This document shows positions 1 to 64,000 of a DNA stretch of 64,000 bases, piece by piece. The translations under genes were made by a program, and so were the position numbers. The notes beneath the pieces were generated by a model. It saw only the letters and a list, made by a program, of their open reading frames with translations. It made no database searches and was not told where the DNA came from. Source of the DNA: Eledone cirrhosa (Eukaryota); assembly GCA_964016885.1 (NCBI GenBank), contig OZ024758.1, positions 8,246,001 through 8,310,000 on the forward strand, read 5' to 3'. Numbering within the stretch: the first letter of the stretch is position 1; each line of letters starts with the position of its first letter.

Positions 1-238
<238 letters not shown>

Positions 239-659
239 GGGGGGAGAGATAAGGAGAAGGCAAAATTCAAAATGGAGGATAATTTCTCTGTTGAAGATCT
301 GCTTACTTCCTGTTGAAAAGTGATATTCACTGCCATGGGATATATTTTACATATAATTTCCGGTTCATTGATTGATGAAGTGTTTATTGTTTAATTACTA
401 TTTAGTTGGGTCAGCAACAGAAAGAAGAAGACTATCCATTATGGTTTCATGTATTACGAGATATTCTAGAACTAGCCAAGTGGGAAGCGGAAAGCAGATG
501 GAATGATGGTGAATATTCGAGATGATTATATTTATTTATTTATTTGTCTATCCGAAGTTGGGTTAATGAGAAGGTGAGAAAAGGTTTGCAATCACGCAGT
601 ATTCATTTTGATTGTTCAAGAAAGGAAAAACAAATAACATATATATATATATATATATA

Positions 660-1054
660 TATAAACTTTAGAATATGTGTAATAAGGCCAAGACAATGCA
701 GGTATGGACATAGAAAAAAGAATGCAATAGTGAAAGATATTGATGTGAATTCGTCTTTCACCTTGAATTTATTTAAATGTCCTTAATTTTCGAGATAATA
801 TCTCTTCTTCGGAGGGAAGTAAAGGTCTCAAACCAGCGTCTTTAAATCTCTTTACTTCCCTCCGAAGAAGAGATATTATCTCGAAAATTAAGGACATTTA
901 AATAAATTCAAGGTGAAAGACGAATTCACATCAATATCTTTCACTATTGCATTCTTTTTTCTATGTCCATACCTGCATTGTCTTGGCCTTATTACACATA
1001 TTCTAACGTTTATACCTCATTACACAATGTTTCAAGTGAACTATAACCTCCTCC
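660..1054. mobile_element. Fold-back element: 165-bp inverted repeat (660-824 / 850-1014), 25-nt spacer, ~40-nt unique tail, between (TA)n runs; Penelope-like inverted pLTR remnant
   Basis: Arms are reverse complements with one mismatch (667/1007); each arm contains an HHR-like motif; (TA)n on both sides. Palindrome is certain, Penelope assignment is inference. Confidence 0.7.
859..893 (+). ncRNA. Minimal type I hammerhead-like motif (mirror copy on - at 781-815)
   Basis: CCT-CCGAAGA-A-GAGAT(ATT)ATCTC-GAAA-AT-TA-AGG: CYGANGA core, 5-bp stem II, GAAA, palindromic AATT stem III, 3-bp stem I. Confidence 0.5.
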
Positions 1055-1301
1055 TATATATATATATATATATACAAATAAAGATTCAGCGAGAATCGCA
1101 TTTTCGGCGGACAGGAAAAGCGAAGCGAAACGCAAAAATCAGAAATGATACTGGCAAAGTGCTCAATAGTTAAAAACCAGAGCCAAACAATGTGTTAAGA
1201 AGCCATACAAAACTGAAAAGGTGGTCAAGAAAGCATTAACCACCCAAGCCAAAAACCAAATCAAGCTAAACAGGTCAAAACAAAATAAATGATAAAAAAT
1301 A

Positions 1302-1343
<42 letters not shown>

Positions 1344-1518
1344 TTTCTCGTTATGTCCTAAAGTGTATTGGAATGAATAGTAACAACCTTGGGTGTCGAA
1401 ACCATAGTGATTTCCAGAGGTTCACTGAAGAGATACGAGTCTGCCTTTCCGTTGTTTTTTCCTCTGTCTTTGTCCTATTTTGAATAATATATATATATTA
1501 TATATAATATGTGTGTGT

Positions 1519-2117
1519 GTGCCATTGAGACAGACTAGACAGTGGGGGTGGGGACATCTGTAGTAGTGCCATTGAGAGAGACTAGACTGTGGGGGTGGGG
1601 ACATCTCTAGTAGTGCCATTGAGACAGACTAGAGTGTGGGGGTGGGGACATCTCTAGTAGTGCCATTGAGAGAGACTAGACTGTGGGGGTGGGGACATCT
1701 CTAGTAGTGCCATTGAGAGAGACTAGACTGTGGGGGTGGGGACATCTCTAGTAGTGCCATCGAGAGAGACTAGAGTGTGGGGGGTGGGGACATCTCTAGT
1801 AGTGCCATTGAGAGAGACTAGACTGTGGGGGTGGGGACATCTCTAGTAGTGCCATTGAGAGAGACTAGAGTGTGGGGGGTGGGGACATCTCTAGTAGTGC
1901 CATCGAGAGAGACTAGACTGTGGGGGTGGGGACATCTCTAGTAGTGCCATCGAGAGAGACTAGAGTGTGGGGGGTGGGGACATCTCTAGTAGTGCCATCG
2001 AGAGAGACTAGACTGTGGGGGTGGGGACATCTCTAGTAGTGCCATTGAGAGAGACTAGACTGTGGGGGTGGGGACATCTCTAGTAGTGCCATCGAGAGAG
2101 ACTAGAGTGTGGGGGAC
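1519..2117. repeat. 47-48 bp G-rich minisatellite, ~12.5 copies
   Basis: Unit GTGCCATTGAGAGAGACTAGACTGTGGGGGTGGGGACATCTCTAGTA starting at 1519, 1566, 1613 ... 2086. Confidence 0.97.
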
Positions 2118-2149
2118 AGAGTTAGACAATAATGGAAAATCAATGAATT

Positions 2150-2412
2150 AAGATAAGGAGAAAGAGAATGGGGGGGGGGAGAAAGAGGAAAAGAGAAAAG
2201 AAGAAAGAATGACAGAAAGAGAGAGAGAGAGAGAGAGAAAAGAAGAGAGTGACAGAAACAGAGAGTGGAATAGGAAGAGAGGAAAGAAGAGAGAGTGACA
2301 GAGAGAAAAGAAGAGTGATGGAGAGAGAGAAGAGTAGAAAGAAAAGAGAGAGAGAGAGAAGAATAGACAGTTAGAGAAAGGAAGGAAGCGAGAAAAGACG
2401 AGAGAGTGACAG

Positions 2413-2492
<80 letters not shown>

Positions 2493-2759
2493 AGGAGTGG
2501 TTGCGATGTCCTCAGTATACAGCAGCAGAAAGGAAAGAAAGTGATGGCGGGGGAGGCGGGGGAGAGACTGATATATTGTGTAAGAAGGAAGGAGAGAGAA
2601 AGAGGAAAAACAAGAGGGATGGATGACATGATAAATAGAAGTTAATAAGTCGGGAGGTGAAGAGAGAGTTGATAGGGAAGAGAGAGATGGAGAGAGAGTT
2701 GATAGGGAAGAGAGAGAGAGAGAGAGAGGGGGAGAGAGAGACTGTAACTTAAAGATGCA

Positions 2760-2814
<55 letters not shown>

Positions 2815-3015
2815 AACTTAAAGATGCAGTGATAAGACAGAGAGAGAGAGGAAGAAAGAGAGAGAGAGAGAGGCAGTAACTTAAAGATGCAGTGATGAGA
2901 GAGAGAGAGAGAGAGAGTGAGAGAGAGAGAGAGAGAGACAGAGAGAGACAGAGAGAGAGAGAAAAAGACAGAAAAAAAGAGAAAGAGAGAGACTGTAAGT
3001 TAAAGAAGCTGTGAT
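2150..3015. repeat. GA-rich low complexity with (GA)n and repeated ACTGTAACTTAAAGATGCAG motif
   Basis: Direct read. Confidence 0.9.
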
Positions 3016-3266
3016 TTTCCAGTAACAGGAAACCAAATCAAAATCAAAAATGAAAAACAAACAAAAAGTGAAGAAAAAAATAACATAAGCAAAAAAATAA
3101 ATAAATAAATAAAAATAAAACAAAATAAAAGCTATTTAGACAATAGAAAGTGGTTGTGGGATAGTTTCGTATTGTATTTAGCGACTATTGACGACAAATA
3201 TTGGATTTTGTTTCAATCAAAATAAGTAACTGGTACAGAAGTGAGTTAGGTTAGTTGACATTACTT

Positions 3267-3545
3267 TTATAATTGTTTCTACTTTAGGCACAAGGCCAGC
3301 AATTATCTCAGTGCATTACTGGTACTTTATTTTGTCGACTCTGTAAGGATGAAAGGCAAAGTTAACCTCGGAGGGATTTGAACTCAGATCATAAAGGGCC
3401 GTAACTCTTTGCTTGCAAAGCATGGCGTCCGACCCTCTACCGATACTGCCAATCCACCGATATTCTCTAATAATTTTTCTAGTTTTGGCACAAGGCCACC
3501 AATTACACCAGTGTATTACTGGTACTTTATTTTATCGACCCCCCA
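3267..3545 (-). mobile_element. tRNA-derived SINE (family A; Meta/MESC-like core), one near-full and one 3' partial copy
   Basis: On minus: box A TGGCAGTATCGG, box B GTTCAAATCC, core TTTGCCTTTCATCCTTAC..GTCGA.AAAATAAAGTACCAG, (ATT)n tail; more than 15 copies in window. Confidence 0.85.
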
Positions 3546-4771
3546 CCCCCATAACTAAGGCATGGCAAGCATGGCACGTGTCGTGGGTGTCACATGACGT
3601 GGGGTCGCAACTTGGACTATGAACACTTCTTATTAAAGTCAGATAAACTATCGCCGGAGAGTGAAAAAAGAAACTTCTTTAGATGTATGTCTTTGATTAT
3701 CATGGGTGAGAAGCACTATAGTGGCTGAATCATTAAATAATTTATATAAATTATGTTTGGCAAAGGCGCAATTTCCCTGTTTTCCATTGGCGTTATTTTC
3801 CCTAGTTCCGTCTCTGGGTGAGACATAATTAGTTTTAGAGACTCCTGTGTTGGTATAGTATATCCATTGATCAGTTTTTATCATCAATATCTATTGGCGA
3901 CAGTTATTCAAAGGGTCTTCTGTGTTCTTAGAGTACATCAATCGATCGGTTTTTGTCATCAACATCTATTGACAACGACTATTCAAAGGAACTCCTTTTT
4001 CGTATCGATTAATTAGTCTTTGTCATCAATATCTATTGGGAGTTAATGGGTGATGGTATGTTCCATCAGACAGTATTCTAGTTAACAGTTTCCAAAGTAG
4101 CTTTAAGCAGGCACTAGGTCTGTAATCCCTTGGTACAGGATCTTGTACAACATATTAAGATGGATACCAATACTTTTACTTTTACGTTGTGCGTTAAAAT
4201 ACTAAATCATGAAATCCATCTGGTCCTGGAGTCTTACAGTTTGGCAATCTTTTAACCTGTGTTCTGATGTCGTGAAGGCGCGTGGCTGATTGGTAAGAGA
4301 ACAGGATTCACAATCGTGAGGTTGTCAGTTCAATTCCTGGACCGGGCGATGCGTTATGTCCTTGAGCAAGACACTTTATTCCACGTTGCTCCTTCTACCT
4401 GGAGTTGCGACCGATATATAGTATTAGCAATTGGAAAGACCAACGGAAACATTGTTTCCTCGGTCCGATTTGACGAAAGTCGCTCGACTGATGTCGTTGA
4501 TATTTATTGTAGCAGGATCCTGTTTGGGTACTTCGACCTGTCTTCGGATATCACCGATCTATCCCTAACTCTTCCTCCTCAACAATGTTTTTCTGTCGAC
4601 AGATATCCATTTACAGATATTCAAGCTGAACATTTGCCGCATCAACATCACGTCTGAGTTTGTAAAGCTATGAACATTAAACACTCTTCGCAAGACTTAC
4701 AACATCATAATTAAATAAATACTTCAATATGTGAAAACATATATATTTAAAACATTTATTTGCTTAAGGTA

Positions 4772-4959
4772 TACGCGGATCGGATGAAACATTTATAGGC
4801 TGACTATGAAGGAGAGATGCTAGAGCTGTGAAATCTTGCATGCATTAATTCCAATTCTTCTTATTAATAATTGTATTGTTTCTTTCCAAAATAAACCTCA
4901 CTTGGTCATTCCTTGAGAGTATCTTGGTCAGCTTATGAATTTTTCAGCTGACTCTCGTA
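4772..4959. mobile_element. Mariner-type MITE
   Basis: TA termini and degenerate TIR CGAGGGTCGGCTGAAAAGTTCATAGGCTGAC; same family at 5616, 5991, 17836, 59269. Confidence 0.8.
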
Positions 4960-4990
4960 TGTTAAATATGTATGATATACATATTTATAT

Positions 4991-5390
4991 ACCGCACTTC
5001 GGGCTGAGGAGGGCAAACTCTCCAAGTATCGGTCACTCTCCGACAGGTTTGCGGTCGTGCCCATAGCAGTGGAGACTTCTGGTATCCTTCGCCCTAGGGC
5101 TACCTCCCTACTTACCACCATAGGCGCTGAGCTGGCTAGCCGCAGTTATGAGCCTCGCGAGATGAAATGGCTCTTCTAGCGCATTTCCCTTACCATCCCC
5201 CGGGGAAACGCCTTTTCCATTCTGTCCGACGGGGCTGTGGGGAGGCTAGCACGCGGGGAGGGCGAGAGAGATGGAGGCGATGACAGTGGGAGTTTGGTTC
5301 TACCGCGTTCGGACATATTTATCATGTCTGTAGGCTAGTTGTGCTTATAAATTTGTCGCTTGTCTTGCGGATGAATATCTTGCGAACTTA
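4991..5390 (+). mobile_element. 3' fragment of CRE-clade (RLE) non-LTR retrotransposon
   Basis: Translates ALRAEEGKLSKYRSLSDRFAVVPIAVETSG...EMKWLF*RISLTIPRGNAFSIL, matching the K..KY...F.P.A.ET.G...QR.S..I.RGNA C-terminus of CRE ORFs; in-frame stop; GC-rich relative to flanks. Confidence 0.75.
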
Positions 5391-5615
5391 TATACTTAAC
5401 ATACAATGAATATATCCGCTCTCATATTGAGCTTGTCTATTTATTTTCTTTTTAAATGGTTGCTGGTAACGCCTGTCTTTTACAGTGCATACCCTTTGTC
5501 TTAAAAGAAAGATGTTATGTCTGCATGAATTAAAAAACAAAAACAAACAAACAAAAAACGGGATGGGCATAGCTGGAATATGTTTCACCGCATGGCTAAC
5601 CCATAAACAACAACA

Positions 5616-5970
5616 TACGATAGTCGGTTTAAAATGTCATAGGTTGATCAAGATACTCTCATGGAATGATCAAATGGGGTTTATTTTTCAATATAGAGCC
5701 TGGAAAGAAACAATGCAGTTATTAAGAAGAGTTGAAATTAATTGTTTCTACTTTAGGCACAAGGCCAGCAATTACCCAGTGCATTACTGGTACTTTATTT
5801 TATCGACCCCGTAAGGATGAAAGGCAAAGTCAACCTCGGCGGGATTTGAACTCAGATCGTAAAGGGACGTAACCATGCTGGAAAGAGTTGAAATTAATGC
5901 ACGCAAGATTTAACAGCTCTAGCATTACTCCTTCATAGTCAGCCTATGGACTTTCCAGCCAACTCTTGTA
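5616..5970. mobile_element. Mariner-type MITE interrupted by a 5'-truncated SINE-A (~5740-5880, minus)
   Basis: TIR remnants at both ends; SINE flanked by duplicated AAGAGTTGAAATTAAT. Confidence 0.8.
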
Positions 5971-5990
5971 TACACACACACAAACATTTA

Positions 5991-6414
5991 TATAAGGGTC
6001 GGCTGAAAAGTTTATATGAGACTAAGATACTCTCATGGACGACCAAATGGGGTTTATTTTTCAACATGGTACCGGAAAGAAACAAGGTTGTTATTAATGA
6101 TTTCTAGTATAGGCACAAGGCCAGTAATTTGGGGGGAGGGGAAAGTCGATCAACCCAATGCATTACTGGTACTTTATTTTATCGACCCCGTAAGGAGGAA
6201 AGGCAAAATTATCCTCGGCGGGATTTGAACTCAGACCGTAAAGGGCCGTAACTCTATGCTGCAAAGCATTGTCCGACTCTCTACCGATACAGCCAATCCA
6301 CCGCCCTCAAGGCAGTTATTAACAAGCAGAGTTAGAATTAATACATGCAAGATTTCACAGCGCTAACATCATTCCTTCATAGTCAGCCTATGAACTTTTC
6401 AGCCGACCCTCGTA
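5991..6414. mobile_element. Mariner-type MITE interrupted by a SINE-A (~6096-6307, minus)
   Basis: TIRs ..GGGTCGGCTGAAAAGTT / AACTTTTCAGCCGACCCTCG-TA; SINE flanked by CAAGG..GTTATTAA duplication. Confidence 0.82.
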
Positions 6415-8739
6415 ACAGCAACAGTTAAGTTAGTGTTAACAATATCTAATGGCGGTAACTTGAGAAAGCTTACTACTACTACTACTACTGTGAGATATTT
6501 GTCAACAAATATCACCAGTCAAGTTAGATTATAACATAGCAACAACAACAACAATTAGTTGAAGTCCCTGGATACTCTCAGTAGCATAGTTGTTGTTATT
6601 TCACCTTTGCTACCTGTTCCTCTTATTACCACCATTATAACTACTGCTGTCGCTTTTACCCTAATAAATTTCTATGTAGATCTTATCATTCGAGTGAGTA
6701 GTTTGTAGATTAAAAAGACTGAATAAATACTTGCAATTTAATAGAGATTTATTTGATAAGAAACTGGTAATTCATTGGACAACTCATATCGTATGGTTTA
6801 ATTTACTTAAAATAATCATTAAAAGTGGGCTTTTTAAAACATTATTTTGTTTGCAACACAGTATTTAATCAACGAAAGCAATAACTTTACAAGCCAATAA
6901 GTTTATAGAGTAATTAGTTTTGTTTCTACCTTTTCGGATAAAATGTATCTAATTAATACAATATACAAACTCGTCTAAAAAGATAAACTAAAATATTTAA
7001 AATATAGTTTTTATCAAAGTACTTTTAAAAGTTTATGAAACGAACTATGTTTTCGTGCCTCCACAAATAAAATGACTCGGATGATTAAATAATTGACATG
7101 AAAGGTAATATTAATAGTTATAAAAGTATGTATATACAAGTAACATGTGTGTGATTCGCCACTATGTATTAGGCTTATTAGCATATATTACTACGCACTA
7201 CCCACCGCACTTGTTCAACGAACTACTTTTGTTTCGCTTTTATTAAACTCTATAACTCTTACCTGGAATATTTTAAACAAGTTGGTTGTGTTTCGGAGCA
7301 TTTGAGGGGTTTTTTCCCCACTTTTTGGATACCAATACGTAAAGGATTATTATCAATTTGTGTACGTTTGTTAAAGTAAGTGTGAACATGATTTTTCTCT
7401 CAGTTTTTGAATGTTGTATAATTTACTTTGAAAGCTTTATAAGGGACGTTGGAGGAGGGTCAGATTTCTTTCACAGGTAGTTATGGAGTTGGATGCAGAA
7501 AACTTACAACTTTTAATTTAGGTCACAAAATAATGCATCCTCCTATATAGCGAGAAATAAAATTATTTTATATAATTTTAAAAATAATATTCTTATTGAT
7601 AAATGCCAGTTTTAAAAAACACACAAAATAAACTAATAATAATTTCCTTTTTTTATTTATGATTTGCTAAAACTAAGTAATAATAATTGTTTCAGTTTGC
7701 AATGTTTTGTTAGCAGTAAAATACATTTTATATTTAGATTTTTAGACAAATATTCATTGTAATCATACTTAAAAAAAACTATTTACTATCTGTACAAATT
7801 GAAACAGCCAACCTACTTACACACCAGATTATATATACTAGATTAATTAAATTGTATTCAAACACTGTTTATGTAGCAAAATATAGAACATAGTACTTTT
7901 AGCCGATGAAAAAGTTGAAGTTGAACGAAGATACAAAGTTGTAGACTTTATTATATATAGATATATTCTGTGTATTGTATATCTGTTGATGTCTCTTAAC
8001 CACTAGTTGCAGCCCTGTCCCGGGACATTGTCGTGTTTACCTTAACCTGACCTACTTGTTGATAATTTTTTTGTTATAAACATACGCGTTCCCTGTCTAC
8101 TGAATGCTTTTGCAAGCTTCTCGCGTTTACACCCCTTTCTCTCTGTATATATTTATATATCCCATACCTCTATAGTTTGTGACCACTACTACAACTGCTT
8201 TTTATCCGGCTTAAATGTCAATTCTCAACACGCATAAGGTTGTAAAATGATAAATTTGAAAAAGTTCATAATGCATTGTTATTTAATATTTCACTGCCAA
8301 AACTTGCAGTTTTGTCGTTTAATTAAATACTCGCCAAGCAAGCATCCTCTACGTTTTCTAAAACCAAAAATTCTAATGACAAAAAGGTCAATGTTTTTGT
8401 TGTTGCTTGTTTAGCGAAAAGTTAGCTGATAACAGCCTGCCTAGTATTTTAGATTTTACTGGGAGGTATTAAAGCTCCCCAAAAGATAACAAATGTCTAT
8501 TTCGCGCCGTTGACTTGTTACGGTAACCTACTGCTTTGATCTAGCCTGATACTGAAGAAGATTACTTACTTTTCATAAAAATAAATATCTTAGACAGAAC
8601 TTCGCTGTTTAAACACATATGCTAGCTTAATGTTGCTTCCGTGGTATTCTTACATGTAACTAATGTATAAACAAGCAAAGGAGAACTAAAAATACGAAAG
8701 CAAGGAAAACTTATGAGTACAGCCGGCAAAAAACACTCC

Positions 8740-8870
8740 CAAAACACAGGACTAGCCTTTGTGTTTTTTTCCGCGGGGCGCACCCCCAACACCGCCGCGT
8801 CCTAGGCCTAGAGCCGATCCTCTTCCTCCTCTCATTCTTCTGTGACCCCCCCAGAGCCTTTGCATTTCCC
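8740..8870 (+). promoter_or_regulatory. Short GC/CpG-rich patch, candidate promoter/5' end
   Basis: CCGCGGGGCGCACCCCC...CCGCCGCG in otherwise AT-rich, repeat-poor, CpG-retaining DNA (~6.5-9.3 kb); donor-like GTAAGT at 7376 and GTATGT near 9306. No transcript evidence. Confidence 0.25.
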
Positions 8871-9397
8871 TTAATTTTCCGTTTTTAAATATCTGTAGTG
8901 TTGTTATTTAAAATAGATTTATGATGTTTAGTTGTTAAATTGATATAGTTTGAATATATCTATATATATATATATTGCTTTAAAGTTCGTTGTTTCTCGT
9001 AGTTCTATCAAATGATAGTGATTCCTCGATCGATACCTAAACGGTTGTGAGTTTGAAATAAGTTTTGTCATATATTATTGATCTATTCAGTCGTCGTGGT
9101 AAAGACACCAGACGAATTACTGCGTGTTAGTTTGTTTAGTAATAAAACGTATTTCTTTTAGTTTAAATTATAAGTTAAGGAGGGTTGTAATAAACCCAGG
9201 AGTTTTTATAGGTTTTCTGTTGTGAGATTGTTGTGGATTAATTGATGTCTCTCTTACCTGGGAGTTAGTTTACAAGGGGATCTGATCGTGGTGATAAACG
9301 AGGCGGTATGTTATGTTAGCGGCCGATGGCAACTTCTTTTTTCGTCTTTTAAGAGTCTATTTTATAGCATCTAAGCGCTTGAGCACATCATCTTTTA

Positions 9398-9643
9398 CAG
9401 AGTGAGATTTACGTATAAGCTAAACAAGCTATAGCTTAGGGTCCCCACTTTCTTGGACCCCCCAAAAATTGAAAAAAAAACGGTGTACATTTCCAAAATA
9501 CAAGATAAAAAAGAACTAAAATAATGGAATAGTTTTAAACAGTTTTCTGCTTTAATATTGAACGTTTTTCAGTTTTTATAACATATAAAGGGCCCCATTA
9601 TCTCAGATAGCTTAGGGCCTCATCAAATCTAAATCCGGCCCTG
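9398..9643 (-). mobile_element. hAT-type MITE with 8-bp TSD
   Basis: TIR CAGGGCCGGATTTA; perfect TSD ATCTTTTA at 9390-9397 and 9644-9651; near-identical copy at 48426-48671. Confidence 0.9.
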
Positions 9644-10545
9644 ATCTTTTATACTTCGAAAGAATCTAATAACCGAACTAGATGGAATTTCACTGCACCT
9701 TATTTATCACAAATAAATTTACAAACACGTTTTCGGATAAAAAAAAAAGTCTTATAAAACAAATTCAAAAATGAAATTTATAAATACTTTTCTTTTTAAT
9801 CCCGAAATCTTATTTGCTCTGCTAAATAATGTATATTTATTGGGTTGCAACGTGCTATTAAATTGATACTCAGGCCCGTCACTTAGAGTGGGTGTGTTGG
9901 GGACACCAGACTCTACTTTTCCATGGTTATCATCATCATCTATTGCTCTTGTTAGATAGGACTGGGTCATCCCGGTCAGCGATTCCAGAGGCATTATCAC
10001 GCGTAGAGCTGACAACTTTTCAATGGTGCACTCTCACCATACGTCCCTTGCGAAAAAGTGACCACCCCAGGATGTTCTGAAGTAACCACCCGACATCAAA
10101 GCTTGACAACGGATCTGTTACTCTCACCTGATGGTTGATGTATTATATACAACAGACTTTATCTTTCAAGAAACCGGCTAGCTAAAATCATACAACAAAA
10201 ATATGCAACTCTATTTACACAAATATATATTGTATAGTAAAGTATTATTTTTAGTTGTTTTTTTTTTCTTTTAATATTTTAATGTTTTAAATGCATAAAC
10301 GAAAATCGGATTAGTAGAGAGAGAGCATTACGAGAAAATACTAATCTATTTAAGCAAACCTGTTAATAACCTGCTGCTGCTTAATTCGGCCTAACACCGT
10401 CTCCCTAAATACACTTACTATGTGTTGATACATGGACATAACACTAATAATACACGCATAGATATATGCCCCAGCATGGCCTCAACCTGTCAGCTGAAAC
10501 ATGTAATAGAGAGTATTATATATATATATATATAAATAAATAACA

Positions 10546-10660
10546 GATTCAGGACCCCGATGGTTGAGCTCCGGCCGTTTCGATAGCTAGATCCGAACTA
10601 GATCGGATCCGGAGCTCAACTGTCGAGGTCCTGAATCATTTCATATTACCCACACCCTCT
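10546..10660. mobile_element. Fold-back element between (TA)n runs (family also at 11055, 12480-12590, 20220-20312, 51930-52170)
   Basis: Arms GATTCAGGACCCCGATGGTTGAGCTCCGG / CCGGAGCTCAACTGTCGAGGTCCTGAATC. Confidence 0.7.
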
Positions 10661-10661
10661 A

Positions 10662-10693
<32 letters not shown>

Positions 10694-11127
10694 AGGCATC
10701 CGCATGGAGTTGGCGGCCGAGAGAGAAGAGTACTCAACACCCAAGTAGAGTTTAAATATGCATTTCATTAAGGCTAGTGAGTCTTGTTAAGCAGGCGAAA
10801 CTCCAGAGTAACAAAACTCACTATTTAGCCTTAATTAAATGAGTGTATAAATATATATATATATATACATACACTCGTTTTATTAAGGCTAAATGGTGTG
10901 TGTGTATATATATATATATATATACTTATTAAAGCTAAAAAGTGTACGTATTTGTGTGCAATGATATTAAATAAATGGAAACTATATTTATAAAACCATA
11001 TTTATTTTATTATATATATTTCAAGGGCAACCAAGATATATAGATATATGAAAAGAGTCAGTACCCCGTCGGCTGAGCTCCGGCCGTTTCGATAGTTAGA
11101 TCCGAACAGCTATATATGTGGGTGTGA

Positions 11128-11180
<53 letters not shown>

Positions 11181-12311
11181 TCACAGCCACAGTATAACTG
11201 CTAATTCGCTGTTCGCTTTCATTTGATTTAGCCTTATTCTCGGGTCAAAGTTGTATAACTTGTTTTTATGTGCGTGCTATTTCTGTATGCTTCATTAACT
11301 TGCTTAAACGTGTCATAAAATGTATAATGCTCAAGAAATTACTTATTCTAATAATTCTTAAAGGCTATTTACGCTAGCTTATTTTCGTTGTCTTTAATTA
11401 ATATTTATTTTATTTTAAGTGTATTTTTTTTTATTGCAACGTCTGCTTCATACGTCTATAACAAATATTCCCTTTAATCCTGCGAGAACTTGGTGTCAGG
11501 AATGAGATAGAAGTGAAACTACAGACTTCGTTGTTTTCTGTTGCTACGTACAGTGTTACTAACATAACACACGTTTGTAATGTGCTTCAGGCTTGATAAT
11601 GAATGTAAATTTGGTATTTTTAGATATGCATTACCCTTCATCTTATAGGACGGCGAAGTGGCGGAGTTGTTAGAACGTCAGATACAATGTCCTGTGGTAT
11701 TCGTTCTCTCTGCTCTCCCAGTTCAAATCCCAACCAGGTCAACTTTGACTTTCATCCATTCGAGGTCGATAAAAAAAAAGTACCAGTCAAGTATTCGGGT
11801 CGATTCTTCCTCTATATCTCTTTTTCATCTCCTTTCTCTCGTCCTCTATTCAGACCTGGAGAGGAGATGGGCTCTGCCAGGTTTTAAAATAACCAAGAAA
11901 CACCGTACGTCAATATGGCGCCCTACGACACCCTCAAGAGTTACGGGTCTATACATATCCCTCGCTGTTTTCAGAAGTCCCTTAATACTTACCCTGATGA
12001 AATAAATGGTGTCGTATCTAGTTTATTAGTCCTTCGCCTCCTCACCTGCACCACATCCGTATAAATTTGGTATTAGTTGTTAAATAAACGAAAAGGTTTT
12101 ATATTAGACAGAAAAGTTTCAGAAAAATAAATCTTTGAATCTTTAATATGGAATACCATCCGTTCCTGCCTTTGCACTGTATTCAAACAGAAAACTTATA
12201 AAGCCATGTCTCTGGAATACAAACTGGAAGTGTGTGGAGGAGGGAGGGATGTTCAAATCCTCAGAGCAGCCGATGACGATCCCTTTTTCCGTCTTTTAAG
12301 GGTCTTCGCCC

Positions 12312-12358
<47 letters not shown>

Positions 12359-12686
12359 GAAAGAAGAATACTGCGTGGTTGCACATGGGTTACATATGAT
12401 AAAATTAGTCCTTCGTCAGTGATTTGCCAACCATCATTATATATATATATATCAGGATGGATTCAGTTTGAAATTGGTTAGACCATTACTCACCAGAGTA
12501 CTCGATACTTGGGGCAGTGGAGTATGATTATATTATAAAGAGTCGGTACCCGACGGCTGAGCTCTTACCGTTTCAACAGCCAGTTCCAGATTTCTAAAGA
12601 ATGAAACAGTTCTAGTCCTGTAGAATCTCCTATATATATATACACATTATATTAATAAATAGAAACTATATTTATAAAACCATATT

Positions 12687-12752
12687 TATTTTATTATATA
12701 TATTTCAAGGGCCACCAAGGCAAATTATGGTGCACTTTCATCAGATAAAATA
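12687..12752 (-). ncRNA. Canonical type I hammerhead ribozyme
   Basis: Minus strand: TATTTTAT-CTGATGA-AAGTGCACCA(taatttgcct)TGGTGGCCCTT-GAAA-TATATA-TA-ATAAAATA. 8-bp perfect stem I, complete CUGAUGA/GAAA core, 9-bp stem II, AUA cleavage triplet. Confidence 0.8.
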
Positions 12753-12888
12753 CAATACAGATTAGTTTTATAAATAAATATTGACATACCCTGAAAAAAG
12801 ACAACCTTAACGGTTGGAGCTTCCTGGATAGTCAAAATGTTTAAGCTTGTTGAATCCCAACAAATTAAATAGAACCTCTGCATATATA

Positions 12889-13052
12889 TATAAGGAAAAG
12901 AAATCGAAAATGCAACTGGAGTCTTTTTAAGAATATTTATTTGTTTCCTTTGCCGGTTCCATCTCAATTCTACTTTTGAAAAGTAGCAAACCGGCAAAGG
13001 AAATAAATATTCTTAAAAAGACTCGTTGCATTTTCGATTTCTTTTCCTTATA
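12889..13052. mobile_element. Fold-back element, ~65-bp arms, next to (TA)n
   Basis: TATAAGGAAAAGAAATCGAAAATGCAAC...TGCCGGTT / AACCGGCA...TTTTCCTTATA; small CTACTTT/AAAGTAG hairpin in spacer. Confidence 0.8.
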
Positions 13053-14363
13053 CTTTCACTCGTGTAGGACATCTCGTTTTTTTTTTATTAAAAAAAACCT
13101 CGTGTTCTTATATATATAATATATATATATATATATTAAAGAACGTTTTAAAATCATTTTCTCACAAAAGTCTACATAAAATTAAACTTAGCAATTAAGA
13201 GAAAAATGTTATCCGTCAGATATAAAATATTTTTCTTGTTTGATTGCTTTTAAAGTTCAATAAATAATTCTTATAAATTGGTTGATTGGATAAATAATAT
13301 ACTTAATATTTCTTAATCCTTTAACATCTTGTAATGATTTAGCAGAACATGTCTAGTAATTCGAATGTTTATAGTATATTTTACTAGGGGGACAGATTGT
13401 TGTGAAAATTACAGAAAACTAAAGTAAAATCTTTAATGTGATAGTCATAGTACTATTTTTTTTACTTTTCAAGAACGTCTTGTTAATGTGGTTTCGTGTG
13501 GCTCGGGATATAAAGAGTTATATAGTAATACCATTTTAAAATAGTATTCTTGGTGTTTTATTCCTGTTAAATGTCGTTTCGAATGAACTATTATCATTGT
13601 TATTTTGTGGTTGCTCTACTTTGCTCTCTTGTAAGAAGTCTTAGGTGTGTCGTCTTTAGTATTTTTTTTGTAAATGTCGTGGGTGGAGTTCATCCTACTC
13701 TAGATCTGGACATGATCGATTTCTTCCAATGAGAGAGAAAGAAGAGGAATCGATCCCAGAACTTGACTGGACCATTGGAATAATAAAAAGTTAACTCTGA
13801 ACCCGGTGACATTTGAACTCAGGACACAGCAATAACAATAACCAACTAAGCTGCCAATCCACCACCTATTTCTGTTGTTGTTGGATACTAAAACATTCTT
13901 TTTGCTTTAGTTTTACAATATCTCCTTCCTACTTAAGTACTTTACACACCTGTATATATATAAAAAAAAAAAGGAGTGTCTATTACAATAGAAAGGGAAG
14001 TTTAGCTATGTTTGTTGTCTGACTGTTGCACCTTCCTCCTCATTTCCTTAATTACTACAAAGGTAAGATGTACAAACAGTTAAAGATCCACTCCCTGGCC
14101 TTGTTTACCTGAAATATTAGTTTGAAATCATTTTTATTTGCAGCCGGTTTAACAAACAAACAAACAAAAAAAAAAAAGGCTAAAATTGAATAGAAAGGTA
14201 ATATTTACAACACTTGTCCCACCGACTGTTATATACCTGCTGTGGTCTATTGTAGATTTGATCTACAATGAGATCAGGTTTTAGATGGAGACTTTAAGAA
14301 ATGAACAATTGGGTGCGAGGTGTGTGTGTATGTATGTACACACACACACATACATACAAACAA

Positions 14364-14394
<31 letters not shown>

Positions 14395-14574
14395 GCAATA
14401 AAATGTTCCGTTTAATGGATTTAGGTTGTTATTGTGTATCGACTTGCTACGCACGTTTCGCAGAGGGTTGGCTCAAGGTCAATTCTGGAAGTTATGAACC
14501 CAACTCCAGTATCGCTCTGCCTGTCAGGCTGTGATTCAACAGAAGAATAAAATGTTATGTTTTATTATTATTAT

Positions 14575-14770
14575 GTAGATTGGCAGTATCGGTAGAGGGT
14601 CGGACGCCATGCTTTGCAGCATAGAGTTACGGCCCTTTATGGTCTAACTTCAAATCCCGCCGAGGTTAACTTTGCCTTTCGTCCTTACGGGGTCGATAAA
14701 ATAAAGTACCAGTAATACACTGGGATAATTGTTGGCCTTGTGCCAAAAGTAGAAACAATTATTATTATTA
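14575..14770 (+). mobile_element. SINE-A, near full length
   Basis: Box A, box B-like, conserved core and (ATT)n tail. Confidence 0.88.
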
Positions 14771-15054
14771 TCATGTAACGTCCATCTTCCCTGCTAGCAA
14801 GGATTGGGTGGTCTTCGCACAGTTAGTACTCAGTTGCTGACCCCATGGATGGCTTGGTACCTGTAATATATATATCATCATCATCGTTTAACGTCTATCT
14901 TCCACGCTAGCATGGGTTAGGCGGGTTTGTCCCACTGGAGGCAAGATTGGTCGGATGACCGTGTCTCGCTCATATAGGATTGTATCTGGCTGGTTTTCTA
15001 CGGCTGGATGCCCTTCCTAACGCCTATATATATATATATATTGTATGTGTGTGT

Positions 15055-15200
15055 AATATAGAAATGACTTCTACAGGACTGGAACTGTTTTATTCGAAGG
15101 AAATCATTCGAATGAAACAGTTCTAGTCCTGTAGAGGCCATTTCTATATTAAACATTGTATATAGTATTGAATACCTTACTGTGGTTACCCCCGATTGAA
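15055..15200. mobile_element. Fold-back element, 44-bp arms (15055-15098 / 15107-15150) plus tail
   Basis: Arm 2 has GAAAC-AGTTCTA-GTC-CTGTAG (HHR 3' half); relatives at 12598, 35949, 36654. Confidence 0.75.
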
Positions 15201-15231
<31 letters not shown>

Positions 15232-15297
15232 GGCAGCATGACTCTCCCTAAGTGTGTGTGTGTGTATGTACATATATATATATATATATATACACAC

Positions 15298-15616
15298 ACA
15301 GGTAAAATTCCGTTATAACGAATACCATTTTAACGAATTTTTCAGTATAGCGAAATTCTTTTCACTCCACGTCCAGAAGCTTATTAAAACAGAAATAATC
15401 TTGTTATAATTATTTCTACTATTGGCACAAGGCCAGCAATTAGCCAGTACATTACTGGTACTTTATTTTATCGACCCCGTAAGGATGAAAGGCAAAGTTA
15501 ACCTCGGCGGGATTTGAACTCAGACCATAAAGGGAGATAACTGATCTGAGTTCAAATCCCGCCGAGGTTAACTTTTGTTATAATGAAATTCATTAAGAGT
15601 TTTTCGTTACAACAAT
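15298..15616. mobile_element. pogo/Tigger-type MITE interrupted by a fold-back SINE-A
   Basis: Starts CAGGTAAAATTCCGTTATAACGAA as in the intact copy at 24703; SINE flanked by TTGTTATAAT duplication. Confidence 0.72.
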
Positions 15617-15865
15617 TTTATCGACCCAGTATTGATGAAAGGCAAAGCTAATCGCAGCAGGATTTGAACTCGGATCGTAAAGGGACGTAACACTATGCCA
15701 TAAAGCATGCTGTCTAACGCTCTACAGATGATACTGCTAATATATATTACATACTCTAAACACATCTATGAGGTGAGTATCTCTGAGAACTAACTTTATC
15801 TGAGGAATTAGTTAAACTAGTAGTTTAGATGTTGGAGGATTGTCTTACTTCAAGTAGCATCACCT

Positions 15866-16137
15866 TTACCACCACTACTACTACCACCACCACTACTACT
15901 ACCACCACCACCACTACTACTATACTACTACTACTACCACCACTACTACTATTACCACTACTACCACCACCACTACTACTATACTACTACTACTACCACC
16001 ACTACTACCACCACTACTACTACTATACTACTACTACCACCACTACTACTACTACTACTACCACTGCTACCACCACCCCTACTACTACTACCACCACCAC
16101 TATTACTACCAGTACTACCACCACTACCACCACTATA
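15866..16137. repeat. (ACT)n/(ACC)n trinucleotide tract
   Basis: Direct read. Confidence 0.96.
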
Positions 16138-16530
16138 GTCTGCTTCACCATCTCTCAGTAACAAATGATTCTTCTCTAAACACCCGTTACCTCTGCTATG
16201 ACGAAGTTCCTCCTTCAGTTCCCCTTACCCAGCATTAACGTCTGGATTTTCCCTTGCTTCCAACCAAGGGCCTTGTTTCAAGGGGGTACCAGGGGACAAG
16301 TCCCTCCTCCCTTTCAGGAACGGGGACAAACTATCTTTTGTCCCCCTACTTTTTCCCAATTTATTCAAACGTCTATATTTTATTTTTTGTTTATTTGATA
16401 TAAATTCCTTTTAAGCTTATTTTTTTTTATATCTGAACTTCATTTGAATATATAAAATTTAATTAGCTTAAAATGTTACTTATTTGATAGGGTCTGGGAA
16501 AAGCAACATAAGCAATACTAACATGTTCCT

Positions 16531-16741
16531 TTAACCCTTTACCATTTACATTACTCTATATATACTATTATATTTTCATGGTAAAGGCTTTATCTCATAA
16601 TTATCTCGCATAATATCGAATCTATGAGATTTTGATATTATTTATTTTGAGAACAATACCTTAACATCAGTTTGAGGGGCTGGTTATGGCCGGTTTCAAC
16701 AGAAAGAGCTGAGAGATTTCTGGCTGGATTTGGCTGGTTAA
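16531..16741. mobile_element. piggyBac-type MITE (TTAA-CCCTTT family)
   Basis: Begins TTAACCCTTT; homologous to 25342, 31272, 40577, 45470, 46020. Confidence 0.72.
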
Positions 16742-17835
16742 GAATCAACAAATGTTGGTTTGTCCCTTACACATTTTTAAGGCAAACGAGGCCTCTGCTT
16801 CCAACTCATTGTCATCTTCAAAAACATCCTTTAGGGCGGTAGTGATGGTGGTTGCTCTCCCAACTCATCTCGTATACATCAGGTTTCCAGAAATAGCAAA
16901 TGATATCAACACTATTCCACCCACAAATGACTCTCAGCTTCTTTGTAAGAAATGTCTTGTATCTGACACAATATATGATAAACATTCAACTGAGATGAAG
17001 AGATGTCCAAAAACATATCAGTCTTGTATACGTGTGCAATAAAGACCCCAACAAATCAAATAACGAAGCCATATGCACTTCTAAAACTTTTATCAGCTAA
17101 AAGCTAAAAAAAATGGTGAAGTAATTTTGGAAGTTGAAATTGTGTCATATATATAATTTGGTAATAAAATTGTTACAACTCTAGTGTTTACCTGTTACAT
17201 TCATTAAGCGAAAACACTCTGGATGTGTGTCATCAGAGATAAGTGCAGACGTATTGCAAAAGCTGAGTCAATTGTGAATATGTCAGCTACTACCAGAACC
17301 AACAAGCTAACTGGAACAGAGAGAAAAAATAAGACAATATACAGTACTAAAACATTTGACTCCTCTGCACGCCACCCAATAAGCTACTTCATATGAGTGT
17401 GTAGTGCAGTCCACAGTCAAATAGAAGTATCTAGAGTACTGAAGTTGGTGATTGTACATGGCCTACACGCCAGTGTTGACCAGATCTATATAACTAGGAC
17501 ATTAGTAAAACTAGGGCAAGGTTTTGGTGACAGGATATGTATGAATCACTAACTTTTTGATTGGTAGTTCAAACCTTATAAAATCGGATGTTGCTCCCTC
17601 CCCCTTCTCTATCACTTTCTCCCCCACTCCCCCTCTTTCTCTTTGCCCCCCCCCCCCCCCCTCCACATATGGCATATTGTTGGAAAATCTTTGGTTATTA
17701 TAATAATGTCTTCAGCTTCTAATATTAAGAGATAGATATTGATAATAGTGTATAATACCTTTTATTTAGGGGTTCCATGAAACATGAAAACTATTTCAAG
17801 GGTTCCGCAAGGGTAAAAAGTTGGAGAAACTATTT

Positions 17836-18004
17836 TACGAGGGTCGGATGAAAGGTTACTAGGCTGACCAAGATACTCTCATGGAATGACCAAATGGGGG
17901 TTTATTTTTCAACAAGAAGAGTTGTAATTAATGCATGCAAGATTTGACAGCTCTAACATCACTCCTTCATAGTTAGCCCATGAACTTTTCAGCCTACCCT
18001 TGTA
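17836..18004. mobile_element. Mariner-type MITE, uninterrupted
   Basis: TA-CGAGGGTCGGATGAAAG ... CTTTTCAGCCTACCCTTG-TA. Confidence 0.85.
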
Positions 18005-18624
18005 GAGTGTCTTTCCTTAACAATAAGGATTTCCCATGTTATTATCAGATTGATTTTTAATTTGATCAATACTTATGTATATCAAAAATGTTTTTCTTTC
18101 ATATGACACTGTTTAGTTATGGAGAATAATTTTTTATTTTTATTTTGAAACTGACTAAACTAAACTTAGTATCTAGGTGTACACCAACAGCTGTTCTACT
18201 GTTCTGACTCATAGCAATCTATATTGTTAGAATCAGTGTCATATCTCTGTCATAACGATTGTATGCTGTACAACCATCACTAGGTGAAGTTCATCAAGAA
18301 CCTTAGCAATCAATACAGCAGCAGGTGTTACAATAAATATCTGACGTGTGTATATCATTTCAATGGTTATTAAGGAGGTCCCACAAATAAAATCACCTAG
18401 CCCCATTCTTTCTATCGATTTTTTTTTTTTTTTTTTTTAATTTTAAAACCGTTAACTTTTAGAGTGTTTTGTTGTATTTGTTCTAAGTTCAAACCCTTCA
18501 TGTTCACAGATCTGCCGTCAAGTGGGGTGAATGCACTGAATGGCATTTCCCCCACCCTACTTTTCAATGGTGTGCCATTAGATTTAGAAAATAGTTTATA
18601 AAAAATGAATAAAGTAAATGGGGT

Positions 18625-18670
<46 letters not shown>

Positions 18671-18940
18671 GGACTTTCCCCTCCCCTAAAATTGTTTGGC
18701 CTTGTTCCTAAATCAGAAACCATTATTCAGGATTGGTGGGGTACCTGAATCAACCCTGAGTGGTTATCCCCCTCCCCCCACTTATTGGCGAATTTTGTTG
18801 TATTTTTCTTGTTTATTGTTGTTTTCCTATTTTTTTACTTGATTTTTGTGTAAAACTCCCACTGTTCCCGTCTATTGTATTGCCCCCTATATGTCGGCCC
18901 TTATGGCCAATAAATGAAACCATTATTGTTATTATTATGT

Positions 18941-19352
18941 AGGGTGGTGGATTGGCAGTATCAGTAGAGCGTCGGACAATATGCTTCGTGGCATAGTTAT
19001 GGCCCTTTACGTTCTAAGTTCAAATCACGCTGAGGTTAACTTTGTCTGTCATCCTTACGGGGTCGATAAAATAAAGTACCAGTAATGCACTGGGGTAATT
19101 GCTGGCCTTGTGCCTAAAGTCGAAACAATTATTATTATATAGGGTGGTGGATTGGTAGAATCAGTAGAGTATCAGACAATATGCTTTGTGGTATTTAGTT
19201 ATGACATTCTAACATTCTGAGATCAAATCCCACCGAGGTCAGCTTTGCCTTTAGGGTCAATAAAATAAATTTTACCAGTAATGCACTGAGGTCGATTTAT
19301 CGACTTTCTCCTCCCTTCAAAATTATTGGCCTTCAGAAACCATAATTATTAT
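18941..19352 (+). mobile_element. Two tandem SINE-A copies
   Basis: Both start AGGGTGGTGGATTGG and end in (ATT)n. Confidence 0.85.
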
Positions 19353-19774
19353 TATAGCTCATTTACTTAAATGATATTTATTGGTATGATCTGTGTGTGT
19401 TCACGGTTGCCATAGGAATAAAACCATTTAAGCAGCTAAAGATTAACCTACTTTTTAACCATAAATCATAAAATCCATCTGTAAAACAATCTGTGTAGTT
19501 CCACCTGTTAATCCTCTCCAACTTTTCTGTTTATCCAATTCTCTCTCTCTTTCTCTCTTTCCATCATATGTATACATACATCCATATATACAGTGTACCC
19601 CTGACATTCGCAATCCCGACATTCGCGGTCCTGGTTATTTGAGGAATTTTCTTTAGAACCTAACTAATAATTGTTCGTGGAAACCCCTGCATATTCATAA
19701 ATATCTTCCACGATTTTCTTTTTGGCTTTTTTCGTGGCAATTTACATTTTTTTTAACACTAAATTATTAATAAC

Positions 19775-19802
<28 letters not shown>

Positions 19803-19809
<7 letters not shown>

Positions 19810-20018
19810 ATGTATAATAAACAACACTGTATAATTACCTCACTACTCGAGGTTTCCTGAACAGGACGAACAAATGCGGACGTCTCTTGTGTTCGTCCTG
19901 TTCAGGAAACCTCAGGTAATGAGGTAATTATACTGTGTTGTTTATTATACATTAAATATTTAGCTCTGTTACTTACATAGAGCACTCTTCCTTTTACTTT
20001 TTCCACGGAAACTTCAAC
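19803..20018. mobile_element. Fold-back element, ~70-bp arms (19803-19872 / 19890-19959) plus tail, between (TA)n runs
   Basis: Arms are reverse complements; arm 2 has GAAA-CCTCAGG-TA (HHR 3' half). Confidence 0.78.
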
Positions 20019-21019
20019 ATATATATATATATATATATATATTTATTAAAATAACAGATTAAAGTTTAAGCAAAGAATCACTGCTTTCACCCTTAACGGG
20101 ATCCTCTGAAACTAACAAAGTCAATCTGTGAACGCAGAAGTAAATATTTCAAAAAAGTTGCAACCGGAAGAAGACAGGCAGACGATACTTTGGTTTGTGG
20201 AAATGTTCGTGAACCCTAACCTACCAGAGTACTGGATACTTGGGTAGTAGAGTGGGTAATATGAAAAGATTCAGGACCCTAATGGCTGATCCCCAGCCGT
20301 TTCGACAGCTACATGTTTATATATATATATAAGCAGTGTTTTATTAATCAATTGTTGTCTCTTATGGAATCCACAAAAGACAATTCAACTGTAATATCAT
20401 CATCATTGTTTAACATCCATTTTCCCACACTAACATGGGTTAAACAAGTTGTTCCATTAAGAAACAAGCCAGATCAGATGGTTGTGTCTTGCTCATAAAG
20501 AACTGATTTTAGCTTCGTTTCTATTACTATATTAAGGATTTTTTGCAAGCAGCAATAATTAGAAGTGTACTCAAGTAGAATGTGTTAGTTAGTCCTGCTA
20601 TATAGCAGCCACCATACTTTATTACACTCATTGTAAACCTCATGACACTTTATAAAAGTTTTCTTGCTAAATTTACTCCTTTTTAACTAATCCTGGGTCT
20701 ATGAAAATGTTTATATTTATCTAAAAACCTTCCACCTTGATTTTATACAAGAACCTTTAGGTTATGTCCCAAACACCAGCTTGATAATGAAAAAGTTATT
20801 TTACTAAATCCCTCCAAATTATTGATTATTTAAAGAAAATATTTGTAAATCATATATAGCATCTTTCATTAGAAATATGGTAACAAAATCTGATAGTTTA
20901 AAAAAATTATTTATTAGTCTTTCTCTCAAAGTTACTAGTATACCATGGTGGAATTATATATAAAATAAGCTGTACTTCATTCACTGGAATTATTACACTC
21001 TGCTTCTTTTATATATAAT

Positions 21020-21500
21020 TACTAGCTGAATGACCCGGGGTTGCCAGGGTTACTGCTGTTCTTTTTCAGATTAGTAAACAATAAATATGAAGAAACATTT
21101 TTTTTCTCATAATTATTTCAAAATTGTAATAATAGAATTTAGAAATGAAAATCTATCAATCTTGAAGCACCTCAGGGTAAACAATATTCATTGTATAATT
21201 TTTTTTTTTTTACGTGAAGATGTGTGTGTATGTAACTTACTAAGGTTAATGTAACGAATGTGCAAACACACACATTCGTATACAAAATGTGATGTCATGG
21301 TATTATAAAATATCCTTTTACTTAGATTATTTTAGATAAAATGTTATATTGTTTTAATCCAAAATGAAAATAAAAATTACATGTTAATCCCGGGGTCTAT
21401 ACTACCTTGTAAAATTTGATTTGATTTGGTTGATCCATTTGAGGATGCATAAGGAAAAGACGGACAAACAGACAGAAAGACAAATAATTTTATATAGAGA
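21020..21500 (+). mobile_element. Non-autonomous Helitron/HINE-like element
   Basis: 5' ACTAG...ACCCGGGGTTGCCAGGGT hairpin, 3' ACAGACAGA..TTTTATATAG; related end on minus at ~32915-32947. Confidence 0.55.
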
Positions 21501-22589
21501 GATATCTGGTTCACAACATATAACTATTATCTAGACATTAAATATCTCTCTCTCTCTCTCTCATACCCTCTCTCTCTCTCTCTCATACTCTCTCTCTCTC
21601 TCTCTCTCTCTCTCATACCCTCTCTCACACATACCCTCTCTCACCCACACCCTCTCTCACCCACACCCTCTCTCACTTCAACTGAAGTGCTGCTATAATC
21701 ACATTCCTCCACAACCACTGATAACATATGAGTGTTGTTTGGTGTATTACTTCTTTACCTTCCTGTCCATTCTTACCTGCCACACAAGGTTCCAGGTATG
21801 TAATACAAGAGTTGTGAACTGAAGCGTTTTCAATTCAGGTTATAATCTATCATTATATATATATATATTCAGAGATGAATGATCCTTTTCTGTTTTTGCT
21901 AATGTCAATGACTCAATAAAGAATGCCATCCTTAACTGTACTGTACTGCACTACTAAACTTATCTACTTACTTACTTATTTGCTTACTTGATTTTGTTTT
22001 TATATTTAGTTATTTATTTACTGCTGAAATGTTGAAAGATATTAGTCAAGGATCCAAGTGAGATCATCAACCACCCACTAGTTTTTATTAGTAGCATAAA
22101 TATAATAGCTGGAATGTCAAATGAGATATTGTCACCAGATTATACTATTCAAATAATGTATCTTCTGATATAGATCATCATCATCATCATTGTTTATTGT
22201 CCATTTTCCCCAAGCTGGCATGGGTTGGACGAGTTGTCCTATTGTGAGACAAGTCAAGTCAGATGACCGTGTCTTGCTCACACACGACTGCTTCTGGCTT
22301 GGTTTCTATGTCCGGATGCCTTTCCTAATGCCAATCACATTTACAGGGTGTCCAGGGTACTTTTTGTTGTGACAACACCTACATGACCACACCTACATGA
22401 CCACTTTACAGGGTGTACAGGGTACTTTTTGTTGTGACAACGCCTACATGACCACTTTACAGTGTGGACTGGGTAGTTGTTGTTGTGACCGCCTACATGA
22501 CCACTTTAGTGTGGACTGGCAGTTTTTGTTGTGACAACGCCTACATGACCACTTTAGTGTGGACTGGGCAGTTTTTGTTACTAATACTT

Positions 22590-23060
22590 TAATAAGTTCC
22601 AGAGACTGAGAGGTGTGTTAATTAGGAGAGGAATGCCACTGAAACTGATGGGAAAGGTGTGTGAGTAGTGTCATGATTTATGGGAACAAGACATGGATGA
22701 TGAATGTGGAGCAGCAGAGAAAGCTGGAAAGAACAGATGAGAATTATCTAGCAGATAAGGGAAGTATTGCCGAGAGAGAGAGAAAGACAAATAAATGAAT
22801 TGTAGAGGATGATGGGAATGGAATCTGTGTTGAATGTTGTGAAGAGAAATGGAATGAGATGGTTGGGTCATGTGCTGAGAAAGGATGAAAATGACTGGGT
22901 GAGAGGAATTATGAAAAGGAATGTGGAAGTAGAGGAAGAAAAAGAAAGATGTGGCTAAACATGATGGAGATAGAAATGAAAGCCAGAGGGTTGGGGAGAG
23001 GAGGGAGGTAAAGAAGCTTATTATGGATCCCTCACCTCCACATGGCTAACCCCTGATTTA
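22590..23060 (+). mobile_element. RTE-clade LINE 3' fragment
   Basis: ESVLNVVKRNGMRWLGHVLRKDENDWVRGIM resembles the RLRWFGHV.R motif of RTE ORF C-termini. Confidence 0.75.
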
Positions 23061-23639
23061 GTAGGGAAATAACCCTTTAAATGTTTGTAATCAAGTTTAG
23101 TGTACCAAACTGCAGTCTTATTTCTACTATTCTTTATTTTGTGTATGTAGTAAAAGTATATACACTAAAAAATGCACTCTATTTGGTGGAAATAACAAAC
23201 ACACCTTTATTCAGGTGTGACATGTATCAAGACTATATTATCTGGTATTTTTGTTTATTTTGTTATTGATACATTTAGTACATTTAGTTTTATACAGGGT
23301 AAGTCACTGGGCAATCAATACATTTTTATTACAAGCTTCACAAATAACTTTTTAGACATCCGCTTATTTATGTTTGATCAGCCATGGTTATATTTTTTTA
23401 ACTACTTTTATTTGATGTATTTGTAATTTCCTACTGTATGACCAGAATTTTAGTAAATATCATTTGGAATATAAATGTTAGACTTCCCCGTTACTTATGA
23501 TTCACCTTCTATATTATTAGTTCCAGATTCATTACAAACAAAAGAAAACAATTTCATTAAGATGAATTCTGAAATACTGTTTAATATAACATTTTAATGA
23601 CAAAATACACAATACAAAACAATTTTAATCTATAAATAA

Positions 23640-23641
23640 TT

Positions 23642-23685
<44 letters not shown>

Positions 23686-23756
23686 TATACACATATATAT
23701 ATATACACACTCTATCTCTATCTCTATCTCTCTCTTTCTCTCTCTCTCTATCTCTC

Positions 23757-23815
<59 letters not shown>

Positions 23816-23828
23816 TTCTCTCTCTTTC

Positions 23829-23859
<31 letters not shown>

Positions 23860-23884
23860 CTCTCTATCTCTCTATCTCTCTCTT

Positions 23885-23918
<34 letters not shown>

Positions 23919-24008
23919 TCTTTCTATCTTTCTCTCTTTCTATCTCTCTCTCTTTCTATCTCTCTCTTTCTATCTCTCTCTCTTTTCTCTTTCTCTCTCT
24001 CTCTCTCT
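23640..24008. repeat. (TA)n then (CT)n/(CTTT)/(CTAT) compound microsatellite
   Basis: Direct read. Confidence 0.95.
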
Positions 24009-24702
24009 TCATTTTCTAATTTGTTTTGCAAGATTTCTTATCTGAAAGCATGTGTTGAAACATTGTTACACTTTGAGAGGCTCATGCTGCCATTACAGAA
24101 ACTCAGGTGTGTGTGTTTCTATTGACAGCAAGAGGAGATAGTGAATATAACATATACAGATCGTGCCATTGTCCAAACTGCATGGTGTCCAACATATATA
24201 TATATATATATATATAGTCTTTATGTTAGACTATATATATATATATATATTTATTTATATCTGTATTTTTAACCGTTGGTCAATCAATGATAAACATTGA
24301 TTGCCAAATAAATTAACTATGGAGGTATAAAAGATGCAGAAGTGAAAACCAACCAAACAATGAGTGTGTTCTGTTATTTCTGGCAATATTATTACAACAA
24401 CATGACCCTCCCCAAGTATAATAATATATATATCACTCCCTCTCTCCCTCTCAAAGTTCCTCCCTAACCTCTTGATGAAGGACTTGCGTCCGAAACGTTG
24501 TAACCTCGCCCACTCTCACCAAGCGTGAAACTAATAACACTATGTACCAGTAATATTAACCAGTATAAGAAAAATAATTTTTGGAAAAAGCTATATTATA
24601 TTTAAAGTATAGTTTATACTAATGGCCTTGTTCCTGGTGCCATTTTATATAGACAGACTTGTTTAATCTAAAACATGTTACATGTGGAAGACCTAAATAT
24701 AA

Positions 24703-24845
24703 TACAGGTAAAATTCCGTTATAACGAATATCAGTATAACGAAATTTGTTTAATCCCTTGCCACACGCTCAGTGTGTTGGGTCGATCTCGTTACAACGAA
24801 TCTTTTTATATCCCTTGAATTTCGTTATAATGGAATTTCACTGTA
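24703..24845. mobile_element. pogo/Tigger-type MITE
   Basis: TA-CAGGTAAAATTCCGTTATAACGAA ... TTCGTTATAATGGAATTTCACTG-TA. Confidence 0.8.
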
Positions 24846-25341
24846 GTATATCTATAGTGTTGATGATCTACATAAATGCACCAGTACACTCTGTAAAGAG
24901 CATCCAGTCATAGAAAACCCTGCGAAACAAAAGGTTGAGAAACCCCTTCAGCAATGCGAAGAACTTCCTTAGTGCTGGTGACACGATAAAATGATAAAGT
25001 GTACATAGTGTGGGATTGTATATCAAGACTCCAACCCACCTGGAGATCAAAGGCTCCACATCAGTACTGACCAGTGACAAAGTCCAACTCTTGTTAAGAG
25101 GGAAAACGGATGTTAAACGATGATGATGGTAATGATCTATAAATTTTACGTAAGACTGTATATGGTTAATATCATTGTAGAAAGAAAATATTAGAATGTT
25201 AGATTAGATTACTGTTGTCTAAAAGATTCAATAATTTGATATTGTTTAAACAAATGTTTTGTTTAATTTTATATTCTCATTTACATTTATTTTTCAACCA
25301 TAAAAGTTTTGTTCTTGGGAAAACAAAACCTAAAATTCAAT

Positions 25342-25590
25342 TTAACCCTTTAATGTTCAAACCGGCCAAAACCGACCAGAATTCTCTACCTCTTTCTGTT
25401 GAAACTGGCTGTAACTGGTCGTTCAAACTGATGTTAAGGTATTGTTCTCAAAATGAATACTTTCAAAATCTCATGGATTCGATATTATGCGAGATAATTA
25501 TGCGAGGTAAAGCCTTTACCATGAAAATATAATAGAGTAATGTAAAATATAATAGTACATTATAGAGTAATATGAATACTAAAGGATTAA
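25342..25590. mobile_element. piggyBac-type MITE
   Basis: TTAA-CCCTTTA ... TAAAGGA-TTAA. Confidence 0.8.
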
Positions 25591-26730
25591 TACTGAACTT
25601 TGCTTAGCCTTAGACATTTTTGTAAAGTTAACCTATTTTTACTCTTTTGAAATACACATTGACAGTCCAATAGATGTTAAAAAATGTTCTAACATTTATA
25701 TCTTAGTGTTTGTGTGTGTAATGAAGGCAATTGGCTTAGTAGTTAGGGTGTTGGACTCATGATTGTAAGGTTGTGAGTTTGATTCTTAGACCCAAGCAGT
25801 ACATTGTGTTGCTGAACATTGGTTTTTGATGATACGACTGGGGTCCCTATCATTAAAATGCCCAAGAAACCTCCTTTGAGATGCTGTTTTGTAGGAGCCA
25901 TGATAAACTTGCATAGGTGTGAGGTGTATTTTTTTTATAAATGATCTTTCTCCCCCCCCCCCTCTCTCTCTCTCTCTCTCAGGATGTCCTGCTTGTTAGA
26001 TGTTAATTTTTAGTTTGTTATGGGTTTTATCTATGCTATTTATCTGAACTGATTAAAAAAAAGACAAATAATAATTGCTTATTTGGCAAAGAATTGAGTG
26101 AAAGCAATTTTCAGCTTAATCAACAACTTAATGAAGATGTATTTCCATTAATTAAAACTCTGCTTAATTTACTTCCGATTACTTAATTGTAAAATTGTGA
26201 TACAATGTTTACATTTATTTTTAGTCTCCTTATCTAGGTACTTACTCTGTGTAATTTTACTTAGCTTTGGAGCTAAATTTGTTGGACTAACAGACTCCTT
26301 TGCTACCATCTTTCTAATGAAAGATACTGCCTATGAAATGATATCATTATGAAAATAGTTCCGCTGAGGTTAACTTTGCCTTTCATCCTTACGAGGTCGA
26401 TAAAATAAAGTACCAGTAACACACTGGGGTTGATTTAATCAACTTTCCCCTCCCACAAAATGATTCCCTTGTGCCTAAATCAGAAACCAGACGCATAGAG
26501 TTACGGCCCTTGCCATTCTGAGTTCAAATCCCGCCGAGGTTAACTTTGCCTTGCATCCTTACGGGGTCGATAAAATAAAGTACCAGTAATGCACTGGGTA
26601 ATTGCTGGCCTTGTGCCAAAAAGTAGAAACAATTAACATTTTTGTGACCATATTTGAAATGAGATGAACTCTGTTTCGATTAATATTATATTTTTTATTA
26701 TACAAAGCATATAAATAAATTTACAGTAGA

Positions 26731-26890
26731 ATAACATAACAAATGTTTTAATATATACATAAATAACATAACAAATGTTTTAATATATACATAAATAACA
26801 TAACAAATGTTTTAATATATACATAAATAACATTACAAATGTTTTAATATATACATAAATAACATTATAAATGCTTAGATAACATTATAA
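26731..26890. repeat. 32-bp AT-rich tandem repeat, ~4.5 copies
   Basis: ATAACATAACAAATGTTTTAATATATACATAA at 26731, 26763, 26795... Confidence 0.92.
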
Positions 26891-27527
26891 ATTGCTTGCG
26901 ATTCTTTCAGCAGGATATATTCTTTTAATGTTACAATATTAAAGAAAATGTAAAGGAAGGGGGTGAACAACGGAGCCAACACCAGAGCAAAAGACAGCAA
27001 TGTCGCGAGGAGTACCGGGCAACCTCTCTAATGATTTTTTTAATGATTAATTAAGGAAGAATTTTCAGAATTTCTTAAAATTATTATTTCATTAAGATAA
27101 CTTAATACATAGTCATTATGTAAAATTATGTTGAAAGATTTTTACTTTAAATAGGGACCATTTAAAATATCAGGTATTATTTCATAGTACCTGAGCTTGT
27201 TTGGTAGGATTGGTATAAAAAACACTAAGCTGATGATTAAAACATAACTGAACAAATGTTCTTAGATAAAATGTTGTTGTTTTTTTTAATACATAATTAT
27301 AAACTATTTGGGATTGTAGAACCAGGAGTGGTTTCAGGCAGTTTACATCCTACAGTTTCCTTAATGTTTTTTTAAAAAAAGAAGAAAGATTAGATTGTAT
27401 TAGGAAAGTATTTCTAGAATACATGCATAACCAGATGCAAAGACACTTGACAGCAACTGGATATGATAACTTATCTACTTGAACAGTTCAACACTTAAAA
27501 TACTATAAAGGACTCTAAATTGAAGGA

Positions 27528-27631
27528 AGTGTTTAAAAGATTGGCTGTCTTTGACATAGATATTTGCCTATATATATATATATATATAGAGGCAAATATC
27601 TATGTCAAAGACGGCCAATCTTTCAAACACT
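27528..27631. repeat. 42-bp inverted repeat centred on (TA)n
   Basis: 27528-27569 / 27590-27631, two mismatches. Confidence 0.9.
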
Positions 27632-28173
27632 ATATATATATATAATCATCATCATCATCGTTTAACATCCATCTTCCATGCTAACATGGGTTGGATGGTT
27701 TTGTTCCACCTGAGGCGAGATTGGTCGGAAGACCATGCCTCGCTTGCACAGAACTGTCCCGGGCAGGTTTTATATCTATGGTTGGATGCCTTTCCGAACA
27801 CCAACCACATTTACATAAACATATATATAAGAGAGAGAGATATACAAAGGTATCAATGGAAAAACTTTACTTATTTCATTAAAAAAAAAAAAAACTATAT
27901 TCCCTTACCTATGTTTCAAAAGAAATATGACTTCCAATCATTCGAAATGCTAGTAAAATTTGTTATATTCATGTCTATAAATTTATATATATATGTGGCT
28001 ATATAATCATGTTCATTTTCCTCAGCCACTCTCCCACACTAATATCTCTTCTTCAAACCTTTATATATTATATAAACACATTCAGCTTTTCCTTTTCCTT
28101 AAAAACTGGCAATTACATACTACCATTATAAGTCTCTACTTTCCTTTGAGAATTGTTAATATAGTTCTACCTT

Positions 28174-28246
<73 letters not shown>

Positions 28247-28789
28247 CACATGAGTTGGGAAGAGTGATAGCTATGTATGTATAAACAGATAGGTGGTGAA
28301 TTGGTGCAGTTAGTAATTTGGATAGAATGCTTTGCAGTATTCCAGCTTCCTGAAAACCAAGTTTATATCCCGCCCAGGTCAACATCTGTTCTTTTACTAA
28401 TAATAATAATAATTGTTTCTACTTTTGGCACAAGGCCAGCAAATTACCCAGTATATTACTGGTACTTTATTTTGTCGACTCTGTAAGGATGAAAGGCAAA
28501 GTTGACCTCGGCGGGATTTGAACTCAGACTTTAAAGGGCCGTAACTCTATGCTGCGAAGCATGGCGTCCGACACTCTGCCGATACTGCCAATGATTTCTT
28601 ACATTGGTGCATAACTACATATGTGGGGGTGGAGGAGGGTATATACTGTCTCAGTGGTAGGTATGACACAGTGAAGGTCCTGGGTTCTATCTCTGTCGGG
28701 ATCTAGACTGAGGGTCTTACCTATTGTCCAACCCATGCAAGTGTGGGAAAACAGATGTAATGACGACGATGATGAATCAAACATAACTA

Positions 28790-28982
28790 CACACTTGAGG
28801 TGGAGGAGGGGTACATACTTGAGGCAGAGGATAGTACACACTTGAGGTGGAGGAGGGGTACATACTTGAGGTGGAGGAGGGGTACATACTTGAGGCGGAG
28901 GAGGGGTACATACTTGAGGCAGAGGATAGTACACACTTGAGGTGGAGGAGGGGTACATACCTGGTGTGGAGGAGGTATGTAC
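28790..28982. repeat. 23/24-bp G-rich minisatellite
   Basis: GAGGTGGAGGAGGGGTACATACTT alternating with GAGGCAGAGGATAGTACACACTT. Confidence 0.92.
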
Positions 28983-29796
28983 TCAATTGAATCAAACCCT
29001 AATCCGACTACTAACTTTATTAATGTAAGTAGGATAAAACTGAAGGTCAGCTACCCTGGGATTTGAACTGTGGACCTTAGAAGTGTAACTAAATACTACA
29101 ATTAATCCAACACACAAACAATAACAAGAATATAATAGCAATGATGATGATGATTACTCTTGAGATGGAGGATTGGCAGATTTGAGTGCAGGGCAAAATC
29201 CTTCCTTTATTGTATTTAGCTATAACTCTTTATACTGAGTTCAAAACACTGCCAAGGTCAACTTAGCCTTTCATCTAGAGTCAATAAAATAAAAAAACCA
29301 GTGAAGTACTTGTTTCAATATAATGTCACCCACCTCTCCCCCCAAAACAATTGCAGGCCTTGTGCCTTAATTAGAAACTGTTGTTGTTAATGAAACTACA
29401 ATAAGCAAAAGAAATGAAACTACAATAAGCAAAAGAAGTAAATAATGAGCTGTGTAATAACAACTAAAGTAACTATAACTACTGTCATATGTGTATTTAC
29501 TTTGTACAAGTTAAATTTAGAAATGTCCTGGCTTTCTCCTCCCTCTGAAATATAAGGTTAACAAATATCCCCTCCTATGTCAATAAACCCTTTCACTGTT
29601 TCTATTTGTTAGTGTTTTGTCATGGTAATTGTTTTGCCCTAACATTTCAATATTAATGCTCTCTAGAGCTTTCTCGACAAGCAGCCTAATAACTGGGAAC
29701 AATAGATACACTAGCTTTTGTTAGTTCATATTGATAGCTGCAGTAGTTGCTACCTGATCATCTACACTTGGCAGCCATTTTTTATGTCTCTTCACT

Positions 29797-30158
29797 TACT
29801 GTATATATATACTCAAATATAAGCCGGGGAATATGTGACCAAAAACTCAATGGTAGAAGTGGGGTTGGCTTATATTTGGGGGTCAATATTTTGATGATTT
29901 TCACCAGCTTCAAATTCTACATAAATAAGGTTTGGATTTTTCCCATTTCTCAGACAATAAATAGCGAGGTCGGCTTATATACTCAAATATAAGCCAAGGA
30001 ATATGTGACCAAAATATTGATGGTAGAAAGGGGTTGGCTTTATATTCTGAGTCAATATCTTCACCAACTTCAAATTCTATGTAAATAAGGTTTAGATTTT
30101 TTACCATTTCTCAGGCATAAAATAGTGGGGTCTGCTTATATTCAAGTATATACGGTCT
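29797..30158. mobile_element. Tc1/pogo-type MITE with internal duplication
   Basis: TACTGTATATATATACTCAAATATAAGC ... GCTTATATTCAAGTATATACGG; fragments at 43020-43217, 45025-45140, 49013-49160. Confidence 0.65.
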
Positions 30159-31271
30159 ATTTTAAGGACATGTTACAATATTTTGTTATCTCTCTAATAC
30201 ATTCCACATTTTCTTTAATAATTGTTTCTACATTTGGCACTAGGCCAGCAATTACTCAGTACATTACTGGTACTTTATTTTATCGACCCCGTAAGGATGA
30301 AAGGCAAAGTTAACCTCGGCGGGATTTGAACTCAGTCTGTAAAGGGACATAGCTATACTGGAAAGCATGGCGTCCAACTCTCTACCGATACTGCCAATCC
30401 ACAGTTTCTTTAATAATGGCCCAGATACGGGTTAGGTGCTTTAAACCATTAAACTAAGGAACTGTACTTAATGGTTTAAAGCACCTAGCCAGTATCTGAA
30501 AGAAATAGGGTTCAATTCCTCATTGTAGTTAATAGCAACTTCCTTTTCAGTCTTTTAAGGGTCTTCACCCTATTTTATAGCATATTGAACTATATTGATT
30601 GATTATAAAGAATAGTTATCTACTTAAGAATAATTTGGGAGTGATTTCTTATATTTTTCTAAGATGGATAAATGTTGAAGTGTCTAAAGTTTTTCTCGAG
30701 TCCAAAGGCTCACCAGGCCAGTGTTTATTCCGGTTTCCAAGACTCTCACCTGAACAGGGCGCCAGTCCATCACAAGGTTAACCCTCTCTCCCAGATATTG
30801 AGTACATTTTCACCTGAGTATACTGGCGGAATGCGAAATGAAGTATTTTGCTCAAGAACACAACACACAACCAAGTCCAGGAATCAAACCCATGATGTTA
30901 TGATCCCAAGTCCAACACACTTACCACTAGGCTACATCCCTCCATTTTTCATATGTTGGCTGGATTTTATTATAAAAATGTGAAATTAGTTTCAAATTGA
31001 AAAATTAAATTATTTTCATAAAATTTGAAACCCTCTCATTTCATTTATATTATCATTAGTGTCCAAATTTTCCAAGTTAACATCAGCAGAATAATTATTC
31101 AATGGAATAATTTCCTGTTAATAATAATTCAAATGAGAGCTGAGTTAAGAGTATTATCATTATTTACATGTTGTTACATGGCAGTATTGGTAGTGTCGGA
31201 CATCTTGCTTTGCAGCATTATGTCACTTTACATTGAGTTCAAATCTCACCGAAGTTAGCTTTGCTTTGCCT

Positions 31272-31483
31272 TTAACCTTTTAGCATTTAAACCAGCCATA
31301 TCTCTCACCTCTTTCTGTTTAAACCGGCTGTAACCAGCCGTTCATACTGATATTAAGGTATTGTGCTCAAAATAAATAAATATCAAAATCTCATAGATTT
31401 GATATTATGAGATATTTATGAGATGAAGTCTTTACCATGAAAATATAAAAGTATATATAGTCATGTAAATGTTTAGGGGTTAA
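31272..31483. mobile_element. piggyBac-type MITE nested in a SINE-A (31178-31595)
   Basis: TTAA at both ends; removing it restores SINE core TTTGCCTTTAATCCTT. Confidence 0.85.
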
Positions 31484-32280
31484 TCCTTAAGGGTTCAATA
31501 AAATAAAGTACCAGTAACGTACTGGGGTCAATTTAATCGACTTTCCCCTCCCCACAAAATTGTTGGCCTTGTGCCTAAATCAGAAAACAGTTATTTACAT
31601 TACTATTATTAGAGAAGTGAATAAATATATAAAATATTTAGATTTTGAACTATGCAAGTATTTAAAATGTCAACACTTTGGATAAATGTTTGTGGTAAAA
31701 TATAGTTTCATGCAGGATATGATTGCGTGCAGTAAATATGCAAGGTTATTTAACTCCCTGCTTGCATAGAAATCATCATCACCATCATCAACATCCATAT
31801 TTTTAGACGAGCTGTCCCATTGTGAGACAAGTCCGGTCAGATGACTGACTCCTGCTCATACAGAACTGTTTTTGACTTCATTTCTATGGCTAGATGCCCT
31901 TCCTAATGCCAACCACAGTGTAGACTGGGTGCTTTTCGTTGTAGCACTAAAACGACCACTGTACAGAATGGACTGGGTGTTTTTATTTATTTGTTTAAAT
32001 TTTTTTTTGTTGTGACACCACTGAAGAACAAGAAGACAAATTAGGAAGTAGTTAAACCAATTCTTCTATTTCATGTAAAATGAAACCAGATTAAAACACA
32101 TGCAGACCTAGTCTACCTCTCCGACTATGAAAAGTGAACATAAAATTGAATATAATGATAACTATATATCCGTTAGTATATATAGTTATCTATTTTGTTA
32201 GGTAGAAGTTGTCACAGTCAGCTCTATATTGTTTTATTCATTTTCTTCCACAGGATGTTAATGACTAAATCTATCTAACA

Positions 32281-32421
32281 ATGGATATTGAAGACTTGTC
32301 TCAGTTACCTGAACAGTACCTGAATGGTTGGGATCGACATCACAGCCTTTCTCTGGCAACTACAAAAGGTCTACGTAATCCACCTGGAGAAAATAACTGT
32401 TTCTTGAATAGTGCTGTACAG
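32281..32421 (+). CDS. USP54: USP53/54-like deubiquitinase, coding exon 1 (Cys box)
   Basis: [47 protein letters not shown]; acceptor CAG at 32251-32253, in-frame upstream TAA at 32266, donor GTAAGT at 32422. Confidence 0.93.
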
Positions 32422-32664
32422 GTAAGTTTCAATACTTTCATTTGATCTTTAATAGTGCTGTACAGGTACTTTCATTTGATCTTTAATAGTGCTGTACAGG
32501 TAAGTTTCAATACTTTCATTTGATCTTTAATAGTGCTGTACAGGTTTAAATACAGTCCTGTTCAGAATTCCACAGAACTGTAATATCAGATGAGCAGGGT
32601 TTCAGTGTTATTTCTGTTCATTTATTGTCTCTTTGCTCCACTATCTTTGTCACTTTTTGAATTT

Positions 32665-32734
<70 letters not shown>

Positions 32735-32964
32735 CGTTTCTGAATTTGTTTAGCAAGATTCTTTATCTGAAAACGTGTGTTGAAACCGATATTGTTATGC
32801 TTTGGGAGGGTCATGTTGCCAATAAGAAACACATGCACCAGTTGCTTTCACTTCAATTTATTATAAATTAAATTTAATCCATAAACGACCTTGAACAATT
32901 CAGGCTGTCATTCATTTCCCGAGCAACACCGGGTACATCTGCTAGTTATTTATATATATATATA

Positions 32965-34207
32965 TGTCCTTATGTAGTTGATGACCGTCAATGTCCAAAG
33001 ATTTCTTGAACTTTATGGGGTCAGTTTCTGTTTTAGTGTCGTGTTAAAGAGAGCGAGGCCAATTGAGGTGAAATAATTCTGCCGTGTTATGAAATGCGAG
33101 TTTGATTGTTGTTATGCGCTGATAGCACGGGGCCCAAGCCTTAGGTGTACCTTAAAGGTGATGCCAACATCATCTGGGCCATGCTGATGGAATATTTTCC
33201 ACATTATGCAGATAATGTAGCACTCGCTGCAAATTTGGAGAGACTAAAGGTTGAGCTTTTCTAGTCGACTCCAATAGTCAAGGCCTGTCATGCCATCTAT
33301 CTTTTTTGTAATTGACCTTTGAGGTGCTTCAACTTTCATGATACTTTGTTTTGTGTGGGAAGACCACAGTGGACAACAGTATTCAAGGTGGGTTCAGGCA
33401 AAAGTGGAGATGAGAAGGATAATGGTGTGGATATCTATCGACTGGAAAGTTCTGAGAATCCAGGAACACATTCTGCAGGCCATCTCAACTTTGCTGTTTA
33501 TATGAGTGGCCTGGCTTATGTTGTTGTCCACAATTACTCCCAAGTCTGTGATGTAGTTGGATACCACAAGAGTTTCACCTGAATGACGGGAGTATGGGAG
33601 TTTCAGTGCATCCTCTTTTCCAAAGTGGATTAACTCAAATTTATCCTCCATTCAGCAGCATATTGTTCTTTTTCACCCATTGGATAACAGCCAGTAGGTC
33701 AGATTGAAGGCAAGTCCAGTTACCCACCCCATTGATGACCTTCTGGAACTTGGAATCATCTGCAAAGATTCTTATGTTGCTGTGCTTGATGATGTCAGTA
33801 ATGTCATTAATGTAGATAATGAAGAGAAGTGGGCCCAACACACTGCCTTGTGGGACGCCACTACTGACTTTGGCTGGACTTGATTTTACTCCTTCGACTA
33901 CATGTTGGGCTCTGTCTGTCAGGAAACACTTGATCCGTCGCAGTAACTTTCCAGAGACACCAATGCTGGATAGCTTTTTCAATAGAATCTTATGATCAAC
34001 CCTGTCAAAGGCCTTGCTGAAATCAAGGTAGATGACATCAGTGTTGGAGCCCTCTCCCAAAGCTCTCAAGATGTCATCAAAGTGACGCAGGAGCTGCATT
34101 AGACGGTCCCTTCCATTACGGAACCCATCTTGGTTGGAGTTCAGCAGTCTGTTGCTTTCAAGAAAGTGGGTTAGTCATGATCTCACCACCCTCTCAAATA
34201 CCCTGAT
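32965..34207 (-). mobile_element. CR1-group LINE reverse transcriptase remnant, frameshifted
   Basis: DVIYLDFSKAFDRVDH, SGVPQGSVLGPLLFIIYIND, IFADDSK, DLGVIVD split over ORFs 33641-34099 and 33394-33651. Confidence 0.93.
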
Positions 34208-34209
34208 GA

Positions 34210-34533
34210 TATATATGTGTGTATGTATATGTATATATATATATATATATATATGTATATGTATATCCACCTATGTTACTAATTTTTTATATTGTTTTTG
34301 TAAAAAAACGATATCTTTTTCATATATATTTATATATATATATACACACACACACATATGTGTTTGTTTGTGTATGCGTATATATGTTTAACTATATATA
34401 TATATATATAGAATGTGTGTGTTTGTGTGTGTGTATATATGTTTAACTATATATATATGTTTCTTTGTGTGTGTGTATATATATGTTTAACTATATATAT
34501 GTTTGTGTGTGTATATATATGTATGATTAACTA

Positions 34534-34573
<40 letters not shown>

Positions 34574-34588
34574 TGTGTGTGTATATAT
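34210..34588. repeat. (TA)/(TG) compound microsatellite (continues 34936-35198)
   Basis: Direct read. Confidence 0.93.
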
Positions 34589-34934
34589 CATCATCATCAT
34601 CATCATTTCATTTTACGTCTACTTTTCCCTGCTTGCAAGGGTGGGACGGGAACTGATTCTGGCTTGATTTCTACAGCTGGATGCCCTTCCTAACACCAAC
34701 CTCATTTACAGTGAGTGCTGGGTGCTTTTTTGCCGTGGCACCTCCACGACCACTTTGCAGTGGAATGATAGGGACCCCAGTCCCTATCATCTCATTTCTA
34801 CAGCTGAGTAAACTGGAGCAATGTGAAATAAAGTGTCTTGCTCAAGGAAACAACACATCACCCGGTCTGAGAATTGAACTCACAACCTTTCGATTGCAAG
34901 GCCAATGCTCTAACCACTAAGCCATGTGCCTCCA
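34589..34934 (-). mobile_element. tRNA-derived SINE family B (V-domain-like core, (ATG)n tail), full length
   Basis: Head GGAGGCACATGGCTTAGTGGTTAGAGC..GTTCAATTC, core TCCTTGAGCAAGACACTTT; near-identical to 36983-37323. Confidence 0.9.
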
Positions 34935-34938
34935 CATG

Positions 34939-34970
<32 letters not shown>

Positions 34971-35090
34971 ATTAACTATATATGTATATATATATATATA
35001 TATATGTTTGTGTGTGTGTATATATATATATGTATGATTAACTATATATATATATGTTTGTGTGTATATATATATATGTATGATTAACTA

Positions 35091-35124
<34 letters not shown>

Positions 35125-35909
35125 TTTGTGTATGTGTGTGTATATATATATGTATATATGTTTGTGTATGCGTGTATATATATGCCTATACATATATATC
35201 CACTTCTCCCTGCTGACTCCAGCCTATAGAAAGAAAATAAAAGTGGCTGGTTTTTGATCAGACATGTCATTTAGAAACGGTTGACAACAGCAAGTAGATT
35301 TATGTTCACTTCCTCCATAATGAATGATGTCATTCAATAATTGTCCAGGAGTTTCTCTTTGAATTTCCTGCCCTGAAAAGAAGGGTTTCAGACATGTTCC
35401 AACATGAAATCTCTATGATATATAGTTTATCAAGGGGTTGTAAGCCCTACTCTACCCAGCATCTCCTTATGCTACCTTACAAAACACAGTAATCAGGCAG
35501 CCAAATGTTTTCTCTATTGCATATTATTACTGTATCACTTCCACCAGTTTTATTCCTCTTTGTTTGGTTCTATATTGATTTTTAGCCACTCACAATGCAT
35601 TAGTTTGTTTAGTTATTGATATATGGTAACTCCTGTGGGCTTTGTATGAATTTTTAAAGGGTTTGTGGCAATTAAATGGAAATATTACAGGTGATAGTTT
35701 CAATATGTTTGTTGGTTTAGATGTAACTAATCAGGTTATCTAATAAATATACACTCTATATCTGTATCTATGTATATATTTCCTGTGTGGAATTGTTTTT
35801 AAAAAATCTATCTAATTTTTCTTATCTCTTTCTGACTCTTTATTATCAAATCCTCTCCTCGTGTTGCTCATAGATGCTTGACTCTAGTGCTGAGAGAAAG
35901 AGGAATGTC

Positions 35910-35947
<38 letters not shown>

Positions 35948-36260
35948 ACATAGAAATGGCTTCTACAGGACTAGAACTGTTTCATTCGGAGGAAATCATA
36001 GTACCTTACTTACTGTAGTTACCCAAGATTGAACCCGGTATAAACTTATATATATTTATTGAAGTTTGGTGGTTCACCACTGGATAGAACTGATCATTCC
36101 GTATAGTTAACCATGATGTATTAGTAGAAAAAGCACTCTACGTTATTCAACTCATCCATCTATGATGTTGAATTCTGTTGGTGGTGCGGAAATGGAGTTA
36201 ATTATTATAGAATAAAATGACAGAAGGCCTGACTGGTGAATTTCCTTTCAAGTTTTATTG

Positions 36261-36343
36261 TTGCAAACACTATATATATATATATTTCAAGGGCCAGGTT
36301 ACATAGAATCCTGGCGACAGGACATCATTAGGTGTACATTGCA
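36261..36343 (-). ncRNA. Decayed type I hammerhead motif with (TA)n stem III
   Basis: Minus: TGCAA-tgt-ACAC-CTAATGA-...GCCAGG...CCTGGC-cctt-GAAA-(TA)7-GTGT-TTGCA; core G5>A. Confidence 0.55.
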
Positions 36344-36653
36344 TAATAGTAAACACAATCCTAGAGATTACAAGGAGAGAAAGCAGAGAGAAAAAGAATT
36401 TGACTTGAAGGTGATCTATAGGTTAGGTGTTGTTAGATCAACTGACTGCCTTTGACTGAATATGCTTGTCAATGTTGCCTTGTTGGTTTGGTATGTGGGT
36501 GCGAGCTTGTATGCATTCTATGGTTATTAATACTGCCTCCCACTAATTCTATTCAGACACCAGCTAGAGTTGTAAGGGGTAAAGAATTAAGTGTGGATGA
36601 CACTAGAAAAAGGTTATTTTATTCAATATATATATATATATACAGCCATACAC

Positions 36654-36743
36654 ATAGAAATGGCTTCTACAGGACTAAAACTGTTTCATAGGTACGATTT
36701 CATATGAACAAAATAGTTCTAGTCCTATAGAAGTCATTTCTAT
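36654..36743. mobile_element. Fold-back element, 33-bp arms (same family as 15055)
   Basis: ATAGAAATGGCTTCTACAGGACTAAAACTGTTT / AAATAGTTCTAGTCCTATAGAAGTCATTTCTAT. Confidence 0.75.
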
Positions 36744-36899
36744 ATATATATATGTATATAACAAAGATGCCTCTGTATAGAGCACTTTTGTAAAAGTGTT
36801 GTTAACCCTCCCTCCACACACACACACACACACACAACTAAGGAATATATATATATATGTATATATATGTATATATATGTATATATATATATATGTGTG

Positions 36900-36933
<34 letters not shown>

Positions 36934-36934
<1 letters not shown>

Positions 36935-37323
36935 GGAGGCACATGGCTTAGTGGTTAGAGCATTGGCCTTATTGGCCTTGCATGGAGGCACATGGCTTAG
37001 TGGTTAGAGCATTGGCCTTGCAATCGAAAGGTTGTGAGTTCAATTCTCAGACCGGGTGATGTGTTGTTTCCTTGAGCAAGACACTTTATTTCACATTGCT
37101 CCAGTTTACTCAGCTGTAGAAATGAGAAGATAGGGACTGGGATCCCTATCATTCCACTGCAAAGTGGTCGTGGAGGTGCCACGGCAAAAAAGCACCCAGC
37201 ACTCACTGTAAATGAGGTTGGTGTTAGGAAGGGCATCCAGCTGTAGAAATCAAGCCAGAATCAGTTCCCGTCCCACCCTTGCAAGCAGGGAAAAGCGGAC
37301 GTAAAATGAAATGAAATGATGAT
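36934..37323 (+). mobile_element. SINE-B, full length, with duplicated 5' head (36934-36982)
   Basis: Same sequence as 34589-34934, reverse complemented. Confidence 0.9.
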
Positions 37324-37344
37324 ATATGTATATATTTATATATA

Positions 37345-37680
37345 TATGATGGACTCTCCCGTCAATTCGACGTATGAAGGTTCAACAGTCTTTTCAGTCC
37401 ATTGTTTTATGTTTTTGCCTCAAATGGCACTTCAATCCAGCTGTTGATTTACACATCAATCCACATTTGGTGGAGGTGACAGGGTCTTGAACAGAGCAGG
37501 CTGGAATGCCTGACCGGACTCTGGGCTAAACAAGATTTCTCAAAAGTTCTTTATGCCTTCACGCAGACGGTTCTCCATCTTTTCTGGTTGGCAGTCATAG
37601 CTTCAAGCCAAGAAAGAGGTACGTTGGTGACTTGTAAGTAGAGAATTAATTTCTGAGCTTTGTGGGTTTTCAGTAAAAAT
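37345..37680 (-). mobile_element. RTE-clade LINE 3' fragment
   Basis: SWLEAMTANQKRWRTVCVKA*RTFE resembles W...A.DR..WR......FE of RTE C-termini. Confidence 0.55.
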
Positions 37681-38436
37681 AATTGGGGGCAAAGTGTTTT
37701 GTGGGTGAGTGTGGTGGTGTGGTTATTGGTGAGAGAGTGTAGGAGGTTGGTGAGTGTATCAAGGATGTGGGGGAGCTGAAGTGGTGGTGTAACAGTAGCT
37801 GTAGTGATTGAATACGACAATATCCCACCCTTGCAAGCAAGGAAAAGATGATGATGATGAACAGAATCCTTTTATATAGCACAAATCTTATGTCAGCCTC
37901 TGGGGCTTCATATAAATAAAGAAACAGTGAAAGTAATAGATACGGTTTAGCAGTGGTTATTATTGATGGAAGGCATTGTGAGTTTTTAATTTATAAAACC
38001 CTCCGTTGTTTTGGTTGAAACTGAACCGCCATGGGCTTTATTTCGTATAAGAGAGGATTTAAATTGTTTCATTGTGTCATTGTGATAGTCCCTTAAATGA
38101 AACTCGGCTAATTCTGTTGCAACATTTCCCACAGAGGTGTTAAACTTACGACGGTGTTCTCTTGGGAATATTATTACTTGTACATTTATATAGGACTGCT
38201 TAGCAAACTTTTCACTTCGTTTTTTTTTAGATTGTTTTTGATAATTAGTGTTAAAATTTTACTTTAATGTCTGGGTGGTTTACTTTATTTTGTAAATTTA
38301 CCTCAAAGGAATGAAATTTAATTGTACATATTACAGATTTAATGTACATATTGTAGATATTTAAAATAATTCTCAGCTATGAAAATGTTCATGGTGTTGG
38401 ATTTACCAGACATCTAGTATAATTGCTTTTTTTTTT

Positions 38437-39194
38437 ATATCACTTGTATTGTGAAGTCATATCCCAGTAGATATCACCTGTATTGTGAAGTCATATCCCA
38501 GTAGATATCACCTGTATTGTGAAGTCATATCCCAGTAGATATCACCTGTATTGTGAAGTCATATCCCAATTGATATCACCTGTATTGTGAAGTCATATCC
38601 CAGTAGATATCACCTGTATTGTGAAGTCATATCCCAGTAGATATCACCTGTATTGTGAAGTCATATCCCAATTGATATCACCTGTATTGTGAAGTCATAT
38701 CCCAATTGATATCACCTGTATTGTGAAGTCATATCCCAGTAGATATCACCTGTATTGTGAAGTCATATCCCAATTGATATCACCTGTATTGTGAAGTCAT
38801 ATCCCAGTAGATATCACCTGTATTGTGAAGTCATATCCCAATTGATATCACCTGTATTGTGAAGTCATATCCCAGTAGATATCACCTGTATTGTGAAGTC
38901 ATATCCCAGTAGATATCACCTGTATTGTGAAGTCATATCCCAGTAGATATCACTTGTATTGTGAAGTCATATCCTAGTAGATATCACCTGTATTGTGAAG
39001 TCATATCCCAGTAGATATCACCTGTATTGTGAAGTCATATCCCAGTAGATATCACCTGTATTGTGAAGTCATATCCCAATTGATATCACCTGTATTGTGA
39101 AGTCATATCCCAGTAGATATCACCTGTATTGTGAAGTCATATCCCAATTGATATCACCTGTATTGTGAAGTCATATCCCAGTAGATATCACCTG
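38437..39194. repeat. 34-bp minisatellite, ~22 copies, two unit variants
   Basis: ATATCACCTGTATTGTGAAGTCATATCCCA(GTAG|ATTG). Confidence 0.98.
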
Positions 39195-39309
39195 GTAGAA
39201 TGTTAGACTTTCCTGTTGAGTTCACATTGTTTCATTGCTTTAGTATTGATACAATGAGAACCAATCAAATACTGTGGTTGATTCTTCTATACTACTGCTG
39301 TTCATGAGT

Positions 39310-39595
39310 GGAGGCATGTGGCCTAGTGGTAAGGGTGTTGAACTTACAATCATAATGTCATGGGTTCGATTCCTGGGCTGGGTTCTGTGTTGTGTTCTTG
39401 AGCAAAACACTTCATTTCACATTGCTCCAGTATACTCACCTGAAAATGAGTACTAGCCCGGCAATAGCTGGGGGTTTAACCCTGCGATGGACTGGCGTCC
39501 TGTCCAGAGGAGAGTCTTGTAATCTCAGTCGCTTAACGCCATGGAAACCAGGCTAAGTACTGGCCTGATGAACCTCTGGGCTTGAGACAATCAAC
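39310..39595 (+). mobile_element. V-domain-like tRNA SINE (related copy on minus at ~30700-30945)
   Basis: TGGCCTAGTGG / GGTTCGATTCC boxes, TTCTTGAGCAAAACACTT, CCTGCGATGGACTGGCGTCCTGTCCAG. Confidence 0.8.
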
Positions 39596-39846
39596 TTGTG
39601 GCCTTGTGTTAATGTTAAAACACTTTGTCATAAAAATACGTAAAACTCACCACACCTCTGTAAAATGAAACCTTAGAGAAGGCTGGAGAAACTTGCAAGG
39701 TGTTTGCTGTAACAAGATCAACAACAAAATATGGCTCAACAGGATATGAGTTTGAATCTTTCAGTTCTTAAATGTCAGAAAACAAAGCAATTTGATCAGG
39801 CACTGCAACGCCTGGTATTAAGTGATAAAGAGGAAATGTGAGCATC

Positions 39847-40258
39847 TATACACGCACGCACGCACACATATACACGCACGCACACACACATATACACAGG
39901 TACACACACACACACACAGGTACACATATGTACTCACAGGTACACACACACACACACACACACACACAGGTACACATACGTACACACACACACACATATA
40001 CACATGTATACACACACACACATATACAGGTACACACATACATACACACACACACATGTTACATGCATGTACATACACATATAAACATGTATACACACAG
40101 ATACACATGTATACACAGCACAGATACACATGCATACACAGGCACATACACGTACACATGTATACACAGGTATGTACACAGAAACACACGTACTCACACA
40201 CACACACGTACATACACATATACACAGGTGGTACATACACATATACATACACAGGTGG
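39847..40258. repeat. (CA)-rich degenerate microsatellite
   Basis: Direct read. Confidence 0.94.
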
Positions 40259-40576
40259 TAAGTTCCATGCAAGCTGAACTTGTTCATTTACAATTTCAGC
40301 CATTTCACTTAACATACCGACAATATTTTGTTTATCAGAATAACCGACACATAACTCATTATTTAAATGTACACACCAGACTAGTGGCTATTTTCCTTAT
40401 ATAATCTTGGCCTAAAACCAACTTAGTTGTTGAGACTTTAGCAGTGGACTGAATACAATGTAAGTAATATATATATATCAAAAGTATATATTGAATTAAA
40501 AACTCACAATAGTCTCCTATAATTGAAATAGTTCAAAGAAAAAATGTGTTCCGATACGTGATGTTACTGGCTTGAA

Positions 40577-40786
40577 TTAACCCTTTAGCATTTAAACCAG
40601 CTGCATCAGGCCAGAATTCTCTCACCTTTTTCTGTTCAAACCCACCGTGACGCGCTATTCATACTGATGTTAAGGTATTCTCAAAATAAATATAAATATC
40701 TCATAGATTCGATATTATGTGAGATAAAATCTTTACTGTGAAAATACAATAGTAAATGTAGAGTAATGTAAATACTAAAGGGGTAA
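40577..40786. mobile_element. piggyBac-type MITE
   Basis: TTAA-CCCTTTAGCATTTAAACC ... TACTAAAGGG. Confidence 0.78.
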
Positions 40787-42029
40787 TGATCCAATAAAAG
40801 AGGCTCTACTTCACATTTTACAGGGTTTTTTTTAAAAAGGAATTGCTATAAAATATTTTATTCTTGCACACACAAAATCCCAAAGTAACAGATAGCAAAA
40901 ACTGATGGTTGTTAGATTAAACTTATCTTTAAATCTCAAGTCTAAATAACATTGAAAGCTGCGCTCAGAAGGACCTGACATTCAATACATAAAATACAAA
41001 GACAACCAAGATAGAAGTAACCTAAAAGGATTATTGATTTATCTTTGCAGTTGTGTAAATAACAAAATCTATAGGCTGAGTCATGGAAAGTGTTGAAGAA
41101 AAACAAAACAAAACAAAAAATGGAAAGAAAATATCTATTGTTGTATAGACTATGTCCTTTAAACATGTGTTCTCTGAGAATCCAATAAAATATATAAAGT
41201 TGTCCTTGAATTGCAGAATCAACAGTTGTTGTTTCTATTAAACAGCTGATGTTGAATATAACTAACTAATGGTTAAAGATAGATTAGAATTGAGACGATA
41301 AAGCTCTCCCTCCTCTCTTTATTTCTTTTACTTTCTGTTTTGTAACCAAACCACCTGAAACTATCTTGGATTTTATTATACAAAATTGTTTAAATTTATC
41401 TACTGATATTACTTCTTGCCGGTTGGTTTTACCCATTAAATCTGTCGAGCAATTCTTGCCCATTTTTCAAAAATAAAATAGTGGAATCCATAAATTCATA
41501 TCAGCTTACAGTCAAGTATATATGGTAATTGGTTCACCATATGGTTTGTGGTTAAATTTATTCAGTCCTATAATAGTATGCAATTACGTAGTCTATTTGA
41601 ATTAAAACAACTGTTTTGTAACACATTTCATTGGTCACCATCAAAACGATGACTGACTTGTCTTTAGAATAAGCAACACTTACACTACTTACTTCAAGCT
41701 AATGAGGGAGTTTCTTCCTGGTTTCCTAACGTGCAAGAATTAGTAACCAAATCTCCCTCAGATCGCACCCCAGCATCTCAAAATATTGGGTAGATGCATT
41801 ACCCCAAGCAAGGCAATTAAAGCCACTAAAATGTATCATAAAATCCTACATATTCCAAAGGAAAGATATGATCAGGGTTAGAATGTTTTTGAACATAGTT
41901 CTGTTTGGTTTACTATATAGGATGAATATCTCCGAAATGTAGAACTGCCATAGAAAGTTATCCCTGGACTCAGGACAAACAAGAACAAGAAACAATTTCT
42001 CTTAATTTCAACATGTTATTATCTTAATA

Positions 42030-42640
42030 ATTGTTTCTACTTTTGGCACAAGGCCAGCAATTACCCAGTGTATTACTGGTACTTTATTTTATCGACCCCG
42101 TAAGGATGAAAGGCAAAGTTAACCTCGGCGGGATTTGAACTCAGAATGGCAAGGGCCGTAACTCTATGCGTCAAAGCATGGTGTCCGACCCTCTATCGAT
42201 ACTGCCAATCCACCGCCACTTATTATCTTAATAATAGATGGCAGTTGGTTGGCAGTATCAGTAGAGCATCAGACACCATGCATCATGGTATGGTGTTATG
42301 GCCCTTTGCGTTCTGAGTTCAAATTCCACCAAGGTCAGTCTTGCCTTTCATCCTTATGGGGTCATAAAAGCAGAGTCGATTTAATTGGTTTTTCCCTCCC
42401 CTAAAATTGTTGGCCCTTGTGCCTAAATCAGAAACCATTATTTTAATGGCAGTGGATTGGCAGTATCGGTAGAGGGTCGGACGCCATGCTTTGCAGCATA
42501 GAGTTACGGCCCTTTATGGTCCGAGTTCAAATCCTGCCGAGGTTAACTTTGCCTTTCATCCTTACGGGAGTCGATAAAATAAAGTACCAGTAATACACTG
42601 GGGTAATTGCTGGCCTTGTGCCAAAAGTCGAAACAATTAT
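42030..42640. mobile_element. Cluster of three SINE-A copies (-, +, +)
   Basis: 42030-42218 minus with TSD TTATTATCTTAATAAT; 42238-42440 and 42447-42640 plus. Confidence 0.88.
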
Positions 42641-43128
42641 TTTAATAATGACTAAACAAGAGGATGGAGTCCCCAGCTAAATGTTTTACACTACAAACCA
42701 GATTAGACGATACAGCTTGTAAGTCATCTTCCTTCGTATATCTTGGTCTGTTGCTGCTGTCTCAGGTTGTTAGCGTTTGCCTGATTAGTGATCAGCTCTA
42801 CAAACTAAGCTATTGTTTAGAACAAAGAAAATACAGGTAGATGAAGGATGGATGACCTGTTTTAATCTAATACCACATTAAATCTACCTGGACTTATTTA
42901 CAGTAGCAACTGTTGCTAGGAAATGCATTCAGCCATAAAACTTATTTCAATCAATCGCGCATATCTTTTACAGTATGTTAGAATATAGTATTAGAAACTA
43001 AACCTTTAAGAATAACATTTATTGTATATACTTGAGTCTATATGAATATAAGCTGGCCCCTATTTTATGTCTGAGAAATAGGTAAAAATCTAAACCTTAT
43101 TTATGCAGAATTTGAATCATCAAAATAT

Positions 43129-43179
<51 letters not shown>

Positions 43180-43380
43180 TCACATATACCTTGACTTATA
43201 TTCCAGTATATATTGTATAAGCAAAAATAATTATTCTTTAGCTGAAATTTTTTTTTATTTTTACTTTATTTTAAGTCATGTTAAAAGCAAAGAAACTGGC
43301 AATTGACGTTTCTCTTTTATTCCAATATTTAAATATTTTTTACCATAATTTTAACAAGAATATACTGCCTTTAATGCAGT

Positions 43381-43645
43381 GACTATCCCAGCTCTACCCC
43401 AACTCTACCCCAACTCTACCCCAACTCTACCCCAGCTCTACCCCAGCTCTACCCCAGCTCTATCCCAACTCTATCCCAACTCTACCCCAGCACTACCCCA
43501 GCACTACCCCAGCACTACCCCAGCTCTATCCCAGCTCTATCCCAACTCTATCCCAACTCTATCCCAACTCTATCCCAACTCTACCCCAGCACTACCCCAG
43601 CACTACCCCAGCTCTATCCCAACTCTATCTCAGCTCTATCCTTAC
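43381..43645. repeat. 11-bp C-rich tandem repeat
   Basis: CTCTACCCCAA / CTCTATCCCAG / CACTACCCCAG variants. Confidence 0.95.
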
Positions 43646-44616
43646 TCTGATAATTGATAAGGATTTGCAGTGGCAGTTGTTATTCACAGGAAAACTTGTG
43701 TGGTGTGGTGTGGTGGTGATGGGGGTTCATGGGGTGCAGGGGTGGTGATGGGAGGAGATGTGTGACATTGTAACCTTCTTTCTGACACAGTTACAACAGC
43801 AGCAACCTGCCCCTTTAATGTATTTCTCTAATCCAACTCCACCTTTACAACACCTGCTTTTTATGCTGTTACTGTTTGTTGCCTTTATATATTTTGTTTT
43901 GTTTGATAGCATCCCCCACTCCCACATATTCATTAGTATCCCCCTCCTCCACCCATTTCTAAAGCTGCCACACTAAACACTACAAATATATATATATATA
44001 CCCCACTATTAAACTTATATACAACCCCACATTTCATTTGTTGCTTTGTCATGGATGTTGACCATTTGACTCTGAGGGTAAAGCTAGGTTTCTTTTGTTT
44101 GTTTAAATAATGTAGAGGAAACCTTCTCTATTTCTCTTTCTCTTTCTATCTATTTATCCCTCTTTCTTTCTTTCTCTATTTCTCTATCTATCTCTATCTC
44201 AGTTTTTTTTTATATTCATTTGAGTTATATATTAGTCATAAATTATAAAGTTATTAACCGTTTTAATACTAACCCGCCCCAAATCACCTCTGGTTCCATG
44301 AAAATAAATTTTAAAGGGTTCATATTTAAATAAAAAATCTTTCATCATAATTTTATATAAAAACCATTTGTTACAATACTATCTTAATAATGAAAAAATA
44401 AATCCTTCTAAAATCTTAATTAATTCATTGAAGTAGTGTATTAGAAATATAGTAATGAAAGAGTTAAATGAACAAATGAACTTTAACATAAGTAAATGGG
44501 TTTAACACCTAACTGTTATTTTATTTAATAGTTAGGTGTTGATGTTTTCTTTGATGTACAGAACTGTGTGTATTTATTGATGTATCTTTATTAATTTAAC
44601 TTCTATCTTTCTACAG

Positions 44617-44709
44617 GTATTCTGGCACCTTGATGTATTTCGACGTAGTTTCAGAAATTATAATGGACACGTGTGTATGGGAAATTCTTGCATATTCTGT
44701 AATTTGAAG
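44617..44709 (+). CDS. USP54: USP53/54-like coding exon 2
   Basis: [31 protein letters not shown]; ctacag| ... |gtaatt; 93 nt, phase 0-0. Confidence 0.95.
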
Positions 44710-44814
44710 GTAATTTTCATTTTTTTATATATTTTTTATATAATGGTGGCGCCTCAGCATGGCCTCAGCCTATCGGCTGGAACATGTAAAAGAGAATACT
44801 GTATATACTAATAT

Positions 44815-45025
44815 AAAAGACACTGCATCCTTTAAAACCTCCATGCTTCCTGAGATTTGCCAACACTACAATGTTCCCCCTCCAGACACATACACACATG
44901 TATTTCATGACTCATACACTGTTCATTTTCCTGACATTTGACCATTATTCTATGTACTATACATGCACCTTTGATGAGTTGTAGTGCACCTGAGCACTGT
45001 ACACAATAATTTCATTATTACTATT
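44815..45025 (+). mobile_element. CR1-type LINE 3' end
   Basis: Homologous to the reverse complement of 61940-62150; ends in (ATT)n. Confidence 0.75.
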
Positions 45026-45796
45026 ATAAGCTGAGAAATATGTGACTAAAATATCGATGGTAAAAATGGGGTTGGTTTATATTCGAGGCCAATATTTTGC
45101 CTATTTTTTTTACCTTCAAAATTCTATGTAAATGAGGTGCTACAATATTTTCATTTTGGAGGTAAATATTGAACAGGCATGAAATTCATATTTCCTGTTG
45201 TTCTTGGTGTGTTTTGAATGAATATGGCTTTCAAAACGGTTGGAAATTGGTAAAAAAATCATTACATAATGGAGTTGTGATACAAAAACTATTCTCTAAA
45301 TGACACATAAAACATTTTAAATATCAAAATATTAAAACTTCATAAATATATTCTTCACTCATGAGAATTTCAAAACCACACCAGTGTGTCTCCTTTGCTG
45401 TACTCTGGAGCAGTGTATTCTCCATCTTGTCAATTGGGACCAAGGGGTGGAGGGTAGGTTAGTTAGAGGTTACCATTTACATTACTCTATAATTACTATT
45501 GCATTTTCGGGGTAAAGGCTTTACCTCACATAATATTGAATCTATGAGATTTTTATATTATTTATTTCGGGAATATAACATCAGTATAAGTGGCTGGTTA
45601 CTGCTGGTTTGAACAGAAAGAGGTGAGAGATTTTTAGCTGCATATGGCCGGTTTAAATACTAAAGGGTTAAATACTTGTTTATACACATTTCTGATTTAT
45701 ACACTTAAAGTATCACATCTATTAATTATCACAGGAGAGACGTTTTTCATGAATTGCCTGTTAAAACAAATAAACAACTTACTCATTTCATTGCAG

Positions 45797-45931
45797 GTCA
45801 TTTTCACACAACTTCGTTATAGTGATAAAAGCTCACTGCACCCAAATGCATTGAGGCGAGCATTGGCAGAGGCTTTTGTTGATCAACACCGTTTTCAACT
45901 TGGTCATATGGATGATGCTGCAGAATGTTTT
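45797..45931 (+). CDS. USP54: USP53/54-like coding exon 3
   Basis: VIFTQLRYSDKSSLHPNALRRALAEAFVDQHRFQLGHMDDAAECF; 135 nt; AG/GTAAGT. Confidence 0.96.
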
Positions 45932-46019
45932 GTAAGTCCACAAGATTCTGCTTCTTTGATTTGTTTTTATTGTTATTATATTTATATCCAACTGAGTATT
46001 GTGTAGCAAGGAGTTATAC

Positions 46020-46584
46020 ACTTTAACATTTACATTACTCTATATATACTATTGTATTTTCATGGTAAAGGCTTTACCTCACATAATTATCTCGCATAAC
46101 ATTTACATTACTCTATATATACTATTGTATTGTCACAGTAAAGGCTTTACCTCACATAATATCTCACATAACATTTACATTACTCTATATATACTATTGT
46201 ATTGTCACAGTAAAGGCTTTACCTCACATAATATCTCACATAACATTTACATTACTCTATATATACTATTGTATTTTCATGGTAAAGGCTTTACCTCACA
46301 TAATTATCTCGCATAACATTTACATTACTCTATATATACTATTGTATTTTCATGGTAAAGGCTTTACCTCACATAATATCTCACATAACATTTACATTAC
46401 TCTATATATACTATTGTATTTTCACGGTAAAGGCTTTACCTCACATAATTATCTCACATAATATCGAATCTATGAGATTTTGAAAGTATTTATTTTGAGA
46501 ATAATACCTTAACATCAGTTTGTGTGACCAGTTTCAACAGAAAGGGGTAGAGAATTCTGGCCGGTTTGAACATTAAAGGTTTAA
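46020..46584. mobile_element. piggyBac-type MITE with internal 72-73 bp segment amplified to 6 tandem copies
   Basis: Units start 46026, 46099, 46171, 46243, 46316, 46388; remainder matches family; ends AAAGGT-TTAA. Confidence 0.85.
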
Positions 46585-47258
46585 GCAAACTCAGTAAACT
46601 CTGCTGAAACTGGTTTGCGTTATAGAAACAGTTGGATATCATAGTTTGGATGAAACTATAGGGTTTTATCAGTCTTCTAGTTGGGGACTGTTCTGTATTT
46701 ATTGTAGGTGATATTGTATTATCCAATGATTTACATCTTATATTATGTTGTCCATGATTTTAATTAGAGAAGGTTTTTTTTGTTTTGTGTTTTTTTTTTT
46801 TGTAATGGAGATTTAATTGCTTAAATTAAGTTGTATCAAATAACTACACAAGAACTCTGTCAAATTTCATTACTGTTGTTAAGATGTAGACTGACTTTAA
46901 TACACTTCAAATGGTTGTATCAAATAACATTTCACTGCATTATAATCTAAGTAAAATCAGATTGATAGCAGCCTCTCTGAGGTGGAGTGGCTATTGCAGC
47001 AGGTATTGTTGGCCATTGTCTGCAGAAATGCCTTTGCCATTTTGTCTGCAAGGCACAGCCGAAACACTTTTTCTTCCTTTGTCTAATAATCCTTGTTCTT
47101 CCCCTCCTTTTCCTCTCATTCATGGCATTTATAGTCCTTTCCAATATATTTTATTTTTCTGTATGTTTAGCCAATTTATAATTAAGATAAATAAGTTTAT
47201 CAATGAAAAAAAAAAAAATACTTAAAGTATTTACATGAAAGCCATTTTCTACCTGTAG

Positions 47259-47372
47259 GAAAACATTCTCCGAAGGATCCATTTCCATATTGCCAATAGC
47301 TACAACGAAGACCAGTGCACAGCAACACATTGTTTGACACATCGTAAATTTGCCCTCACAGTTTCAGACCAG
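47259..47372 (+). CDS. USP54: USP53/54-like coding exon 4
   Basis: [38 protein letters not shown]; 114 nt; AG/GTAAGA. Confidence 0.95.
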
Positions 47373-47644
47373 GTAAGAGATAGAAACCTTATCTAAAAGC
47401 TGATGAGAAAATTTAATGTTTGTGAGATCCCCTCTCAACTATTTTATCCCTTTCTCACTTCTTCCTATCGATTCTCCGAGCCAACACACTTCTAGCCATG
47501 ATTTCTATCCTTTGAGGTAAATTTTACCCAATGCCGCCATTGACAGCATTTTGCTGTTCTAACAGCTTCCTGGTGCTGAGCTCTTCCAATAAATATATGA
47601 ATTCTAATGCACTCGTGTTTTAAACTCAATATTCGAGATATATT

Positions 47645-47895
<251 letters not shown>

Positions 47896-48299
47896 CTATG
47901 TGTGTACATCCTTATCTATTGGGCTTGGCTGGTATGATAGCGAATGTTTACAATTAACTGATGGGTGTTTATTAATATAGTTCTGTTTGTATTATCAGGT
48001 CTTCTAATCTTTCTCTACACTCTCTCTTCCTTCTCTCACCTTTCTCTAATATACACACCTTTCTCCTATATACACACCTTTCTCCTATATACACACCTTT
48101 CTCCTATATACACACATTTCTCCTATATACACACCTTTCTCTAACACATTAAAATTCTAACTTCAGGTAATTTTCCTTCAATAAACAATATCCTCTCCTT
48201 TTATAGGTCTTATATTTCTCTGGAATATTATTAAATTCTATTCTTCTATTCTTCTATTCTTCTATTCTTCTATTCTTCTATTCTTCTATTCTACTTCAG

Positions 48300-48379
48300 G
48301 TGCAGTGTGTGTGTGGTGCTAGTAACGATCCTTTGGTTTTCTCTGAAATAGTTCACTATGTTTCCGTTGCAGCTTTGGT
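48300..48379 (+). CDS. USP54: USP53/54-like coding exon 5
   Basis: VQCVCGASNDPLVFSEIVHYVSVAAL(V); 80 nt, phase 0-2; donor GTAAGT. Confidence 0.93.
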
Positions 48380-48425
48380 GTAAGTATGCAGTTTTGTTTT
48401 CTTGCTGTGATATAATATAAAAGAA

Positions 48426-48671
48426 CAGGGCCGGATTTAGATTTGATGAGGCCCTAAGCTATCTGAGATAATGGGGCCCTTTATATGTTATAAAAAAATG
48501 TTATAAAAACTGCAAAACGTTCAATATTAAAGCAGAAAACTGTTTAAAACTATTGCATTATTTTAGTTCTTTTTTATCTTATATTTTGGAAATGTACACC
48601 GTTTTTTTTTTTTCATTTTTTTCGGGGCCCTAAGCTATAGCTTGTTTAGCTTATACGTAAATCCTGCACTG
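48426..48671 (+). mobile_element. hAT-type MITE
   Basis: TIR CAGGGCCGGATTTA / TAAATCCTGCACTG; TSD TAAAAGAA / TAAAATAA; same family as 9398. Confidence 0.88.
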
Positions 48672-49624
48672 TAAAATAATCTACTGTCTTTACTCAAATA
48701 TAAACCAAGGAATATGTGGTTGGATTTAAACCTTGGTGGGGGCCCTCATATACAAAAAAATTAGAATACACAGTAACACCCCCCCCCCCCCCCACACACA
48801 CACACACCTTCACCCTCATTTCACAGTTAGCTTGGTACAAGTTATAGGAATTGAAAAGTTATACATACAGGTATTTTATTCAAAAATTCTAGCCATCCTA
48901 AAACTAAAAAGCCTACCTGAGGGCACGAATACATTGCTAGGGCCATTGCTGGAGCCCTCTTCAACCCTGCAGGGGGCCTGGAGCAATAGCCCCCCATTAA
49001 ATCTAGCCCTGGGTAAAATGGTGGGTTTCGGCTTGTATATGGCAATATGCCATCTAAACAATGTGTTGATTAGCTGCCTTGGTGTACCCATTTTTCAGAC
49101 ATAAATTAGGGTTGGGGTCAGCTTATACCTGGTTCAGTTTATATTTGAGTACATGTGATAATTAAAGCTTGCTTCTGTTTATGGAGAACCCAGAACCCAG
49201 TCTAGGAATCGAACCCATGACATTATGACCATAAGTCCAACACCGTTACCACTAGGCCATGCACCTCCACAGTGTCCACAGTAAACACTCTATCCATGTC
49301 ATTTCAATCTTACATAGGATAGAAGTGAATGTTTTGTGACATGTTAAACATAGTCTTCCAACAAACACTAGTTGACAACAGGAAAACCATCTAACTGTGC
49401 ATACCCAGACTAGAAGCAAACATGTGTAGCTCGGAACATGGGACATACTATTAGCAGTAGCACTAACATACCATGTATATGAAGGTATATATATATATGT
49501 GTGTGTGTGAGTGTGTTTATGTACAGTAAATATGCAAAATATTTATACCAACATTGAAAAATTATTGCCAAATCAATGATTATGATGATAACCTCCTTTT
49601 TTTTTTTTATTTTTACCTTTATAG

Positions 49625-49730
49625 AAACCAAGCAAATAAGATTATTGACAATGGATACAAAGTGACATCAGATAAATTTGGTCTTTTACTTCGAAATGCC
49701 TGCAGTATTGGGGATGTCCGAGATTGTCCT
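49625..49730 (+). CDS. USP54: USP53/54-like coding exon 6
   Basis: NQANKIIDNGYKVTSDKFGLLLRNACSIGDVRDCP; 106 nt, phase 2-0; donor GTGAGT. Confidence 0.94.
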
Positions 49731-49790
49731 GTGAGTATTTTTAAATTTTACTTAATTAATTAACATGAGTGTGAATGGCTGATCTAGAAG

Positions 49791-50370
49791 GGAGCAACCT
49801 ACTAGACAAGGGAGCAACCTACTAGACAAGGGAGCAACCTACTAGACAAGGGAGCAACCTACTAGACAAGGGAGCAGCCTACTAGACAAGGGAGCAACCT
49901 ACTAGACAAGGGAGCAGCCTACTAGACAAGGGAGCAGCCTACTAGACAAGGGAGCAACCTACTAGACAAGGGAGCAACCTACTAGACAAGGGAGCAGCCT
50001 ACTAGACGAGGGAGCAACCTACTAGACGAGGGAGCAGCCTACTAGACGAGGGAGCAGCCTACTAGACGAGGGAGCAGCCTACTAGACGAGGGAGCAGCCT
50101 ACTAGACGAGGGAGCAACCTACTAGACGAGGGAGCAACCTACTAGACGAGGGAGCAACCTACTAGACGAGGGAGCAACCTACTAGACGAGGGAGCAACCT
50201 ACTAGACGAGGGAGCAACCTACTAGACAAGGGAGCAACCTACTAGACAAGGGAGCAGCCTACTAGACAAGGGAGCAGCCTACTAGACAAGGGAGCAGCCT
50301 ACTAGACAAGGGAGCAACCTACTAGACAAGGGAGCAACCTACTAGACAAGGGAGCAACCTACTAGACAAG
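49791..50370. repeat. 20-bp minisatellite, 29 copies
   Basis: GGAGCA(A/G)CCTACTAGAC(A/G)AG. Confidence 0.98.
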
Positions 50371-50785
50371 GCAGGTGTGGTTGTTGTTGTTCATATCTCG
50401 TCACTAGTTTGGTTGGAGGGGAAAGTCGATTAAAATGACCCCAGTGCATTACTGGTACTTTATTTTATCGACCCCGAAAGACAAAGCTAACCTCGGCAGC
50501 ATTTGAACTCAGATCATAAAAGGACATAACTATACCACAAAGCATGTTGTCCGACACTCTACCAATTACTGCCAATGTGCTGCCCTATCTTGTCATTAAT
50601 ATTGGTTTTGATTTAGGTACAAGGCCAACAATTTTGGTGGGAGGAGAAAGTTGATTAAATTGCCCCCAGTTTGTTACTGGTACTTTATTTTATCAACTAT
50701 CTTGTCACTAACAATAAAATGTTTTCCAAGTCAATATTGTTGAAGTGAGGAGGTGACAGAGATATGGAAGTTGTCCAGTGTATGT

Positions 50786-51043
50786 TGCAGCATCCTTGCA
50801 GTCTGCTTCTAATGGGTGTCTGCTGCAGCATCCTTGCAGTCTGCTTCTAATGGGTGTCTGCTGCAGCATCCTTGCAGTCTGCTTCTAATGGGTGTCTGCT
50901 GCAGCATCCTTGCAGTCTGCTTCTAATGGGTGTCTGCTGCAGCATCCTTGCAGTCTGCTTCTAATGGGTGTCTGCTGCAGCATCCTTGCAGTCTGCTTCT
51001 AATGGGTGTCTGCTGCAGCATCCTTGCAGTCTGCTTCTAATGG
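50786..51043. repeat. 38-bp minisatellite, ~6.8 identical copies
   Basis: TGCAGCATCCTTGCAGTCTGCTTCTAATGGGTGTCTGC. Confidence 0.97.
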
Positions 51044-51233
51044 AAAGCTACCAGTGATAATCCAGTTTTATATCTAGGGGAAGAATTATTCCTCATTCAC
51101 ATATAACTATATTGTCTTTAAACATTTCAAATACACAATTTATATTCTAAGTTAACTTATAAAACTCAATGTTTGAATGATATATTTTATTTCTTGAATG
51201 AAACGATCATTACTTATAATTTATTTTTTACAG

Positions 51234-51291
51234 AATTCTTGTGGCAGAAAGGTTAATATACGGAGAACTTTACACAATCAACCTGATGTTG
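51234..51291 (+). CDS. USP54: USP53/54-like coding exon 7
   Basis: NSCGRKVNIRRTLHNQPDV; 58 nt, phase 0-1. Confidence 0.93.
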
Positions 51292-51333
51292 GTGAGTTGT
51301 CAGCGCTTATAAAATCTCTTGCTCTCGCTCTCG

Positions 51334-51371
<38 letters not shown>

Positions 51372-51593
51372 CTCATCTTGTCTGTCTAATCCATCCACTA
51401 TCTATCAGTGCCTGTCTAGCTTACCCTGCCATTAACATAGTTAAGAAAGATACTACATTGAAGCTAATAGTGATGGATTACTTCTGGGGTCGATTTAATC
51501 AACTTTCCCCTGCCCCCAAATTGCTGGCCTTGTGCCTAAATCAGAAACCATTATTATATGTTAAGTGTATATTTTTCTTTTTTTGTATTTCAG

Positions 51594-51688
51594 TAAATAT
51601 TGGATTGGTTTGGGATTCCGATCGGCCAAGTGGAGATCTTGTCTCTGATGTTTTAACTAACATCAGAACTTCTATTGTACTTGAAGAT
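51594..51688 (+). CDS. USP54: USP53/54-like coding exon 8
   Basis: (V)NIGLVWDSDRPSGDLVSDVLTNIRTSIVLED; 95 nt, phase 1-0. Confidence 0.95.
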
Positions 51689-51929
51689 GTAAGTATAAAA
51701 TTGTACTCATAACTTTGTAGGCCTTCCCCTTACCTCATCCTATAAGAAGTTTAGGGAGCTACTATCTCTGCTGATAACGAAGGGTGAAAGGCAGACTGTA
51801 TATGATGCCTGCATATGTAAACTGCAATGTTACATGACAGTAAAACATAAGCCTTGACTGCAGACCACCTGCAAATGCTAGTGGCCACCCCCTTCCTGGA
51901 AAGAAATCAATGTATATATATATATATAT

Positions 51930-52170
51930 ATAGGAACAAGTATGACCCCGACGGCAGAGCTCAAGCCATTTTGACAGCTAATTATGGACTAAATAAGAAT
52001 TTTTAGCCAAAAATTTGAGGCTAAAAATTCTTATTTAGTCCAGAATTAGCCGTCGAAACGGCTTGAGCTCTGCCGTCGGGGTCATACTTGTTCCTATTAC
52101 CCACTCTACTACTCTAAGTATTGAGTACTTTGGTGCGTTATGGTCCATCTGGTTCCTTACCACATTTTCT
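51930..52170. mobile_element. Fold-back element, 79-bp arms (51930-52008 / 52019-52097) plus tail, between (TA)n runs
   Basis: Arms are reverse complements with few mismatches; tail homologous to 12480-12530 and 20220-20260. Confidence 0.82.
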
Positions 52171-52241
52171 TCATTATATATATATATATTGTAGATAAAA
52201 CCGCTTGTGTTTATATCTTTATTTCTGTTAATCCTTTGTAG

Positions 52242-52385
52242 ATGTTTCATTATTCAAAAACCCGAGATCCAGTTCGTCTGCATTTAGTTGGTATTGTCTG
52301 TTACTATGGGAAACACTATTCCACCTTTGTCTTCCATTCAAGGGATCAGTCTTGGTATTATTTTGATGATGCCACAGTTAAAGAG
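52242..52385 (+). CDS. USP54: USP53/54-like coding exon 9 (His and Asp boxes)
   Basis: [48 protein letters not shown]; 144 nt. Confidence 0.97.
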
Positions 52386-52647
52386 GTGAGTAATTTCTTT
52401 TCATGTTTTGTTTATATTAATTAAAATCTTTTATTTCTATTTCAAAAGAATTTACCATTAATTAATGTATTGTATGATGATGATGATGATGGATTTTAAC
52501 ATAGGCACAAGACCAGTAATTGGGGCATTGAAAAATAAACCTCATTTGATCATTCCATGAGAGTATCTTGGTCAGCTTATGATCTTTTGAGTCAACCCTC
52601 ACATATTTATGTTTTCATTTTTTTTTTTTTTTTTCTAATTTTTACAG

Positions 52648-52795
52648 ATGGGCCCTAGCTGGGATTCTGTTGCTGAGAAATGTTGCCGAGGTCATTACCA
52701 GCCCCTCTTATTAATTTATGCCAACCCTAATGTTACTCCCATCAACGTTGCTGAAGCTCCACGGAAAACTGTCATGGCTCCTGGCTACACTAACC
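52648..52795 (+). CDS. USP54: USP53/54-like coding exon 10 (end of USP domain)
   Basis: MGPSWDSVAEKCCRGHYQPLLLIYANP...; 148 nt, phase 0-1. Confidence 0.96.
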
Positions 52796-53257
52796 GTAAG
52801 AATGTCTTCTATATGATCTCCATTTCTACTTATAATACAGGGTGTATCAAAAAGAATCATGAGACATACTCACTCAATTATGGGACAAATTTTACTATCC
52901 TGTAGATATATCCCATGTGTCATATTGAGCTTCTGTAAAAATTGTAAAGAAACCTTTATATTCCGACATGTAATCACCCAGAAACATTAGTGTCTGCAGT
53001 TCTGTTTACATGGCAACACAAGAGCAAGAATGATGGGGTCATTCTACTGACATGGCTTTAAATAGGCTGTTTGCATAATTGTAAATGAATTGAATATTAT
53101 TATTGATATTCGAAAAACTCAGATTACATTTATATATATATATATGTATATATATATGTGTATATATATGTGTATATATATGTATACTAGCTTAATACTT
53201 GTGTTAGCCAGCATATTCAGTATTAATAAGGAAACATTATATTTTCTATATTTTCAG

Positions 53258-54976
53258 CCACACCTGATTCATGTATACCTAGAAGTCAATCAGTGGACAT
53301 CCGCCGAGCAGTGACTCCTAACCCAGACATGCACAGCTACATTGATTCCACTATTCAACATAGAAGATCTATAACCCCAGGCCCAGAAACCTATTACAGG
53401 TACAAGGATTCTGACAGGGAGTCTATAACTTCAAGCAATGCTGAACATCAAAGGCAGGCTAGTTTTCTGACAGCAATTTCAGGATCTGAAGATACAGCAT
53501 CTAGCCATGCAAGCATTAAAAGCTTTCCTTTGGATTCAGTAAGCTTAAGCCGTTCCATGTCTCCATCTGTGAGTAATCCGTCCTCAAAGCCAAGCAGCAT
53601 TGCATCAGAATCTGTTGATCAGAACTTGTTAGGAGAGTACATATGTAATAATGGAAAACTTCAAGCTAAGTTTTGCAATCCAGCCAATATGAACAGTTGT
53701 ACTGGAGAAGTTTACAATGTTCAAAGAGGTAACTTCTCTGACCTTTCAACTCAAAGACATTCATCTGCATCAGTGAGGGATAATAAATCTTTTGAAAATG
53801 TCGGTCCTGAGAGTTTTAAAACTGAAGTAAGGACAACAAATGATTTCATTCAAGCTAATAGAAAGGCCATGGATAATCATATTCCTCTTTCAGTTGATTC
53901 TAAATATCGAGATGACACCATTACACCAAGGAACACTTATAAACCACAAATGACACAAAATAATGGTTATGATAATGTTAAACACAGCCACATAATTGTC
54001 AAACCAACAGCTCAAAGTACACAGCAAGATAATTATTATGAGAATATTAAACATGTTGGTCCTTTACATTCAGGTTTGGCAACATTACCAAGAAATAAAG
54101 ATACAACCAATGACAGGAAACAGTTAACAGCTCAACAAGAACATTCATCTTATTCTCGTCCACCAATCTCTCTAAAATGTCAGAAACCATTAGCAAGATC
54201 TGAAAATGGACAGCAGCAATATATTAACAGACATCGTTCTAATCATCCTAGTTTTAATCATTCTTTAAATCACATTCCCAAACCAGGAAATATGATCAGA
54301 AGTGTTTCAGCACACTCTTTGGCTTCTCCTAACTGTAAAACTATTTCCCAAGACCCTGAAGACAACTATAGCGAGGAAAAGTACATCGATCGCAAAACTG
54401 TCGAACATGTCATGAAGAAACTCTACACAAAACCATCGAAAGGTGCAATTAATGGCTTACGCCATTCCAGTAGAATCAAAGAAAACTTAAATGGTTTGGG
54501 AAATATTTCTTCATCAACTGAACTGAGTGAAGCCCTTACACTTGAAATTCCATATGATAGTGTATCGTTAGAATCTCAAAGGGATTCTGGTTATGGAAGC
54601 AGTGACAGGAATAGTTCAAGTTCATCAAGTAGTATTACAATGGACCCATACAGCCACTATTTGCCTCATAAAGTGGTCCAGCCTGTTTCTATACAGGAAA
54701 ATCTGAGCCGTGAAAAGAACAATATCTATTCTGGACTTGTTGGAAACAAAAATACATACTTGGGTCGGAAAGGTAGCATTGAGAGTATCTTGAACGGGCC
54801 TGTGTATTCAGACTCCACATTTTCGACAGATCTCTTCTGTGAGACTGCTTCAATAGACAACAAATCTTTGCCCGATAATGCTTTGACACTCTCTTCACAA
54901 AATATTAAATCTTCTTTAATGCAGCAAGGTAAAATGATACTACCTGATAAACCATTAAGTGGACATATTGTACGAG
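53258..54976 (+). CDS. USP54: USP53/54-like coding exon 11 (large Ser-rich disordered exon)
   Basis: 1719 nt open frame (563-aa ORF in track), ttttcag| and |gtaagt, phase 1-1; contains YIDRKTVE and RDSGYGSSDRNSSSS. Confidence 0.92.
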
Positions 54977-55198
54977 GTAAGTAAATGACATCTTTGCTTT
55001 ATTTTTTCAAGTATGTTCACTTCTTGAATCAATAGTTGATAGCACATGAAAAAAAAAACAGCGAAAATATCTTTTTCCCCTTTGAAATCGAGTGTGTGGA
55101 ATTCTATAATAATACCATTTATCTCTGTGTTGTTGATATATTTTATATTTAGTTGCAAAAATGTGTAAAAATCCCTTTTTTTCTCTGCTCGTTTCTAG

Positions 55199-55318
55199 AT
55201 GCTAGAACTAAAGCAATTATTTCGCCTCATCCAAATCCAAGTCCTGCCAATGGAAATGATCTGATAAATTTCAAATCTGGGATCCAGAATAATATGAATT
55301 CTATTCAAGGAAAGAAAG
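55199..55318 (+). CDS. USP54: USP53/54-like coding exon 12
   Basis: (D)ARTKAIISPHPNPSPANGNDLINFKSGIQNNMNSIQGKK; strong pyrimidine tract, AAG|GTATAA donor; 120 nt, phase 1-1. Confidence 0.72.
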
Positions 55319-55873
55319 GTATAATAATGTTTTTATTTGGTATTTCTACTGCTAAGATTCACAATCTTTCATAATAATTATCATCATCATCATTATGTCC
55401 ATTTTTCTATACTTGCATGGATTGGACATGTCCTTCTCAGCACTGCATCTCTCCACTTTCTGTGTTCTTTCATCATCTCCTCTGCCATGAAAACCTCCCA
55501 TTTCTGCACATAATTGAAATTGTATCAGAAAAACTGAGTTTTTTTCCTGAAAGATTAGAAATTATTTCAGACAAGAAAAATACTTATCTTTAAAAAGTGT
55601 AACCATGTTCCAGTCAGTTGTATCCTCTTCTATTAATAAAAGGACTACTGTTCCTCAGAATTATCTGGTTTCTATTCTATCTCTGTGGAAACCTGCCTTC
55701 ATATATTTGCCCCTCCACCTCTTAGTGTTTTGCAGAGAGGGAACAATCATCATCATCATCATCATCACATGTCCATTTCCCCTTCAAGGGTTAGACATGA
55801 GGAGGTAAAATATCTAATACTTGTTGTACAGTAAGTTTTAATATCTTCTATGTCTTTCATTGTTTTATTTTAG

Positions 55874-56002
55874 GCCCAACATCTGAAGATGAATACATTC
55901 AGTATTTCTGTGTACAAGCTGATAGCATGATGGAGCATTGCCTGGCAGCTGAAGCTAAAGGAGATCTTCGTAGTGCTATCTGTGATTGTGATAAAGCAAT
56001 TG
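55874..56002 (+). CDS. USP54: USP53/54-like coding exon 13 (MIT-like helical domain, part 1)
   Basis: PTSEDEYIQYFCVQADSMMEHCLAAEAKGDLRSAICDCDKAI; 129 nt; resembles USP54 GDL..A...C..AI. Confidence 0.9.
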
Positions 56003-56179
56003 GTAAGTTGCCATTTCCTCTGCATATTCTTTTACTCTTTTCAGCCATCCAGCTGAGGCCATGCTGGGGCACCGCTCTTGTTGCTACACATTCTATCTCC
56101 AGCCTGTGTTGGCTAGGCATTGGTGTAAGAGGGAGTTTATTGCTGCTGCCCTTAGGTTACTTTCGTACCATACTATAGG

Positions 56180-56330
56180 CTCATCCAGGATAGCAGAGTA
56201 TCAAGATGTTTCTTGAAAACATCCATGTCCACATCATGCAGATTTCTCAAATTTCTTGGCAGCTTGTTGAAGAGTTGAGGGCCTTTGAACCCCAGACTAT
56301 TGCAACATCTGCTCCTTATTCTAGATGTGA
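56180..56330 (-). mobile_element. CR1-group LINE C-terminal fragment
   Basis: NSLGFKGPQLFNKLPRNLRNLHDVDMDVFKKHLD. Confidence 0.7.
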
Positions 56331-56457
56331 AAACTTTATTTATTATTATTATTAATCCAAAATAGCAGGGCATGAAATAAATAGATTCTTCCTTCTGTAA
56401 GTTTAAATGAGGTTTTGATAAATATCATCATCATCATCACTATTGAACGTCTGTTAA

Positions 56458-56693
56458 TTTACCCCTTTAGTTACCAACTTGGTTAAAACCAGATCTGGTT
56501 CTATGAAATAAAATCACCCATTTTAAAGGTTTCCAATTTAAATTAAAATCTTCTAACATAATTTTATATAAGAACTTTATATTAAGTTATTATCTTAGTA
56601 ATAAAATAATTAATAATTTTAGTAAAATTCTTTGTTAATTAATTAATTAAAATAGAGTATATTTCATTAGAAATACGGTGATGAAAGGGTTAA
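56458..56693. mobile_element. Second piggyBac-like MITE family (also 44256-44467)
   Basis: TTA-CCCCTTTAGTTACC ... GGTGATGAAAGGG-TTAA. Confidence 0.6.
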
Positions 56694-57127
56694 CCCTAGC
56701 GAAGGTAAAGAAAGATATTAATGGTGAAATAAGAAACTTTAAAATAAATGTGATATTTTATGGACTTGAAGGAGTGTGAGAATTGGAGAGATGTCGTGCC
56801 GAGAAGAAGGACCCATCCAATCCATGCAAGCGTGGAAAAGCAGATGTAAAAATAAGGATGATGATTGTTATTAAAATATAACGAAGTATTTCTCAGTATC
56901 AAATATTGTAGTTAAATTGTGTTTTATTAATGAAATATGTAGCTTTGTTAATATAATACTTTTAGTGAATCATGGCAGCCTAACAAGGAAATGATCAATA
57001 ATTAATAATCAATAAAAGTTGATTGTATCAATTTCATTGATGTTTTATTATTTAGTTCTGTCATCCGGATTATAAATAGAAATGATGTTGTAAGAGATGT
57101 TTATATTGTATGGACACAGATAAGGCT

Positions 57128-57777
57128 CTCATCATTCGTCACCATCACTACCATCACTCTCATTACCACCACCACCACCACTCTCATTACCACCACCACC
57201 ACCATCACTCTCATTACCACCACCACCACCATCACTCTCATTACCACCACCACCACCATCACTCTCATTACCACCACCACCACCACCATCACTCTCATTA
57301 CCACCACCACCATCACTCTCATTACCACCACCACCACCATCACTCTCATTACCACCACCACCACCACCATCACTCTCATTACCACCACCACCACCATCAC
57401 TCTCATTACCACCACCACCACCATCACTCTCATTACCACCACCACCACCACCATCACTCTCATTACCACCACCACCATCACTCTCATTACCACCACCACC
57501 ACCATCACTCTCATTACCACCACCACCACCATCACTCTCATTACCACCACCACCATCACTCATCATCATCACCACCACCACCACCATCACCACCACCACC
57601 ATCACTCATCACCACCACCATCATCACTCATCATCACCACTATCATCACTCTCATGACTACCACCACCACTAACATCATCATCACCATCACCACTACCAC
57701 CACTACCACCACCATCATCATCACCACCACCACCACCACCACTACCACCACCATCATCATCACCACCACCATCATCG
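57128..57777. repeat. Compound repeat CATCACTCTCATTAC(CAC)n followed by (CAC/CAT)n
   Basis: Direct read; source of spurious His- and Gly-rich ORFs. Confidence 0.96.
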
Positions 57778-57984
57778 TTTTTATGCCGACTTTGCCATGC
57801 TAGCATGTGCTGGACAAGACATTTTGAGAGATATTTTACAGCCAGCTGCAGTGTGTGTATTCTAAACTAGACACTTCACAACAATATGGCTCAAAGTTTA
57901 ATCTATACATAAACAATATATACTAATAGCCTACAATTTTACAATAAGTTTAAACAATATATAAAGGAATATATTAAAACCAAT

Positions 57985-58292
57985 TACATACATTGTTGTG
58001 CGTGTGAGAGCTTTATTAACCCTTTCATCTGATAACTACCACCTTCCTTAATGTCGTCTACCTCATGCTCCCAGCCAACATGGCAGAGACATTGCCCTAG
58101 AGGATGGCGAGGGAGGACACACTTGAATAGCCACACCACCTCACGGGGTTCGCAGCTAAAAGCAGCCAACTCTTCTCCAATAGCAGAAAGCAAGGATGTG
58201 GTCCCGGGGAGCAAGAATGCCAGAAGTTTTCATTGTTACAGGCTACAGGCTCAACCACAAACCTATCGGAGAGCGACCGATACTTGGATGAA
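57985..58292 (-). mobile_element. Second CRE-clade 3' fragment
   Basis: SSKYRSLSDRFVVEPVA ... TTSLLSAIGEELAAFSCEPREVVWLF, homologous to 4991-5230; AATAAA on minus near 58012. Confidence 0.72.
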
Positions 58293-58367
58293 AATGATTT
58301 TTTAATGTGCATTTTACCCTCAGTTTATTGATGCTAAATTTCTTGTTAATTTTTTTTTATTTCACAG

Positions 58368-58560
58368 GTTGTTGCAAGCAAGTTTTGGAACTGGTAAACA
58401 TTCCTCATCAATCTGTAGTATTTATGCAAAACAAACTGCATTGCTGTGTGGTGAAGAGACGATCTCTATACAACAAGTATAGTAACAAACAGCAGCAGGC
58501 TGCTTCTTATCGTACTACTATGACATCGCTTGATGACAGCTTAAATGCTGAGAAAATTAG
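58368..58560 (+). CDS. USP54: USP53/54-like coding exon 14 (MIT-like domain, part 2)
   Basis: CCKQVLELVNIPHQSVVFMQNKLHCCVVKRRSLYNK...AEKI; 193 nt, phase 1-2. Confidence 0.9.
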
Positions 58561-59268
58561 GTAAGAATTTACATTGTTTTTTACTTTTACATCCTAACAA
58601 ATTTCCAAACTTTTTACTAAAATTCTTTGTCAGCAATATTTGAAATGAATTTTTAGGGAAATACGAGTTAGAAATAGAGTAATATAAGACAAACAAAATA
58701 AAACAACAGATTACACCTTTACCTTCATCATCATTTTTATGTGGACTTTTCCATGCTTTTTTGAAGCAATGTTTCACAGCCCTTCCTGACACCAACCCTT
58801 TTAGTCGCTTATTACTACATAAATGGATATGGTGTACCTGTTGTAAACCAGACACATACAACCAATATATTTCATATTTTAGAGTTAGGATCTCTCTTTC
58901 CAAAAGAAAAGAAATCATCATCTCATTCCTTTTGAAAAAGGAGTCATAACGCCGAAATATTAAGATATATAAGGTAAAAATGTAAACTGTTGTTTTGATT
59001 TGTCTTACTTTACTCTAGTTTCATTCTATCAACTTACATTGCATTGTCTTTCTCAACATAACCCTAACCAAATAAACAAACAGTTTATGTTAACAGATAT
59101 TTAGAATATTTTAGCATTTAAGATTTCTTAATTATTTGTCATTGAAAATCAAAATTAAATTTTCTAGGAAATATTGATTAGTTAGTGTAAAATAGTTAAA
59201 TGGATACATGTCAAAACTTGAATGTTTCTGGATCTTATTCTTCATTGTATCATATTACAAGAATGATA

Positions 59269-59471
59269 TACAAGGGTCGGCGGAAAGGTTCATAGGTTGA
59301 CCAAGATACTCTCATGGAATGACCCAATGAGGTTTATTTCTCAACATAGTCCCTGGAAAGAAACAATGCAAGTTATTAATAAAAAGAGTTGAAATTAATG
59401 CATGCAAGATTTCACAGCTCTAGCATGACTCCTTCATTGTCAGACTATGAACTTTTCAGCCCACCCTCCTA
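59269..59471. mobile_element. Mariner-type MITE
   Basis: TA-CAAGGGTCGGCGGAAAGGTTCATAGGTTGAC ... GTCAGACTATGAACTTTTCAGCCCACCCTCC-TA. Confidence 0.85.
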
Positions 59472-59750
59472 TTATTAAACTGATAATTATTATTCTGAAG
59501 CATCATGCAGCTTTAAACTCTCAATTTGTTCTGCATGACTTCATTTCTTAGATTTATACCAACTGAATGTAACAAACATCAACATATGCATGTAAATCTG
59601 TGAAAAGCATGAAATTTTTTTGCATTTAAATTTCTTGTCTTCGCTAATTATTATATTTTTTTATCTTGTTTCTTTATTCCTTAATCTGCATTTTTGTCTT
59701 GCCTGTTTGATTTATGAATTTCTCTTTTTTTTTTTATTTTATTGTACCAG

Positions 59751-60912
59751 GAATAGCATGGCTGGTTTTTTGTCATCAAATGGCAACTCCTCTTCCTCCT
59801 CTCCCAGTAACAAGAAAGATAACTCGAATGTGTCAAATATTAGTTCAGTTTCATGTCTTCATAATTATCAACAACAAAAACACATTGTTCCAGTTAGTAA
59901 TGACAAATACTCAGATAAATATTTTTCTGACTCTAACCAAAAGAGTGCTAAACTACATTCTAAAATCTCTTCAGTGATTAGCAGAGAAATGGGAAAAGAT
60001 GAATCTGAAAGTTTAGATAATTGGAACAAAGCAAGTGTTTATGGTACGTTACCAAAGAACAAACCCAGGCACGTTATGTCTAAAGTGGTAAACCAGGAAG
60101 CTGAGGTCTATCAGATGTTCTTAAATCGACAAAAGCAACTCAACAAAGAGAACAATTCTATGTCTTCTTATATGAACAATGGCTGCAGGTCCTTTTCTCC
60201 GAATCCTCAAATAAACAGTATCATGAGTAATTCTAGCAGTAACTTTCATAAAACACGACCTTCAAGTACAATTTCCCAACCTCACAGTCGTTCTGATTCT
60301 CTTGATTCCTCGGCTAATAGCATTATATCTTGTGATTCAGCAGTAACAACAGTTTCTACACTCCAGTCTGTGAGACAAAGTAATTCTCCTGCTATGAACA
60401 CTTCTTCTTACAAGCAAGATACTCAACATCTGACAGCGTGTGGCACAAGAACATACCAACATGGTTCTGGGACCATGTACGGAAATGCTGATGAAAACCA
60501 TTCTAAACTTGAACAGTGTGCACCGTTGCCACAATTTAACCATTCTATGGAATCTTTTAAATCGGTGACAAATCAAGAAAACGGTGACACTAATGGAACA
60601 CGGACGAATGGGGTTTCAAATACAAGTGGGTTTTCTTCTTGTTTAACAATTTCTCATTTTACAAAAAGCAGCTTAGCTACAGCTCGGTCCACACCTAGTG
60701 TGGTACTATCAAAGTGCCAGCCTGTTAGTCCTATCACTTCTTGCAAAGCTAATACTGCACAGACAAGTCCAAAGATCAGTGAAAGTAGCTTTGTACTTCC
60801 TTTCCAAAGTAGAGCAATGGAAGGTAGAAACAGTGATGGAATCGTGAGACATAACAGAACTCTGCCAGATGCTTGCTTCCAAACTGCATGCTTACATAAG
60901 TCAGGTATATAA
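59751..60912 (+). CDS. USP54: USP53/54-like coding exon 15 (Ser/Asn-rich; last visible exon)
   Basis: Acceptor attgtaccag|, phase 2 matches exon 14; open to TAA 60910-60912; alternatively spliced out at CAG|GTATAT 60904/60905. Confidence 0.85.
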
Positions 60913-60938
60913 CGCTTGTTACTAACCATAACCTTCTG

Positions 60939-60977
<39 letters not shown>

Positions 60978-60992
60978 TTCTCTCTCTCTCTT

Positions 60993-61030
<38 letters not shown>

Positions 61031-61204
61031 ATATATATTTATATATATAGCATTTTATATTTTTCCTTCTCCAATTAAAATTGTATAAGAGAAAATATAT
61101 TTTCATACACTTACTCTAACACTTGTGTAGACCACATATATGGTTGCTCGATCTGTTAGAAATAGCAGCCAAATATCCCTTAGAGTATATTAAGTAAATG
61201 TAGT

Positions 61205-61635
61205 CCTAGAGGGGCTCCCATATCTTGTCAATCCTTTGCCCTCACAATAATAATGTCTCCTGGGGGCTCCCATATTTTGTCAATCCTGTGCCTCACAATA
61301 ATAATGTCTCCTGGGGGCTCCCATATTTTGTCAATCTTGTGCCCTCACAATAATAATGTCTCCTGGGGGCTCCCATATCTTGTCATTCCTGTGCCCTCAC
61401 AATAATAATGTCTCCTTGAGGCTCCCATATCTTGTCAATCCTGTGCCCTCACAATAATAATGTCTCCTGGGGGCTCCCATATTTTGTCCAACACTCTAAA
61501 CAGTTCTATCAATCCACTACTCTCATATTTTGTCTTTCCACAGCCCTCTCAATAATTGTCTCATAGAGGCTCCCATATTTTGTTAATCAACTTCCCTCTC
61601 AATAATTGTCTGCTAGAGGCTCCCATATTTCCCAT
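61205..61635. repeat. ~53-54 bp tandem repeat, ~5 good copies plus degenerate ones
   Basis: CTGGGGGCTCCCATATTTTGTCAATCCTGTGCCCTCACAATAATAATGTCTC. Confidence 0.92.
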
Positions 61636-61939
61636 CATTCACCATAATCTCTCTACACTAACTCATATCTTATACAACAATTAGACAGCTTACCAGCTAC
61701 AATTTATCTAATATTTTTATTTTATACTAATTCATATTTTTCAATTAACAATTTTTATACTAATTCATTAACAAAGTCACTAAATTTGTTTTTTTTTTTC
61801 CTTTTTTTTATTTATTGGATTTTTAACATAAATTATGTATGATTAAAAATATCTATATTTTTTTTTTTACATATAAAACTCCTTTTTATAAGTATTCAAA
61901 TACATTGTTTCATTTAAATCAGGGACAACTTTGTTTCTC

Positions 61940-62400
61940 TATTATAATAATAATAATGAAATTGTGTAAAGTGCTCAGGTGCACTACAACTCGTCAAAGG
62001 TGTATGTATAGTACATAGAATAATACATGAATTTCAGGGAAGTGAATAGTGTATGAGTCATGATATACATGTGTATGGAGGGGGAACATTAGGTGTAGTG
62101 TTGGCGAATCTTGGGAAGCATGGAGGCCTTAAAGGATGCAGTGTCTCGACAGCTAACAACCGATGCAGGTAGTTTGTTCCATGGAGGCCTTAAAGGATGC
62201 AGTGTCTCGACAGCTAACAACCGATGCAGGTAGTTTGTTCCATGCTTCAGCAACACTGAGCGTGAAAAAATGTTTCCGAAAGTCATGGGAGCTGTGCTGT
62301 TTTCTGACTTTGTGGGCATGACCACGTGTGTTAGACATATGGAAATCAAAAAGGTACTCAGGGTTGTTGTTGGCAAGATGGTTAACAATTTTGTGGGTTA
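61940..62400 (-). mobile_element. CR1-type LINE 3' end with ~61-bp internal tandem duplication
   Basis: NTRGHAHKVRKQHSSHDFRKHFFTLSVAEAWNKLPASVV; same family restarts on + at ~63910-64000. Confidence 0.85.
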
Positions 62401-62994
62401 TATTTTTAAAATTTAATTTCCCATGTTCATGTGTGTCTGTTTGATATTATAACAAGGTAACTTAAGTGTAAGAACAAAGCCTGTGTAGTGGGACCATTCC
62501 TTATTGTGTATATATAGTACTACTTTTTCATAAAACCTCTAATCTGGGAGGCAACTTGCTGCAACATATTGTTAATTACAATTTATTATCCACTTTCAAG
62601 CCCCTCCAATTTCTTTTCTTTTAATTAATGAAGAAATTTTGAGGGGTTTACTAAATCTATTTCATTACTGCAAGTAAGGTACCTTATTCTACGGGTCTTT
62701 GGCCATCAAACCTCCCATCTGCAGGACATAAACAAATAGCACCCCTACCAAAGTGATGTTAATATAGAGGAGTAGCAGAGTTGCTAGAACATCAGATAAA
62801 ATACCATTGGAGTATTTGTTCTCTTTACCGGATTCTGAGTTCAAATCCCACCAACGCCAACTTTGTCTTTCATCCTTCTGTGATCAATAAAGTACCAGTG
62901 AAATACTGGGGTTGATTTAATGAACTTTGCCCTTCACCCAAATTTGTTAGCCCTGTGTCTAAATTAGAAATCAATATGAAAATGGGAACACACA

Positions 62995-63440
62995 TACACA
63001 CAAACATACACTCACACACAAACATACACTCACACACAAACATACACTCACACACAAACATACACTCACACACAAACATACACTCACACACAAACATACA
63101 CTCACACACAAACATACACTCACACACAAACATACACTCACACACAAACATACACTCACACACAAACATACACTCACACACAAACATACACTCACACACA
63201 AACATACACTCACACACAAACATACACTCACACACAAACATACACTCACACACAAACATACACTCACACACAAACATACACTCACACACAAACATACACT
63301 CACACACAAACATACACTCACACACAAACATACACTCACACACAAACATACACTCACACACAAACATACACTCACACACAAACATACACTCACACACAAA
63401 CATACACTCACACACAAACATACACTCACACACAAACATT
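62995..63440. repeat. 18-bp tandem repeat, ~24 copies
   Basis: CACACAAACATACACTCA. Confidence 0.97.
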
Positions 63441-64000
63441 CACTCACTCTCACACATATACATATACACGCACATTCAGACACTCATATGCTCACATACA
63501 TATCCATACACACACTCACTCTCACACATATGCACATACTCACTCAAACATACACACACTCTTGCAGATACACTGATGCAGCTACACACACATACACACA
63601 CACTCACACACATACACACACACACTCTCACAGATTTACTGATGCAGCTACCCACACCCACCCACACACAGACACACCCACTCACACACATGAGAGGCTT
63701 CTGTACAGGTTTTATCTACAGTTTCACTCACAAGACATAGAACTATTAAAATAAATATTCCAAAATAAATATTAAAAATTTCCGTGCTTGGAATTTCATA
63801 GAAATATTTATAATAATGGAACATTTTTTTGTGATATATTTTATTTTTTCCATTTCGAGATTAGCTTCCAATCTTGTTTTATTTCGTAGTAGTTATATAT
63901 AAACATACTGAGAAAGAAAATGGATACATTGAAGCTCCGATGCCTGGCAACTGACATGATAAACACCCAAAAAATTGTTAACCATCTTGCCAACGACAAC

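Follow-up and report, generated by a model that had tools for sequence, protein, structure and literature searches.

A type I hammerhead motif in a TA-flanked, high-copy repeat of Eledone cirrhosa that resembles Penelope-like elements

We describe a type I hammerhead on the minus strand of a 64,000-nt stretch of Eledone cirrhosa DNA (the window), near the 3´ end of a TA-flanked, high-copy repeat of ~240 nt. The repeat is likely (probability about 0.7) a short non-autonomous derivative or a terminal repeat of a Penelope-like retroelement, and its ribozyme is predicted to need a paired second copy for efficient cutting. In the mechanism we propose, a Penelope-type reverse transcriptase (RT)/endonuclease would use RNA of the family as template for insertion into TA runs, and copying would start at a fixed point ~50 nt past the cut site and often stop early. 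If several units stood in one tandem or multimeric transcript, AUAUAUAU of one could pair with AUAUAUAU of another to give an 8-bp stem III, the strands of stem I would swap between the two, and each core may then cut the other unit after AUA. The unit is presented here as a putative catalytic RNA that is presumably non-autonomous.

The hammerhead motif at 12687-12752 is real. All core bases (CUGANGA, GAAA and U16.1-H17) are present on the minus strand, as an earlier note on this DNA had read them, and all pairs are possible in the three helices around the core, with stem I open-ended. C3-A9 (CUGAUGA) lies at 12738-12744 and G12-A15.1 (GAAA) at 12703-12706. A descriptor scan, which that note had proposed as a check, was run over the 64-kb window for a type I core with a stem II of at least 3 bp and a stem I of at least 5 bp, and its sole match was 12687-12752, with C3 at 12744 and A17 (H17) at 12695. 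By hammerhead numbering, this puts the predicted cleavage after AUA, between 12695 and 12694, the same position that the note had given. When the window was shuffled block-wise with dinucleotides preserved, 2 of 200 shuffles gave any match and none a stem I of at least 8 bp; in a local control (12600-12900, 20,000 shuffles), stem I reached at least 4 bp five times and at least 8 bp never.

Folding bore out the 8-bp stem I, with 4 bp more beyond a bulged G (12753), that had been read from the letters. It also extends this stem across a 5-nt bulge into a distal helix of 14 bp, in which 12763-12776 pair with 12682-12669 (pair probability 0.79-1.0), for a total of 26 bp (8+4+14) over 12669-12776. 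Stem II (12707-12737), defined by folding and by reads, begins with 3 bp (A-U, A-U, G-C), followed by a U-C mismatch (12734/12710) and 6 further bp with a bulged G, and is closed by a 10-nt loop. The start of stem II before the mismatch, the bulged G and the distal helix of stem I are additions to what the earlier note described. Stem III, AUAUAUAU at 12696-12703, had been called self-complementary and is confirmed as an 8-nt palindrome, which forms 2 bp and a 4-nt loop in a monomer and an 8-bp duplex between two copies. The description "canonical", in contrast, has to be given up: the helices are not 6 bp and 4 bp long, an A-U pair replaces G10.1-C11.1 at the opening of stem II straight after A9, and the Rfam covariance models, also proposed as a check, returned no match to the motif at gathering score and, at E ≤ 10 over 10400-13200, 55 matches of which none was a hammerhead. 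"Intact" describes the core bases, but not stem II, where this copy carries U in place of the family C at the mismatch, nor the active monomer fold, which is predicted to be rare.

The preference for a dimer comes from predicted folds. In the monomer, the proximal part of stem I favors slipped pairing, by which the cut site is covered, and leaves the correct register a probability of 0.05; relative to the ensemble, the active junction is 6.1 kcal/mol less stable. With such slippage predicted, a solo copy such as that in the window would cut poorly. Replacing the letters with those of the family majority raises the correct register from 0.05 to 0.21-0.43, but the gap still exceeds 5 kcal/mol; in all 10 sequences folded, the active junction was 5.2-6.5 kcal/mol above the ensemble, and stem III, which consists of two A-U pairs, had a probability of ~0. 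Dimer cleavage appears likely because the active monomer is ~6 kcal/mol above the slipped, inactive form; an 8-bp stem III between two copies would block the slip. The two-copy core formed from the full copy and a half copy came to -24.9 kcal/mol, compared with -26.7 kcal/mol for the separate folds, a difference within 1.8 kcal/mol, and in an unconstrained cofold of the same two copies the active core does not form. Published work describes dimer cleavage by hammerheads of newt, axolotl and Penelope elements.

It is also conceivable, if unlikely in our estimate, that the monomer works and that the 26-bp stem I and the 10-bp stem II dock through a tertiary interaction, perhaps one involving the C-C mismatch found in the family, and that this offsets the weak stem III. 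In favor, conserved stems of this length would hinder strand swapping, the family-majority letters do improve the register of stem I, and newt hammerheads cleave as monomers when given looped helix I extensions. Nearest-neighbor energies ignore the core and tertiary contacts, and invertebrate retrozyme monomers with a 2-bp stem III, from coral and mussel, do cleave (0.8 and 0.1 per min). The near-zero probability of the two A-U pairs and the energy gap seen in every sequence folded nevertheless argue against a working monomer, as does a common family change in stem III, at 12699 (30-65%), that preserves dimer pairing through G-U. A common change at 12692 in stem I (34-84%) likewise gives a G-U pair.

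The repeat unit that carries the ribozyme spans 12643-12881 on the minus strand, as delimited by comparison within the window and by reads. A TA run of 12 nt (12631-12642), the likely target site, borders its 3´ end, and one of 11 nt (12882-12892) borders its 5´ end, where 104 contigs of the public sequencing run X1 continue into TA at 12892. The repeat had been described as embedded in (TA)n, and TA runs do flank it, but at 12 and 11 nt these flanks are short. The 3´ end of the unit falls ~49-52 nt past the predicted cut. A second, 5´-truncated copy, which the earlier note had placed near 10972-11034, is present at 10961-11035 on the minus strand with 94.7% identity over 75 nt. It starts at loop 2 and retains GAAA, stem III, the cut site and the 3´ strand of stem I, in the same orientation and 1,684 nt downstream in the RNA sense. 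Thus, both window copies (2/2) share a common 3´ end and differ in their 5´ ends, a pattern of variable 5´ truncation that is a trait of Penelope-like elements. The whole unit folds slightly better than its shuffles (z -1.6), and its 5´ part (12777-12881) forms two weak hairpins (z -2.1) that we do not take as support, since no two-sided swap in them is found among the family changes listed. A six-frame motif scan for RT and endonuclease signatures detected no Penelope-type RT/GIY-YIG open reading frame (ORF) within the 64-kb window. Adjoining the 5´ TA run of the unit is an imperfect palindrome of 164 nt (12889-13052), the 28-nt outer arms of which are fully complementary.

These features could also be accommodated if the unit were an isolated monomer of a tandemly arranged non-LTR retrozyme, expressed as a circular RNA of ~250 nt that the hammerhead cuts and closes. 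The size of the unit is inside the 150-450 nt range of animal retrozymes, it has no ORF, and 41 reads of run X6 join its 5´ end (12892) head to tail back to 12657 through 17 TA-rich letters. That joint contains TA, so it may have arisen when another copy inserted into the adjacent TA run, or it may be a tandem unit. No tandem array was found at the ribozyme locus, the helix geometry is not that of the canonical retrozyme type, and the predicted circular fold is without the hammerhead stem I, all of which leaves this origin improbable. It also overlaps with derivation from a Penelope-like element, since retrozymes have been proposed in print to be Penelope derivatives. The broader proposal of the earlier note is supported by the second window copy, the reads and the modeled folds: a dispersed, TA-flanked repeat of Penelope type, carrying a type I hammerhead that is palindromic in stem III and more probably active as a dimer.

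The ribozyme family is high-copy in public reads, which, together with the second window copy, bears out the claim that this is a repeat family. Four (X1, X4, X5 and X6) of the eight runs listed for the family were aligned to 12560-12960 (401 nt) at 80% likeness, with reads below 80% identity excluded; no RNA run was among those listed, which has no bearing on whether the family is expressed. Over this stretch 10,274 contigs of X1 align, a figure that is not a copy number because neighboring repeats are included, and the family is also found in a second organism (organism B, run X5). The summed depth in X1 is ~3.0-3.5 million over 12672-12699 versus ~0.7 million over 12728-12769, and higher depth over the 3´ half is expected if many copies are 5´-truncated. 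Some copies carry a conserved extension past the common 3´ end, with ACTC at letters 19-22 beyond 12657 (12,364 X6 reads and 6 X1 contigs). Covariation of the stems, the absence of which the earlier note would have counted against its reading, is seen in stem II. No core base varies among the 40 variant rows listed of 124, which bounds core conservation loosely given this share of the rows and the filtering out of divergent reads (<80% identity).

Stem II provides the clearest view of the family. The RNA base at 12734 is C in 99% (X1), 83% (X4), 100% (X5) and 91% (X6) of the aligned depth and stands opposite C at 12710, so that stem II pair 4 is C-C in the family and U-C in the window copy, which is changed from C to U at 12734. 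Loose-end consensuses resolve two forms of the stem. The first, from 50 X1 contigs (agreement 0.68), reads A-U, A-U, G-C, C-C, G-C, U-A, A-U, C-G, C-G, A-U. The second, from 13,415 X6 reads and one X5 contig (agreement 0.93), reads A-U, G-C, G-C, C-C, A-U, U-A, G-U, C-G, C-G, A-U and then has four more pairs; its read count is likely inflated, as the reduced-representation X6 reads end at a six-letter palindrome in this stem, presumably an SphI site. Between these two forms and the window copy there are three two-sided changes (pair 2 A-U/G-C, pair 5 G-C/A-U and pair 6 U-A/C-G), while the C-C of the family is unchanged. A chance assembly of a hammerhead-like pattern in AT-rich, TA-repeat sequence, to which the nearly all A-U stems I and III, the lack of an Rfam match and the folding of the 66-nt motif no better than shuffles (z 0.10) might point, is very unlikely in view of these two-sided changes and of the shuffles, none of which reached the 8-bp stem I in either control.

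The C-C at stem II pair 4, which most relatives retain, stands out in a hammerhead that is otherwise ordinary for Penelope-type elements. That the mismatch is fixed while the surrounding pairs swap points to a possible structural role. Neither the C-C mismatch, nor the long stem I, nor a paper on the family was found in print, in a literature search for which most subscription papers and bioRxiv supplements were outside the scope. An exact 26-nt family motif had no match in metagenome, prokaryote-genome and viral collections. The main text of a 2026 repeat annotation of O. vulgaris contains no mention of ribozymes (PMC13282606). We tentatively suggest, as an idea that is more doubtful than the reading of the repeat itself, that both arms of this ribozyme have been lengthened (stem I to 26 bp, stem II to 10-14 bp) and that a fixed C-C contact replaces the loop-loop contact and sets or limits the cleavage rate. 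The window copy might then be a natural C-to-U mutant, to which the 3´-half neighbor 1.7 kb downstream could supply a partner strand in one read-through transcript. If this is true, the window copy (U-C) and the family (C-C) make a ready test pair, and comparisons of U-C with C-C and of monomer with dimer would bear on the slowness of Penelope hammerheads and on what governs their activity.

The ribozyme unit sits within a cluster of other repeats that are separated by TA runs. Across one such run, tail to tail with the unit, is a member of a second, unrelated type I hammerhead family (12589-12631, plus strand), in which the CUGAUGA core is missing from the window copy and present in family reads. 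Half copies of this second family occur at 15069-15135, 36665-36732 and 35961-35987, and two pairs are fold-back inverted repeats centered near stem II. Several copies in the window, including that at 10961-11035, break off in stem II or loop 2, as would happen if copying stalled at this point. A third repeat family (12453-12588, 10542-10637, 11045-11107, 20223-20314 and 52033-52145) carries minus-strand GAAA, followed at some distance by ACTC...GAGT stems, with no CUGANGA found adjoining, and two of its copies are palindromic insertions. A short TA-flanked module at 12353-12437 (minus strand) has a CUGACGA core motif with no GAAA after it, and a SINE-like repeat at 11657-11770 has 14 partial matches elsewhere in the window.

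Further along the window, the plus strand from ~32,290 onward (32293-60912) holds exons of a gene for a USP54-like ubiquitin hydrolase, among them long low-complexity exons without a Pfam match (53230-54984 and 59596-60912). The only RT fragment seen (33641-34174, minus strand; RVT_1, E 1e-18) is in an intron of this gene, 21 kb from the ribozyme, and is one we take to be LINE-like. Two candidate functions were rejected. Regulation of the USP54-like pre-mRNA by cutting is ruled out, as the ribozyme is antisense and ~19.5 kb before the first recognized exon; cleavage of plain (UA)n RNA in trans is ruled out by inspection, as only 3 pairs of stem I would form.

Among known systems, the metazoan non-LTR retrozymes (Cervera and de la Pena, 2020, PMC7229834; bioRxiv 10.64898/2026.07.22.740005) are, in the features described in these sources, similarly short, non-coding and low in GC, with a type I hammerhead that has a 2-bp stem III and a 4-nt loop. 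They differ in being tandem, with a complete hammerhead in each unit and with monomers expressed as linear and circular RNA, whereas the window unit is solo and has non-canonical helix lengths. Canonical animal type I hammerheads have a helix I of 6 bp, a helix II of 4 bp and conserved loop-loop nucleotides; the window motif instead has 8+4+14 bp and 3+6 bp.

The Hydra clade of Penelope-like elements, for which hammerheads are tabulated by Craig et al. (2021, PMC8557442), includes Hydra-1_Obim from Octopus bimaculoides. The clade is set apart by its place in the RT phylogeny and by an endonuclease that lacks the CCHH motif. As described there, these elements resemble our unit in inserting into (TA)n, a target that is not specific to the clade since Naiads also use it, and in carrying a sense-strand hammerhead close to the 3´ end. 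The distance from the cut to the 3´ end is 30-55 nt in 10 of the 24 Hydra-clade families, and 49-52 nt here. The second hammerhead family of the window also recalls the rows in that table: its stem II starts with U-U and its stem III is 4 bp long. The window motif differs in the form of its stem III, which in the tabulated Hydra hammerheads has 3-4 bp with a 1-3 nt loop, none of the 24 families shows C-C at stem II pair 4 when the rows are compared by eye, and the hammerhead of Hydra-1_Obim, as given there, is unlike the window motif in shape. A search with six short family motifs in the consensus files that accompany that paper gave no hammerhead match and two unrelated coding matches.

The closest likeness is to those hammerheads of Penelope-like elements in which helix III is a small palindrome (Cervera and de la Pena, 2014, PMC4209133), which, in the rows given there, share with the window motif type I topology, a full core, a long helix II, dispersed solo copies and predicted action as dimers. 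The palindrome spans 15.1 to 16.1 in both, and 15.2-16.2 is palindromic here as well. Palindromic variants of stem III have been published for Penelope elements of Drosophila and Aedes: in the rows of PMC4209133, the palindrome of D. willistoni is 8 nt long, its position 17 is A and its core is closed by A-U, and D. virilis has a 6-nt AU palindrome. Two features of the Penelope consensus, an extra base following A9 and the G10.1-C11.1 pair, are absent from the window copy, and the published rows include A-U exceptions to G10.1-C11.1 (PMC4209133). Stem I, at 26 bp, is far longer than the 2-5 bp described for Penelope hammerheads in that source, and the family C-C at stem II pair 4 is a further difference from those it presents. 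The extension beyond 12657 resembles the Penelope "tail," an optional stretch of 30-40 nt at one end that in one element marks two start sites of reverse transcription. In one Penelope element, hammerhead cleavage is assisted by protein and is unnecessary for insertion in vitro, and the literature has not settled what Penelope-associated hammerheads do. Thousands of these hammerheads exist in animal genomes, so a single copy matters little, and what is useful in this one lies at the level of the family. Penelope-element hammerheads with a palindromic stem III, and the hammerhead of one octopus family, have already been published, and the window hammerhead is a further example of that kind.
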